Assembly (NCBI GenBank): GCA_022425445.1
Contig: JAKMFM010000168.1
Location: forward strand, 4,930-68,929
DNA from: Planktomarina sp.
Lineage (GTDB): Bacteria > Pseudomonadota > Alphaproteobacteria > Rhodobacterales > Rhodobacteraceae
Reading direction: 5' to 3'
Length of the DNA stretch: 64,000 nt
The notes beneath the pieces were generated by a model that saw nothing but the letters and a program-made list of their open reading frames with translations, ran no database searches and was not told the origin of the DNA. Shown here piece after piece: positions 1 through 64,000 of this stretch (its first letter is position 1; the number at the start of each line of letters is the position of its first letter). Made by a program: the position numbers and the translations under genes.

Positions 1-70
1 TTCCGTGTTGTATCTCACCCTGCGGGAGGCGCAGCTGAAACGAAAACGAGAAAGAAAGACTCCCCTATGA
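1..70 (+). CDS. 3' end of an upstream gene, possibly a DMT/EamA-type membrane protein (partial)
   Basis: Frame 2 reads [22 protein letters not shown] and its TGA (68-70) overlaps the betB ATG (ATGA); hydrophobic-then-basic tail resembles DMT C-termini. Confidence 0.35.
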
Positions 71-1521
71 TCGATCCAAAACCCACCGCTAGCCACTTTA
101 TCAATGGTGCTTATATAGAGGATAAAACTGGCACACCGATCGATGTTATCTACCCCGCAACGGGCGAAGTGATTGGCCGGGTGCATAGTGCGACACCGCA
201 GATTTTGCAGGCAGCTCTTGCTGCGGCCAAAGCAGCTCAGCCAATATGGGCGGCGATGACCGGTACAGAGCGCGGACGGATATTGCGGCGGGCGGCGGAT
301 ATGATGCGCGCCCACAACCGTTCTTTGTCCGAATTGGAAACCTATGACACCGGCAAACCCTTGCAGGAAACTTTGGTTGCAGATGCCACTTCTGCGGCGG
401 ATGCTTTGGAGTATTTTGGTGGCCTGGCCGGGAGCCTCACTGGGGAGCATGTGCAGTTTGGTGAGGATTTTATCTATACGATACGAGAACCGCTCGGGAT
501 CTGCGTTGGCATTGGGGCTTGGAACTACCCCACGCAAATTGCCGCCTGGAAGGCTGCGCCAGCTTTAGCTTGCGGTAATGCTATGGTCTTTAAGCCCTCT
601 GAAACAACCCCGCTTTGCGCGTTGAAAGTCGCGGAAATTTTGCATGAGGCGGGTTTGCCCGCTGGCCTGTATAATGTGGTGCAGGGATTGGGTGATGTGG
701 GTGCAGCTTTGGTCAGTGACCCTTTGGTGGACAAGGTTTCGCTGACTGGCTCACTGCCAACAGGCCGCAAGGTTTATGCCGCCGCAGCCGAGGGTATGCG
801 CCATGTAACCATGGAGCTGGGTGGGAAATCGCCGCTGATCATATTTGATGATGCCGAGCTGGAAGCTGCAGTGAGCGGTGCTATCTTGGCCAATTTCTAT
901 TCCTCTGGGCAGATTTGCTCGAATGGCACACGCGTCTTTGTACAAAAGGGCATCAAGCCGGCTTTTCTCAAGCGTCTCGCAGAGCGCCTGGGTACAGCGG
1001 TTGTGGGCGATCCCATGGATGAGGAGACGAACTTTGGCCCCATGGTTTCGGAGCGACAGCGCGATATCGTGGAGGGGTTCATTGCTAAGGGTAAGGCGGA
1101 AGGGGCGCGGCTTGTCTGTGGCGGCACGCGCTTGGAGCGTCCAGGGTTTTGGCTGACACCTGCGGTATTTACGGATGTGACGGATGACATGACCATCGCA
1201 AGGGAAGAGATTTTTGGGCCGGTTTTATCAGTGCTTGAATTTGACACTGACGCCGAGGTTCTGGCGCGCGCCAATGATACGGATTACGGGCTGGCGGCTG
1301 GGGTCTTTACCCAAAACCTGCCGCGGGCGCATCGGATGGTGAAGGCTTTGGAGGCCGGAACCTGCTATATCAACACCTATAACGACGCCCCGGTTGAAGC
1401 GCCTTTTGGAGGTGTCAAGCTCTCTGGCGTGGGCCGGGAGAATTCAAAGGCTGCGATCAATCATTACTCACAGCTTAAATCTGTCTATGTGCGCCTGAGT
1501 CCCTTGGAGGCGCCCTATTAG
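67..1521 (+). CDS. betB: Betaine aldehyde dehydrogenase
   Basis: ALDH motifs [28 protein letters not shown], catalytic Cys in [24 protein letters not shown]; typical of BetB. Confidence 0.92.
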
Positions 1522-1546
1522 GGATAGGCGCATGAAGGGCGTCGCC

Positions 1547-2941
1547 TCACCTTACTTGATAGGGCAGGATGCCCCGCAGATCTGGATCCACCTGTAAATT
1601 GCGCTCCAGCGGTGGCACGGAGCGTTGGTGGCAATTGCGGCGCTCACAGATGCGGCAGGAAATACCAATGGGTTCGACCTGGGCATTGGCGCTTGTGTCG
1701 AGCCCGTCGGCATAAACCAAGGAACCTGCGTGCCGCATTTCGCATCCCAATCCGATCGCGTAGCGCCGCACGGGCGCGCCCCATGCCCCGCCGGATTTGC
1801 TCACATCCCGCGCCAAGCAGAAATAGCGTTTGCCGTCGGGCGTCTCGGCCATTTGCCGCAAAAACTGTCCTGGGGTCTCAAACGCGCGATGCACATTCCA
1901 AAGCGGACATGCACCGCCAAAGCGTGCGAATTGCAAAGAGGTGGCTGAATGGCGCTTGGTAATCGTGCCGGCCTGATCGACCCGGACGAAAAAGAAGGGC
2001 AATCCCTTTTGCCCGCTGCGTTGCAAGGTGGAGAGGCGATGGGCGACCTGTTCGATGCTGGCGCCAAACTTCCCAGCCAATTGCTCTAGATCATGTCGCA
2101 AATCCTGTGCGGCATTCAAAAAGGTGCCATAGGGCATGAGGCTGGCGCCTGCATAGTAATTGGCCAAGCCCAGTTTCGCGATGTCGCGGGCGGCGGGTGA
2201 ATGAAATTTGGCAAAGTCCAAAGTGGCATCCATCAGATCGTTTTGTGTCAACAGGGCCAGTTGGATCAGCAGTTGAAATGTCGCGGTCGCTTCGGGCAAC
2301 TGGGCCGAAAGAGTTAAGATTTTACTGTCTGGCGCATAGCTGCGCAGCGCGGGTCCCGCGCCGCGCAGCAGTGTCACCCCATGGGCTTCGAGCCTGGAAA
2401 TCGCATGGGCTTGGATGCTGCCCTTAGCGTCGGCCGCGAAGCGTTCGGCCGCGCGGTCTACAGCATCAATATAGTTGTCACAATAGTGGAAAAAATCGCG
2501 CACCTCTTCCCACGGGCTGGATTGTAGGCGGCTGTCGGCGCGGCCGAGGGCTTCATCCAGAGAGGCGAGCCGCTCATGGGTTTCACGATAGGCCCGATGG
2601 AGCTGCAAAAAAGCGCGTGCCAATCCCGGGGCGTTGTTGGCGGCCATACGGATATCGGCCAGATGCGGCGTATCAGCGCCAAAGATCGGATCAGAGGCTG
2701 CTTCGCGCATATCGCTGACCAGCCGAGCGTTGTCCCCGGAGACCAGTTCTGTAACGTCGAACCCAAAGACATCGGCCAAAGCCAAAATCACCGCCGCAGA
2801 TACTGGGCGGTTGTTGTTTTCCATTTGATTGAGATAGGGCAGCGAGACCTCGAGCCGCTCGGAAAATTCCCGCTGGGTAAGATCAACTTTGCGCCGTAAT
2901 TCTCGCAGCTTTGTGCCGGCATAGAGTTTTTGTTTGGCCAT
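1547..2941 (-). CDS. pccR: Short-chain fatty acyl-CoA regulator (ScfR/RamB/PccR family; XRE HTH, Cys-rich C-terminus)
   Basis: N-terminal HTH (LYAGTKLRELR...YLNQMENNNRP), HRLSTLQR, RFGGACPLW, C-terminal CRICERRNCHQR; next to pccB; start taken at MAKQK. Confidence 0.85.
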   Translation of the reverse strand: MAKQKLYAGTKLRELRRKVDLTQREFSERLEVSLPYLNQMENNNRPVSAAVILALADVFGFDVTELVSGDNARLVSDMREAASDPIFGADTPHLADIRMAANNAPGLARAFLQLHRAYRETHERLASLDEALGRADSRLQSSPWEEVRDFFHYCDNYIDAVDRAAERFAADAKGSIQAHAISRLEAHGVTLLRGAGPALRSYAPDSKILTLSAQLPEATATFQLLIQLALLTQNDLMDATLDFAKFHSPAARDIAKLGLANYYAGASLMPYGTFLNAAQDLRHDLEQLAGKFGASIEQVAHRLSTLQRSGQKGLPFFFVRVDQAGTITKRHSATSLQFARFGGACPLWNVHRAFETPGQFLRQMAETPDGKRYFCLARDVSKSGGAWGAPVRRYAIGLGCEMRHAGSLVYADGLDTSANAQVEPIGISCRICERRNCHQRSVPPLERNLQVDPDLRGILPYQVR

Positions 2942-2962
2942 AGGGGCTGTTAGCACAGCAAC

Positions 2963-2970
2963 TTTGCAAA
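2963..2970. promoter_or_regulatory. PccR-type operator (TTTGCAAA) upstream of pccR
   Basis: Perfect TTTGCAAA palindrome about 22 bp upstream of the pccR start. Confidence 0.55.
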
Positions 2971-2971
2971 C

Positions 2972-4201
2972 TCAACTTTGCGGGTTTGCGGTTTCAAGAG
3001 CACTGGTGCGTTTGATCACGTAGATGATTGTCAAAATCGACAGGCTGGTACTAGCCAGCATGATCATCAGCAAAGACAAAGCTCCGGTCCCGGGCACCAA
3101 TATGGCTCCGGTGCCTATTGCGATCAATGCGCCGCCACCGGTGTTGATCGTGCCGCCGATGCCTGACGCGGAGCCAGCCAAATGTGGCCTCACTGACATC
3201 ATGCCGGCTGTGGCATTGGGCAAAACCATGCCATTGCCGAGGCCCATGAAGCAGACACAGCCAAAAAAGGAAATCGGCTGCGCGTTGGTAAACAGAAATA
3301 AACCGATGCTCAAGATCAATCCGAGGCAGGTCAAAACAGTGCCGATCAGCACCATGCGATTCACTCCCAGCGCGCTTGAGAAACGTCCTGAGATGCCGTT
3401 GCCGACAATATAGCCCAATGAGGGCGCCCCGAGGTAAACTCCCAAAGCGGCTGGTGATAGGCCAAATATTTCCCGGCCAACATAGGCACCGCCGCCCAGA
3501 TATGCGAAATATGCGCCCGCACTGAAGCTGGCGGTTAGGCAATAGCCCCAAAAGCGCCGAGATTTGAGCAGTTCAGGATAGGCACGAAACTGTTCGGCCA
3601 TGGAGCTGGTTTGGTGCAAGTTGGTTTCACCCATGTCGAAATAGGTCAGGGCGAAAACAAAAACCCCAACGCCGAGCAGAAGCCAAAAACTTGCAACCCA
3701 GCCAAATTGCGCCTCCAAGCCACCGCCCAGTGCAGGTCCAATGAGCGGTAAGATGGCCATGCCCATTGTGACGTATCCCAGCACAGAAGCAGCTTGGTCT
3801 TGGCTGCAGGTGTCGCGGATCGCTGCGCGGGACAGAACCAGGCCGGTGACAACAACCGCTTGCAGCAAGCGGCAGACCAGAAAAAATTCGAAGGAAGAGG
3901 AGATAGTGCATCCCAACGAGGCGCAGCAAAAAATGGCTAAGGCGACCATGACCACAGGCCGGCGCCCGTACCGATCTGATAGCGGTCCGACAAAAAGCTG
4001 GAATACCGCATTCATCGCCAAATACAGACTTACGGCGAGTGCGGCGCTGGCGTAGCTGATATCAAAAGTCTGTGCCATTGAGGGCAGCGACGGCAGAAAG
4101 ATGCTGAGGCCCAAGGCTCCGACCGCTGAGAGGCAAATCAGTGTGAAGATGCTGGGTGGTGTTGAATTGTCCAAGAACTTGGAGCGCGAATGACTACTCA
4201 T
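2972..4201 (-). CDS. Bcr/CflA family MFS multidrug efflux transporter
   Basis: About 12 hydrophobic segments; IFLPSLP and motif [13 protein letters not shown]. Confidence 0.88.
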
Positions 4202-4241
4202 TTTAAATCGCTATCGTCGCTTGTGGGGCTTGTCCAGACTA

Positions 4242-4298
4242 TTTGCAATTATTCAATTATGCAGTTTATTGCCGCAAAATATTTGCAAATATTCCAAA
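4242..4298. promoter_or_regulatory. Cluster of PccR-type operator sites upstream of pccB
   Basis: TTTGCAAT (4242-4249), GCCGCAAA (4271-4278), perfect TTTGCAAA (4282-4289), ATTCCAAA (4291-4298) in an AT-rich divergent intergenic region. Confidence 0.65.
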
Positions 4299-4352
4299 TT
4301 CGACTTCGCTTTGTTGGCGCAGCGGGCTATGGTCCCACAAAGAGGATCTGCC

Positions 4353-5885
4353 ATGACGAATATTTTGAACGAATTACAAAGCCGACGTGATGTTGCGCGG
4401 ATGGGCGGCGGTCAGCGCCGGATTGATGCGCAGCATGCGAAGGGAAAACTCACTGCGCGCGAACGGATTGATTTGCTACTAGATGAGGGGAGCTTTGAAG
4501 AATTTGATATGTTCAAAGCCCACCGCTGTGTGGATTTCGGCATGCAAGAGCAAACCTACCCCGGTGATGGGGTGGTCACGGGGTGGGGCACGGTTAATGG
4601 GCGGATGGTCTATGTATATAGTCAAGATTTTACCGTTTTTGGGGGCTCATTGTCAGAAACCCACGCAGAGAAGATTTGTAAGATCATGGATATGGCGATG
4701 CAAAATGGGGCGCCGGTGATCGGACTGAACGATTCTGGTGGCGCGCGGATTCAAGAGGGCGTCGCCTCTTTGGCCGGTTACGCTGAGGTGTTTCAACGCA
4801 ATGTCATGGCCTCTGGCGTGGTGCCACAAATCAGCGTTATCATGGGCCCCTGTGCCGGTGGCGCAGTCTATTCGCCGGCGATGACTGATTTCATTTTCAT
4901 GGTCAAAGACAGCAGTTATATGTTTGTGACCGGTCCCGATGTGGTCAAAACGGTGACCAATGAGGTGGTGACCGCTGAAGAGCTGGGTGGAGCTGTCACC
5001 CATACGAAGAAATCTTCTGTGGCGGATGGGGCCTTTGAAAATGATGTTGAGGCGCTGACCGAAGTCCGGCGTCTGGTGGATTTTTTGCCGCTCAACAATC
5101 GCGAGAAACCACCGGTGCGGCCATTCTTTGACGATCCGCTTCGCGTGGATAACAGTTTGGACACTTTGATTCCGGCCAATCCAAACCAGCCTTATGATAT
5201 GAAAGAGCTGATCCTTAAAATTGCCGATGAAGGTGATTTTTATGAGATCCAAGAGGAATTTGCCAAAAATATCCTCACGGGCTTTATCCGCATGGAAGGC
5301 TCGACCGTCGGGGTCGTTGCCAATCAGCCGACGGTTTTGGCCGGTTGTTTGGACATTGACGCCAGCCGCAAGGCTGCGCGTTTTGTACGGTTTTGTGATG
5401 CATTTGAAATCCCAATCCTAACCCTCGTGGACGTGCCGGGCTTTTTGCCCGGAACAGGGCAGGAATATGGCGGCGTGATTAAGCATGGGGCGAAACTACT
5501 GTTTGCCTATGGTGAGGCCACGGTGCCAAAGGTGACGGTCATCACGCGTAAAGCCTATGGCGGCGCCTATGATGTGATGGCTTCCAAACATCTGCGCGGT
5601 GATTTCAACTACGCTTGGCCCACAGCGGAGATCGCCGTCATGGGCGCCAAAGGGGCCACAGAGATCATTCATCGCGCAGATCTGGGTGATGCGGAAAAGA
5701 TTGCGCAGCACACGAAAGACTATGAAGAACGCTTCGCCAATCCTTTCGTTGCCGCGGAAAAAGGTTTCATCGACGAGGTGATCATGCCTGCATCTACCCG
5801 TCGCCGGGTGTGCCGAGCATTTGCCAGTTTGCGGGGAAAATCCCTGAAAAATCCGTGGAAAAAACATGACAATATTCCACTTTAA
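4353..5885 (+). CDS. pccB: Propionyl-CoA carboxylase beta (carboxyltransferase) subunit
   Basis: [50 protein letters not shown]-terminal WKKHDNIPL; GAGGA RBS before ATG 4353. Confidence 0.95.
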
Positions 5886-5903
5886 GGTCGAAGAGAGCCA
5901 ATA

Positions 5904-6263
5904 ATGGAAAAACACCGAGGGTTTCCCGGCCGTCTTCCCGGTACGGATGCGCAATTTACCATTCGGCGCGCGAGCAAGAATGGCGCAACAAAAATCATCA
6001 GGCGTGAGCGCTATGCCGATCGTCGCCCGCCAGATCGGCGCGCCGATGAGGCATTTTTGCGGGCTTTGATTGAGTATTTTGGAGAGGAGCCCTTTGAGCG
6101 GGGCAATCTCGATGGGGGCCGTTTGTCCTGGCTGTTTGAGCGCGAAGTCGTTCCCGCGCAGGATGACTTTGATCCTGAATCTTATGTGGCTTTGCTGCGG
6201 GTGGATCTGAAAAAAGCGCAAGCGAGCTTTCCACAAATTTTTGTCGACGGGTGGTCGGCGTGA
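5904..6263 (+). CDS. Hypothetical protein between pccB and pccA
   Basis: 119-aa ORF 18 bp after pccB, same strand, protein-like composition; no recognised domain. Confidence 0.7.
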   Translation: MEKHRGFPGRLPGTDAQFTIRRASKNGATKIIRRERYADRRPPDRRADEAFLRALIEYFGEEPFERGNLDGGRLSWLFEREVVPAQDDFDPESYVALLRVDLKKAQASFPQIFVDGWSA

Positions 6264-6426
6264 ATCTGCCGGGTCGCATAGGGTGTTTTGCGCGGCTTTG
6301 TGCCCAGTGTTTGGGAGGGGCCGGGACTGCCCTTGGCCTGCACAGCTGCGCGCGTCATAATCTGGGTGTTGGAGTTTCAAAAACCTTTGCATTGGTTTTA
6401 AATACACATCGACCCTTTCTTTCCTT

Positions 6427-6463
6427 AACCGGTTCTGGCCTTGGCCAGCGCCGGTTCTTTTTT
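6427..6463 (+). terminator. Intrinsic terminator-like hairpin 50 nt upstream of pccA
   Basis: AACCGG-TT-CTGGCC-TT-GGCCAG-CG-CCGGTT followed by CTTTTTT. Confidence 0.65.
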
Positions 6464-6512
6464 ACGCGCAGCTCTTTTGTTGTGAGCCGCGCGCGCCGAG
6501 AAGGATTCCTCA

Positions 6513-8510
6513 ATGTTTGAAAAGATATTAATTGCCAACCGGGGCGAAATCGCTTGCCGTGTGATCAAAACAGCCAAGGCGATGGGGATCAAAACTGTGG
6601 CGATATATTCCGATGCCGATGCTCAGGCGCTGCATGTGCAAATGGCGGATGAGGCGGTGCATATCGGTCCTTCACCCGCGAATCAGTCTTACATTGTGAT
6701 TGAAAAAGTCATGGAGGCGATCCGGCAAACTGGGGCGCAAGCGGTGCATCCCGGCTACGGGTTTTTGTCCGAAAATCGACTGTTTGCTGAGGCATTGGAG
6801 GCTGAAGGCGTGGCTTTTATTGGCCCCCCCGCCTCTGCGATTGAAAGCATGGGAGACAAAATCACCTCTAAAAAATTGGCGAAGGAAGCTGGGGTAAGCA
6901 CAGTCCCGGGCTATATGGGTTTGATCGCTGACGCCGATGAGGCGGTGAAGATCGCCCAAGAGGTCGGATATCCGGTGATGCTCAAAGCCAGCGCCGGTGG
7001 CGGTGGCAAGGGCATGCGCATCGCATGGAATGATGCGGAGGCGCGCGAGGGTTTCCAATCTTCCAAGAATGAAGCGGCCAGCAGCTTTGGAGATGACCGG
7101 ATTTTCATCGAAAAATTCGTCACCCAACCCCGGCACATTGAAATTCAAGTTCTGGCGGATGGCCATGGCAATTGCATCTATCTCAATGAACGCGAATGTT
7201 CCATCCAGCGACGCAACCAAAAAGTGATTGAGGAGGCGCCGAGTCCCTTTCTCACACCTGAAGTGCGCAAAGCGATGGGCGCGCAATCTTGTGCACTGGC
7301 CCAAGCTGTCGGCTATACCAGCGCCGGCACTGTTGAGTTCATAGTCGACAGCGCGCAAAACTTTTATTTCCTTGAGATGAATACCCGCTTGCAGGTTGAG
7401 CACCCTGTGACCGAGTTGATCACCGGCGTAGATTTGGTGGAACAGATGATCCGTGTGGCCAATGGTGAGGCGCTTTCCATTACCCAAGATGGTGTGAAAA
7501 TCAATGGTTGGGCCCTGGAGAGCCGCCTCTATGCGGAAGACCCGTATCGGGGATTTTTGCCGTCAATTGGGCGGTTGACGCGGTATCGTCCGCCTGCTGA
7601 AACCCGCAGTGCAACGGCGGCGGTCCGCAATGATACGGGTGTCTATGAAGGTGGTGAAATTTCCATGTTCTATGATCCAATGATTGCCAAGCTCTGCACC
7701 TGGGCGCCCGATCGTCCGGCGGCCATCGCGCAGATGCGCAATGCGCTGGACGCCTTTGAGGTTGAGGGCATTGGTCACAATATTCCCTTCCTGTCTGCCG
7801 TGATGGATCACCCGAGGTTTTGTGCTGGAAATATCACTACTGCCTTTATCGAAGAAGAGTATCCAGAGGGGTTTCATGGGGTTGAATTGCCACAAGAGAC
7901 GCTCAAAATTGTCGGCGCCTGCGCGGCAGCAATGTATCGCTTGGGTGAAATTCGCCGCACGAAAGTCTCTGGGCGCATGGATAATCACGAGCGCCGAGTG
8001 CGGGATGATTGGGTTGTGGGTATTCAGGGCCACGAATTTCCCGTGACCATTGCAGCCGATCCCAATGGATCCACCGTGCATTTTGAAAGCGGCAGCCACC
8101 GGGTGGCCAGTGATTGGAGGCCAGGCAAGCCGCTGGCTTTGATGAATGTGGATGGTGTTGATATCGCATTAAAGGTTGAGAAATGCACAAGCGGGTTCCG
8201 CATCCGGTTCCGCGGCGCCAATATGCGCGTGACCGTGCGCAGCCCACGTCAGGCAGAGCTGGCCAAATTGATGATCCCGAAAGTTGCGCCGGATACTTCG
8301 AAACTTTTACTTTGCCCGATGCCTGGCTTGATCGTGAAAGTCGATGTGGCTGTGGGTGACGAGGTACAAGAGGGGCAAACGCTCTGCACCGTTGAGGCGA
8401 TGAAAATGGAAAATATTTTGCGGGCTGAGAAAAAAGCTGTTGTCAGCAAGATTCATGCGGCGCCGGGGGACAGCCTGGCGGTGGATGCGATCATTATGGA
8501 GTTTGAGTGA
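6513..8510 (+). CDS. pccA: Propionyl-CoA carboxylase alpha subunit (biotin carboxylase + biotinyl domain)
   Basis: ILIANRGEIA, HPGYGFLSEN, GGGGKGMR, ERECSIQRR, MNTRLQVEHPVTE, biotin site EAMKMEN. Confidence 0.95.
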   Translation: MFEKILIANRGEIACRVIKTAKAMGIKTVAIYSDADAQALHVQMADEAVHIGPSPANQSYIVIEKVMEAIRQTGAQAVHPGYGFLSENRLFAEALEAEGVAFIGPPASAIESMGDKITSKKLAKEAGVSTVPGYMGLIADADEAVKIAQEVGYPVMLKASAGGGGKGMRIAWNDAEAREGFQSSKNEAASSFGDDRIFIEKFVTQPRHIEIQVLADGHGNCIYLNERECSIQRRNQKVIEEAPSPFLTPEVRKAMGAQSCALAQAVGYTSAGTVEFIVDSAQNFYFLEMNTRLQVEHPVTELITGVDLVEQMIRVANGEALSITQDGVKINGWALESRLYAEDPYRGFLPSIGRLTRYRPPAETRSATAAVRNDTGVYEGGEISMFYDPMIAKLCTWAPDRPAAIAQMRNALDAFEVEGIGHNIPFLSAVMDHPRFCAGNITTAFIEEEYPEGFHGVELPQETLKIVGACAAAMYRLGEIRRTKVSGRMDNHERRVRDDWVVGIQGHEFPVTIAADPNGSTVHFESGSHRVASDWRPGKPLALMNVDGVDIALKVEKCTSGFRIRFRGANMRVTVRSPRQAELAKLMIPKVAPDTSKLLLCPMPGLIVKVDVAVGDEVQEGQTLCTVEAMKMENILRAEKKAVVSKIHAAPGDSLAVDAIIMEFE

Positions 8511-8574
8511 GCTTGAACCCCTCAAGCCCGCAGGTGGTGGGGCCTTTGGGTCTCTCGCACCTGTGCGGCGGCCC

Positions 8575-9021
8575 TCAGGGCTTGCGCATCTCGCGTTGCC
8601 GGATGGGCATTTTGTCGATCACCCGGCTCAATTCACGCATGTCCCAGGCAAAGGGTTTGCGCAGTTTGATTTTGCCATCCTTGCCAATCAAAACCCAATT
8701 GAAGCCTTTGGGGTGCAAGGTCTTGCGCAGGGTGGATTGGGCTTTTGGGTCGGTGTCGACCACGATCATGACGTCGCGATCCTGCAACACAGCTATTTCG
8801 GCCTGCAAAAGTGCCATTTGCTGGGTGAAGGTGGGGTCCAGCGGGCTATCGGCGAACACAACCCAGGGCCGCGCCACCCAGATGACATCTGAAAGCTCGA
8901 CCTCGGAGGCGTCAAAAATATGGGCCGGATCGGAGCGCCAAATGTTTAAGGCTTCCCCGGCAAAGACTGGGGGGGCGATGGCCAGAAGCCCGAGCCAAAA
9001 GTGGAACACTGTTTTCAACAT
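8575..9021 (-). CDS. DUF4174 family exported protein
   Basis: N-terminal signal peptide, LIGKDG motif, C-terminal IDKMPIRQREM; GAAGGAG RBS. Confidence 0.8.
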   Translation of the reverse strand: MLKTVFHFWLGLLAIAPPVFAGEALNIWRSDPAHIFDASEVELSDVIWVARPWVVFADSPLDPTFTQQMALLQAEIAVLQDRDVMIVVDTDPKAQSTLRKTLHPKGFNWVLIGKDGKIKLRKPFAWDMRELSRVIDKMPIRQREMRKP

Positions 9022-9125
9022 AATATCTCCTTCAAAGCTCAATATAGGGCCTTTGCAATTGCAAGCGAAGGGGTTGAACGAAAAATACCGGGGACGATCG
9101 ACCCATGGGACAAGGAGCGCGGATA

Positions 9126-11252
9126 ATGACAGATAAGACATCTTGGAGCGAAGTTGCTGGCAAGGAGCTGCGCGGTAAGCCATTGGAATCTTTGACTTGG
9201 GATACGCTTGAGGGCATCAAGGTTCAGCCGCTTTATACGGCTGAGGACGTGAAAGACTTGCCGCATATGGGCAACGTGCCGGGACAAGAACCCTACATGC
9301 GGGGTGTCAAAGCCACCATGTATGCGGGCCGGCCGTGGACCATTCGGCAATATGCCGGATTTTCCACCGCTGAGGAGTCCAATGCCTTTTATCGCCAAGG
9401 GCTCGCGGCCGGGCAGCAGGGGGTTTCGGTGGCCTTCGATTTGGCCACGCATCGCGGCTATGACAGCGATCATCCACGCGTTGTCGGCGATGTGGGCAAA
9501 GCTGGGGTGGCGATTGACAGTGTAGAGGATATGAAAATCCTCTTTGATGGCATTCCATTGGATAAGATTTCCGTCTCCATGACTATGAATGGCGCCGTGA
9601 TCCCGGTTTTGGCGTCCTTCATTGTGGCGGGTGAAGAGCAAGGCGTCAGCCGCGCGGCTCTCTCAGGCACCATCCAAAACGACATTCTGAAAGAGTTCAT
9701 GGTGCGCAACACCTATATTTACCCACCCGAGGCCTCCATGCGAATTGTGGCCGATATTATCGAATTTACCGCCCGTGATATGCCGAAGTTCAACTCGATT
9801 TCGATCAGCGGTTACCACATGCAAGAGGCTGGAGCGAATTTGGTGCAGGAGTTGGCATATACCATTGCAGATGGGCGCGAATATGTGCGCGCGGCCATAG
9901 CGCGGGGGATGGATGTGGATGCCTTTGCCGGGCGGCTGTCGTTTTTCTTTGCCATCGGTATGAATTTCTTCATGGAAGCGGCGAAATTGCGCGCCGCCAG
10001 GGTGCTATGGCATCGGGTCATGGCGGAATTTGAACCGAAAAATGCCAAATCCAGTATGCTGCGGACCCATTGCCAAACCTCTGGTGTGAGTCTGCAAGAG
10101 CAGGATCCCTATAACAACATCGTGCGCACTGCTTTTGAAGCGATGTCCGCGGTCTTGGGTGGCACGCAATCGCTCCATACCAATAGTTTTGATGAGGCCA
10201 TTGCCCTGCCCACTGAAACCTCGGCGCGCATTGCCCGCAACACTCAGCTCATTTTGCAAGAGGAGACGGGGGTGACCAATGTAGTTGATCCGCTGGCTGG
10301 GTCTTACTATGTGGAAAAACTCACTGCGGATCTTATTGATGAGGCCTGGGCGCTGATCGAAGAGGTTGAGGAAATGGGCGGCATGACCAAAGCCGTTGCA
10401 AGCGGCCTGCCCAAGCTCAAAATTGAAGAAACTGCGGCGCGGCGCCAGGCAATGATTGACCGCGGCCAAGAGGTGATTGTTGGGGTCAATAAATATACTT
10501 CTGACAAACAACCGGACATCGAAGTGCGCGACATCGATAACAATCAGGTGCGTGACGCACAGGTCGCGAAACTGCAATCCATTCGCGCCAACCGAGATCG
10601 AGCGGCCTGTGATGCGGCTCTTCTCGAGCTTGGACGGCGCTGCGTTGAAGGGGGCAATCTATTAGAAGCGGCCGTTGAAGCGGCGCGCTATCGGGCGACG
10701 GTGGGGGAAATTTCATTGGCGATGGAGGGCACCTTTGGCCGACATCGCGCGGAGGTGAAGACATTGGCTGGCGTATATGGATCCGCCTATGAGGGCGATG
10801 AAAGTTTTGAGAAAATTCAGAAATCTGTCGAGGAGTTCGCCGCAGAAGAGGGGCGTAGGCCCCGGATGCTTGTGGTGAAAATGGGACAAGATGGTCACGA
10901 CCGTGGCGCCAAAGTGATTGCCACGGCCTTTGCCGACATTGGCTTTGATGTGGACGTTGGGCCTTTGTTTCAAACCCCAGAGGAGGCGGCGCAGGACGCG
11001 GTCGACAATGACGTGCATGTGGTCGGTATTTCCAGCCAAGCTGCGGGCCACAAGACCTTAGCGCCGAAACTGGTCGAGGCATTGAAGGCCGCAGATGCGC
11101 AGGAAATTATCGTGGTCTGCGGTGGTGTTATTCCTCAGCAAGACTATGACTACCTCAAAGCCTCCGGCGTTGCAGCGATCTTTGGTCCAGGCACAAACAT
11201 CCCGGATGCGGCACAGAATGTTTTGGATTTGATCCGAAAGGCGCGTCTCTGA
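9126..11252 (+). CDS. scpA: Methylmalonyl-CoA mutase (B12-dependent)
   Basis: [44 protein letters not shown]12-binding [10 protein letters not shown]. Confidence 0.95.
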
Positions 11253-11271
11253 AGCGTCAGAGGGGGATGGC

Positions 11272-11886
11272 ATGTTAAGGTTGGATCACATCGCCGTGGC
11301 GGGCGAAACCCGGCAAGCGGCAACAGAACATATTCAAAATTGCTTGCAGGTTGCTCCGCTTGCCGCTGGTAAGCACGCTCATTTTTCAACGCATAACCAT
11401 CTTTGGGGCATGGGCGAGGCCTGCTATTTGGAATCCATTGCGATTGATCCGGAGGCACCCCCTTTGCCTTATCCGCGTTGGTTTGGTTTGGACCGGTTTT
11501 CTGGCCCGCCGCGCATTGCCAGTTGGATTTTGGCGACCGACAATATTGAAGAAAGTCTCGCGCGGCTTCGCCCAGAGTTTGGAACGCGCGTGCGGCTCGA
11601 GCGTGGGGCCTACACATGGGATATTTCCGTCTCAGAGACGGGAGACTTGCCATTTGGTGGCTATGGGCCGGCGTTGATTGAGTGGCAACCGCCAGCGCAT
11701 CCTTGCCAGAATTTGCCCGATAGCGGCTGCCGCCTGATCTCTTTGCACGTTCAACACCCGCAAGCTCCTCAAATGCAGGCACTGTTGTCAGACCTTATCC
11801 GCGATGAACGGATTTGCTTTTCAACCGGACCTGCGCAAATTTCCGCTGAGATTCAAACGGATCAGGGTGTCGTGACGCTCAAATAA
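11272..11886 (+). CDS. VOC/glyoxalase-like domain protein (Glyoxalase_3 type)
   Basis: LDHIAV, GKHAHFSTHNHL, YLESIAIDP, PALIEW. Confidence 0.8.
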   Translation: MLRLDHIAVAGETRQAATEHIQNCLQVAPLAAGKHAHFSTHNHLWGMGEACYLESIAIDPEAPPLPYPRWFGLDRFSGPPRIASWILATDNIEESLARLRPEFGTRVRLERGAYTWDISVSETGDLPFGGYGPALIEWQPPAHPCQNLPDSGCRLISLHVQHPQAPQMQALLSDLIRDERICFSTGPAQISAEIQTDQGVVTLK

Positions 11887-11933
11887 GGGCTTTGCCCTTT
11901 CGTCTCCTGCGCGGAGAGCCTAAGATAGCACTC

Positions 11934-12614
11934 ATGTCTATTTGGACCCGTATCACCGCTGCACTTGCCGCCCTTGCAAAGGGTGAAGGGCTTTCAGCAG
12001 TTTTTGAGAAGCTCCGCAGCCCGCCGGAAAAATCCGTCGGGTTTACAATTGCTGTCATCGCGTTGAGCGCAAAGATGGCCAAAGCCGATGGCAGTGTAAC
12101 CCGTGCGGAGGTCTTGGCGTTTCGGGAGGTTTTTTATATTCCCACCGCAGAAGAGAACAGTGCGGCCAAAGTTTTCAACCTCGCGCGCCAGGATGTGGCT
12201 GGGTTTGAAACCTATGCTCGGCAAATCAAGTCTATGTTCGGCACAAGAATGGATATCCTGGAAGACTTGCTCGAGGGTCTGTTTCACATTGCAACAGCAG
12301 ATGGATCATATCATGCGCAAGAGGATGCATTCTTGAGCCGCGTTGCCGATATTTTTGGTCTGTCCGCTCGGTGCTTTCGCGTCATCAAGGCCCGTTACGT
12401 CAAGGGGGCGGCTGCAGACCCGTTCGATGTTTTGGGCGTCTCGCCTGAAGCGAGCTTTGAAGACATACGTTTGGCATGGCGGGCATTGGTGAAAAAGAAT
12501 CATCCCGACCAGCTGGTTGCTCGCGGGGTTCCGCGCGAAGCCATAAAATTGGCTGAAGCACGTTTGGTGGCGATCAATAATGCCTGGGAAGAGCTGGCAA
12601 AGGTTCAGGCCTAG
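11934..12614 (+). CDS. djlA: DjlA-like co-chaperone (TerB-like domain + C-terminal J domain)
   Basis: FTIAVIALSAKMAKADG and J-domain HPD motif (KKNHPDQL); start at MSIW. Confidence 0.85.
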   Translation: MSIWTRITAALAALAKGEGLSAVFEKLRSPPEKSVGFTIAVIALSAKMAKADGSVTRAEVLAFREVFYIPTAEENSAAKVFNLARQDVAGFETYARQIKSMFGTRMDILEDLLEGLFHIATADGSYHAQEDAFLSRVADIFGLSARCFRVIKARYVKGAAADPFDVLGVSPEASFEDIRLAWRALVKKNHPDQLVARGVPREAIKLAEARLVAINNAWEELAKVQA

Positions 12615-12670
12615 GCAAGGCAAAAACTTGGGCTAAAGATATGCGCCCAAAGCTCTTCGCAAGTGGCATT

Positions 12671-14215
12671 TTAAGTCAATCGCATATCGGTGCGTAGCTT
12701 TGCATTCAGCGAGGAGGCCAAAGATCGGAGCCGGGCTTCGGCCACTTCGCCAAACAGAGGCGAGGCCTCTGCTGTGAGCGTGAGCGACAATGTTTTTGTC
12801 TTTGCAGACCAGTCGAGCTGGGCGGTTTCATCGTCTGGATCGGCCCAGAGCATCGCGCCGAGGCGCATGGCCTTGCCTAAGATTTCCGCCTGTTTTTGGC
12901 CAGCTTTGTCCAGCAGAGTTAAAAGCTCTTCAAAGCGGGTACCTTCGCGGCTGTTTCGATAGCGATGCAGCAATGCCAAGCCCAGAAAGATCCGCTCTTC
13001 ATGGCTCAGCCCGCCCAAATTGGCACGGGTGGCATATTCAAAGCAAACCTCTGCACGGAAATCAGGATGGGCGCGCCAGCTCACATCATGGAGCAAACAA
13101 GCGGCCCGCACCAGCCGAGCGCGACGATCAGGGAGCTTGGAAAAGAGTGGTGAGATGAATTTGTGCAATCGCATTCCGAAGCCCGGCAGCCGTGCATCTT
13201 TACGCTCGGCGAAATGGCAGCTCTCAATCAAAGGGTCGCGGTCGCGCATCGCTTGCGGCATTTGTTCATAAAGAAGCCCTTCCCTAATCCCATAGCTTGA
13301 TATAGCGATGTCATGCGGCGTAAACCGTTTGAGCAGGCCTTTGAGTATCTCTGCGGCGATTGGCACAAGTGCCAATCGACTCTGTGATATGCTGATGGTC
13401 TGACGCAGTGTTTCGAGATCACAAGTGTGGATATAGCGCACAGTGGCTTTCACATCACGGGGGGTCATTTGATATTCGTGCATTACGTGCAGCGGGTATC
13501 CGCGCCGATGCATATCAATGCGCGCGAAGGCTCGCCAAGATCCCCCAACCAAAAAGAGCCTATCAGATTGCGGTCCCATTTGCGCGCGCAAGTGATCCAA
13601 TGTTTTGGCGATCACAGCTTTACGTCCCTTTTTGCCGCCTTGAACATTGATCAGCTTCAATGGTCCCAGAGGAGAGGTTACGCTTTGGCCCACTTGCCCA
13701 TTGGCAATCTCTGCCAATTCCATTGAACCACCGCCGATATCGCAGACGAGGCCGTAAGATCCTGGCCAGCCAAGTAAGACGCCTTGCGCCGCCAGTCGGG
13801 CTTCTTCCGGGCCATCGATAACGTGGATTTTTAGCCCCGTTTCGCTTTGGACCTGCGCGATGAACTCAGCACCATCACTGGCCTCACGCACGGCGGCTGT
13901 GGCGACAGCGGTGAGCGTGGGTAGGCCGATGCCTTTGGCAATGGTGCAAAACCGTCGCAAAGCGGAGAGGGCGCGCAAACGCCCATCAGGATTGAGTTTG
14001 CCAGTTTCGGCCAAGCCTGCACCAAGTGCGCACATAACTTTTTCATTGAAAAAATAGGCTGGGGAGCGTGCGGCGCCGTCAAACACAACCAAGCGTACTG
14101 AGTTTGAGCCGATATCAACCACCCCGACGCGTGACAGATCGCGGGTCTTGGGATTATCAAACAAAGGCCGCTCAAACGGTTCCCATTTTTCAGAGGATTT
14201 TACCAAGTCGTCCAT
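12671..14215 (-). CDS. ppx: Exopolyphosphatase, Ppx/GppA family
   Basis: VDIGSNSVRL, ATAAVREA, DIGGGSMEL, GIREG, LLHDVSWRAHPD; downstream of ppk1; start uncertain (14215-14239). Confidence 0.9.
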   Translation of the reverse strand: MDDLVKSSEKWEPFERPLFDNPKTRDLSRVGVVDIGSNSVRLVVFDGAARSPAYFFNEKVMCALGAGLAETGKLNPDGRLRALSALRRFCTIAKGIGLPTLTAVATAAVREASDGAEFIAQVQSETGLKIHVIDGPEEARLAAQGVLLGWPGSYGLVCDIGGGSMELAEIANGQVGQSVTSPLGPLKLINVQGGKKGRKAVIAKTLDHLRAQMGPQSDRLFLVGGSWRAFARIDMHRRGYPLHVMHEYQMTPRDVKATVRYIHTCDLETLRQTISISQSRLALVPIAAEILKGLLKRFTPHDIAISSYGIREGLLYEQMPQAMRDRDPLIESCHFAERKDARLPGFGMRLHKFISPLFSKLPDRRARLVRAACLLHDVSWRAHPDFRAEVCFEYATRANLGGLSHEERIFLGLALLHRYRNSREGTRFEELLTLLDKAGQKQAEILGKAMRLGAMLWADPDDETAQLDWSAKTKTLSLTLTAEASPLFGEVAEARLRSLASSLNAKLRTDMRLT

Positions 14216-14288
14216 CTGGGCTCCCGCGGGTTTGCGCAATTGTCTGCAAATTCAGCCTAGGCGATTCGACCGAGACTTCAAAGAGCAG

Positions 14289-16457
14289 TTAGGAATCATC
14301 GGCATGGGTGAGCTGGGGCACATCTTGGGCTCCTGCACTGCCGCGTCCCGAGAGCGAAGGGTTCTCCATGAAAAACCGGTGGCAATTAAAGGCGAAGCTG
14401 CCCTCGGGCCAAGTGGCTCTTTCATAGCGACCATTAGGCTGCATCACCCAAGACTGGGCGACATCGGCCAGATTGGCCGCCATGATCTGACTAACAATCT
14501 GCGCCTTGACGGTTTCATTGTGAATTTCAACCAATGTTTCGACCCGGCGGTGTAAATTGCGGTCCATCCAATCGGCAGATGAGATGTAAACGCGCGCCTT
14601 GGGGCTGTTCAGGTCATGACCATTGGCAAAACAAACGATGCGGGAATGCTCCAAGAACCGCCCAATCACTGATTTCACGCGAATATTTTCAGAAAGCCCA
14701 CTCACCCCAGGTCGCAAGCCACAAATCCCACGAATGACAAGGCTGATTTTCACCCCAGCCTGTCCAGCAGCATAGAGTGCATCAATCACATCTGCATCAA
14801 TCAGGGAGTTTAACTTTACCCAAATGGCCGCAGGCTTGCCAGCCTTGGCATGTTCGGCCTCAGCGGCGATGCCTTTCAGAAGTGTGGTTTTCAAAGTCAG
14901 CGGCGAAATGGAGATATTTTCAAGTGTTTCGGGCTGAGCGTATCCTGACAGATAGTTGAACATTTTTGTGGCATCTCGCCCCAAAGCCGCGTCGCAGGTG
15001 AACAGGCTTACATCTGTATAAATACGTGCGGTAATTGGATGATAATTTCCGGTGCCGTAATGGGTATATGTGACCAAGCGATCGCCCTCTCGCCGCACGA
15101 TGGTGCTGATTTTCGCATGGGTCTTAAGGTTCATAAAGCCATAGACTACATGGGCTCCGGCGCGCTCTAAACGGCGGGATTGCCGAATATTGGCCGCCTC
15201 ATCAAAGCGGGCTTTCAGCTCGACCAATGCGGTCACAGATTTGCCATCTTCGGCCGCTTCGCACAAAGCCTCAACAATGGGCGAACGTTTTGAGGTGCGG
15301 TAAAGTGTTTGCTTGATAGCCAAAACGTTGGGGTCTCGCGCGGCTTGTTGCAACAAGCGCACGACCATATCAAATGTCTCATAGGGGTGTTGCAGCAGCA
15401 TATCTTTGTTGCGAATTGCGGCAAACATATCGCCGTCATGATCGGTGACTCGCTCAGGCACGCGCGGTGTGAAATTCGGCCAGAGGAGGTTGGGTCGATC
15501 TTCTATGACCAATTCTTTCAGATCCGGCAGGCCCAACATGCCATCTACTTCTATCACCTCGGTATTGGTGACGGAAAACTCGACCATTATGTCATTGCGC
15601 AAGGCTTTGGGAGCATTTTTGCTGATTTTCAGGCGAATGACTTCGCCACGCCGCCTGCGTTTGAGCGCAACTTCAAATTCGCGCACCAAATCTTCGGCCT
15701 CGTCTTCGACTTCCAAATCGCTATCTCGCAGGACGGAGAAACTGCAATGGCCTTTGAGCTCATAGCCCGGAAACAGCTGTTCCAAATGCATCAGGATCAA
15801 CTCTTCGAGTGGAAGATATCGATAACCTTGGCCGGGCAGCACGACAAAGCGGTTAATTTGTTGCGGTATGGGCACCAAGGCCCGCAGGCTGCGCTTGTCT
15901 GTCTTGCGCTCGAGCTGAAGCGCAAGGGCAAAGCCAGCATTAGGGATGAACGGAAAAGGATGGGCCGGATCAATCGCCAGCGGCGAGACTACGGGGAAGA
16001 CATTGGATAGGAAGTATTGCAAAAGATAGGCGTGATCTTCTTTCGCCTCTGCAGCGGTCAAAATACGAATATCCTGCGCCGCCATTTCTGTGCGCAGGTT
16101 CGTAAGAACCGATTGTTGTTTACGCATCAGGTCACGCGCCTCGCTGTCGATGAGCTCCAATTGCTCGGGGATACTGCGCCCATCAATGCCCGGCGTGATG
16201 CTGCCCGCGCGCGCCAATTCGCGTAGACCGGCGACACGCACAGAGTAAAATTCGTCCAAATTGGTAGCGGAAATTGACAAAAAGCGCAGGCGCTCGAGCA
16301 AAGGCACATTGAGGTTATCCACCTCTTCAATAACCCGCCAATTAAACGCCAGCCATGACAGCTCGCGGTTCAAAAACCGCTCTGGGCCGGTGATATCCAG
16401 CCCGCAACTTTGCGCGGTAGGGAAATCACTGTGTAGAAAGTCGGCGGGGTGCGTCAT
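14289..16457 (-). CDS. ppk1: Polyphosphate kinase 1
   Basis: NRELSWLAFN, NLDEFYSVRV, HPYETF, IKQTLYRT, ELKARFDE, KTHAK, GRFLEHSR, SADWMDRN. Confidence 0.95.
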   Translation of the reverse strand: MTHPADFLHSDFPTAQSCGLDITGPERFLNRELSWLAFNWRVIEEVDNLNVPLLERLRFLSISATNLDEFYSVRVAGLRELARAGSITPGIDGRSIPEQLELIDSEARDLMRKQQSVLTNLRTEMAAQDIRILTAAEAKEDHAYLLQYFLSNVFPVVSPLAIDPAHPFPFIPNAGFALALQLERKTDKRSLRALVPIPQQINRFVVLPGQGYRYLPLEELILMHLEQLFPGYELKGHCSFSVLRDSDLEVEDEAEDLVREFEVALKRRRRGEVIRLKISKNAPKALRNDIMVEFSVTNTEVIEVDGMLGLPDLKELVIEDRPNLLWPNFTPRVPERVTDHDGDMFAAIRNKDMLLQHPYETFDMVVRLLQQAARDPNVLAIKQTLYRTSKRSPIVEALCEAAEDGKSVTALVELKARFDEAANIRQSRRLERAGAHVVYGFMNLKTHAKISTIVRREGDRLVTYTHYGTGNYHPITARIYTDVSLFTCDAALGRDATKMFNYLSGYAQPETLENISISPLTLKTTLLKGIAAEAEHAKAGKPAAIWVKLNSLIDADVIDALYAAGQAGVKISLVIRGICGLRPGVSGLSENIRVKSVIGRFLEHSRIVCFANGHDLNSPKARVYISSADWMDRNLHRRVETLVEIHNETVKAQIVSQIMAANLADVAQSWVMQPNGRYERATWPEGSFAFNCHRFFMENPSLSGRGSAGAQDVPQLTHADDS

Positions 16458-16479
16458 GGGTTATCCTATATCCAACGCG

Positions 16480-17175
16480 TTAATTTATACCTCTTGAGCG
16501 CAAATTGTAAGGGGGCGCGCCCTTGGCCATCACCGTTGCGGCCATAGCGCGGGTGATTGGGCGCTTGGTGGACATGTTCTGACGGTCCAATTCAGCGACA
16601 ATATCACTGGCTGCATCGAAACTGCGGTCCATGTGTTTCAAGATATAAGCCAAGACAGCGGGCGTCGGGGAGAGCTGGCGATCCATAAAGGATTTAAGCA
16701 AGACGGCATGCAGTAAGGCGTCATCCGGGCGATCTATTTTGGCGCAATTCGTGCCTTCCAGCCGACTGAGCAGATCCGCCAGCTGGAACCCGGCTTGTCG
16801 CATGGCGATACTGGAGGCCATAAGCAACAGCCCGCCGCTGGATTGGAGCTGATTATGCAGATGAAACAGACGGGTTTCAGCTGGCAAAATGCCTGCCACC
16901 TGCTCTAAGTTGTCTACCACAACCCGCGCCCCGGTCTCTGGCGGCACAAATTCCCGCAAAGGGTCAATTTTTTGGGCGTTCTGCTCGGTGGCCCAAATCT
17001 CTAAAAGATGCGTTTTGCCGCAGGCTTTGGGGCCCAAAAGGATCAACTTGCCTTGTGGCCAAATGGCGGTGTTCTCCAGCTGCGCCACCGCCTGTTGATT
17101 GGCTTCAGAGACGAAAAACGCATCGCGTTCTCGAGCCACTTTAATTGGAAGTCTGAAGCTTAGTTGCTCACTCAT
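16480..17175 (-). CDS. hdaA: DnaA regulatory inactivator HdaA (DnaA-like AAA+)
   Basis: N-terminal clamp-binding-like QLSF, FFVSEAN, Walker A GPKACGKTHL, LFHLHN, DLLSRL. Confidence 0.8.
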   Translation of the reverse strand: MSEQLSFRLPIKVARERDAFFVSEANQQAVAQLENTAIWPQGKLILLGPKACGKTHLLEIWATEQNAQKIDPLREFVPPETGARVVVDNLEQVAGILPAETRLFHLHNQLQSSGGLLLMASSIAMRQAGFQLADLLSRLEGTNCAKIDRPDDALLHAVLLKSFMDRQLSPTPAVLAYILKHMDRSFDAASDIVAELDRQNMSTKRPITRAMAATVMAKGAPPYNLRSRGIN

Positions 17176-18241
17176 CTTTGGGTTCCGAGTGGCTCAATCC
17201 ACGGTACAATAGCCCTGCTTTATACTGTTGGATCAAAAACCGCGCGACCACGCCGATCATAGCGGCCACTGGCACGGCGACCAACATGCCGACGAAACCA
17301 AATAGGCTGCCGAAAACGGAAAGGGCGAAAATCAGCCAGACCGGATGCAACCCTACGGAATTGCCGACAAGTTTCGGCGTCAACACGTTACCTTCCAAAA
17401 TCTGCCCGAGCATGAAAATAATGCCAATCACCCCAATTGACATCCAATCACCCCAGAATTGGAACAGCGCCAAACCCAGCGCCAGTCCACCGCCCACCAA
17501 GGCGCCAACATAGGGAATAAAGGAGATCAAACCCGCCACAAATCCGACGACAATGCCATAGTTTAGCCCGGCGAGCATTAACGCAAGCCCGTAGTAAAGC
17601 CCTTGAATAAAGCAGACCGTTCCTTGTCCGCGGATGAAAGAGGCGAGGGTGGCGTCTATCTCGTGGCCCAGATTGCGCACATTTTCGAGGTGGTCGCGCG
17701 GGATCAATTCATCAATTTGTGCCACCAAATTATCCCAATCGAGCAATAAATAGAAGGCCACAACGGGAACAACCACGATCAACACCACAATATTGACGAT
17801 AGAATTGAGTGAGGCGGCCAGACCATTGACCAAAGCGCCACCGCGCGCCTGAATGGTCTCGCCGAGCCCAGTTAGAGATTGCCGAATTGTGCTGTTGTCA
17901 TCGAGAAGATCCGGGAAGCGGGTGGTCAGAAATGTCCAGAGGTCAGCGGCGATCTGAGGCGCTGTGTTAAACAACGAAATTGCTTGCTGCACGAGCAAAG
18001 GCACGATCAGCAGCACAGCTAAGACAAAAACAAAAATAGCCCCTAGGGTAATAACGCTTGTGGCGAGTAGGCGCGACATCCCCCAACGCTCCATCTGATC
18101 GGCAATCGGGTCGAGCAGGTAGGCTATGGCCCCACCCAAAATGAAGGGCAGCAACGTGACGTCCAAAAGCCAAAGCACCAGGCCCAAAACGACGGCAGCA
18201 ACGCCCCAATAGCGTAGTTGTAAAGACACCGGTAAGGCCAT
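17168..18241 (-). CDS. AI-2E (PerM) family transporter
   Basis: Multi-TM; FIRGQ, FIPYVG, LEGNVLTPKLVG, GLHP; start at MALPV. Confidence 0.88.
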   Translation of the reverse strand: MALPVSLQLRYWGVAAVVLGLVLWLLDVTLLPFILGGAIAYLLDPIADQMERWGMSRLLATSVITLGAIFVFVLAVLLIVPLLVQQAISLFNTAPQIAADLWTFLTTRFPDLLDDNSTIRQSLTGLGETIQARGGALVNGLAASLNSIVNIVVLIVVVPVVAFYLLLDWDNLVAQIDELIPRDHLENVRNLGHEIDATLASFIRGQGTVCFIQGLYYGLALMLAGLNYGIVVGFVAGLISFIPYVGALVGGGLALGLALFQFWGDWMSIGVIGIIFMLGQILEGNVLTPKLVGNSVGLHPVWLIFALSVFGSLFGFVGMLVAVPVAAMIGVVARFLIQQYKAGLLYRGLSHSEPKDE

Positions 18242-18398
18242 GGTCAAACTCCTTTTGCTATTCAATTTGCGTATTGTACCCCAGCTTGCAAGAGGGGGAA
18301 TGGAAATATAGTGACCGATGACGCAGTTTCGACCGCTTTCGCTTGTGACACTCACGGGGGAGCATTAAACTGATCTGTGAAATCAATTGGAGTGTTCG

Positions 18399-19730
18399 AT
18401 GCGCCTAAGTCGCTACTTTTTACCCGTCCTTAAAGAAAACCCCGCTGAGGCGCAGATCGTGTCGCATCGTTTGATGCTGCGTGCTGGAATGATCAAGCAA
18501 ACTGCCGCGGGCATATATTCCTGGTTGCCGCTCGGTTTGAAGGTGCTCAAAAATATTGAAACCATTGTGCATGAAGAGCAGGCGAAAGCCGGTCATTGGG
18601 CGATGTTAATGCCAACCATTCAATCGGCAGATCTTTGGCGAGAATCAGGACGCTACGACGATTATGGCGAGGAGATGCTGCGCATCAAAGACCGTCACGG
18701 GCGCGATATGCTTTTTACGCCCACGGCAGAAGAGCTGATCACAGATATTTTTCGCGGTCATGTCACGTCTTACAAGGATATGCCTCTAACCATGTATCAA
18801 ATTCAATGGAAGTTCCGCGATGAACGGCGTCCACGGTTTGGTGTCATGCGTGGCCGCGAATTCTATATGAAAGACGGTTACAATTTTGACCTGACCAAAG
18901 AAGATGCGTTGCACGCCTATAATCGCCATTTGGTCAGCTATCTGCGCACCTATGAGCGCATGGGCCTGCAAGCCATTCCCATGCGTGCGGACAGCGGTCC
19001 GATCGGTGGCGATGATACGCATGAGTTTTTGGTTTTGGCCGAGACTGGTGAGAGCGAAGTGTTTTATGACAGCGCAGTGACGGATCTGACCTTTGGGGAT
19101 CGTGACATCAATTATGATGATAAAGCGCAATGTCAGTCGATCATGGAAGAATTTACGACCAAATATGCCCGAACCGATGAGACCCACGATGAGGCACTTT
19201 TCGCCGAAGTGCCGCAAGAGCGCCGCAAAGTGGCGCGCGGGATTGAAGTGGGGCAGATCTTTTATTTTGGTACAAAATACTCGGACGCTATGGGTGCAAC
19301 GGTTCAAGACGCCGATGGCAAACAGGTGCCTGTGCATATGGGCAGCCATGGTATTGGCGTCAGCCGGCTTGTTGGGGCCATTATCGAGGCCAGCCATGAC
19401 GATAAGGGCATCATTTGGCCTGAAGGTGTCACCCCGTTTCATTGCGGGATTGTCAATCTCAAGCAAGGCGATGTGGCGGCAGACGCGGCTTGTGAGGATC
19501 TATACAGTCACTTAACCAAAGCGGGGCTTGAGCCGCTTTACGATGATCGCAAGGAGCGCGCCGGTGGTAAATTTGCCACGATGGATCTGATCGGTTTGCC
19601 TTGGCGCTTAACCGTTGGCCCCAGGGGTTTGAAAAATGGTGTGGTGGAACTGACCTGCCGTAAAACTGGGGAGAGTGAAGAATTGACCCCAGAGGCCGCA
19701 ATTGCCAAAGTTATCGCGCAATATACTTGA
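18399..19730 (+). CDS. proS: Proline--tRNA ligase (short type, no INS editing domain)
   Basis: [47 protein letters not shown]. Confidence 0.95.
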
Positions 19731-19819
19731 TCCCAAGCGCAACAGGCGCAGAAAGCGGCAAAGCCGATGAGGCAAGAGGTATAGATGAAGGCTCAAAGGC
19801 CAGACACCGTGAGGCGCCG

Positions 19820-21103
19820 ATGACGCGCGCTGCGCCCTTTGCCGCTTTCGAATTCCTGATTGCTTGGCGCTATCTTCGCGCCAAACGCTCTGAAGGTGGC
19901 GTCAGCGCGATGACCTGGATCAGCTTGATCGGCATCGCCTTGGCTGTGGCCGCTTTGATTATCGTGCTGGCCGTACGCAGCGGCTTTCGCACGGAATTTG
20001 TCGATGCAATTTTGGGCGCCAATGCCCATGTGACGGTGTATGAACAGCGGTTCGATGGCCCAAGTGGCAATTTTGATTATCGCATTGAGAAGTTCGAGGC
20101 ATTAGCAGACCGGGTGCAGGCGGTTCCAGGTGTCACGCGTGCGGCGCCACTGATACGCGGGCAGGTGATGGGCACGGCAAACGATCAAAACCATGGGGTC
20201 ATGGTTTTTGGCATTACGCTCGAGAATTTAAAAACCATCCCCAATGTGGCGCTCTCTGAGCGCAGCCAAGGACGTATTGACGATTTTGCTCAAGGGGTGG
20301 CGATTGGCTCTGGTGTGGCCAAGTCACTGCGCCTGTCGATTGGGGATCGGATCAAATTGATCTCGCCCAATGGTGTGCGGACCGCATTTGGCACAAGCCC
20401 GCGAGTCAAATCTTATACGGTCACTTATATCTTCACCGCTGGGCATTATAATATTGACCAGACCCGTCTCTACATGCCGTTTGAGGAGGCGCAAAGTTTT
20501 TTCAACAAAGAAGGCTTTGCAGATCAAATTGAAGTTTTTTTAGACACGCCAGAGCAAGCGGAAATTATGGCGCGCCAGCTGCGCGATGCGGTGGGCGGGT
20601 CGGCTGTGGTGGAAACCTGGCGGGATTACGCTGGTGGATTTCTGCGGGCGCTGGCGATTGAAGACAATGTGATGTTGGTCATCATGATTGTGCTGATCTT
20701 GCTGTCCACCATGAACATCATCTCGGGCCTCATCATGCTGGTGAAAAACAAGGGCCGCGATATCGGTATTTTGCGAACCATTGGCCTGAGCGAAGGCACG
20801 GTGTTGCGGGTTTTCTTCCTCTGTGGCGCTGGGATTGGTTCGGTCGGCACGCTTCTAGGCGTGATTTTTGGCGTGATTTTTGTACTCAACATTGACGCAA
20901 TTTTTAGTCTGGTGAATTACCTGTCTGGTGGGCAAGTCTGGGATCCGTCGATCCGGGGCATCTACCATTTGCCCTCAGAGCTGCGCGCTGTGGATGTGCT
21001 CAAAGCGGTGGGTATTTCACTGTTTTTGTCCTTCTTTATCACCATTTTTCCCGCAAGGCGGGCGGCACGGATGAACCCGGTGGAGGCCTTGCGCAATGAG
21101 TGA
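19820..21103 (+). CDS. lolE: Lipoprotein-releasing ABC transporter permease (LolC/E)
   Basis: IAWRYLRAK, MacB/FtsX architecture, PARRAARMNPVEALR. Confidence 0.88.
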   Translation: MTRAAPFAAFEFLIAWRYLRAKRSEGGVSAMTWISLIGIALAVAALIIVLAVRSGFRTEFVDAILGANAHVTVYEQRFDGPSGNFDYRIEKFEALADRVQAVPGVTRAAPLIRGQVMGTANDQNHGVMVFGITLENLKTIPNVALSERSQGRIDDFAQGVAIGSGVAKSLRLSIGDRIKLISPNGVRTAFGTSPRVKSYTVTYIFTAGHYNIDQTRLYMPFEEAQSFFNKEGFADQIEVFLDTPEQAEIMARQLRDAVGGSAVVETWRDYAGGFLRALAIEDNVMLVIMIVLILLSTMNIISGLIMLVKNKGRDIGILRTIGLSEGTVLRVFFLCGAGIGSVGTLLGVIFGVIFVLNIDAIFSLVNYLSGGQVWDPSIRGIYHLPSELRAVDVLKAVGISLFLSFFITIFPARRAARMNPVEALRNE

Positions 21104-21773
21104 GCCGGTGTTGACGCTTACGGGCATTTCTAAATCCTACAATCCGGGCCTGGCCAATGAGGTCAGGGTGCTGCAGACCTGTGATTTGACGCTTCTGCCG
21201 GGGCAGGTCACTTCGCTGGTGGCGCCTTCGGGTTCGGGGAAGTCGACACTGCTGCATATTGCCGGCTTGCTGGACACTGCGGACAGTGGCCAATTGCAGA
21301 TTGCTGGGCGCGATATGACAGGCGCCAATGATCGGCTGCGCACGGATTTACGGCGGATGGAAATTGGTTTCGTGTATCAGTTTCACCATCTGCTGCCGGA
21401 GTTCACAGCGGCTGAAAACATCATGCTGCCGCAGCAGGCGGCGGGCAAGGCGGCAGGTCCTGCCCGCAAGCGGGCGCTGGAGCTTTTGGACCAAACTGGT
21501 TTGGCAGAGCGTGCGGATCACCGACCGAGCGCGCTGTCTGGGGGGGAGCAGCAAAGGGTTGCCTTTTGCCGCGCGCTGGCCAATGAACCAAAAATTTTAT
21601 TGGCCGACGAGCCGACCGGGAACCTTGATCCTGAAACGTCGGATCACGTTTTTGATGTGCTGATGGGGCTTGTGCGCAGCACCGGCATGGCGGCGTTGAT
21701 TGCCACCCATAATATGGAGTTGGCTGCTCGGATGGATCGGCAGGTGCGATTGAGCAAGGGGCAGATTGTCTGA
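21096..21773 (+). CDS. lolD: Lipoprotein-releasing ABC transporter ATPase
   Basis: [19 protein letters not shown] LolD motif, [16 protein letters not shown]. Confidence 0.9.
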
Positions 21774-21853
21774 ATATTGTGTTGCTTAACCTGCAAAAGC
21801 CTGATTTTTTCATCCATGGAATGACCTTTAGACCTGTTTGAATTGGAAACGCT

Positions 21854-22843
21854 ATGCCGCGCTGCTCTGTCTTGGAAATTGAAACTGCCAGTAAAGCGGC
21901 GCTTGAAGCTTTTGGCGCGAAAGACTGGATTGCCGCCTCAGTGGCGCGGGCCGTCGCCGATGCGGAGGCCCATGGCAATGTGATTTGTGGGCTCTACTAT
22001 CTTGAGAGCTATTGCCGCCAATTGGCCACGGGCCGGGTAAGCGGTTCGGTGGATCCAAAGGTGACGGCTTCGCGGCCCGGCTCGATCTTATCGCACGCGG
22101 GCTACGGCTTTGCGCAGCCGGCTTTTGAGGCCGCTTTGCCCATGGCAGTGGCGGCGGCGCGGGAGAATGGCACAGCTTCGCTCGCGGTGGCTCATGCACA
22201 TACCTGCACCTCTTTGGGGTATTTCACGGCGCAACTGGCCGCAGAAGGGTTGATGGCAATTGGCTTTACCAACGCCAGCCCGGTCGTGGCGCCTCCGGGT
22301 GGCAATCAAAAGGTGATTGGCACCAATCCCATTGCCATGTCGGTTCCAGATGGCACTGGCGGTCTCGCGGTGCATTTTGACTTTTCCACCTCTGCTGTGG
22401 CGCTGGGCAAGATCACCATGGCTAAGGCTGCTGGAGAGGAAATCCCGTTGGGCTGGGCCGTAGATACGCACGGTGTCGCGACGACGAATCCAGAGGCCGC
22501 CTTGGGCGGTGCTTTGGTTTCGGCTGGTGGATATAAAGGCTGGGGTTTTGGCATATTGGCTGAGCTCTTGGCCGCTGGCATGACAGGTTCGGTCAACTCC
22601 TTGGATGTGGGGGGGTTGAAATTACCGGACGGTCCGCCGCATGGGTTGGGGCAGTTTTATTTCATTCTGGATCCAAATACGCACCATGACGGGTTTGCGG
22701 ATCGCTTGGCGCGGCTTGCAGATGCGGTGGCTCTACAGGAGGGCGCAAGGCTGCCAGGCAGTGCCCGCAGCCCTATGGCGGAGATTGATGTGCCTGATGC
22801 GCTCTGGGATTTGGTCGCGCAGCTGGCGCGGGGCCCGCTCTAG
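21854..22843 (+). CDS. Ldh_2 (malate/L-lactate/sulfolactate dehydrogenase-like, ComC/DpkA) family oxidoreductase
   Basis: FTNAS, IGTNPIA, DFSTS, GWAVD, GGYKGWG, RLPG family motifs. Confidence 0.85.
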   Translation: MPRCSVLEIETASKAALEAFGAKDWIAASVARAVADAEAHGNVICGLYYLESYCRQLATGRVSGSVDPKVTASRPGSILSHAGYGFAQPAFEAALPMAVAAARENGTASLAVAHAHTCTSLGYFTAQLAAEGLMAIGFTNASPVVAPPGGNQKVIGTNPIAMSVPDGTGGLAVHFDFSTSAVALGKITMAKAAGEEIPLGWAVDTHGVATTNPEAALGGALVSAGGYKGWGFGILAELLAAGMTGSVNSLDVGGLKLPDGPPHGLGQFYFILDPNTHHDGFADRLARLADAVALQEGARLPGSARSPMAEIDVPDALWDLVAQLARGPL

Positions 22844-22853
22844 CGGGTTTTGC

Positions 22854-23288
22854 CTAGGCTTTTTGCGTCAGCAAAACTCCCGCGGCCATCAAAATTAATC
22901 CGCTGAGACGGGTCCAGCTGAGTGGAATTTGTTGCGCGCCAAATAGTCCGAAATGATCAATTGCTGCCGCTGAAATCAATTGGCCAATGAGCACAAAGAA
23001 AATAGCATTCCCAACGCCAAACTTGGGTGCAATCGCCGTTATGGACAGCACATAAAATGCCAGTAAGACCCCCGCAAAGAATAGATGTTTTGGCGCGGTT
23101 GTGAGTTTGACCAAAGCGCTGGGCCCTTGGGTGATGGCCACCAGACTGGCGGTGAGCAAGCCAACGGCGATCAACACCACCCCGGCGAGCATGGGCGCAC
23201 CAAGAGATCGGCCGAGGGCTGCGTTCATCGCGGCCAGGACAGGTATCCCAATCCCCGCGGCAAGCATTGTAATCGCATAGATTGGCAT
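22854..23288 (-). CDS. Small DMT family transporter (DUF606/YdcZ-like)
   Basis: Five hydrophobic helices; NAALG, GQLISAAAIDHFGLFG. Confidence 0.8.
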   Translation of the reverse strand: MPIYAITMLAAGIGIPVLAAMNAALGRSLGAPMLAGVVLIAVGLLTASLVAITQGPSALVKLTTAPKHLFFAGVLLAFYVLSITAIAPKFGVGNAIFFVLIGQLISAAAIDHFGLFGAQQIPLSWTRLSGLILMAAGVLLTQKA

Positions 23289-23312
23289 AGGCAGCGGTCC
23301 TTTTGCTTGGAT

Positions 23313-25271
23313 CTATAGATCGAGCTCTTCAACGAATTTGGCGTTGGCTTGGATATACTCAAACCGTTTTTCTGGCTTTTTGCCCATCAACCGTTCAATG
23401 AGATCGCCGGTCTCGCCCGGTGTATCTTCGTCAACGGTAACGCGGATTAATTTGCGGGTCGTCGGATCCATTGTGGTCTCTTTGAGATCCTTTGCATCCA
23501 TTTCGCCCAGACCTTTAAAGCGACTGACGTCAATCTTGCCCTTGCCGCCCAGTCCTTTGGCAAGCCAAAGGTCTTTCTCTGCCTCATCCAGGCAATACAC
23601 CCGCTTGGCTCCCTGTGTCAGGCGGAACAAGGGGGGGCAGGCGAGATAAAGATGACCGGCATCAATCAAAGGCCGCATTTGTGAGAAAAAGAATGTCATG
23701 AGAAGACTGGCGATATGGGCACCATCGACATCGGCATCGGTCATGATGATGACCTTCTCATAGCGCAGATCATCAATATTGAATTTTGTACCAATCCCGA
23801 CGCCAAGCGCTTCGCAAAGGTCACTGATCTCAGCATTAGAGCCGAGTTTATTCGAGGCGGCGCCCAGGACGTTGAGGATTTTTCCCTTGAGCGGCAGAAG
23901 TGCTTGGTTGACGCGATTGCGCGCGCCCTTGCCTGATCCGCCGGCGCTGTCGCCCTCAACGATGAATAATTCCGTGCCCTCGCGGTTTTTTGAGGTGCAA
24001 TCTGTGAGTTTGCCCGGCAGGCGCAATTTCTTGGTGGCAGATTTGCGCTGGGTTTCTTTTTCCTGCCGGCGGCGCAAGCGCTCTTCTGCGCGCAGCACTA
24101 GGAAATCAAGAATGGCTCCGGCCGATTTCGTATCGGCAGCGAGCCAATTGTCAAACCGATCACGGACAGAGTTTTCGACCAAGCGCTGGGCTTCGACAGT
24201 GGCCAAACGGTCTTTGGTTTGACCAACAAATTCGGGCTCGCTGATGAAACAAGAGACCAGGGCGCAACCGCCTGTTGTTAGGTCATCACGGGTGATATTG
24301 GTGGCTTTGCGGTTGTTGACCAGTTCACCATAGGCTTTGATGCCCTTTAAGATTGCGGCCCAGAACCCACTTTCATGGGTGCCGCCTTCGGGTGTGGGCA
24401 CGGTGTTACAATATGATTGGATGAAGCCATCTCGTGAGGGTGTCCAATTGACCGCCCATTCGATTTTGCCGGGGACATTGAAGCGTTCTTGGAAATCTAC
24501 GGTGCCGGCGAAAGGAGCCGCGGCATAGGTGCTGGCATTGCCCAGGGTCTCCACGAGATAATCCGACAGCCCACCGGGGAAATGGAAGGTTGCCTCGCGC
24601 GGTGTTTCGCCATCATCAATCTCGGTTTTCCAGCGAATTTCGACACCGGAAAATAAATAGGCCTTGGAGCGAATAGAGGCAAAGAGGCGCGCAGGTTTGA
24701 AACGGTGTTTGCCAAAGATTTGTTCATCGGCATGAAATGTGACCGAGGTGCCGCGGCGGTTTGGGGCCGCGCCGATCTTGGTAATTGGACCCAGCGGGAT
24801 GCCGCGGGCGAAGCGCTGCTCGTAAAGCTCGCGATTGCGGGCGACTTCGACAACCATGGAATCGGAGAGTGCATTGACAACCGAGGCGCCGACCCCATGC
24901 AGGCCGCCGGAGGTTTGATAGGCTTTGCCAGAGAATTTACCACCGGCATGCAAGGTGCACAGGATCACCTCAAGAGCGGATTTGTCGGGAAACCTCGGAT
25001 GCGGGTCAACAGGAATGCCGCGCCCATTATCGCGGATGGTTACGGAATAATCTGCATGGAGTTCGACTTCGATGCGATTTGCATGGCCGGCCACCGCCTC
25101 ATCCATGGAGTTGTCCAGAACCTCAGCCACCAGGTGGTGCAAGGCCCGCTCATCTGTGCCGCCGATATACATGCCGGGCCGCTTGCGCACCGGCTCGAGA
25201 CCCTCCAACACCTCAATAGAGGAGGCATCATAATCCGTAGGTGCTGCCGAAGATAATAGGTCACTTGCCAT
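23313..25271 (-). CDS. parE: DNA topoisomerase IV subunit B
   Basis: LEGLEPVRKRPGMYIG, DNGRGIP, GLHGVG, VEGDSAGGS, MTDADVDGAHI, RFKGLGEM; start at MASDL. Confidence 0.93.
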   Translation of the reverse strand: MASDLLSSAAPTDYDASSIEVLEGLEPVRKRPGMYIGGTDERALHHLVAEVLDNSMDEAVAGHANRIEVELHADYSVTIRDNGRGIPVDPHPRFPDKSALEVILCTLHAGGKFSGKAYQTSGGLHGVGASVVNALSDSMVVEVARNRELYEQRFARGIPLGPITKIGAAPNRRGTSVTFHADEQIFGKHRFKPARLFASIRSKAYLFSGVEIRWKTEIDDGETPREATFHFPGGLSDYLVETLGNASTYAAAPFAGTVDFQERFNVPGKIEWAVNWTPSRDGFIQSYCNTVPTPEGGTHESGFWAAILKGIKAYGELVNNRKATNITRDDLTTGGCALVSCFISEPEFVGQTKDRLATVEAQRLVENSVRDRFDNWLAADTKSAGAILDFLVLRAEERLRRRQEKETQRKSATKKLRLPGKLTDCTSKNREGTELFIVEGDSAGGSGKGARNRVNQALLPLKGKILNVLGAASNKLGSNAEISDLCEALGVGIGTKFNIDDLRYEKVIIMTDADVDGAHIASLLMTFFFSQMRPLIDAGHLYLACPPLFRLTQGAKRVYCLDEAEKDLWLAKGLGGKGKIDVSRFKGLGEMDAKDLKETTMDPTTRKLIRVTVDEDTPGETGDLIERLMGKKPEKRFEYIQANAKFVEELDL

Positions 25272-25408
25272 TGGGCTGCTCTTTCTTTGATTGACGGTAT
25301 TCATGGCAGAAGTTGCGGGGCAAGAAAAGACCTGGCGCGCGGGGCGATCCATATTCCTTGCCGATTTCACCACTGGTCAGGCCGCCGGCTTCTGCTAAAG
25401 AGAAGGAT

Positions 25409-26758
25409 ATGAGAAAAGCTTCTGCGATCACATTGGAAGCGAGATCCTTGCTGATCTTGGGACTGCCTTTGGTAGGCAGCCAAGTGGCGCAATTTGCTGT
25501 GCATACGACCGATACGTTGATGCTGGGCTGGTATTCTGTGCTGGCCTTGGCACAGGTGACTTTAGGGGCTCAGGTTCTGTTTATCGCCTTTATCGCAACC
25601 TCGGGTTTTGCCTTTGCAATTTTGCCGATGGTTGCCAAATCCATGGCAGAGGACGATTCGCAATCGGCCAGGCGGGCCACGCGCATGGGGCTTTGGGTGT
25701 CGACCTTGGCGGCGGCGCTGTTGTTTTTGCCCATGTGGTATGCCGGCCCTCTGCTTGAGGCGATGGGGCAAGATCCGACAGTGGCGCAGGGCGCGCAGGC
25801 GTATCTGCGCATCGCAGGTTTTGGCCTATGGCCTGCATTATGGGGATTGGTGCTGCGCAGCTATCTTTCGGCTCTGGAACATGCAGGGATCGTGCTGTGG
25901 GTCTCTGTGTTTGTTTTGGCGGCCAATGCGCTGATCAACTATGGCTTGATATTTGGCAATTGGGGGCTGCCAGAATTGGGGCTGCAAGGTGCGGCGATTG
26001 CTTCGGTCATATCCCAAATACTGGCCCTGCTAGGTTTTGTGATCTACATCCAGCGCAGGTTCCCTGAACAACAGATGTTCGCCCGTTTCTGGAGATTTGA
26101 CGGCAGCGCGGCCCTCGCGGTCACCCGGCTTGCGGTGCCTATTTCAGCCACAGCCCTGGCAGAAAGTGGCTTGTTTGCGGCATCCGCCTTCATGATGGGT
26201 TGGCTTGGACATTTGGAACTGGCGGCCCATGGCATTGTATTACAGCTGGCGGCGTTGAGCTTCATGGTACACATGGGATTGTCGCAGGCCGGCACGGTGC
26301 GCGCGGGCAAGGCCTTTGCTCGGAACGATTGGCCATCGGTTCGGCGTACAGCCTGGGTGACGATGGGCTTGTCGAGCGTTGTGGCCATTGTGGCTATATT
26401 CCTGTTCCTGATGAGCCCGCAGGTTTTGATCCGAGCGTTTTTGGATCCCCAGGATCCTTTGGCCACTGACATCCTACGCATCGGTACGATTTTACTGATG
26501 CTCGCGGCATTGTTTCAATTTGTCGATGCCGCACAGGTCGTGGCCTTGAGCTTGCTGCGCGGGTTGCAAGACACCAAAGTGCCCATGTGGATTGCCGCGA
26601 TATCCTATTGGTTGATCGGTCTGCCGATCAGCTATGTTTTAGGGTTTTGGCTTGGGTTCCAGGAAGCGGGGATATGGATGGGGCTGGTGGTCGGGCTTGG
26701 ATCTGCCGCCCTCTTGCTTTGGTGGCGGTTTTGCCGCCTGGCGGGGCGTGTGGCCTAG
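25409..26758 (+). CDS. MATE family efflux transporter (NorM-like)
   Basis: 12-TM; DTLMLG, GLPELGLQGAA, ELAAH, LFQFVDAAQ, LRGLQDT. Confidence 0.88.
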   Translation: MRKASAITLEARSLLILGLPLVGSQVAQFAVHTTDTLMLGWYSVLALAQVTLGAQVLFIAFIATSGFAFAILPMVAKSMAEDDSQSARRATRMGLWVSTLAAALLFLPMWYAGPLLEAMGQDPTVAQGAQAYLRIAGFGLWPALWGLVLRSYLSALEHAGIVLWVSVFVLAANALINYGLIFGNWGLPELGLQGAAIASVISQILALLGFVIYIQRRFPEQQMFARFWRFDGSAALAVTRLAVPISATALAESGLFAASAFMMGWLGHLELAAHGIVLQLAALSFMVHMGLSQAGTVRAGKAFARNDWPSVRRTAWVTMGLSSVVAIVAIFLFLMSPQVLIRAFLDPQDPLATDILRIGTILLMLAALFQFVDAAQVVALSLLRGLQDTKVPMWIAAISYWLIGLPISYVLGFWLGFQEAGIWMGLVVGLGSAALLLWWRFCRLAGRVA

Positions 26759-26856
26759 GGTTTGATCACGATCCGCTTGGCGTTTTGCCGCACAAGAGTG
26801 TTCGCAGATCGTGCATGGGTCTGCGCTTCGGGATCGGGTCGTCGATCACCGCGATT

Positions 26857-28089
<1,233 letters not shown>

Positions 28090-28144
28090 TTAGATAGATG
28101 TGCACGACGCCGCAAGGCGAAGTGATTGGAAAGAGAAAAAAATT

Positions 28145-28537
28145 ATGGAAAATGACTCTGACGCAACATTTGATTGGTACGGCCCCGATGCAGCCACCTT
28201 TGGGGACCGTGTTCTGGGCGCGCGGGAAAAGGCCGGCATGACGCAGGCGCAGCTGTCGCGCCGGCTCGGAATCAAATTGGCGACTTTGCAGGCTTGGGAA
28301 GAGGATCGTTCTGAGCCGCGGGCTAACAAATTGCAAATGTTGACCGGAATGCTCAATGTGTCTTTGCCTTGGCTTCTGAGCGGTGAAGGGATCGGGCCAG
28401 AAGAGCCGAACTCGGCACCTCTGTCCGACGATATTCAGACAATTCTAATTGAAATGCGCGCAATAAAAACCGATATGACCCGCACGGCCGACCGGCTGAG
28501 CAAATTGGAAAAACAATTAAGGTTGGCCATGAAATGA
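28145..28537 (+). CDS. XRE-family HTH transcriptional regulator with C-terminal coiled coil
   Basis: TFGDRV...GMTQAQLSRRLGIK...WEEDRSEPRAN; start at MENDS. Confidence 0.85.
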   Translation: MENDSDATFDWYGPDAATFGDRVLGAREKAGMTQAQLSRRLGIKLATLQAWEEDRSEPRANKLQMLTGMLNVSLPWLLSGEGIGPEEPNSAPLSDDIQTILIEMRAIKTDMTRTADRLSKLEKQLRLAMK

Positions 28538-28800
28538 TTGAACTGCATGATCATAAGATCAAACGCCTGAAAATGCGTTCAATGCGCCGTGGAATCAAAG
28601 AAATGGACCTTATTTTAAGCCATTTTGCGCAAGCAACCTTGGATCAAATGACTGAAGAAGAGCTGGTAAATTACGATTTGTTGCTGGCAGAAAATGATCA
28701 CGATCTTTACTCTTGGGTGACCGGCGCCGCGGCAGCTCCCCCAGAATTTGCCCCGCTGATCGCCCAAATCGTCGCGGGTTTGCAGGTTCCGCGCAGTTAA
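28534..28800 (+). CDS. sdhE: Succinate dehydrogenase assembly factor (FAD assembly, SdhE/Sdh5)
   Basis: RRGIKEMD (RGxxE) motif and D-x-DLY-x-W. Confidence 0.88.
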   Translation: MIELHDHKIKRLKMRSMRRGIKEMDLILSHFAQATLDQMTEEELVNYDLLLAENDHDLYSWVTGAAAAPPEFAPLIAQIVAGLQVPRS

Positions 28801-28871
28801 ATTGATCTCGTTTAGATAATATTCGCGAATTTCCTCGACACTGCGCAACGAAGCAGTGTGAGAGGCGATCA

Positions 28872-29357
28872 ATGAGTGGTGATTCCAAAACCGGCAAGAG
28901 TTTTATGACCCATTATTTGGAGAGTTTGGCCCTGGTCGAGCGACTCCATCGTTTGTTGTTGGATGTGATCAAAGATGAATTTGAGCGGGTTGGGGTTATC
29001 GAGATCAACCCTGTGCAAGCTTTGCTCGTCTTCAACATCGGCGACAATGAGGTCACCGCAGGTGAGCTGAAGAGCCGCGGATATTATCAGGGCTCAAATG
29101 TAAGTTACAATTTAAAAAAATTGGTGGGCATGGGCTATATGCACCATGAACGCTGCCGCGCGGACCGGCGGTCTGTGCGCGTGAGACTGACCGATAAGGG
29201 GCACCATATTCGTGGACTTGTGAATGAGCTGTTTGAGGGCCACGCCGCTGCGTTGCAATCAGAAGGGGTTTTGCAAGGTGCTGGTGTCGAGGATATAAAT
29301 GCGGCGCTGCGGCGCATGGAACAGTATTGGGGCAAGCAGATTCGATTTATTTATTGA
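28872..29357 (+). CDS. MarR-family regulator, LdtR-like
   Basis: VERLHRLLLDVIKDEF, RGYYQGSNVSYNLKKL, DRRSVRVRLT. Confidence 0.85.
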   Translation: MSGDSKTGKSFMTHYLESLALVERLHRLLLDVIKDEFERVGVIEINPVQALLVFNIGDNEVTAGELKSRGYYQGSNVSYNLKKLVGMGYMHHERCRADRRSVRVRLTDKGHHIRGLVNELFEGHAAALQSEGVLQGAGVEDINAALRRMEQYWGKQIRFIY

Positions 29358-30085
29358 TCCAGTTGGCTCATGTTCAAAAATTCCAATTCACGCAGTAATT
29401 TTCGGCTCATGGCGCGCTCATAATCTTCAAAACCCATGGCAACTTCGGAAAACGCGCCTGGCCCGGCCAGGACGCGATGCGCAAAATAGGCGGTTAATTC
29501 GGCAATGGACAGCTCTGCATGCGACAGCCGGGAGCTGGCATCGACACCAATGATCAATGCGTTGATGACGATATCTCCGATCTTTTCGGGGCTGTTGACG
29601 TGATGGGGTTCTGGACCTGTGTTGTTTTTTCCATCACCGGAAATATCCAAAGTGCGTTTCCAGCAGTCCGGCTGTTGGTTTAAAAACCCAGCTCCGACTT
29701 GGATCGCCTGACCTAAAGCGGTGGTTGGTGGGGCAGGGCGACGCGTGGTGGATCGCAGCTGTTGAGAGACAGCCTCTAGGCGTGACGGGCTGGTGATGTC
29801 TGTCCACTCAATGAGAACGCGCTGATAGTCTTGACCGCTCCATTCAAAAACCAAAATCCGGACGGGTGCATCCGGCAGGCGCACCAGACTGGCGCGGACA
29901 TCATCACTGACTAAAGCTGCGGCCAGACCCCGCAATTGCAGTTGATATTCACCCTCATCGACAGATCCCGACACATCCAGGCCCAAAGCCAGGGCCTGGC
30001 GGCAGGCGGCATCAGCGCCTGCAGCACCTGTGACCCAAATTGCAAAAGACAGGGCGGCGAGGGCTTTGCGCAGAAGACAGCTCAC
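29351..30085 (-). CDS. DUF1194 (VWA-like) exported protein
   Basis: Signal peptide, MIDAS-like DVSGS, DISGDG, KLLREL; GTG start overlapping the upstream TGA. Confidence 0.82.
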   Translation of the reverse strand: MSCLLRKALAALSFAIWVTGAAGADAACRQALALGLDVSGSVDEGEYQLQLRGLAAALVSDDVRASLVRLPDAPVRILVFEWSGQDYQRVLIEWTDITSPSRLEAVSQQLRSTTRRPAPPTTALGQAIQVGAGFLNQQPDCWKRTLDISGDGKNNTGPEPHHVNSPEKIGDIVINALIIGVDASSRLSHAELSIAELTAYFAHRVLAGPGAFSEVAMGFEDYERAMSRKLLRELEFLNMSQLDQ

Positions 30086-30504
30086 CAATGTCCGATATTT
30101 TCCATACTCGCCCAGGGTTCGGCCACAGGCAGGTTGTCACCCTCTTGCAAGAGCTCAATTGAGATATTGTCTGGGCTGCGGACAAAAGCCATGCGACCTT
30201 CGCGCGGCGGGCGATTAATTGTGATGCCATTGTCCATCAGATGCTGGCATGTGGCATAAATATCCTTCACCTCATAGGCCAAATGGCCGAAATGTCGGCT
30301 GTCTGACGGCAGGCCCTCATCACCATCCCAGTTGTAGGTCAGTTCCACAGGGCATTCGGGTTGGCCAGGAGGCGCCATGAAAACCAAGGTAAAACGTCCA
30401 GCTTCATTGTCCCAGCGGCGCGTTTCTTCGAGACCCAAGAGGGCAAAAAAAGCGATCGAGGCGTCTAAATCGGCCACCCGGACCATTGTATGTAGATATT
30501 TCAT
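30082..30504 (-). CDS. gloA: Lactoylglutathione lyase (glyoxalase I)
   Basis: [36 protein letters not shown]. Confidence 0.85.
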
Positions 30505-30511
30505 TTGCACT

Positions 30512-30559
30512 TGCCTTTATATAGTAGGTTCATCCTTCAGGTTACTCCATATATAGTGT
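30512..30559. promoter_or_regulatory. Tandem NrdR boxes upstream of thyX
   Basis: TGCCTTTATATAGTAG (30512-30527) and ACTCCATATATAGTGT (30544-30559) resemble acaCwAtATaTwGtgt; 32 bp start-to-start. Confidence 0.7.
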
Positions 30560-30600
30560 TAAGGGAATCGCTCCAGAAGGGGTTAATTAAGGGGATAGTG

Positions 30601-31509
30601 ATGCTGCTGACACCAGAACAACAAGAAGAAATTGATCAGCTGCGATCAAATCCTCAGCTGACCCTGCGGGCTGTGGCTCCAGGTATGGAAGATCACCTTT
30701 ACCGCGCAAAGCCCGTTTTGGATCATGGGTTTGTGCGGGTTATCGACTATATGGGGGATGATGCCGCCATCTGCCAAGCTGCGCGGGTCAGCTACGGTAA
30801 GGGGACAAAATCCGTGCAAAATGATGCGGGCCTCATTCGTTACTTGATGCGCCACTGGCATTCGACGCCTTTCGAGATGTGTGAAATCAAACTGCACGTG
30901 AAATTGCCGGTTTTCGTAGCGCGCCAATGGATTCGGCATCGCACCGCCAATGTAAATGAATATTCTGCGCGCTATTCGATTCTCGACCGAGAGTTTTACA
31001 TCCCAGAACCGGACTCTCTGGCGGCGCAATCAGTGGTGAACAACCAGGGCCGCGGGCAGGTTTTGCAAGGGGCGGAAGCGGCGCGGGTTTTGGAAATTTT
31101 GAAATCAGACAGCAACCGCGCCTATGACAATTACGAGGCGATGATCTCGGGTGAGGGGCAGGATGGTTTGGCCCGTGAATTGGCGCGAATGAACCTGCCG
31201 GCCAATATTTACACGCAGTGGTACTGGAAAGTTGATCTGCACAACCTGTTTCACTTTTTGCGCCTTCGGGCCGATTCACATGCGCAATATGAAATAAGGG
31301 TCTATGCTGAGGCAATGTGTGAGATGGTGCGCGACTGGGTGCCTGCGGCCTATGGCGCTTTTGAGGATTATCGTTTGGGCGGCGCGGTATTCTCTGCCAA
31401 ATCGGTGGAATGTCTGAAACGCATGCTTGCTGGTGAGCCTGTCACGCAAGAAGACTCAGGTATGAGCAAGGGTGAATGGAGAGAATTTGAAGCCGCGATT
31501 GGGCGGTAA
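30601..31509 (+). CDS. thyX: FAD-dependent thymidylate synthase
   Basis: ThyX motif [29 protein letters not shown]. Confidence 0.95.
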
Positions 31510-31538
31510 CGTCCAAGCGCATGGCACAAAAGGAAACC

Positions 31539-31560
31539 TGTTGGGCACGGCCCAACATTT
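31539..31560. terminator. Hairpin between convergent thyX and cold-shock gene
   Basis: TGTTGGGC-ACG-GCCCAACA perfect 8-bp stem followed by TTT. Confidence 0.55.
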
Positions 31561-31598
31561 AGCGGATCACTGTCCGCTCTGACTGCAGCGTTGCGCGT

Positions 31599-31808
31599 TT
31601 ATTCGGCGTTGCTCAATTCACCAGCCATTTGACGCCCGTCGCGTCCTTCGACCAGCTCATAGTTTATTTTTTGGTTGTCGGCCAAGCTTGTCATTCCAGC
31701 GCGCTCGACGGCCGAAATATGGACAAACACGTCACTTCCTCCACCTTCTGGTTCAATGAACCCGAAACCTTTTGTGGTGTTGAACCATTTTACTGTGCCC
31801 AAAGGCAT
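31599..31808 (-). CDS. Cold-shock protein
   Basis: GTVKWFN, RNP1 KGFGFI, RNP2 VFVHIS; GGGAG RBS. Confidence 0.93.
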   Translation of the reverse strand: MPLGTVKWFNTTKGFGFIEPEGGGSDVFVHISAVERAGMTSLADNQKINYELVEGRDGRQMAGELSNAE

Positions 31809-31956
31809 ATCATATTCTCCCAAGTCATAAGTACACGCCCGTAGAGTTGCGGACGGCATCCCGCGGCTGAATGGCAAAATTTCTCACGAAAATCCTGTTA
31901 TTCAGATGCGATACCTATACAATTATGCGATTAAAAATAAAATCAAGGGAAATTTT

Positions 31957-32292
31957 ATGCAACTTTATGGATTAAAAGCCTGCGACACCTGTCGCAAAGC
32001 TAGAAAAGCGCTGCAAAATCAGCAGGTCGATTATATCGATGTGCGGGACGGGTCGGTGCCGGATGCAGTTCTTGCGGCGGCACTTGCGAAGTTTGGAGAT
32101 GCTCTGCTGAACCGTGCTTCGACCACCTGGCGCGGCTTGGACGCGGTGGCCCAGGCCGGTGATCCACTGGCCCTTCTCAAGGCGCATCCTGCGCTGATGA
32201 AACGTCCGTTGATTGTTCATGATGACGGAGAAATGACGCTCGGCTGGAAGCCTGATGTGGCGGCTTACTATGCGGCCCTGCCGGGCGCATAG
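31957..32292 (+). CDS. ArsC/Spx/MgsR (YffB-like) family protein
   Basis: YGLKACDTCRKA, LLNRASTTWR, HPALMKRP. Confidence 0.85.
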   Translation: MQLYGLKACDTCRKARKALQNQQVDYIDVRDGSVPDAVLAAALAKFGDALLNRASTTWRGLDAVAQAGDPLALLKAHPALMKRPLIVHDDGEMTLGWKPDVAAYYAALPGA

Positions 32293-32322
32293 CTGCCCGA
32301 TGCGATGATCGGGCAGTTTTTT
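32293..32322 (+). terminator. Intrinsic terminator
   Basis: CTGCCCGAT-GCGATG-ATCGGGCAG 9-bp perfect stem followed by TTTTTT. Confidence 0.8.
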
Positions 32323-32343
32323 GGTATAAAGTGGATTTGGATT

Positions 32344-34290
32344 TTACAGCAAATCCGGTGGTGTGGATTCGGTTTTGAGCGCCGCCACAAGTTGATCAAG
32401 TGCCACAACTTCACTATTTTTGCTGCCCAAGCGGCGCATTGATAGGGTCCGGTCCGCAACCTCTTTCATCCCCACCGCGAGGATCACAGGTACTTTAGCG
32501 ACGGAATGTTCACGCACTTTGTAATTGATTTTTTCGTTGCGGGTGTCCGCTTCGGCCCGGACGCCCACGGCGCGCAAAGCCGCAACGGCCTCATGCACAA
32601 ATTCATCGGCGTCCGATACGATGGAAGCCACCACCACCTGCCGCGGTGCCAGCCAAAGGGGCAAGCGCCCGGCATGTTCTTCGATCAATATCCCGATGAA
32701 ACGCTCAAAAGACCCCAGGCAGGCGCGATGCAGCATGACCGGCCGGTGCTTATTGCCATCTTCGCCGATATAGCTTGCATCTAAGCGCTCGGGCAGAACG
32801 AAATCCACCTGATGGGTGCCGCATTGCCAATCACGGCCAATGGCATCGGTTAAAACAAACTCCAATTTCGGACCGTAGAATGCACCTTCTCCGGGGTTCA
32901 TTTCCGGTTCGATACCTGCCTTGCGGGTTGCGGCCAGAAGGGCGGTTTCCGCCCGATCCCAGACCTCATCAGAGCCGGAGCGCTTTTCTGGCCGATCACT
33001 GAATTTCACGCGGAAGGATTCAAAGCCAAGATCTTTATATACAGAGGTTAGATAGGCGATATAGAGAGCGGTTTCCTCTTCGATTTGGTCCTCACGGCAG
33101 AAAATATGCCCGTCATCTTGCGTAAAGCCGCGCACCCGCATGATGCCATGAAGTGCCCCTGACGGCTCGTAGCGTGCGCAGCTGCCAAATTCAGCCATGC
33201 GCAGCGGCAGATCTCGGTAAGATTTTAGGCCTTGGTTGAAAATCTGCACATGACAGGGGCAGTTCATCGGCTTGAGCGCATTAACGGCCTTTTCGCGAGC
33301 ATGCTCTTCATCCACTTCGACGATGAACATATTCTCTTGATACTTGTCCCAATGGCCTGAGGCCACCCAAAGCTTGCGGTCCACCACCTGCGGGGTGTTG
33401 ACCTCAACATAGCCGCCTGCACGTTGTTTGCGGCGCATATAATCTTGGAGTTCGGTGTAGATGGTCCAGCCGTTTGGATGCCAAAAGACCTGTCCGGGTG
33501 CCTCTTCTTGCATATGGTACAAATCCATTTCGCGGCCCAGCTTGCGGTGGTCGCGTTTGGCGGCTTCTTCGAGCATATGCAGGTGAGCTTTGAGCTTTTC
33601 TTTGTTGGAAAATGCAACCCCATAGATCCGTTGCAACATCGCCCTATCGCTGTCGCCGCGCCAATAGGCGCCGGCCACACTCATCAATTTGAACCCATCT
33701 GCGGGCACTTGCCCTGTGTGTTGCAAATGTGGTCCACGGCACAGATCTTGCCAGTCACCGTGCCAATACATTCGCAGAGGTTCGTCACCAGGGATGGCGT
33801 CAATCAGCTCCACCTTATAGGGCTCTCTGGCGTCGGTATAATGTTGCACCGCGCGCGCGCGATCCCAAACTTCGGTGCGGACTGCATCGCGCTTATTGAT
33901 GATTTCCTTCATCTTTTTCTCAATCACGCCCAAGTCTTCTGGGGTGAAAGCCTCTTTGCGATCAAAGTCATAATACCAGCCGTCTTTGATCACCGGACCG
34001 ATCGTCACCTGCACATCAGGCCAAATTTCCTGAACCGCACGGGCCATGATATGGGCTAAATCATGCCGGATCAGCTCATTGGCTTGGACCTCATCTTTCA
34101 TGGTATGAATCGCGATCGTGGCGTCGGTCTCAATGGGCCAAACCAGATCAAAATGGGCACCATTCACCGTTGCGGAAATGGCTTTCTTCGCCAAAGAACT
34201 GGCGATATCAGCAGCCACTTCGGCGGCGGTGATGCCGGCCTCATAATGGCGGATAGAATTGTCGGGAAGGGTGAGTGAGATTTGGGCCAT
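32344..34290 (-). CDS. thrS: Threonine--tRNA ligase
   Basis: TGS N-domain, [42 protein letters not shown]; GAGGAG RBS. Confidence 0.96.
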
Positions 34291-34312
34291 CACGGGCACT
34301 CCTCGTCAGTTT

Positions 34313-34329
34313 GGCGCCCACGGAACGCC
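34313..34329 (-). promoter_or_regulatory. Putative tRNA-Thr anticodon-mimic operator hairpin in the thrS leader
   Basis: Minus strand GGCGUUC-CGU-GGGCGCC with CGU at -32..-30, just upstream of the SD. Confidence 0.6.
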
Positions 34330-34512
34330 CGGTTGCGGGTATTTGGTTCGGCTGCTGTTTGGCGGTTTTGAATTTGGCTGTCAACCACCCAAACACTGGG
34401 GCGCGTTGCGGCCAATATGACACAGGCCCAGCCGTTGGCACCGCAGGGGCGCGAAATTCCATTGTCAGGACCCATTGTGCAGATAAAATCTGGCTCAAAC
34501 TTGGGGGTGCGC

Positions 34513-35262
34513 ATGAAATTTTTGACAACGGATTCAGGTCGAAGAATTGCTTATGCGCAGAGCAAAGGCACGGGGCCCGGCGTGGTGTTTTTGGGCGGGT
34601 TTATGTCCGATATGACAGGCACCAAAGCGCTGCATTTGGAGTCCTGGTGCAAGGCGGAAGGCCGCGGGTTTTTGCGATTTGACTATTCAGGGCACGGCGC
34701 GTCTTCGGAGGCCTTCACAGATGGGTGCATTGGCGATTGGGCGGAAGATGCGCAGTCGGCAATTTGTGAACTGACCGAAGGGGCACAAATTTTGGTTGGC
34801 TCATCTATGGGCGGATGGATTTCCCTTCTAATGACGAAACGGATTCCAGAGCGAATTGCAGGGCTCGTGACCATCGCCGCGGCTCCGGATTTTACGGAGG
34901 ATGGGTTTTGGGCAAATTTCAACGCTGACACTCGCAAATTTTTGACGCAAGAGGGGCTGGTTAATATTCCTTCGGGTTATGGCGATCCCTATCCGATCAC
35001 CAAGCGCCTGATTGAGGATGGTCGGTCACATCTTGTTCTGCGCAGCCCGTTGAATTTGCCCTTTCCGACGCGATTTTTGCAAGGTGATGAGGATGAAGAG
35101 GTGTCGGTTGAACTGGCGCAACGTCTTTTTGCGCTTGCGACCGGCGACGACATTCAACTGCGCTTGCTCAAAGGCGGGGATCACCGATTTTCATCTCCCA
35201 GGGCTTTGGCCTTGACCCAAGAGGCAATAACGGATGTGATTGGGGCTACTAAGGCAGAATGA
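34513..35262 (+). CDS. Alpha/beta hydrolase (ABHD10-like)
   Basis: GGFMSDMTGTKA, RFDYSGHG, nucleophile GSSMGG, AAAPDF, GDHRFS. Confidence 0.85.
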   Translation: MKFLTTDSGRRIAYAQSKGTGPGVVFLGGFMSDMTGTKALHLESWCKAEGRGFLRFDYSGHGASSEAFTDGCIGDWAEDAQSAICELTEGAQILVGSSMGGWISLLMTKRIPERIAGLVTIAAAPDFTEDGFWANFNADTRKFLTQEGLVNIPSGYGDPYPITKRLIEDGRSHLVLRSPLNLPFPTRFLQGDEDEEVSVELAQRLFALATGDDIQLRLLKGGDHRFSSPRALALTQEAITDVIGATKAE

Positions 35263-35280
35263 ATTTTAGGAGACGGGCCC

Positions 35281-35589
35281 ATGGCACAGTTTTTATTAAC
35301 CTATTTAGAGCAACCTCAGATGAGTTCTCCAGAAGACGGCAAGGCCCATATGGGAAAATGGATGGACTGGTTGGCCGGCCTTGGGGAGGCTGTGGTCTAT
35401 CCCGCTTCTCCGGTGAAACGCTCCAAGGTGGTTGGCCCGGATGGGCTTAGTGATGAGCCTGTAGCCATCACCGGATTTTTGATCGTTGAGGCAGAGGATA
35501 TGGACGCTGCGGTGAAAATCGCGCAGGCTGATCCGTTTTCAGATCATGCCAAAATGGCGGTTTCCGAATTGATGGTTATGGGCGGCTGA
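35281..35589 (+). CDS. YciI-related (DGPF-like) small protein
   Basis: WMDWL, ITGFLIVEAEDMDAAVKIAQADP; AGGAG RBS. Confidence 0.7.
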   Translation: MAQFLLTYLEQPQMSSPEDGKAHMGKWMDWLAGLGEAVVYPASPVKRSKVVGPDGLSDEPVAITGFLIVEAEDMDAAVKIAQADPFSDHAKMAVSELMVMGG

Positions 35590-35661
35590 GCGGCAGACGC
35601 AGATTGTTGCGGCGCGCGTAGGGCAGATGTATCGCTGTGCGATCGGCTAAACGGGCAGGCG

Positions 35662-36675
35662 CTATTTCTTTGCGCTGTGCTTTGAAACAGATTTTTCAGC
35701 TTTGTTTCTCGCCCGGTCACGCCGTTTTCGATCTGCCAAGAATTTGGTGTTTTCGGCATCTTCCGCCACAAGTTTGAGCCATCGTTGCAGGCGGGGCACG
35801 TCAACGTCCCCAGAGGCAATGGCCGCTTGCACAGCACAGCCCGGTTCGGTGTTATGGGCGCAATCATTGAAGCGGCAGTTTTGTTGGAGCGCGTGCAAAT
35901 CCGCGAAGGTTTCTTCTAAGCCGCTGGAAACATCAGTCAGCTGAATTTCACGCATCCCGGGCGTATCCAGAACGGCGCATCCGCTCGGCAGAATATACAG
36001 TTGTCGTCCGGTGGTGGTGTGGCGGCCCTTGCCGTCGCTGGCGCGGATATCTTGGGTGGCGATGGCCTCATTGCCGGCTAGGGAATTGGTCAAGGTGGAT
36101 TTACCCACCCCAGATGAGCCAAGAAACGCGACGGTTTGCCCGGCTTGGCACCAAGAGCGCAGAAGGCCACTGGCCTTGGGACTGCGGGCATCAAGGGGGA
36201 CCACGGAGATCTGTGGTGAAATACTTTGGGCCTGCTCGACAAAGGCGCTGGGGTCGGTGGTCAAATCAATTTTGCTTAAAATGATGACTGGTGTGACACC
36301 GGCATCATGGGCCATGGCAACGTAACGTTCCAACCGCGCCAGGCTGAAGTCATTGTTGCAAGAGGTCACAACAAATGCCGTATCGAGATTGGCAGCGATC
36401 AGCTGTTCTTTGCGATCATGGCCCGGTGCGCGCCTTTTTATCAGGCTCTTTCGGCTCAACAATTGACTGTTGCGCGGCGCCTCTTTGTCAAAGAGGAGCC
36501 AGTCTCCAACGGTGACCCCTTGCAGGCTTGGAATGATCGTATCGAGATCAACACCCTGGATATGCAGCGTGTTTCGATGCACCTGGGTGATGCGCACGGG
36601 CGGTGTTTGCGCCAGGGCGGCTGAGGTGGCTTGATCGGCAAAATGCTCTGACCAGCCCAGCGCGCGCAGGCTCAA
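35662..36675 (-). CDS. rsgA: Ribosome small subunit-dependent GTPase A
   Basis: VGDW, AANLD, RLERY, SKID, GSSGVGKST, GRHTTT, DTPGMRE, Zn site CRFNDCAHNTEPGC; TTG start. Confidence 0.9.
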   Translation of the reverse strand: MSLRALGWSEHFADQATSAALAQTPPVRITQVHRNTLHIQGVDLDTIIPSLQGVTVGDWLLFDKEAPRNSQLLSRKSLIKRRAPGHDRKEQLIAANLDTAFVVTSCNNDFSLARLERYVAMAHDAGVTPVIILSKIDLTTDPSAFVEQAQSISPQISVVPLDARSPKASGLLRSWCQAGQTVAFLGSSGVGKSTLTNSLAGNEAIATQDIRASDGKGRHTTTGRQLYILPSGCAVLDTPGMREIQLTDVSSGLEETFADLHALQQNCRFNDCAHNTEPGCAVQAAIASGDVDVPRLQRWLKLVAEDAENTKFLADRKRRDRARNKAEKSVSKHSAKK

Positions 36676-37931
36676 GCTTTCGATGGTTTTGGCTTTCTGT
36701 GCTGCTTCGCGCCGGCGATAAATTCAAGAACCAAGGGGCGGATATTATTGCGCCAGCTTTTCCCCGCAAAAATTCCATAGTGGCCAGCGCCCGGTTCGAG
36801 ATGTGCGGCTTTTAGGGATTGCGGCAGCCCGGTGAGCAGATCCAGCGCGGCCAAACATTGTCCCGGCGCGGAGATGTCATCATTCTCCCCCTCTACCACA
36901 ATGACCGGAACAGATGTGATTTTCGAGATATCTGCATGAATCCCTTGCACATAAAATGCGTTGCGCGCCACTTCACGTTGCTTGAAAATCCGATGCACCG
37001 TTGAGAGGTAAAATTCGGCTGTCATATCCATCACGGCGAGATATTCATCATAGAAGCGATTGTGCTTGTCATTGTCGCGCGCTTCGCCCTGAGCCGTGCG
37101 GATTATTTGATCGGTGAATGCCTTGCCATGGGTATCGCTGTTCATGGACATGAAGCTCATCAATTGTAGGAGGCCCGGATAGACTCTGCGACCGACACCG
37201 GCATGTTGGAATCCAACCTGCTGGATCATAGTTTCTTCCAACTGGCCCATTTGGACGCGATTGCCAAAGTCGGTGACGTCACTGGGGTTGGCATCTGGAT
37301 CAATTGGGCCGCCGATTAAAGTCAGGCTCGCGGGTTGCGCCTCTGGGGCGGTGGCGGCGAGATAGGCTGTTGCGACAAGAGCAATTGGTCCGGGCTGGCA
37401 CACGGCAATAACATGGGTGTCAGAACCCAGCTCTTTTATGAACTCTGCCAGATAGAGGGTGTAGTCTTCCACATCGAACTTACCGGCGCTGACAGGAATA
37501 TCGCGGGCATTGTGCCAATCAGTGATATAGACTTCACAATCGGGCAGCAGGCTGCGCACGGTGGAGCGCAAGAGCGTGGCGTAATGTCCGCTCATGGGAG
37601 CAACCAAAAGCACCTTGCGGTCCCGTGGGGTGCGGCCAGGTACGGCGAAATGGATCAAGTCGCCAAACGGCTTGGCCACTACGGTTTCGACTTCGACCAA
37701 ATGATCTTTGCCATCCTCGGTTGAGACAAAATCCAAACGCCAACCAGGTTTGACCACCATGCGTGCATAGGCCCGTTCGGTGACTTCGCCCCAAGCGGAC
37801 ATCCATTGGAAAGCTGGATTGGGAACCATGGCAAACATCGGGTAGGACGCCATCGCTTTTGCTGTTGCGCCCATCCACTGGTTGGTGTTCCGCAATGTTT
37901 CCATCATATCATAAGTGGCCATATAGCGCAT
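36672..37931 (-). CDS. phaZ: Intracellular polyhydroxyalkanoate depolymerase
   Basis: APMSGHYATLLR, AVCQP catalytic Cys, YPGLLQL, EGENDDIS, GHYGIF. Confidence 0.92.
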   Translation of the reverse strand: MRYMATYDMMETLRNTNQWMGATAKAMASYPMFAMVPNPAFQWMSAWGEVTERAYARMVVKPGWRLDFVSTEDGKDHLVEVETVVAKPFGDLIHFAVPGRTPRDRKVLLVAPMSGHYATLLRSTVRSLLPDCEVYITDWHNARDIPVSAGKFDVEDYTLYLAEFIKELGSDTHVIAVCQPGPIALVATAYLAATAPEAQPASLTLIGGPIDPDANPSDVTDFGNRVQMGQLEETMIQQVGFQHAGVGRRVYPGLLQLMSFMSMNSDTHGKAFTDQIIRTAQGEARDNDKHNRFYDEYLAVMDMTAEFYLSTVHRIFKQREVARNAFYVQGIHADISKITSVPVIVVEGENDDISAPGQCLAALDLLTGLPQSLKAAHLEPGAGHYGIFAGKSWRNNIRPLVLEFIAGAKQHRKPKPSKA

Positions 37932-37994
37932 TGATGTTTCTCTCCTTGCATGGCGGCTATGCAACTTTATATTTTGATAATTATAAAGTTTCAT

Positions 37995-38013
37995 TTATGC
38001 TGCAACTGCAAAA
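37995..38013. promoter_or_regulatory. PhaR-type operator between phaZ and phaC
   Basis: TTTATGCTGCAACTGCAAA containing CTGC-N4-GCA. Confidence 0.6.
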
Positions 38014-38031
38014 TAGGGGGCTTTTGTCGAC

Positions 38032-39774
38032 ATGACAACTGATAATGGCAGCACCGAGCTCGGGTTAGAGCGGTTGACGGAAAATTTACAACGTGTCGAG
38101 GCGCTGACTCAGCGGCTTTTGGCAGCGGTTTCCCACAAAAAACCCGTGCGAGCTGCGCTCCAGGGGCCAGGACATGAGCTGTTTACCAAGGCGGCAACGG
38201 CCTATGTCACCGAGATGATGAGCAATCCATCCCGTGTGATCGAGCAGCAAATCGCCTATTGGGGGCAATCACTACAGCATTTCGTCGACAGCCAGAGCGC
38301 ACCTGCCGACCGCAGATTCTCAGATCCACTATGGAATGAGCACCCTTATTTTAATTTCATAAGGCAGCAATATCTGCTCAATACCAAGGCAATGGAAGCG
38401 GCCGTTGCGCAGATGGATAATCTCGACCCGCGAGAGCGGCAAAAGCTGGATTTCTTTAGCCGTCAGATTATGGATATGTTTAGCCCAAGCAATTTTCTCG
38501 GTACGAACCCGCAGGCCTTGGCTCGGGCGGTTGAGACCGATGGCGAGAGCCTCGTGCGCGGCTTAGAAAATCTTGTGCGAGATATTGAAGCCAATAATGG
38601 CGACCTCATGGTGACACTGGCCGATCAAGGCGCTTTTGATGTCGGGGGCAATATCGCGACGACGCCAGGCAAAGTTGTGTTCCGCAATCACCTGTTCGAG
38701 CTGATCCAGTATAGTCCAACCACGCAAACGGTGCAGGAGGTGCCTTTGGTCGTCTTCCCACCTTGGATCAACAAATTTTACATTATGGATCTGCGGCCAG
38801 AGAACAGCTTGGTGAAATGGATTGTCGATCAAGGCTTCACCCTTTTTGTGGTGAGCTGGATAAATCCAGACGCGTCCATGCGCGACACGGGTGTTTCAAC
38901 CTATATCGAGGATGGTTTTCTGACGGCCATTGAACAGGTCAAAAAGATTTGCGACGTGCCGCAGGTCAATGCCACTGGCTATTGCATAGGGGGCACGACC
39001 CTGTCCCTGACGCTGGCGCTTTTGGCTCAGCGCGGCGACACGTCGGTGAAATCCGCAACCCTATTTACCACTCTGACAGATTTTTCCGATCAAGGGGAGA
39101 TGTCGGTATTCTTGGACAATGACTTTGTGGATGGAATCGCGGCTGAGGTGGAGGACAATGGCATCTTAGATAAATTCTTCATGTCACGGACCTTTTCCTT
39201 TTTGCGCTCGAATGATCTGATCTATGGCCCCGCAATTCGTCACTATATGATGGGAGAAACGCCGCCGGCGTTTGACTTGCTGTATTGGAATGGCGACGGC
39301 ACCAACCTGCCTGGCCGCATGGCGATTGAGTATCTGCGCGGGCTTTGTCAAAAAAATCAATTCGCCGATGGTGGGTTTGAGGTCTGCGGTGCACGGTTGC
39401 AATTGAGCGATATTGTCGTGCCGGTCTGTGCGGTGGCCTGTGAGACAGATCACATTGCCGCTTGGGCACAATCCTATCGGGGCGTGCAGCAAATGACTGG
39501 TGCCGACCGCCATTTCATCTTGGCCGAATCTGGACATGTCGCAGGGATCATCAATCCACCGCAGCGCAACAAATATGGCTATTATACTCAAAAGTCCTTG
39601 GCCCAGAGCCCAGAAGATTGGCAGTCTTCTGCCACTTATACCAAAGGCAGTTGGTGGCCAGCTTGGAAAGATTGGTTAATGCTGCAAAGCGGCGAGAGCC
39701 TCAAGGCGCGCAAGCCAAAATCTCCCAACGGATTGAAATTATCCAATGCACCTGGGCAGTATGTGTTGAAATAA
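38032..39774 (+). CDS. phaC: Class I PHA synthase
   Basis: DRRF, PPWINKFYIMDL, lipase box GYCIGG, LYWNGD, DHIA, SGHVAG, SWW. Confidence 0.93.
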   Translation: MTTDNGSTELGLERLTENLQRVEALTQRLLAAVSHKKPVRAALQGPGHELFTKAATAYVTEMMSNPSRVIEQQIAYWGQSLQHFVDSQSAPADRRFSDPLWNEHPYFNFIRQQYLLNTKAMEAAVAQMDNLDPRERQKLDFFSRQIMDMFSPSNFLGTNPQALARAVETDGESLVRGLENLVRDIEANNGDLMVTLADQGAFDVGGNIATTPGKVVFRNHLFELIQYSPTTQTVQEVPLVVFPPWINKFYIMDLRPENSLVKWIVDQGFTLFVVSWINPDASMRDTGVSTYIEDGFLTAIEQVKKICDVPQVNATGYCIGGTTLSLTLALLAQRGDTSVKSATLFTTLTDFSDQGEMSVFLDNDFVDGIAAEVEDNGILDKFFMSRTFSFLRSNDLIYGPAIRHYMMGETPPAFDLLYWNGDGTNLPGRMAIEYLRGLCQKNQFADGGFEVCGARLQLSDIVVPVCAVACETDHIAAWAQSYRGVQQMTGADRHFILAESGHVAGIINPPQRNKYGYYTQKSLAQSPEDWQSSATYTKGSWWPAWKDWLMLQSGESLKARKPKSPNGLKLSNAPGQYVLK

Positions 39775-39820
39775 TTTATGCTGCAATGCAGAAATTACTT
39801 GCAATGCCGCGGCGCAGCAT
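39775..39820. promoter_or_regulatory. Two PhaR-type operators upstream of phasin
   Basis: CTGCAATGCAG (39781-39791; CTGC-N3-GCAG) and near-palindrome ATGCCGCGGCGCAGCAT (39804-39820). Confidence 0.65.
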
Positions 39821-39863
39821 CTATGTAGGTGTCAGAGAGATAACACGCTTGAGGATTAAGCAC

Positions 39864-40286
39864 ATGACAAAGACACCTGATTACACCGCGATGTTCAAAG
39901 ACATGATGGGTAAATTCCCAGTAGATATGTCTGCTTTTGAAGATGCCTATAAAGCTCAAGCGGCTTTTGGCGAAAAAATGTCCGCCGTTGCTTTGGAAGC
40001 TGCGATGAAATCTGCCGAGATTTCTTCGGCTTGGACAAAAGCTTCTTTGGAAAAAGTTGCTGACTTGTCAAAAGTAAACGCAGATCCTGCTGCGGCTGCA
40101 CAGACATTGACAGATTTTGCATCCGCCTCTGCGGAAATGGCTGCTGAGAACATGGCTGCGATGGCTGGTGTTGCGAAAAAAGTACAGCTCGACTCCGCTG
40201 AGTTGATGATGGCTGCTGGAAAAGAAGTGAGTGCTGAAGCCACAGCTGCAATGAAAAAAGCCGGCAAAGCTGCGAAAGCTGCCTGA
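39864..40286 (+). CDS. phaP: Phasin (PHA granule protein)
   Basis: Ala/Lys-rich 140-aa protein MTKTPDY...FPVD between phaC and phaR; GAGG RBS; followed by a terminator. Confidence 0.85.
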   Translation: MTKTPDYTAMFKDMMGKFPVDMSAFEDAYKAQAAFGEKMSAVALEAAMKSAEISSAWTKASLEKVADLSKVNADPAAAAQTLTDFASASAEMAAENMAAMAGVAKKVQLDSAELMMAAGKEVSAEATAAMKKAGKAAKAA

Positions 40287-40342
40287 GCGCCGACATAAAA
40301 TTAGGTTTATCTGTCCTCCCAAATTTAGGTGAACCGGTATTG

Positions 40343-40375
40343 AAGGGCGTGGCACTTGCTGCGCCCTTTCTTTTT
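40343..40375 (+). terminator. Intrinsic terminator after phaP
   Basis: AAGGGCGTGGCA-CT-TGCTGCGCCCTT stem followed by TCTTTTT. Confidence 0.75.
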
Positions 40376-40443
40376 GTGCTGCGTTTGCATAGCATTTCCG
40401 CAGGGCCGCGCAAAAGCGGTGAGTCGCTGCAAAGGGCTGGAAT

Positions 40444-40992
40444 ATGACCAAGAAAACAAAGCCGCTTTTGATAAAGCGTTATGCAAGCCGGCGTTTATAC
40501 AACACCGAATCAAGCGATTATGTAACACTGGATGATATTGCGGGGTTCATTCGAGAGGGGCGCGAGGTACAAATTATCGACCTAAAATCTGGCGATGATT
40601 TGACGCGGCAATATTTGCTGCAAATTATAGCCGAACACGAAAGCCGCGGTGAAAATGTCTTGCCGGTTGACGTTCTAACCGATCTGGTGCGCTCTTACGC
40701 CTCACAAGCCACATCGGTTGTACCGCAATTTCTTGCGGCCAGCTTTGAGATGCTGCGCGATGGGCAATCCAAAGCCATGGAAAATCTCACAGTGGTCAAT
40801 CCCATGGCCGCGATGCCGGGCTTTGAGATGATGAAGGCTCAGCAAGAGGCATTTATGAAGGCCATGACCGGCGGATTGTCTGGATCGAGCCCGGCCAGCA
40901 GCACCGAGAGCAGTGCCGGTGAAAGCGCCAATGATCTGAACGATATCAAATCCCAATTGGCGGAGCTGCAAGAAAAATTGTCAAAATTATAA
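40444..40992 (+). CDS. phaR: PHA synthesis repressor
   Basis: IKRYASRRLYNTESSDYVTL, DLTRQYLLQII. Confidence 0.93.
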   Translation: MTKKTKPLLIKRYASRRLYNTESSDYVTLDDIAGFIREGREVQIIDLKSGDDLTRQYLLQIIAEHESRGENVLPVDVLTDLVRSYASQATSVVPQFLAASFEMLRDGQSKAMENLTVVNPMAAMPGFEMMKAQQEAFMKAMTGGLSGSSPASSTESSAGESANDLNDIKSQLAELQEKLSKL

Positions 40993-41029
40993 GGCAATGT
41001 CGGGCGGAAGACCCCGCCCGATGCAAGGA

Positions 41030-42397
41030 CTAGGCCACTTCAAGGAACACTTTCTTCAAAGCCGCTTCCAGCTTTTCAAACATCTCGTCAATATGGCTTT
41101 CGGTGAAGATGAACGCCGGGCATAATACGATGGACTGTCCCAAAGGCCGACAGATCAACCCGTGATCGGTGCAGCTGTTCGCTATGCGCTCACTGACAGA
41201 TAATTCTGCGGCAAAGGGGGTTTTGCTGTCCTTATCTTGCACAGCCTCCAAAGCTCCCATCAAGCCCTTACCTCTTGCCTCACCAATATTTGGGTTCTCA
41301 AGGAGCCGCTGCATATGTGCCTCGAAATAGGGAGTCAGGCGGCGTACATTTTCAGCAAGCCCTTCATTCAAGATGACATCAATGGCTTTCAAAGCAATTG
41401 CAGAGCCGACCGGATGGCCTGATGCGGTGAACCCATGCGGGAATTCCTCAATTGCCTCTGAGGCTGCTTGCAAGCGCTGGGTTAATTGCGGGCCTAGAAT
41501 GACGGCCCCCATTGGGAAATATCCAGCCGTGAGGTTTTTGGAGCTGATAATGGCATCGGGAACAAATTCATAGGCCTCGCAGCCCCAAGTATGCCCGGTG
41601 CGCCCAAAACCGCAAATCACCTCATCGGAAATCAACGGGATCCCATATTTTTTCAAAATGGGCTGTAGCGCTTGAAAGTATCCCTCTGGCGGTGGAATGA
41701 CCCCACCTGCGCCCAGAACCGGTTCTGCGAAGAACCCGGCAATCGTGTCTGCGCCCTCACGCAAGATCATCTCTTCCAATTCTGCCGCAAGCCGGGCAGT
41801 AAACTGCGCCTCTGTCTCGCCAGGCCGGCCCTCTCGCCAGAAATGCGGGCAGGTCAAATGCAAAAAGCCCGGCAAGGGCAGGCCGAAGACCGCGTTATAG
41901 GGTTTGCCGGTCATTGAGGCTGATACCGCCGTGACGCCGTGGTAGGCATTCTTGCGTGTAATAATTTTGCGCCGCTGACTATGGCCTTCAGAGCCGTGCA
42001 AAAACCAAAGCATTTTGACCATCGTGTCGTTGGCTTCAGAGCCAGAGTTGGTGTAAAACACCTTGCCGGTCTCGAAGGGCGAGACCTCAATCAGCTTTTC
42101 CGATAGCATTACGGTTTGGTCGGACATGCGGCCGAAGAAGGCGTGATAGCCGGGAAAGCGATCATATTGACCCTTGGCGGCCTGCGCGAGACCGGCATGA
42201 TCAAATCCGGCCACCATATTCCAAAGTCCGGAGTTGGCGTCTAAAAATTGCTGGCCATGCACATCAAAAACATAGGGGCCGCGGCCGTGGGTGAGTACGG
42301 TCGCGCCGCGATTTTCAATCGTTGGTAAATCGGTGAAGCCATAGAAGGAGTGGGCGTCTGCCCGTGCTTCCCAGCTGTTGGGAGATTGGTCTTTCAT
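41030..42397 (-). CDS. Class III omega-amine:pyruvate transaminase (V. fluvialis/Paracoccus ATA-like)
   Basis: SWEARA, YGFTD, DANSGLWN, YHAFFGR, DEVICGFGRTG, PLP lysine SSKNL, HGFTASGHP; start at MKDQS. Confidence 0.9.
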   Translation of the reverse strand: MKDQSPNSWEARADAHSFYGFTDLPTIENRGATVLTHGRGPYVFDVHGQQFLDANSGLWNMVAGFDHAGLAQAAKGQYDRFPGYHAFFGRMSDQTVMLSEKLIEVSPFETGKVFYTNSGSEANDTMVKMLWFLHGSEGHSQRRKIITRKNAYHGVTAVSASMTGKPYNAVFGLPLPGFLHLTCPHFWREGRPGETEAQFTARLAAELEEMILREGADTIAGFFAEPVLGAGGVIPPPEGYFQALQPILKKYGIPLISDEVICGFGRTGHTWGCEAYEFVPDAIISSKNLTAGYFPMGAVILGPQLTQRLQAASEAIEEFPHGFTASGHPVGSAIALKAIDVILNEGLAENVRRLTPYFEAHMQRLLENPNIGEARGKGLMGALEAVQDKDSKTPFAAELSVSERIANSCTDHGLICRPLGQSIVLCPAFIFTESHIDEMFEKLEAALKKVFLEVA

Positions 42398-42595
42398 TGG
42401 GGGACCTTTATGTATGGGGGGCCGGGGTTCGGGCCGCCGGCTTGGAAACAATAGGCCTTTAGAGTTAAGGCCGGCTGAAAATCGTGCCGCGAGTTTCGGG
42501 CGGCGCGCCCGCCCAAGCCCAAGTGCCATTGCCCACGCCGAACCAGCCGGTGGCAGGCACGGATTTTGGGGTGAATCTGCAAGGGGCAACCTGTG

Positions 42596-43900
42596 TCATA
42601 GGCCAAGCGTATCGCGCAGAGCGAACCATGTCATCGCTAAAGTCATGATTGGGCCACGCAGGCTTTGCCCACCGGGAAAGGAAGGAGTGGGAAGTTGCGA
42701 CAGAAGGTCAAAGCGCTCGGCATTTCCGGCGATTGTTTCTGCCAAGACCTGCCCTGCGAATCCCGCCAGGGCCACCCCATGCCCTGAATAGCCCGAAGCG
42801 GTGAGCTGTTGCGGCCCAACACGGGCAAAGAGCGGAAGACGCCGTGTCGTGATCCCCAGCGTTCCGCCCCAAGCATGGGTCAGCGGCACATCGGCCAGCT
42901 GCGGAAAAATTTCACACAGGGGCTTGTGGACCTTGGCAAAAATATCCTTGGGAAACCTTGCGCCATAGCTTTCGCCACCGCCAAAAATCAGTCGATTGTC
43001 ATGGCTGAGGCGGTAGTAATTGAGCACGAACCGATTATCTGCCACAGCGATGGGTTTGCGCAAAACCTCTTGCGGCCGGTCCAGCGGTGCCGTGGCCACC
43101 AGAAAGTTATTGATCGGCATGACCTTGGCCGCCTGGCTCGGGTTGAGGCTGCTGTGATAGCCGTTGGTGGCATGGATGACATAGTCGGCGCGCAATTGGC
43201 CCTTGGCGGTGTGCACGAGGCTCGGCGGGCCGTCTTGCACCGAAACCGCAGCGCTTTGCTCAAAAATGCGCGCTCCCACAGCTTCAGCTGCATTGGCCAG
43301 ACCCAGCGCGTAGCGCAGCGGATGCAAATGCCCTGCGCCCCAATCTATGATCCCGCCTGCATAGCGCGGAGATTTTATGAGATCTGCGAGATCAATCTTG
43401 CTGAGGCACTCTATCTCTTCATAGCCATAATGCCGGGCCAGATAATCCGCCTTTGCGTGGCTGCTGGCTCGGTCTCTTGCACTGAAATCTGCTTCGGCGA
43501 CCCCAGATTGATAGCCAGCCTCTGGCGCATGTTGCGCCACCAAGTCTTGCGTCAAAGATTTGGCGGCCTGCGCCATATCCCAAAGCTGATGGGCCGCATC
43601 ATGGCCCAATGTCTTTTCAAGCGTTTGTTGGTCTTGGTTATATCCTGAACCGACCTGCCCGCCGTTGCGGCCCGAGGCGCCAAAGCCGACCCGATGGGCA
43701 TCCAGCACGATCACATTATAGCCCTTTTGCGCCAAATGCAGCGCGCAAGACAATCCGGTGAAACCTGCACCAATGACGCAGACGTCACAGGATATCACAT
43801 CCGTCAGTGCCGGGCGCACCGGATGTTCTTGGATGCTTTGGGCATACCAGCTGGCGGGATAGCTTCCTGCTTGATCGTTGACATAGAGAAAATCAGACAT
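42596..43900 (-). CDS. FAD-dependent oxidoreductase (PuuB/gamma-glutamyl-amine oxidase-like)
   Basis: GAGFTG, GASGRNGGQ, HLHPL, WGGTL, GYSGHGV. Confidence 0.85.
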   Translation of the reverse strand: MSDFLYVNDQAGSYPASWYAQSIQEHPVRPALTDVISCDVCVIGAGFTGLSCALHLAQKGYNVIVLDAHRVGFGASGRNGGQVGSGYNQDQQTLEKTLGHDAAHQLWDMAQAAKSLTQDLVAQHAPEAGYQSGVAEADFSARDRASSHAKADYLARHYGYEEIECLSKIDLADLIKSPRYAGGIIDWGAGHLHPLRYALGLANAAEAVGARIFEQSAAVSVQDGPPSLVHTAKGQLRADYVIHATNGYHSSLNPSQAAKVMPINNFLVATAPLDRPQEVLRKPIAVADNRFVLNYYRLSHDNRLIFGGGESYGARFPKDIFAKVHKPLCEIFPQLADVPLTHAWGGTLGITTRRLPLFARVGPQQLTASGYSGHGVALAGFAGQVLAETIAGNAERFDLLSQLPTPSFPGGQSLRGPIMTLAMTWFALRDTLGL

Positions 43901-45245
43901 TCAACAACAGATGCTCGCGCTCCCAAGTGGATATAACTTGTAAAAACTCGCTATATTCCGTGCGTTTCACGATCGAATAGACGCGGGCAAATTCGGGATC
44001 AAGCACCTCATGCAGCCGCTTAGCATCATCAAAAATATCCATAGCCGTGAAGAGGTCATAGGGGATCGCCTCCTCGCTGTCATAGGCATCACCACGATAT
44101 TGCTTGTCAGGGCGCTCCTGATCTTCAAGCCCCAGATAGCAACAGGCCAGAGAGGCGGCAATGCCAAGGTAGGGATTGCAATCCATGCCGGCCAGGCGGT
44201 TTTCGATCCTGCGGGCCTTGGGTGATGACAGGGGGATGCGAATTCCAGTGGTGCGATTGTCCCGGGCCCATTCGAGATTGATCGGGGCGGCGTGATCTTT
44301 GACGTAGCGCCGATAGCTGTTCACATAGGGTGCCAGGATGGCAATGACCGACGGCAGATGATTTTGCAGCCCGGCGATCATATGGTAAAATACATCGGTT
44401 TCACCGCCCTGTGGGCCGACAAAAATATTCTCTCCCTCTGCATCCAAAAACGAGTGATGAATGTGCATGGCGGAGCCGGGTTCATCGGCGATGGGTTTGG
44501 CCATGAACGTAGCAAAACAATCGTGCTTTAAGGCCGCTTCGCGGATCAGACGCTTGAAGAAGAACACTTCATCGGCGAGTTTTACCGGATCGCCATGGCG
44601 CAAATTAATCTCCACCTGACCTGCGCCGCCCTCTTGGGTAATGCCGTCAATTTCGAAGCCTTGGGCCTCGGCAAAGTCATAAATATCGTCGATAACTGGG
44701 CCATATTCATCAACAGCCGACAGCGAATAGGCTTGATGCGCCGCCGCTGGCCGTCCTGAGCGCCCCATCATGGGCACAATCGGTTGGGCCGGATCTGTAT
44801 TGCGGGCGACAAGAAAAAATTCCATCTCTGGGGCAACCACAGGCTCAAGCCCCTTGTCGCGAAACAATTGAACCACCCGCTTGAGGACATTGCGCGGCGC
44901 GGTTGGTATCGGCGCACCATCGCGATCATAGGCATCATGAATGACCTGTAAGGTGGCATCGGTGGCCCAGGGCGCTGCGGTGGCGGTGTCGAGATCGGGC
45001 CGCAGCGTCATATCAGGCTCCACCCAACCTTCGTCGCCCGCAGCTTCCGCCCATTCGCCCGTAAGAGTTTGCAGGTAAATAGAGTTGGGCAGGTAGAAAT
45101 GCTCTTGTTTGGCAAATTTTGATGCCGGAACAGCTTTGCCGCGCGCCACGCCTGGAAAATCAGAGATGATGCATTCAACCTCATCCAATTGCCGCTCGCC
45201 AATATAGGCTTTGGCACTGTCCGGTAGGCTGTCTTTCCAACTCAT
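43893..45245 (-). CDS. Glutamine synthetase-like gamma-glutamyl-amine ligase (PuuA/PauA-like)
   Basis: ARGK, APEMEFF, EGGAGQVE, FMAKP, GSAMHIHHS, NSYRR, DNRT, RIENR, NPYL. Confidence 0.88.
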   Translation of the reverse strand: MSWKDSLPDSAKAYIGERQLDEVECIISDFPGVARGKAVPASKFAKQEHFYLPNSIYLQTLTGEWAEAAGDEGWVEPDMTLRPDLDTATAAPWATDATLQVIHDAYDRDGAPIPTAPRNVLKRVVQLFRDKGLEPVVAPEMEFFLVARNTDPAQPIVPMMGRSGRPAAAHQAYSLSAVDEYGPVIDDIYDFAEAQGFEIDGITQEGGAGQVEINLRHGDPVKLADEVFFFKRLIREAALKHDCFATFMAKPIADEPGSAMHIHHSFLDAEGENIFVGPQGGETDVFYHMIAGLQNHLPSVIAILAPYVNSYRRYVKDHAAPINLEWARDNRTTGIRIPLSSPKARRIENRLAGMDCNPYLGIAASLACCYLGLEDQERPDKQYRGDAYDSEEAIPYDLFTAMDIFDDAKRLHEVLDPEFARVYSIVKRTEYSEFLQVISTWEREHLLLNV

Positions 45246-45943
45246 GATGATATCTCCGCTCTATATTCACCTTTGAGGAAGGCGGCTATATCCGCAGCAA
45301 TTGCGGAATTCTGGATCGGCACATGGCGCAATTGATCGGCGCGTTGCATCACGGCGGCGGGATAGGCTGGGCTTGAGCGTCGCGATTTTACATAATCATC
45401 GAAAACTGGATTGCTAAACTCAGGGTGGGGTTGCACCGTGAAGGCTTTTTCACCGTAGAGCAGCGCCGCAAATTGACAAAACGGGCTGCTGCCGATGACC
45501 TGTGCTTCTGGAGGTAGGGCCGTGACTTGATCTTGGTGCCAAGCATTCAACGTCACCGAACCGTGGCCATTAAAGCTGTAATCATGTCGGCCAATAGCCC
45601 AGCCGCCTTCAAACTTCTCCACATGCCCCCCCAGCGCTTGCGCAATGATCTGATGGCCAAAGCAAATACCGACCATGGGGCGCGCGCTGGCGTAGATTTC
45701 GCGAATTAAATCGCTCAAAGGGGGGATGAAAGCATGATCCTCATAGGCGCCATGTTTGGAGCCGGAAATCAACCAGCCATCTGCCGCGTCAACGGTGGTG
45801 GGAAATTCTCCATCCACCACGTTCCAGGTTTGGAAGGTGAAATCATAGCCTTGAAACAAAGCGGCAAACATAGCGTCAAAATCGCCGTGCTGGGCACGTA
45901 CCTCATCGGGCGCATGGCCACATTGTAAAATGCCGATCAGCAT
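45242..45943 (-). CDS. Class I glutamine amidotransferase-like protein (putative gamma-glutamyl hydrolase)
   Basis: GICFGHQ nucleophile, WHQDQV, QPHPEF triad. Confidence 0.85.
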   Translation of the reverse strand: MLIGILQCGHAPDEVRAQHGDFDAMFAALFQGYDFTFQTWNVVDGEFPTTVDAADGWLISGSKHGAYEDHAFIPPLSDLIREIYASARPMVGICFGHQIIAQALGGHVEKFEGGWAIGRHDYSFNGHGSVTLNAWHQDQVTALPPEAQVIGSSPFCQFAALLYGEKAFTVQPHPEFSNPVFDDYVKSRRSSPAYPAAVMQRADQLRHVPIQNSAIAADIAAFLKGEYRAEISS

Positions 45944-46003
45944 TGGAACCTCTTGTAGAACATGCGTACCCTATGCAGGTTCCGCAGGTTTGAAAAGACC
46001 TGT

Positions 46004-47281
46004 TTAGGCCGCATCAATTAGGGCCATAAGGGCATCATGATCCGAAAGTTTGTTAAACAGATCGCGCTCTTGTGATTTTGTGGCTGCGAGATTTTCCAAA
46101 ATGAGAGGGGGCATGAATTGTTTGAGGAGCGGCGCCTCAAGCCCCTCAATCGCTGCCGAAAGATCAGGCAGCAGCCCAGGCAAATGTGCGGGGTGCTCAT
46201 AGGCATTGCCCTCAATCGGAGCGGGCGGAACGGCTTTGCGTTCAATACCCTCTAAAGCGGCGCCGAAAATGGCGGCGAACAACAAATAAGGGTTGGCATC
46301 ACCGCCTGCGACGCGATGTTCAATCCGCCGAGCCGCTTCTGGACCGCTGGGAATGCGCAGCGCTACGGTGCGGTTTTCATAGCCCCAGGTGGCGGCGGTC
46401 GGAGCATGGGCGCCAGCTACGAAACGCTCAAAACTATTGGTGTAGGGGGCGAACAACAGCGTGCTAGCCTCGAAGGCTTCGAGGCAGCCTGCGACTGCGG
46501 ACTGCAACATTGTTTGGTTACATAAGATGTTCTCACCCGCCTGATTGATAACTGAGAAATGCGTATGCAGCCCGTTGCCACTCTCTTGAGAAAAGGGTTT
46601 GGCCATGAAGGTTGCGGCCATGCCGTGATTGCGTGCGGTGCCCTTGATCAATTCTTTAAGCAAAATGACATGATCGGCGATGTGAAGCGCTGGGCCATGG
46701 GTCATTGTGACTTCGAACTGCCCAACGCCGGCTTCGGTCGTGATGGTTAAATCACCAAGCCCCATGAGCTTCGCCCCATTGGTGATATCGTTGAAGAAAA
46801 GATCGAATCCATCCAATTCCCGCAGAGACAAAATTTCTGTTCCGGTCAACCTGCGACCGGTTTTGGGGTTCACGGGGGGAACGAGATTGCCGCCATCTTC
46901 GAGTAAGAAAAATTCAAGCTCGCAGGCAGCAATGACCTGCCAGCCATGACGGGCGTACCGGTCCAAAACATTGCTTAAAGCGATGCGCGGGTCGCCTTCA
47001 AATGGGGCGCCGTCTTCCTTGTGCATCACTCGCAGGTCCAATTCTGCCGCGCCTGCCACCCAAGGCAGAGGTATAAGCTCACGGCCCGCCGGCACCATAA
47101 CGCCATCTTGATCGCCGGAGTCAAACACAAGCGGCGAATGTTCGATATCTGCGCCGAACACATCAATATTGAGGACGGAAAGCGGCATACGCATTTGCTT
47201 GCCGCTTTGGGTTTTCGGGACGCGTTTGCCGCGTAATTGACCATTGAGATCAACAGCTGCGACACGAAGGGATTCACTCAT
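46004..47281 (-). CDS. Second glutamine synthetase-like gamma-glutamyl ligase
   Basis: DLNGQLRGK, ELEFFL, GQFE, FMAKP, GNGLHTHFS, ENRT, RIEHR, DANPYL. Confidence 0.85.
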   Translation of the reverse strand: MSESLRVAAVDLNGQLRGKRVPKTQSGKQMRMPLSVLNIDVFGADIEHSPLVFDSGDQDGVMVPAGRELIPLPWVAGAAELDLRVMHKEDGAPFEGDPRIALSNVLDRYARHGWQVIAACELEFFLLEDGGNLVPPVNPKTGRRLTGTEILSLRELDGFDLFFNDITNGAKLMGLGDLTITTEAGVGQFEVTMTHGPALHIADHVILLKELIKGTARNHGMAATFMAKPFSQESGNGLHTHFSVINQAGENILCNQTMLQSAVAGCLEAFEASTLLFAPYTNSFERFVAGAHAPTAATWGYENRTVALRIPSGPEAARRIEHRVAGGDANPYLLFAAIFGAALEGIERKAVPPAPIEGNAYEHPAHLPGLLPDLSAAIEGLEAPLLKQFMPPLILENLAATKSQERDLFNKLSDHDALMALIDAA

Positions 47282-48081
47282 CTTATGACCTGTGGCCTAT
47301 ACCGAAGTTTTGGGCACGCTTGACTTGGAAGATGTCGATTGAGACGCGCGTTGACAAGGCCAAAAATGCCGATGATCACCAAAGTGAGCAGGATGAAGTA
47401 AAAGGCCAAGATGGGATAGGCGATGAATGGGTTGAACGTCTTATCTGCGAAATAGCTGGCGTAATAGAGGGCATCGCCGCGTTGTTGCCAGGCTGGAAAG
47501 CCTGAGAAGAATACCAAGGTCGTCGCATGAAACAGAAAGATTGCCTCATTGGTATAGGCCGGCCAAGCCAGACGCAGGCTGGTGGGCCAGATCACGCGGC
47601 GAAAGCGTGACCAGCCCGTCAGGCCATAGGCATCGGCGGCCTCGACCTCCCCATTGGGCACTGAGCGCAACGCGCCGTAAAATATTTCGGCAGAATAGGC
47701 GGCGGTGTTGAGGATCAGCACCAAGAGCGCTCCAAATTGCGCCGCAGTCAGCCAAGGCAGAAGGCCTTGCTGCTTGAGGCGTAGAAAGATGAAATAGGCC
47801 AAGAAAAATTGGATAAACAACGGAGATCCGCGGAAAATCAGAATAAACCATTCGGCCGGCCGGCGCAGCATGGCGCGGGGGCTGGCCTTGGCGAGCGCCA
47901 TCGCATTGGCAATGAAAAACCCGATCAAAAGTGCCAAAGCTCCGAAGTAGATGTTCCAAATGAGGCCCGAGCCGATCAAGGTGAAATGTTGGCAGAGGGT
48001 GAAATCAGACTTGGGCAGCAGGCGTTCGCCATAGCCCAAAGAGCGCAGCCCATAGTCCAAAATGGTTTGCTGGCAGCTCAT
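47278..48081 (-). CDS. Polar amino acid/amine ABC transporter permease (HisM-like)
   Basis: FRGSPLFIQ, NTAAYSAEI, EAA loop EAADAYG. Confidence 0.88.
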   Translation of the reverse strand: MSCQQTILDYGLRSLGYGERLLPKSDFTLCQHFTLIGSGLIWNIYFGALALLIGFFIANAMALAKASPRAMLRRPAEWFILIFRGSPLFIQFFLAYFIFLRLKQQGLLPWLTAAQFGALLVLILNTAAYSAEIFYGALRSVPNGEVEAADAYGLTGWSRFRRVIWPTSLRLAWPAYTNEAIFLFHATTLVFFSGFPAWQQRGDALYYASYFADKTFNPFIAYPILAFYFILLTLVIIGIFGLVNARLNRHLPSQACPKLRYRPQVIR

Positions 48082-48944
48082 GGGCGCGCTCCCAATGTGC
48101 CTTGCCCATGGGTGAGGCGCTTCATCACGCGCTCGAGCACAATTTCAGAGACTTTGGTAAAGACGAGGTAAAAGGCCAATAGAAACAGAAAATACTGCAT
48201 ACGCCAATCGCCATGGGGATAGGCCGAGAATTTCGCCTGTTTTGTGCCGCCCAATTCACGCGCCCAGTAGACGACATCTTCTACGCCTAGCAAAAACAAC
48301 AAAGGTGTGGCTTTGATCAAGACCATCCAAAGATTAGACAGCCCGGGCAGGGCATAGACCCACATTTGCGGCACCAGAATGCGCCAAAATACCTGTGCGG
48401 GCCGCATACCATAGGCCTGTGCCGTTTCTATCTGGGCTTGGGGCACAGCGCGCATTGCGCCGAAAAGAACATTCGCGGCAAAGGCTCCAAAGACGATTGC
48501 GAAGGTCAGAACCGCGGTAAAAAACCCGTAAATCTCATGCACATATTGCGGAGAAGTGCCCAAGGGCAGCTTGGCAGCAGCGCAGACGACAAAATCATTG
48601 CCTTGGCGAATAGGCGCGGTCCAATCGGGGCAAAGGGCTTGGTGGCGCAGCCATTCGAACCCCTGATCTAAAGCGATGACGAAAAATAGGAAAAAAGCGA
48701 TGTCGGGCACGCCGCGCACGGCGGAGATATAGGTTTTGCCGACCAGTCGTAGTGGCAAGAGCCGGGCGCGGGCCAGGGTGGCGCCGCCAAAGCCAAACAC
48801 AAGCGCCGTGGGTGCGGTGACAGCCAAAAGGATGAGCACAGTTGCGAAGGATTGGTAAAACAACAGGTGCTTGCCCGTGGTCAGATAGCAGCTGAGCCAA
48901 GGCAGGCTGGTGAGGAGGCTTGGATCTGAACAATAGCTAAATAT
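48078..48944 (-). CDS. Polar amino acid/amine ABC transporter permease (HisQ-like); probable ATA start
   Basis: VRGVPD, ETAQAYG, LPGLSNLW, KATPL; frame open upstream of TTG 48863 as (I)FSYCSDP...WLSCYLTTGKH with no ATG before the in-frame stop. Confidence 0.8.
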   Translation of the reverse strand: MFSYCSDPSLLTSLPWLSCYLTTGKHLLFYQSFATVLILLAVTAPTALVFGFGGATLARARLLPLRLVGKTYISAVRGVPDIAFFLFFVIALDQGFEWLRHQALCPDWTAPIRQGNDFVVCAAAKLPLGTSPQYVHEIYGFFTAVLTFAIVFGAFAANVLFGAMRAVPQAQIETAQAYGMRPAQVFWRILVPQMWVYALPGLSNLWMVLIKATPLLFLLGVEDVVYWARELGGTKQAKFSAYPHGDWRMQYFLFLLAFYLVFTKVSEIVLERVMKRLTHGQGTLGARP

Positions 48945-49079
48945 CGGACTGGGACCTTCAGTTTGGCATCGGCTGGCCTGTTTCGGGGGTTGTTTTTTCT
49001 AAAGCTGCAGCGCCGTCTCATACGGCGGCGTTATGGCGCAATGGGGGCGAGGATGAACCCCGCCCCAAAACTTCGCCAG

Positions 49080-49793
49080 TTAGAATTGTTCGCCAACGCC
49101 CCATTTGGCGATCAGGGCGTTCAATGAGCCATCCGATTTCATAGAGCCAATGGCTGCGTCAAATTTGCCGCGCAGCTCTGCATCGGACTCGCGGAGCCCC
49201 ATGCCAACGCCGCCACCGATCAACTCTTGTTGCTCCAAAAGCACCAGGTCGGCATCGCCCTCTGCCACGGGGGCGAGATAGGATTTATCAGCCAAGACTG
49301 CATCGGCTTCACCATTTTTCACGGCCGCAACGGTTTCTTCAGGGGTTGAAAATTCCACAAGCGTGGCGCCAGAGGTGGCCACAAAGCTGGCTTGAATGGT
49401 GTTGGTTTGCGCGGCGATCACAGCGCGAGAAAGATCCACATCAGCTGAGAGCGCCATATAGGCGGAAGGATCAGGTTGGGTGTAGTTCTGCGTGAAGTCT
49501 ATCACCTCGTCACGCTCTGCTGTGATCGACATGCCAGCGATGATGGTGTCGTAGTTGCCGGACACAAGGTTTGGTATGATGCTGTCCCAGTCGTTCACAA
49601 CCCATTCGCAGGTCAGCTTGGCGCGCGTGCAGAGCTCATCGCCCAATTCACGCTCGAAACCGTCAACTTCGCCAGCATCGTTGATGAAGTTATAGGGGGG
49701 GTAAGCACCTTCGGTGCCCATCCGGATTGTATCGGCAAAAGACATGCCAGCGGTCAGTGCCAAAGTGGCGGTGGTCAAGATCAGCTTGTTCAT
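49080..49793 (-). CDS. ABC transporter substrate-binding protein (SBP family 3)
   Basis: Signal peptide, EGAYPPYNF, WDSIIPNL, MSITAER. Confidence 0.9.
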   Translation of the reverse strand: MNKLILTTATLALTAGMSFADTIRMGTEGAYPPYNFINDAGEVDGFERELGDELCTRAKLTCEWVVNDWDSIIPNLVSGNYDTIIAGMSITAERDEVIDFTQNYTQPDPSAYMALSADVDLSRAVIAAQTNTIQASFVATSGATLVEFSTPEETVAAVKNGEADAVLADKSYLAPVAEGDADLVLLEQQELIGGGVGMGLRESDAELRGKFDAAIGSMKSDGSLNALIAKWGVGEQF

Positions 49794-49826
49794 TTGTATC
49801 TCCCTAAGATATGTGGCTGAGTGTTG

Positions 49827-50600
49827 TTAAGCGACGGCAGAAAGAAACTGCTGAAGCCGTTGTGATTTCGGTGCGCCAAAGAGGGTCTCGGGGGGACCTT
49901 GTTCCTCAATTACCCCTTGGTGCAAGAAAATAACGTGATTGGCCACATCGCGCGCCATGGCCATGTCATGGGTGACGATGAGCATGGTGCGCCCTTCCGC
50001 GGCCAGATCCTTGATGACGCCGATCACCTCTTGCTCCAATTCGGGATCAAGGGCGGACGTGGGTTCATCAAACAAAAGAGCTTCGGGTTCCATGGCCAAA
50101 GCGCGGGCGATGGCCGCCCTTTGCTGTTGTCCGCCAGACAGCTGGGCCGGGTAGACATCGCATTTTTCGCCGATACCCACTTTGTCGAGAAGCTTGCGAG
50201 CACGGGCCTCTACTTCGGCTTTGTCTTGCTTGAGAACAGTTACCGGAGCTTCCATGACATTTTGCAAGATGGTCATATGCGCCCAAAGGTTGAACTGTTG
50301 GAAGACCATCGACAGGTTGGTACGCAGCCGAGTGACTTGCGTGGGATCTGCCGGACGACGGTTGTGGTCCGCAGAGCTCCAGCGAACGGCCTCACCTTGG
50401 AAAATAATCGCGCCTTCTTGGCTGATTTCCAGCATATTGCAGCAGCGCAGCAAGGTGGATTTCCCAGATCCAGACGAGCCAATCAGCGCCACCACATCAC
50501 CACGCTTTGCGGTGATGTCGACGCCTTTGAGAACTTCAAGATCGCCATAGGCTTTATGGAGATCTCTTATTTCAATCACAGGTATATTTTGGTCACTCAC
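49827..50600 (-). CDS. Amino acid ABC transporter ATPase (HisP-like)
   Basis: GSSGSGKST, MVFQQFNLW, LSGGQQQR, DEPTSALDPE; GTG start at 50600 chosen. Confidence 0.9.
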   Translation of the reverse strand: MSDQNIPVIEIRDLHKAYGDLEVLKGVDITAKRGDVVALIGSSGSGKSTLLRCCNMLEISQEGAIIFQGEAVRWSSADHNRRPADPTQVTRLRTNLSMVFQQFNLWAHMTILQNVMEAPVTVLKQDKAEVEARARKLLDKVGIGEKCDVYPAQLSGGQQQRAAIARALAMEPEALLFDEPTSALDPELEQEVIGVIKDLAAEGRTMLIVTHDMAMARDVANHVIFLHQGVIEEQGPPETLFGAPKSQRLQQFLSAVA

Positions 50601-50678
50601 GAAAACCCCCACCTTTCCAGAGCAGATACTAGGCGAGGAAGGGCGCGTCTCGCAATCCAAAAGCGGCATCTGGTCAAA

Positions 50679-51395
50679 TTAAGGGGACGGAGGCAGCGGT
50701 AGTTTTAGATAAGTCTCTGCGCTGATCTCAGTGAGACCAAATATTTGAAGTGTTTCGCGGTCTTTGGGGCCAATCGAAAGAATCGCCTGTCGCAGCGCCT
50801 CGCGGAGGGCGGCAGCGTTTTGGCCCAAAGCGGTGATATAGGGCAGTGTTGGCGTCGCTGGAGTGGTGGCGCAGATTTCCAGCCCATCCGCCTTGTCCCA
50901 ATCGCGTTTCAGGAAATGCCAGGTCAGCGCATCCACAGCAGCCAGATCAGCCCGTCCTTCCAAAACAGCGCGGGCAGAAGCTGCATGCTCACCGGTTTGC
51001 AGCCGTTTTGCGCCTGTGAGGCCGATCGACTGTGGAGCGGCCCAGCCCGATTGTGACAGCGGCTCGTTGTAAGCCAAGGTAAAATCATTGGCCGCAAGGT
51101 CTGGAGCAGCGCCCTGACGGGCCAGGAGCACCGAGCAGTAATAACCTGGCGGGCAATTTGGGCTGTGATTGTCTGGTGTTGCAATCAGCTGCACCTGGCC
51201 GTGCAACGCCGCGCGATAGGGCAGGCCGCAGGTCTGGGACAGGTAAAGATCTGGGCTGAGCCAATCGTCCATCAAATCCGCGCTTGGCGGGCTAAAATTC
51301 GGCGCTTCGGGCAGCTGGTCTTGTAGCGCCTGCCAAAGACGCCGGTGTGCGGCGCGATTAACCGGCACGTCATACATCGGCAGATGCGCGATCAT
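50679..51395 (-). CDS. PhnD/phosphonate-binding-like protein without a signal peptide
   Basis: LPMYD, QTCGLPY, YCSV, AYNEPLSQSG, TGEHAAS, ADLAAVD. Confidence 0.7.
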   Translation of the reverse strand: MIAHLPMYDVPVNRAAHRRLWQALQDQLPEAPNFSPPSADLMDDWLSPDLYLSQTCGLPYRAALHGQVQLIATPDNHSPNCPPGYYCSVLLARQGAAPDLAANDFTLAYNEPLSQSGWAAPQSIGLTGAKRLQTGEHAASARAVLEGRADLAAVDALTWHFLKRDWDKADGLEICATTPATPTLPYITALGQNAAALREALRQAILSIGPKDRETLQIFGLTEISAETYLKLPLPPSP

Positions 51396-51399
51396 GGGG

Positions 51400-51819
51400 C
51401 TAGGCCTGTTTGCGGGCAATCGCGCTGTCGCGGTCATTCACACCAAGCAGACTTGCCAAAAGGCGCATCAGCGCGTCTTCTTCCGCATCGCGGGCCCCGT
51501 CGGCCAGAACAACTTGCCACAGCGCCCGCACGACATTGAAGCGCTCCTCATAGGGGACTTCTTCTTTAATTGCGCGGGTGAAGCGCACAGTGTCGGGCGC
51601 TTCGGCCTCAAGCGCCTCGGCAGTCTGGCGCAGGTCGTCAGCTTGATCCGCGGTCAATTGATAAAGCAGGCCAAGTACGGCATCAATCCTTGCGATTTCT
51701 GTGGCGGAATATTCATCATCCGATTTGGCAATCCGCACCATCAAGGCGGCCATGGCTTCAGGGGCGGTGATATCCCGCGCCTTATCTGAGGATTTTGACG
51801 AAAACAAAGATGCAAACAT
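51400..51819 (-). CDS. TerB-family protein
   Basis: ALMVRIAKSD, DTVRFT, LWQVVLADG-RDAEE. Confidence 0.82.
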   Translation of the reverse strand: MFASLFSSKSSDKARDITAPEAMAALMVRIAKSDDEYSATEIARIDAVLGLLYQLTADQADDLRQTAEALEAEAPDTVRFTRAIKEEVPYEERFNVVRALWQVVLADGARDAEEDALMRLLASLLGVNDRDSAIARKQA

Positions 51820-51852
51820 AAGGGGCCTCAAGAGTTGGGACTGCGGCGCTGA

Positions 51853-52146
51853 TTAGCCGTCATATCCTTCGACAATTACCAGATCCCCAATGGAGACGGG
51901 AGTGCGCAGGGCTTTTGCCGCTTGATATGCCGAACTGTTGTAACAATCTTGCGCCGCTTGCAGGCTTGGAAATTCAATCACAATGGTTCGGGGGCGCATC
52001 TGGCCTTCGGGAAATTCAGCGGCACCCGCGCGCACAAGAAACTTGGCCTCATAGGCACGCAGAGCAGGCGCAGCAGCGATCTTATAGGCCTCATAGGCCT
52101 CAGCATCACTGATCTGATTGTGGGCGATCCAATATCCTTTGGCCAT
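51853..52146 (-). CDS. DUF1330 family protein
   Basis: KGYWIA, FLVRAG, VIEFPS, YNSSAYQAA, VEG. Confidence 0.85.
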   Translation of the reverse strand: MAKGYWIAHNQISDAEAYEAYKIAAAPALRAYEAKFLVRAGAAEFPEGQMRPRTIVIEFPSLQAAQDCYNSSAYQAAKALRTPVSIGDLVIVEGYDG

Positions 52147-52164
52147 AGGGCCCTCCATTGTTTG

Positions 52165-53808
52165 TTACACCAAACGGCTCATTTCTTTGGCAGCGCGGAC
52201 AAAATCGCGGAACAAAGGATGCGGTGCGAATGGCTTGGATTTCAATTCTGGATGAAATTGCACACCGATAAACCAAGGGTGATCTTTAACCTCAACAATC
52301 TCCGGCAAGCGTCCGTCAGGGGACATACCTGAGAAGATCAGCCCTTTCTCTTCGAGCTGCTGGCGAAATTGGATGTCGACTTCATAGCGGTGACGATGGC
52401 GCTCTTCGATGGCGGTGCTGCCATAGATTTTCGCCACCAATGACTCTGGGTTCAAAGTGGCATTATAGGCACCAAGGCGCATGGTGCCGCCCTTATCGTC
52501 ATCTTCGTTGCGCCGCACCCGGTGATTGCCCTGCACCCATTCTTTCAGGTGATAGACCACCGGGGTAAAACGCTTTTCGCCGGCCTCATGGTCAAATTCT
52601 TCTGATCCGGCATTTGCCACGTTGGACAGGTTACGGGCGGCTTCTATCACCGCCATTTGCATGCCAAGGCAGATCCCGAGATAGGGCACTTGGCGCTCAC
52701 GCGCGAATTGCGCCGCTTTGATTTTGCCTTCCGTACCGCGCTCGCCAAAACCGCCAGGGACCAATATGGCGTGGAACCCCTCGAGATGCGGCGCGGCGTC
52801 TTCGTGATCGAAGACTTCGGCATCAACCCATTCGACATTGACCTTCACACGATTGGACATGCCGCCATGGGTGAGCGCTTCTTTTATGGATTTATAGGCG
52901 TCTTCTAGCTGTGTGTATTTACCGACAATAGCGACCTTCACCGCACCTTCTGGATTGTTGACCCGGTCTTGTACATCTTCCCATTTGCTTAGCTCGGGCT
53001 GGGGCGCGGGGGAGATATTGAAAGCATCCAAAACGGCTTGGTCAAGCCCCTGGGCGTGATAGGCCAAGGGAGCTTCATAGATGGAATTAAGATCATATGC
53101 GGCGACCACCGCATCGCGGCGCACATTGCAAAATAGGGCGATTTTTTCCCGTTCTTTGTCGGGAATGGGGTGCTCGGACCGGCAGACCAAAATATCTGGA
53201 GCAATCCCAATGGATTGCAATTCTTTAACGCTGTGCTGCGTGGGTTTTGTCTTTAGCTCGCCGCTGGCTGCAAGATAAGGCAAAAGCGTGAGATGCATAA
53301 AAATACATTCCCCGCGTGGCTTGTCATGGGAGAATTGGCGAATGGCTTCGAAAAACGGCAGGCCTTCAATATCGCCCACTGTGCCGCCGATTTCGCAGAG
53401 CATAAAATCGACCTCATCATCGCCGACTTTCAAAAATTCTTTAATTTCGTTGGTCACATGCGGCACAACTTGAATGGTTTTGCCCAAATAGTCGCCACGG
53501 CGTTCTTTTTCCAAAACGGTTGAATAGATTCGACCCGAAGAGACAGAATCAGTCATCCTTGCGGCCACACCGGTGAACCGTTCGTAATGGCCCAAATCCA
53601 GATCCGTTTCCGCGCCATCATCGGTGACGAAGACCTCCCCATGTTCAAAGGGCGACATCGTGCCGGGATCAACGTTGAGATAGGGATCAAGTTTCCGCAG
53701 TCTTACGGAAAAGCCGCGGGCCTGCAGCAGGGCGCCTAGGGCCGCAGATGCCAAGCCTTTGCCGAGAGAAGACACAACACCACCGGTGATAAATACATAA
53801 CGCGCCAT
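52165..53808 (-). CDS. pyrG: CTP synthase
   Basis: [39 protein letters not shown]. Confidence 0.97.
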
Positions 53809-53818
53809 AAATAAAGAG

Positions 53819-53902
53819 ATCCCCGTAGTTTCGAATTTTCGGCAAGAAGAATGCGCCTCACCACGGGATTAAAGCAATAACAGCTCCGTGGTGATTCTGC
53901 AA
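53819..53902 (-). promoter_or_regulatory. pyrG promoter and leader with anti-SD hairpin
   Basis: TTGCAG-17nt-TATTGC then TTTAATCCCG; leader 5' end UCCCGUGGU complementary to ACUACGGGG overlapping the SD. Confidence 0.55.
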
Positions 53903-53959
53903 TCTGATGATCAAGATAAAGCGGTTAAATGTATTGATGCCGCCATATTTAGGGGTGGA

Positions 53960-54313
53960 TTACTCTGCAACGGGCAAAAGTGGCGCGGAATCCTCAGCCG
54001 AGGGCGGTAAAAGCGCGTCGGCATCGACCGGTGTGTTTTGCTCCGAGGCTGGCATCAATTGATCCACAACTGAGCTGCCAGAAGATTTTTGCACCTGAAG
54101 AATAGTCAGAGCCAGAGAGGTGCAGATAAAGGCAATCGCCAGACCCCAGGTCAGCTTGGTCAAAGCCGAGGCCGCTGCGCGACCAGACATTGCGCCACCG
54201 CCGGCACCGCCGCCGCCCATACCAAGGCCGCCACCTTCAGATCGTTGCAACAGAACCAGGCCAATCAACGAGATGGCCAAAAGAAGGTGGATGATCAAGA
54301 CGACATTTTGCAT
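53960..54313 (-). CDS. secG: Preprotein translocase subunit SecG
   Basis: VLLQRSEGGGLG, two TM helices, LTKLT; upstream of pyrG. Confidence 0.92.
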   Translation of the reverse strand: MQNVVLIIHLLLAISLIGLVLLQRSEGGGLGMGGGGAGGGAMSGRAAASALTKLTWGLAIAFICTSLALTILQVQKSSGSSVVDQLMPASEQNTPVDADALLPPSAEDSAPLLPVAE

Positions 54314-54553
54314 ACGAAATTCCCAATTCAGGTCAGAGGCTATCTAAGCAAGGATAACTCATTTGCCAAGTCAAAACTGAGGCATCGCCCCTATATGGCG
54401 CTTCATGGGCTGCGGTCTGAGTTGGTGCTTGGGTTTGCGCTCTAAATTGCTCCAAAACGCAGCTTTGCCATTCCGCGGCAAGTTAGCAGTTTCCCTTGCC
54501 CTTGATCCCCGCTATACGGCCCACGTTTTGATCCGATCGAAAGAGGACAAGTT

Positions 54554-55846
54554 ATGGCCAATGTTGTTGTGGTGGGCACCCAATGGGGTGACGAAGGCAA
54601 AGGCAAGATCGTGGATTGGCTTTCCGAACGCGCCGATGTGATTGCGCGCTTCCAAGGCGGTCACAATGCCGGTCATACGCTCGTGATCGGGGAGGCTGTC
54701 TATAAGCTGCATGCTTTACCCTCCGGCGTCGTGCGCGGCGGCAAACTATCGGTCATTGGCAACGGCGTGGTGCTGGATCCTTGGCACCTGGTCAAGGAGA
54801 TCGACGGAATTCGCGGTCAGGGAGTTGATATAACGCCAGAAAACCTAATGATCGCGGAAAATACTCCTTTGATTATGCCCTATCACGGTGAGCTGGATCG
54901 GGCGCGTGAAGGTCAGGTATCGGTTGCGAAAATCGGCACAACGGGTCGCGGCATTGGCCCGTGTTATGAAGATAAAGTCGGTCGACGGGTGATCCGTGTA
55001 TCCGATTTGGCGGATTCAGCCACTTTGGAGCTGCGCGTCGATCGCGCCTTGCTGCATCATAACCCCTTGCGCAAAGGTCTGGGTCTTGAGCCTGTAGACC
55101 GCGCAGGCTTATTGGCGCAGTTGCGTGAAATTGCGGTGCAGATCTTGCCCTATGCAGCGCCGGTCTGGAAAGTGTTGAACGAAAAACGCAAGGCTGGGAA
55201 GCGGATCTTATTTGAGGGGGCGCAGGGTGCTCTTTTGGATATTGACTTTGGCACCTATCCTTTCGTGACATCTTCGAATGTGATTGCCGGTCAAGCGGCC
55301 ACAGGCACGGGCATTGGCCCGGGTGCGATTGATTATGTATTGGGAATCACCAAAGCCTATACCACCCGCGTCGGTGAAGGTCCGTTTCCCACGGAGTTGG
55401 ATGATGCCGATGGCCAGCAACTTGGCGAACGTGGGCATGAATTTGGCACCACCACCGGGCGCAAGCGCCGCTGCGGCTGGTTTGACGCCTGTCTGGTTCG
55501 GCAAACCTGCGCTACTTCTGGTGTGAATGGCATCTCACTGACCAAATTGGACGTGTTAGACGGGTTTGAAGAGCTGAAAATCTGTGTGGCATATGAGTTG
55601 GATGGCGAACGGCTGGATTATCTGCCCACCGCCGCCGATGCGCAAGCCCGCGTGACACCGATCTATGAAACCATTGAAGGGTGGTCCGGCAGTACCGCCG
55701 GCGCGCGCTCTTGGGCGGATTTACCTGCGCAGGCGATTAAATATGTGCGGCGCATTGAGGAGCTGATTGATTGCCCCGTGGCGCTGGTCTCGACTTCGCC
55801 AGAGCGCGAAGACACCATCCTCGTTACAGATCCGTTTGCAGACTGA
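54554..55846 (+). CDS. purA: Adenylosuccinate synthetase
   Basis: [42 protein letters not shown]. Confidence 0.97.
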
Positions 55847-56073
55847 TGGCTCTGAGTTACAAAGCCCGCCGTCGTTGGTCGCTGCTGATCTTGGTTATCG
55901 GCTTGCCGGTCTATGCAGTCTTGGCCGTGAACCTTGTGGCGCTGCTGCCTGTGCTGCCGAAGTTCTTGGAATTCATCCTATATGTTGTGCTCGGCACCGC
56001 ATGGGCGTTTCCACTGAAATTTGTCTTTAAAGGCATCGGTCAAGTGGATCCCGATGCAGGTGACGACACTTAA
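55846..56073 (+). CDS. DUF2842 family small membrane protein
   Basis: [13 protein letters not shown]..., two TM helices, TGATG overlap with purA. Confidence 0.8.
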   Translation: MALSYKARRRWSLLILVIGLPVYAVLAVNLVALLPVLPKFLEFILYVVLGTAWAFPLKFVFKGIGQVDPDAGDDT

Positions 56074-56149
56074 TCACATTTGCAGGGTGTCTCGCGCGGG
56101 GTCACGATGGCCCGCCGTGCCTAAAACCATGCATAGGGATCTGCCGATG

Positions 56150-56590
56150 CTACTCTGCGACCGCGTGTTTGCGACACCGGCCGGAGGTTAGATCGCAAAG
56201 ATCCATAGTGGGCGTGCTTGGCACCTTTGTCTCCTCGGCCGCCGTCTCTTCGGTCGCGGTGGAGGGAGGGTGCTCGGGTGCCGGCTGCTCGGGTTTCGGT
56301 GCGGGCGGTGGCGGGGTAAATTGCGCGAACTTTGGCATTTTCCCGGTCAGCTTATGCAACTGATCTATTAACTCCGCATCTTCGGGCAAGGAGAGTACGA
56401 TTTTCGGATCGGGTTTGCGCAGCAAGCCTTCTAGCCCGTGCAGATCGACAAAGGGCGCAGGGGTCTCGTTCGGAGGTTCCGCGGCAGGCTGGGCTTCGGT
56501 CTTGACCTCAGGACCCGTGCCAGTCAACCATAACACGTCGACGCGATACTGCGGAGTGAGTAGAAATGAGGCCGGACGTTTGGCGGGCAT
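56150..56590 (-). CDS. Hypothetical Pro/Glu-rich protein
   Basis: 146-aa ORF filling the gap between DUF2842 and thiN; low-complexity PE-rich segments; weak RBS. Confidence 0.45.
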   Translation of the reverse strand: MPAKRPASFLLTPQYRVDVLWLTGTGPEVKTEAQPAAEPPNETPAPFVDLHGLEGLLRKPDPKIVLSLPEDAELIDQLHKLTGKMPKFAQFTPPPPAPKPEQPAPEHPPSTATEETAAEETKVPSTPTMDLCDLTSGRCRKHAVAE

Positions 56591-56722
56591 GAGAGCAATC
56601 CGATGATGATCTGTTTGGTCTCTTCATAGGCTCGCTGTCCTTCAAAAATGTTAATACCGCGCCTGTCGGAGTTTCGCGGGGCAGCGTGAAACTTGGCGCA
56701 AAGACAAAGGGTGAGTTAATAG

Positions 56723-57397
56723 ATGACCGATGACAATTATTTGTGCCGCGCGTCAAAAATTTTGTTAATTGGTGCAGGCCCATCAACCGCTGAATTGATC
56801 CGCGAAATTTCAGTTTTTTCGGATGCGATCGTGGCGGCTGATGGGGGCTTTCGGGCGGCCGAAAACGCAGGGGCTCGGGCGATCTTGGTGGTGGGTGATA
56901 TGGATTCGCAACACGACCTGCCGACCGATCAGGCTGTGGCGCATATTGCAGATCAAGAGACCACGGATTTCCAAAAATGCCTCGCGGTCTGCGATGCTGA
57001 CGTATTTTTGGGCGTCGGGTTTCTTGGCGGGCGGTTGGATCATCAACTGGCGGCCTTCTCCGCCCTTCTCAATGAGCCGCGGCCCGTGGTTTTGGTTGAC
57101 GAGGCGCAGCTGGTTTTCGTCGTGCCGCCAGAATTCTTTATGGATCTGGAGGCTGAGACACCCGTGGGGTTTTACCCCATGGTGCCCATTCAAGCGAGTT
57201 TGCGCGGGGTGCGCTGGCCGCTTTCAAATGCGGCGATGAGCCCGATGGGGCAGATTGCGACTTCGAATAGTGCCTTAGGCGGTACGCTGGAAATTTCCGT
57301 GGATGGGCCAGGGCTGCTGGCAATTCTGCCGCGCCGCGACCTTGCGGGTGTTCTCACCGCTTTAGACAGAGGCTTTGGTAAAGCGCAGCACCAATAA
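56723..57397 (+). CDS. thiN: Thiamine diphosphokinase
   Basis: AADGG, GDMDS, DQETTDFQK, GGRLDH, GVRWPL, TSN. Confidence 0.88.
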   Translation: MTDDNYLCRASKILLIGAGPSTAELIREISVFSDAIVAADGGFRAAENAGARAILVVGDMDSQHDLPTDQAVAHIADQETTDFQKCLAVCDADVFLGVGFLGGRLDHQLAAFSALLNEPRPVVLVDEAQLVFVVPPEFFMDLEAETPVGFYPMVPIQASLRGVRWPLSNAAMSPMGQIATSNSALGGTLEISVDGPGLLAILPRRDLAGVLTALDRGFGKAQHQ

Positions 57398-58246
57398 CCC
57401 TGCGGTAACCGTCACGATGATCCCAGCCGCCGCCATGCCGTTGGGCAGATCGTCGAAGAGCAACAGGCCATAAAGCGCGCCGAAAGGAATTTCGAGATAT
57501 TGCACGGGCGCCACCGTGGGCGCAGAGGCATAGCGCAGCGCCCATGTCATGCTCAAATGCGCCAAAGTGCCCAAAACTCCGAGGCCCAGTAATGCGGAAA
57601 ATTCAAATCCGGTGACCGGGATGATGGTCACAGATGGAATGCCCAAAGCCGAGCCGAAAGCTGCAATAGGTAAGAGAATCACCATGGCGCAGACGCCGTT
57701 TGCCGCCTGTAAATCAACGGGTTCGATATGTTTGGATATCTTGCGGGTGATGAACATAAAGCCGGTAAATAACACGGCGACCACCAGTGGCAAAAGTGCA
57801 GGCCAACCGACCTCGGCAAAGCTGGGCTGTACCACCATCAAGGTGCCAATGAAGCCAAGCAGGCAAAGTCCGAGGCTCAAAGGGCTGGCCCGGTCACCGG
57901 TCATCCAACCGACCCCCAAGATAAGGAAGGGCAGGACATAGGCAATTGCAATAGCATCAGCGAGGGGCAGATAGCGCAGCGAGAGAAAGAAAAAAGAAAT
58001 TGCCACCAGATGCAAAATCGACCGCAGAATGACATAGCCAAGCCGATCCGCGCGCATCCAAGTGTCGTGGCGGCTGGTCCAGAGGTTGCGGCGCACCAAA
58101 AACAACTGGGCGATAAACCGGGCAATGACCACTTGCAGCAATGGAATTCCATCGCCCAAAATTTTGACCAAAGCATCACTGGCCGGCGCCAGAACACAAA
58201 AGCCAATCATCAACAAGAGACCTAAGCGATTGTTATCCTGAGCCAT
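57362..58246 (-). CDS. DMT/EamA family transporter
   Basis: Ten TM helices in two EamA repeats; LPLADA, APVQYLEIP. Confidence 0.85.
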   Translation of the reverse strand: MAQDNNRLGLLLMIGFCVLAPASDALVKILGDGIPLLQVVIARFIAQLFLVRRNLWTSRHDTWMRADRLGYVILRSILHLVAISFFFLSLRYLPLADAIAIAYVLPFLILGVGWMTGDRASPLSLGLCLLGFIGTLMVVQPSFAEVGWPALLPLVVAVLFTGFMFITRKISKHIEPVDLQAANGVCAMVILLPIAAFGSALGIPSVTIIPVTGFEFSALLGLGVLGTLAHLSMTWALRYASAPTVAPVQYLEIPFGALYGLLLFDDLPNGMAAAGIIVTVTAGLLVLRFTKASV

Positions 58247-58276
58247 GGAATACTTTCATATTGAGGTTTGGATTGC

Positions 58277-59650
58277 TCAGCAGTTGGGTACATTTACGGC
58301 CAATCCACCCAGCGAAGTTTCCTTGTATTTTTCATGCATGTCCAGACCGGTTTGCCGCATTGTTTCGACGCAGGCATCGAGTGATACCAAATGCGTGCCA
58401 TCGCCGCGCATCGACAGGCTGGCGGCGGAGACTGCTTTGATACAGCCGAGACCATTGCGCTCGATACAAGGCACTTGCACCAGGCCTTTGACAGGGTCGC
58501 AGGTCATGCCCAAGTGATGCTCTAAAGCTATTTCTGCGGCGTTTTCCACCTGCTCGGGGCTGCCGCCCAAGACGGCGCAAAGACCGGCGGCGGCCATGGC
58601 CGACGCACTGCCCACCTCTGCTTGGCAGCCACATTCCGCGCCCGAAATGCTGGCATTGAATTTGATGAGCCCGCCGATTGCGGCAGCAGTGAGCAAAAAT
58701 TCTGGGATGCGCCTTGCGGTGGCCCCCGGCACATGATCGAGCCAATAGCGCAAAGTGGCAGGGACCACACCGGCCGCGCCATTGGTCGGCGCGGTCACGA
58801 CCTGCCCGCCGGCGGCATTTTCCTCATTAACCGCCATCGCATAAACGCTCATCCAATCATTGATCGTATGCGGGGCGGGCATATTGAGCCCGCGCTCGGC
58901 CACTAAGGCCTCGTGAATGGGTTTCGCCCTGCGTTTCACGTTCAAACCGCCGGGCAGGATGCCGCCCCGCTCAAGCCCGCGATTGATGCACTCATTCATT
59001 ACATCCCAAATTTTGGCCAAGCCGCGGTCGAGCGCGGCAGCGCTGCGACGGCTCAACTCATTCTCGCGTTTGATCTGTGCGATGGATTTTCCCTGAGCGG
59101 CGCAAAGGGCCAGCAACTCATTGGCCGTGTTGAACTCATGGGGGTAGGGATCCATGTCACCGGTCGATACTCCGCTGGCCATCTCTTCGGCTGTGACCAC
59201 AAAGCCGCCGCCGATCGAATAATAGGTCTGCTGCAAGATCACATCGCCCTGCGCATCCGTCGCCATGAGGATCATACCGTTGGTATGACCTGGCAGGGAT
59301 GGGCCAAAGTCAAATGCAATGTCACTGGCCGGATCGAGAGAAAGTGTTCCAAGCCCTTCCGGGCTGACCATCTTGGTGCGCTTCATGGCCTCTAGCGCGT
59401 CTTCAGCGCTGGCGGCGTCATAGGTCTCGGGCGAAAACCCAGCCAATCCGAGAAGCGTTGCGCGATCTGTTGCATGTCCCACGCCGGTGAAGGCCAAAGA
59501 GCCATGGAGGCGCGCCTTCAGGCCGGCGGCCTCAAAAGGGCTGGCGCGCAGCAGATCCAAAAACAGACCCGCCGCAACCATTGGGCCCATCGTATGCGAT
59601 GAGCTTGGTCCAATCCCGACTTTGAACATGTCAAAAACAGATAGAAACAT
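58277..59650 (-). CDS. sdaA: L-serine ammonia-lyase (Fe-S dependent, single chain)
   Basis: [52 protein letters not shown]. Confidence 0.94.
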
Positions 59651-59898
59651 CACAGACCTCTTGGGAGCGCATAGCTTGGGTTGATCATGGTTTGACCGGC
59701 CTTGGCGGCGGAAATGCGACACTTTTCCCTAGGTCTACGTCTGCTCCTTTCATGGAGCAAGGGAATATGCAGCGTTTTGTCGCCAGGACGTTGGAACTAT
59801 GCCCGGCCCTGTGTTGAGTTTGAAAGATGAAATCGGGCCTCGCGCATTGTGTCAACTTCGGTCTATATAGCTGTGAAAATCACCAGGAGTCACTTTAT

Positions 59899-60618
59899 AT
59901 GTTTGCCGATTTACCCCCTGCCGATCAGGCAAAATACGTCGCGGCCAAGCGCGCTGTTGAATTTGTCGAAGATGGTATGAAACTCGGGCTGGGCACTGGC
60001 TCAACGGCGGCTTGGATGGTGCGGTGTTTGGCGGATCGGGTGAAAACCGAAGGGCTGCGAATTCAAGGCGTGCCCACCTCGACCCGCACAGCGGATTTGG
60101 CCCGTGAGCTGGGTTTGGACGTGGTGAGCCTTGATCAAGCTGGACATCTGGATATCACCATTGATGGCACCGATGAATTTGATCGCGCGTTGAACCTCAT
60201 CAAAGGCGGCGGCGGGGCGCTTTTGCAAGAAAAGATCGTCGCCTCCGCCTCCGATCAGATGATTGTGATTGCTGATTTTGACAAGCACGTGCCGCATCTT
60301 GGAAAATTCCCGCTGCCGGTGGAGGTTTTGGGGTTTGGCTTGGCCTCATCGCGCGAACATATCGCGCGGCTTTTGGCCGATCATGGGTTGGTGGATCGCG
60401 ATATCACCATGCGCATGCAGGGCGATGCCCCCTTTGTGACTGACGAGGGGAATTTCATTCTCGACTTGCATTTGGAACAAATTCCGGATGCGCCGGCCTT
60501 AGCGATCGCGCTCAATCAAGTGCCGGGTGTGGTTGAAAATGGCTTATTTATTCATATCTGTGATCGAGTCATTCTCGGCGCGAGCGATGGGCGCATTGAA
60601 GAGCACGTTCGGCCGTAA
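59899..60618 (+). CDS. rpiA: Ribose-5-phosphate isomerase A
   Basis: GLGTGST, DGTDE, IKGGGGALLQEK, GVVENGLF. Confidence 0.95.
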   Translation: MFADLPPADQAKYVAAKRAVEFVEDGMKLGLGTGSTAAWMVRCLADRVKTEGLRIQGVPTSTRTADLARELGLDVVSLDQAGHLDITIDGTDEFDRALNLIKGGGGALLQEKIVASASDQMIVIADFDKHVPHLGKFPLPVEVLGFGLASSREHIARLLADHGLVDRDITMRMQGDAPFVTDEGNFILDLHLEQIPDAPALAIALNQVPGVVENGLFIHICDRVILGASDGRIEEHVRP

Positions 60619-60682
60619 CAGGCCAAGCGCTTCGGTTTCGGATCAAGAGGCGATGGACCTCTGATTTCAATAGGGGACGAAT

Positions 60683-62041
60683 ATGTCTTTTGATTATGAT
60701 CTTTTTGTAATTGGCGGTGGCTCTGGCGGTGTGCGCGCCGCGCGTGTCGCAGCTTCGGATACCGGGGCCAAAGTCGGTTTGGCGGAAGAGAGCCGTTATG
60801 GGGGCACCTGCGTGATCCGTGGCTGTGTGCCGAAAAAACTGATGGTGTTTGCCTCAACTTACGCGCCTGCAATGGAGCAGGCTGCGGCCTATGGTTGGGA
60901 CGTGCAGATGGGCGTATTTAACTGGCCTGGATTTCGGAGCAATCTGGAAGGTGAGCTGGACCGGCTCGAAGGCATCTATCGCCGCTTGTTGCAAAACTCT
61001 GGTGTCGAGACCTTTGACATGCGCGCGACGGTGGACGCACCGCATGCGGTGCGTTTGGCCGATGGCCGGGTTGTGACCGCCAAGGTGATCTTGCTGGCCA
61101 CAGGCGGCTGGCCCTCAGTGCCGGATGTTCCTGGCGCCGAATATGCCATCACTTCAAACGAAATTTTTCATCTACAGGCTTTGCCCAAGCGAATTTTGAT
61201 CGTGGGCGGCGGCTATATCGCTTGTGAATTTGCCGGCATTCTCAACGGTCTTGGGGTGGAAACCCATCTTTGGTATCGGGGCGAGGCCGTGTTGCGCGGC
61301 TTTGATACAGAGGCCAGGGATGTGATTGTGCAAGGCATGCAAGAGCGTGGTGTCCAGATGCAGATGCGCACCAATGTGACTCGCATTGAAAAGCAAGGCT
61401 CGGGCTACAGCGTCACAGATACCCAAGGTGCGCGCCATGATTTTGATGTTGTGATGTATGCCACAGGCCGCAGCCCCAAAAGCGCCGGATTGGGGCTTGA
61501 GGCTCTGGGCATTGGTTTGGATGCAGCGGGCGCGGTGCAGGTGGATGAATTTTCTCAGACTTCGGTGCCTTCGATTTATGCGGTTGGCGATGTGACCAAC
61601 CGTGTCAATCTGACGCCGGTGGCGATCCGTGAGGGCATGGCCTTTGTTGAGACCGCCCTGAAGGGCAATCCGACTCCTGTGGATCACGCATTGATCCCAA
61701 CGGCTGTATTCACCCAGCCGGAATTTGGCACCATTGGGCTGAGCGAGGAGCAAGCCCGGGCGCAAGAGCCCATTGAAGTCTATGCAACTGCCTTTCGCCC
61801 AATGAATATTTCCTTTATTGATGCGCCGACTAAAGTGCTAATGAAATTGGTTGTGAGCCAAAAGACCCGTAAAATTTTGGGCTGTCACATCGTCGCAGAT
61901 GGTGCAGGTGAGATGATCCAACTGGCGGGGATAGCCGTGAAAATGGGAGCGACAAAAGAAGATTTCGACCGTGTGTGTGCCGTGCATCCCACCGTGTCTG
62001 AAGAACTTGTGACAATGAAAACGCCTGTGCGGACCGCTTGA
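60683..62041 (+). CDS. gor: Glutathione-disulfide reductase
   Basis: GGGSGG, redox GGTCVIRGCVPKK, GGGYIA, C-terminal HPTVSEE. Confidence 0.93.
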   Translation: MSFDYDLFVIGGGSGGVRAARVAASDTGAKVGLAEESRYGGTCVIRGCVPKKLMVFASTYAPAMEQAAAYGWDVQMGVFNWPGFRSNLEGELDRLEGIYRRLLQNSGVETFDMRATVDAPHAVRLADGRVVTAKVILLATGGWPSVPDVPGAEYAITSNEIFHLQALPKRILIVGGGYIACEFAGILNGLGVETHLWYRGEAVLRGFDTEARDVIVQGMQERGVQMQMRTNVTRIEKQGSGYSVTDTQGARHDFDVVMYATGRSPKSAGLGLEALGIGLDAAGAVQVDEFSQTSVPSIYAVGDVTNRVNLTPVAIREGMAFVETALKGNPTPVDHALIPTAVFTQPEFGTIGLSEEQARAQEPIEVYATAFRPMNISFIDAPTKVLMKLVVSQKTRKILGCHIVADGAGEMIQLAGIAVKMGATKEDFDRVCAVHPTVSEELVTMKTPVRTA

Positions 62042-62064
62042 AATTTTCAAAGCAGAGCACAGAT
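62037..62064 (+). promoter_or_regulatory. Possible RpoH-type promoter of hflKC
   Basis: CTTG-N17-CACAGAT resembles the alphaproteobacterial heat-shock promoter pattern; -10 match imperfect. Confidence 0.3.
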
Positions 62065-62104
62065 AGAACTGGAGCGCAGAATGACTGTGAAGGGAAACAG
62101 CTGA

Positions 62105-63280
62105 ATGGCGGATAATAACGGTGGACCTTGGGGCGGCGGCGGAAGCGGCGGTAACCGAGGCAATGGCGGCGGGAATGATCGGGGTCCAGACGGGCCGCAA
62201 ATCCCGGAAATTGATGAACTGATGCGCAAAGGTCAGGAGCAATTGCGCGTATTGATGGGCGGTAAAGGCAGCGGTGGCACGGGTGGCGGCAGCGGAACGG
62301 GCGGCGGCGGAGATGCGGGCATCCCGCGCAGCACCTTCGTCCTGGCTGGGCTTGCCGCTGTTGGTATGTGGCTCTTCGCATCCTTCTATACTGTCAAGCC
62401 AGAGGAGCAATCTGTTGAGCTCTTCCTCGGTGAATTCAATGAAATTGGCACCAATGGTCTGAATTTCGCGCCCTGGCCCTTTGTGACCTATGAGAAGTTC
62501 AACGTCACCACCAACCGCACCGAATCTCTTGGCATTAATGATAGCCGTGACAGCGGATTGGGCTTGATGCTGACCACCGATGAAAACATCGTGGATATCG
62601 ACTTCCAAGTGGTTTGGAACATCAAAAATTCGTCGGACTTTCTGTTTAGCCTAAAAGAACCGGAGCAATCTATACGGGCAATTTCGGAAGCGGCGATGCG
62701 TGAAGTGATTGCGCAATCGGAATTGGCACCTATTTTGAACCGAGACCGCGCTGCAATTGAAGCAAATGTGCGGCAATTGATTCAAAAAACACTGGATGAG
62801 CGCGAGACTGGGATTTCTGTCGTCCGGGTCAACTTTAACAAAGTGGATCCGCCGAGCCGTCAGGTGATCGTGACGGCCGCTGACGGGGCGCAAAAGCGCG
62901 TGTCGGTGATTGATGCCTTCCGCGATGTGCAAGCCGCAGAGCAAGAGCGCGATCAGCGCGAGCGTCAAGCGGATGCATATGCCAACCAACGTCTCGCTGA
63001 AGCGCGGGGTGCTGCGGCGCAGCTGCTAGAGGCTGCAGAAGGCTACCGCGCCTCTGTCGTCAACGCCGCTCTCGGGGAGGCCAGCCAATTCTCAGCAGTC
63101 TTGGCCGAATACAAAGAGGCTCCCGAGGTCACCCGCCGTCGCCTCTACATTGAGACTTTAGAAAAAGTCTTGGGCGATGTGGATAAGATCATCATGGATA
63201 ATGGTGAGGGCGGCCAGGGTGTTGTGCCCTATTTGCCGCTGAATGAATTGCGCAAATCAGCACGAGGAGGGTCAAACTAA
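62105..63280 (+). CDS. hflK: FtsH protease modulator HflK
   Basis: N-terminal GPWG Gly-rich region, SPFH domain MLTTDENIVD, DAFRDVQAA, RLYIETLE, YLPL. Confidence 0.93.
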   Translation: MADNNGGPWGGGGSGGNRGNGGGNDRGPDGPQIPEIDELMRKGQEQLRVLMGGKGSGGTGGGSGTGGGGDAGIPRSTFVLAGLAAVGMWLFASFYTVKPEEQSVELFLGEFNEIGTNGLNFAPWPFVTYEKFNVTTNRTESLGINDSRDSGLGLMLTTDENIVDIDFQVVWNIKNSSDFLFSLKEPEQSIRAISEAAMREVIAQSELAPILNRDRAAIEANVRQLIQKTLDERETGISVVRVNFNKVDPPSRQVIVTAADGAQKRVSVIDAFRDVQAAEQERDQRERQADAYANQRLAEARGAAAQLLEAAEGYRASVVNAALGEASQFSAVLAEYKEAPEVTRRRLYIETLEKVLGDVDKIIMDNGEGGQGVVPYLPLNELRKSARGGSN

Positions 63281-64000
63281 TGTCTATGAGATCTCGTATT
63301 GCAGTGATCATGGCCGCCGTGATCGCGGTTGCAGGGTTGATGTCCTTGTTCATCGTGGATGAGCGCGAAAAAGTGTTGGTGCTGCGGTTTGGCCAGATCA
63401 AACAGGTCAAAACAGATCCCGGCCTGGGCTTTAAGATCCCATGGCTGGATCAAGTTGTGCGCTTTGATGACCGGATTTTGTCTTTGGAAACCCCGGTGAT
63501 CGAGGTGACCCCGGCTGATGACCGTCGTCTCGAGGTGGATGCTTTTGTTATGTATCGTATCGCTGATATCGTGCAGTTCCGTCAGGCCTTGGGCGCGGGC
63601 GGTGAGCGCGAAGCCAGCATTCAGCTCAATGACATTCTCGACGGTCAGATCCGGGCGGTTCTCGGGGCCGATGGGGTGACGTCAAATGCCATTTTGTCGC
63701 CAGAACGGTCCCGCTTGATGGAGCTGATCCGTGCCGAGGCTCAAACGCGTGCAAAGGATCTGGGGCTGGATGTGGTAGATGTGCGCTTGCGTCAGACCAA
63801 CTTGCCAGAGCAAAACTTCGATGCAACTTTGCAGCGTATGATCGCCGAGCGGGAACGCGAAGCGACTGATGAACGCGCCCGAGGCCGCGAAGCGGCGCAG
63901 CGCGTCACAGCGGTTGCGGACCGGACCTATGAAGAAACGCTGTCTGCTGCCAAGCGGGATGCTTTGATCATTGAAGGGGAAGCCGATGCGGAACGTACCC
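63280..64000 (+). CDS. hflC: FtsH protease modulator HflC (runs off the window end)
   Basis: ATG overlaps the hflK stop; reads MSMRSR...FIVDERE...LRFG...PGLGFKIP...DRIL...RMIAERER. Confidence 0.92.
   Translation, partial: MSMRSRIAVIMAAVIAVAGLMSLFIVDEREKVLVLRFGQIKQVKTDPGLGFKIPWLDQVVRFDDRILSLETPVIEVTPADDRRLEVDAFVMYRIADIVQFRQALGAGGEREASIQLNDILDGQIRAVLGADGVTSNAILSPERSRLMELIRAEAQTRAKDLGLDVVDVRLRQTNLPEQNFDATLQRMIAEREREATDERARGREAAQRVTAVADRTYEETLSAAKRDALIIEGEADAERT

Follow-up and report, generated by a model that had tools for sequence, protein, structure and literature searches.

Results

The thrS locus of a Planktomarina genome

The window analysed here is a stretch of 64,000 nucleotides from Planktomarina sp. 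(contig JAKMFM010000168.1). On its minus strand lies thrS (32344-34290), encoding a threonyl-tRNA synthetase (ThrRS) of 648 amino acids and of the E. coli type with N-terminal domains. The open reading frame matches 1qf6_A over its full length (E 1e-209), and 325 of 635 aligned residues are identical between the window enzyme and E. coli ThrRS. The gene starts at the ATG at 34290, which aligns with the start codons of relatives; a GTG at 34299 was rejected as the start for its overlap with the Shine-Dalgarno sequence (SD). Four anticodon-contact residues of the E. coli enzyme, N575, R583, E600 and R609, are conserved in the window ThrRS, and two loop-contact residues are changed, D549 to S and R589 to K. 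E600 and R609 are counted among the anticodon-binding residues of ThrRS. Anticodon-binding roles for N575, D549, R583 and R589 are described in a study of bacterial ThrRS (PMC4756836). Two tRNA-Thr were detected in the window genome, with anticodon loops UU-UGU-AA and UU-GGU-AA. Across the same intergenic region from thrS is a divergent alpha/beta-hydrolase-like gene (34513-35262, plus strand) with its own sigma-70-like promoter (34462-34489).

A conserved 42-nt element carries an anticodon-arm-like hairpin before the thrS start

The thrS leader contains a conserved element of about 42 nt (34340-34299, minus strand) whose 3′ end is the thrS SD. The element begins with a 5′ flank, ACCCG-CAACCG (34340-34330), with columns 91-100% conserved among the 172 carriers that have the common loop length. 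There follows a hairpin resembling an anticodon arm (34329-34313): a 5-bp stem, GGCGU/GCGCC, formed by 34329-34325 with 34317-34313, and a 7-nt loop, UCCGUGG (34324-34318). Within the loop, CGU (34322-34320) takes the place of tRNA positions 34-36 and mimics a threonine anticodon. The 3′ flank, AAAC-YGA-C (34312-34305), joins the hairpin to the SD and is conserved at 89-99% except in its Y column (C in 112 and U in 55 of the 172 carriers). The SD, GAGGAG (34304-34299, columns 88-98% conserved), is located 8 nt 5′ of the ATG.

The original prediction had read the minus strand here as GGCGTTC-CGT-GGGCGCC (34329-34313), with GAGGAG downstream and TTGACA (34384-34379) upstream. This reading is exact, and CGU indeed occupies -32 to -30 when counted from the ATG at 34290. 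The hairpin it proposed also stands; it was drawn as a 7-bp stem with a triloop, and a 5-bp stem with a 7-nt loop is preferred here because the two inner pairs of the longer stem are optional. Pair 33-37 is impossible in 18 and pair 32-38 in 7 of the 176 carriers. A tendency to pair is seen between positions 33 and 37 (C-G 95, U-A 53, U-G 10, unpaired 18; n = 176), although the supported branches of the ThrRS tree offer only three independent pairs for judging their covariation. The triloop form may describe the free RNA, though it is not required. A leader peptide was considered and discarded, since 68 of 176 carriers have GUA in place of the GUG that overlaps the loop.

The element probably lies inside the thrS transcript

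Upstream of the element, the -35 box TTGACA (34384-34379) is followed after 17 nt by a predicted -10 box, CAAACA (34361-34356), that has no T at -7. Counting 7 nt from the -10 end, transcription is predicted to start at 34349 and to give a leader of 59 nt. TTGAC is found at most 75 nt upstream in 174 of the 176 carriers. In 171 of them it stands 34-47 nt 5′ of the element, and the predicted leaders are 44-64 nt long. A C-A-rich hexamer recurs 17 nt downstream of TTGAC across carriers, its -10 columns being C in 84% and A in 95%. A consensus promoter scan misses CAAACA because it demands T; T at -7 is described as missing from most alphaproteobacterial sigma-70 promoters (PMC8407463). A supplementary table of that paper lists a start site for R. 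sphaeroides thrS (RSP_0385) at 2116944 with the -10 sequence 'cagaag', and the coding sequence starts at 2117001 in a supplementary table of another (PMC7866481). From these coordinates alone, the leader is therefore 57 nt. Promoter geometry together with this published start site leads us to infer that the element lies within the thrS transcript, and the leader of about 60 nt originally expected from TTGACA agrees with the lengths of about 55-60 nt predicted here. Among metatranscriptome contigs from eight runs, one (X2) ends at 34349 and another (X10) at 34384; those of the other runs end inside thrS or are fragmented, and the contig ends give no more than a weak hint of the start site.

The element is conserved 5′ of thrS across Rhodobacteraceae

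Searches with the ThrRS N-terminus gathered thrS leaders from 203 Rhodobacteraceae loci, 185 of them distinct. These loci are part of the matches, comprising the best-scoring ones, 30 weak-scoring ones picked for divergence and 40 from the middle of the list, and the sample over-represents Planktomarina and Sulfitobacter. A first screen that required GU in the loop (195 hits) was circular and made three false calls (L163, L167 and L198). It was replaced by loop-blind anchoring, which uses the stem arms and flanks and ignores the loop letters. By this procedure the element is present 5′ of thrS in 176 of the 185 distinct loci, all 176 with G35 and U36, so that the hairpin and its GU loop are conserved in relatives as had been anticipated. 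The nine loci without it are L149, L152, L154, L159, L163, L165, L166, L167 and L169. Eight of them group in a single divergent branch, which also contains carriers, of a ThrRS tree that is poorly resolved. L154 and L166 have other leader hairpins that display CGU, in a loop of 12 nt in L154 and in a short loop in L166; these are possibly replacement structures.

Conservation within the element is mostly 88-100% per column and drops to 28-65% upstream of it. A generic Thr-anticodon-like hairpin occurs 58 times on both strands of the 4.2 million nt of the window genome, or about 0.0008 times per 60-nt window. The hairpin is above chance because it is conserved 5′ of thrS against this rare genomic background.

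A covariance model (R1) built from 67 distinct rows found the element in 137 of 149 Rhodobacteraceae genomes, one genus each; this figure serves as a census rather than as independent testing, as many of the genomes contributed rows to the model. Four of the 12 genomes without a match have a cut or unassembled thrS. Five family genomes gave no match to the ThrRS N-terminus, three with thrS cut at a contig end and two in which it was not found, and these are assembly gaps. Outside Rhodobacteraceae, the model matched 0 of 119 genomes drawn from other alphaproteobacterial families, a draw that probably counts one unpublished genome (G260). Each genome yielded one match except G000 and G086, which yielded two and have two thrS copies, and the matches compared by eye adjoin thrS. 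The two copies in G000 (contigs C121 and C128) are 93% identical at the N-terminus and have the same element before both; the second probably belongs to a second strain mixed into the bin, whose contamination is 4.8%.

The loop varies at position 34 and is frozen at 35, 36 and 38

Of all parts of the element, the loop varies most. It has 7 nt in most carriers and 8 nt in 4 of 176, and mostly reads YY-NGU-RG. Among the 176 carriers, position 32 is U in 130, C in 39, G in 6 and A in 1; position 33 is always a pyrimidine (C113/U63); position 34 takes all four bases (C139/A19/U14/G4); and position 37 is a purine in 173 (G105/A68/U3). The frozen loop positions are exactly 35, 36 and 38, which are G, U and G in every carrier. 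Mapped on the ThrRS tree, which rests on 96 columns and is poorly resolved, position 34 changed 28 times by a rough count and position 35 never. The (C/U/G)GU loop foreseen in the original prediction thus holds for its invariant GU and fails for its first base, which is A in 19 carriers. The variants UU-UGU-AG and UU-GGU-AG are one base off the tRNA-Thr loops of the window genome.

A free position 34 beside frozen positions 35 and 36 is the pattern to be expected of a site read by ThrRS. Bacterial ThrRS is described as making specific contacts with positions 35 and 36 and as also reading 34, 37 and 38 (PMC4756836); the reading of position 34 by the E. coli enzyme in that description is harder to square with a 34 that is fully free. 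The invariance of GU is also less striking in an element with many frozen positions.

The stem is paired in 334 of 335 cells of the 67 distinct rows, a value reached by none of 500 shuffles, and RNAalifold predicts the hairpin. Pairing is thus maintained across relatives, with two double changes (L146 and L162); covariation is thin because stem and flanks are nearly invariant. One-sided changes retain a standard pair, often G-U, which indicates RNA of the minus strand. The closing pair is U-G in 159 of the 176 carriers and C-G otherwise.

Folding and possible pairing of the flanks

On its own, the 22-nt hairpin adopts the drawn structure (-9.6 kcal/mol), no better than chance (z -1.24). In window leader contexts of 63, 80 and 124 nt it is absent from the minimum-energy fold, and single-sequence folding gives no support there (z 0.04, -0.35 and 1.26). 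The calculated probability of the hairpin in the window leader is 0.09, at a cost of 1.5 kcal/mol relative to the favoured ensemble; the probability exceeds 0.5 in 53% of the 176 leaders. The window sequence alone is insufficient to establish the hairpin. In Planktomarina the 3′ arm of the hairpin has an alternative pairing partner in GUGCCC, the spacer that follows the SD, and this competing fold encloses the SD (34319-34291, minus strand); the spacer is unconserved across Rhodobacteraceae.

Two alternative pairings are available to the CCCG of the 5′ flank, a local hairpin (CCCG-CAAC-CGGG) and a basal helix with CG(A)GG at the SD. The local hairpin is paired in 90% of cells, with no double change. 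The basal helix shows a double change in four of four pairs in a MAFFT alignment. It is not predicted by RNAalifold, and when tails were swapped among 23 divergent members in an energy test, 1094 of 10000 shuffles were as good, which is not significant. The SD is often predicted to be paired across carriers. Tentatively, the conserved flanks may add to the hairpin to give a longer, irregular stem, and the base of this stem would cover the first half of the SD.

Comparison with known thrS leaders and with tRNA-Thr

PDB entry 1KOG, one of the ThrRS entries listed, is the complex with the E. coli thrS operator, which has domains 1-4. The operator was reportedly extended to a subset of Gram-negative bacteria by Torres-Larios in 2002. 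The E. coli operator and the Planktomarina element precede the same gene, directly 5′ of the SD. Domain 2 of the E. coli operator (our locus L210) has the loop UU-CGU-GU, with U-G closing; the loops of both have 7 nt, with CGU at positions 3-5, and the anticodon C is at -33 in E. coli and -32 in Planktomarina. An E. coli-type ThrRS with the N-terminal domains required for repression is also common to both (PMC7373986). In published accounts of the E. coli system, ThrRS excludes the 30S subunit and tRNA-Thr competes for it, repression needs the N-terminal region of ThrRS, and a changed anticodon brings the message under MetRS control (PMC11088916, PMC9976931, PMC7373986, PMC3858243). Some E. 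coli genomes have a second, non-canonical thrS (L139:558-2516) beside M14 peptidase and dihydroorotase genes; this locus was left out of the operator comparison.

There are also differences. E. coli has two anticodon-mimic hairpins, the second of which (domain 4) lies further upstream and serves the other ThrRS subunit, whereas the Rhodobacteraceae element has one, in a leader of about 57-60 nt. A second 5-bp/7-nt hairpin with a GU loop was found within 130 nt upstream in only 3 of the 176 carriers, and within the first 150 coding nucleotides in another count of 3 of 176; the screen covered 7-nt loops, and the loop of E. coli domain 4 has 8 nt. The predicted leaders, at no more than 64 nt, leave no room for an E. 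coli-like second hairpin. The single-domain layout that had been proposed is thereby supported. Position 38 is U in the E. coli operator and an invariant G here; the U-rich upstream domain 3, which in E. coli makes up a bipartite single-stranded ribosome-binding site with the SD, has no counterpart in the Rhodobacteraceae leader, which instead has a short A/C-rich 5′ flank; and highly conserved A/C-rich flanks with a possible SD-covering basal helix are peculiar to the Rhodobacteraceae element. Stem and flanks are unrelated in sequence, and model R1 gave no match in L210 at E<=1. The hosts belong to different classes, Alphaproteobacteria here and Gammaproteobacteria for the E. coli operator. 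As far as the sequences tell, the element resembles E. coli domain 2 in geometry and is not a member by homology.

With the tRNA-Thr anticodon stem-loop the element shares the 5-bp stem, the 7-nt loop, the pyrimidine at 33, G35, U36 and the purine at 37. It differs in having G38 where the two tRNAs found have A38, C33 in 113 of 176 carriers and AGU in 19, and it has no acceptor arm or cloverleaf. AGU is not known as a usual anticodon of bacterial tRNA-Thr. The thrS T-box of Firmicutes likewise acts in cis from the leader RNA and ties thrS expression to the status of tRNA-Thr. A T-box displays a codon, the specifier in Stem I, binds tRNA and has a long leader with an antiterminator; the Rhodobacteraceae element displays an anticodon in a leader of about 59 nt. 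Signs of a T-box were absent at the thrS leader, with no Rfam match and no terminator-like site on the minus strand before thrS. Rfam gave no relevant match to the element, but the E. coli operator goes unmatched there too, so that the missing match has little bearing on novelty. A superficial resemblance to the SAM-SAH riboswitch found no support in Rfam.

Related hairpins in other alphaproteobacterial lineages

In other alphaproteobacterial families, 6 of 84 leaders (88 fetched) have a hairpin with a GU loop, which is background level. Around one of these loci, L229 in family f116, such a hairpin was found in 12 of 30 loci from three genera on a different stem, CCCGY/RCGGG, with one double change. 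The loop, (U/A)U-(G/A)GU-NG, lies at -29 to -33 before thrS, and G35, U36 and G38 are again invariant. Model R1 gave no match to the f116 hairpin, and the 5′ flank resembles the Rhodobacteraceae flank in one genus; the two hairpins may reflect distant homology or convergence. The f116 loci comprise L229 (thrS start at 1501) and L249-L259, and in L259 another loop of this kind lies about 70 nt upstream of the first. In another family, a single genome (G262, locus L334) has a long hairpin with the loop GU-GGU-AG before thrS, about 46 nt from where the sequence read ends.

Discussion

Judged by its conservation, the element is a real, family-wide RNA element and appears to be a single-hairpin variant of anticodon-mimic thrS control. 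Probably it acts as a single-hairpin translational operator through which ThrRS represses its own synthesis by anticodon-arm mimicry. By this scheme, ThrRS in excess of tRNA-Thr would bind the anticodon-mimic loop of its own mRNA through the C-terminal anticodon-binding domain. The bound enzyme would exclude the 30S subunit at the SD, 8 nt from the hairpin, and block thrS translation. tRNA-Thr would compete for ThrRS and relieve the block, which would match ThrRS to the tRNA supply. Binding, the sign of the effect and stoichiometry are inferred here by analogy with E. coli. Several observations count against the operator. Mimicry of the arm leaves the conserved flanks and G38 without explanation, the hairpin is not the favoured fold in the window leader, covariation is thin, residues D549 and R589 are altered, and E. 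coli needs two hairpins where one is present here.

The very high conservation of unpaired-looking flanks by the SD would be accounted for if the 42 nt were a ligand-sensing riboswitch or the site of another factor, such as a protein that binds or modifies tRNA, and its likeness to an anticodon were incidental. The alternative pairings of the 5′ CCCG are typical of compact riboswitches as well. But the element occurs only before thrS among the matches compared, no Rfam family matches it, its free and frozen loop positions track threonine identity, and its loop is seen again before thrS in the f116 lineage, where the stem is unrelated, and in E. coli, so that we regard this reading as improbable. 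About equally small is the chance that ThrRS binds the element and, instead of excluding the ribosome, alters mRNA stability or activates translation. The sign of the effect is unreadable from sequence, and the single hairpin, the lack of a U-rich upstream domain and an SD that is 8 nt off the stem and possibly paired would all fit such an outcome; the anticodon, however, stands at -29 to -34 in 180 of the 195 first-screen hits, near its place in E. coli as steric exclusion requires, and the known logic is described as negative feedback (PMC7373986).

Least probable by some way, and hardly to be expected, is that the inverted repeat serves a transcription factor as a DNA operator just 3′ of the promoter. 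The element lies about 10-50 nt past the predicted start site, and its minority form GGCGC-N7-GCGCC is a DNA palindrome; yet the closing pair is U-G in 159 of 176 carriers and other G-U changes occur, which are non-palindromic in DNA, and the element stands anywhere from 34 to 47 nt from the -35 box but at an almost constant distance from the SD.

The preferred ThrRS operator also allows a more specific and more doubtful version, to which we would give perhaps one chance in a few: a minimal two-state switch with a single hairpin that evolved apart from the E. coli operator. In one state the 5′ CCCG would fold onto the Gs of the stem and leave the SD free; in the other, ThrRS would clamp the arm, CCCG would pair with CG(A)GG and the SD would be hidden. 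The frozen A/C-rich internal loop would then stand in for the second hairpin of E. coli. If this is true, the G38 loop on unrelated stems in a second alphaproteobacterial lineage would point to a repeated origin of anticodon mimicry as a means of ThrRS autorepression.

The literature searched, mainly titles and abstracts, contained no such element for Rhodobacteraceae or Alphaproteobacteria and no account of thrS control in Rhodobacteraceae. For bacterial synthetases, autorepression through anticodon mimicry is a mechanism established in E. coli. Rhodobacteraceae are both abundant and genetically tractable, and they have no T-box here. A 42-nt element with a single hairpin, present in most genera, offers a small testable system for asking whether dimeric ThrRS can repress through one hairpin, and it raises the question of what would substitute for the second hairpin of E. 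coli. For annotation, the element adds a new RNA family, and it suggests wider use of such control than the E. coli literature shows.
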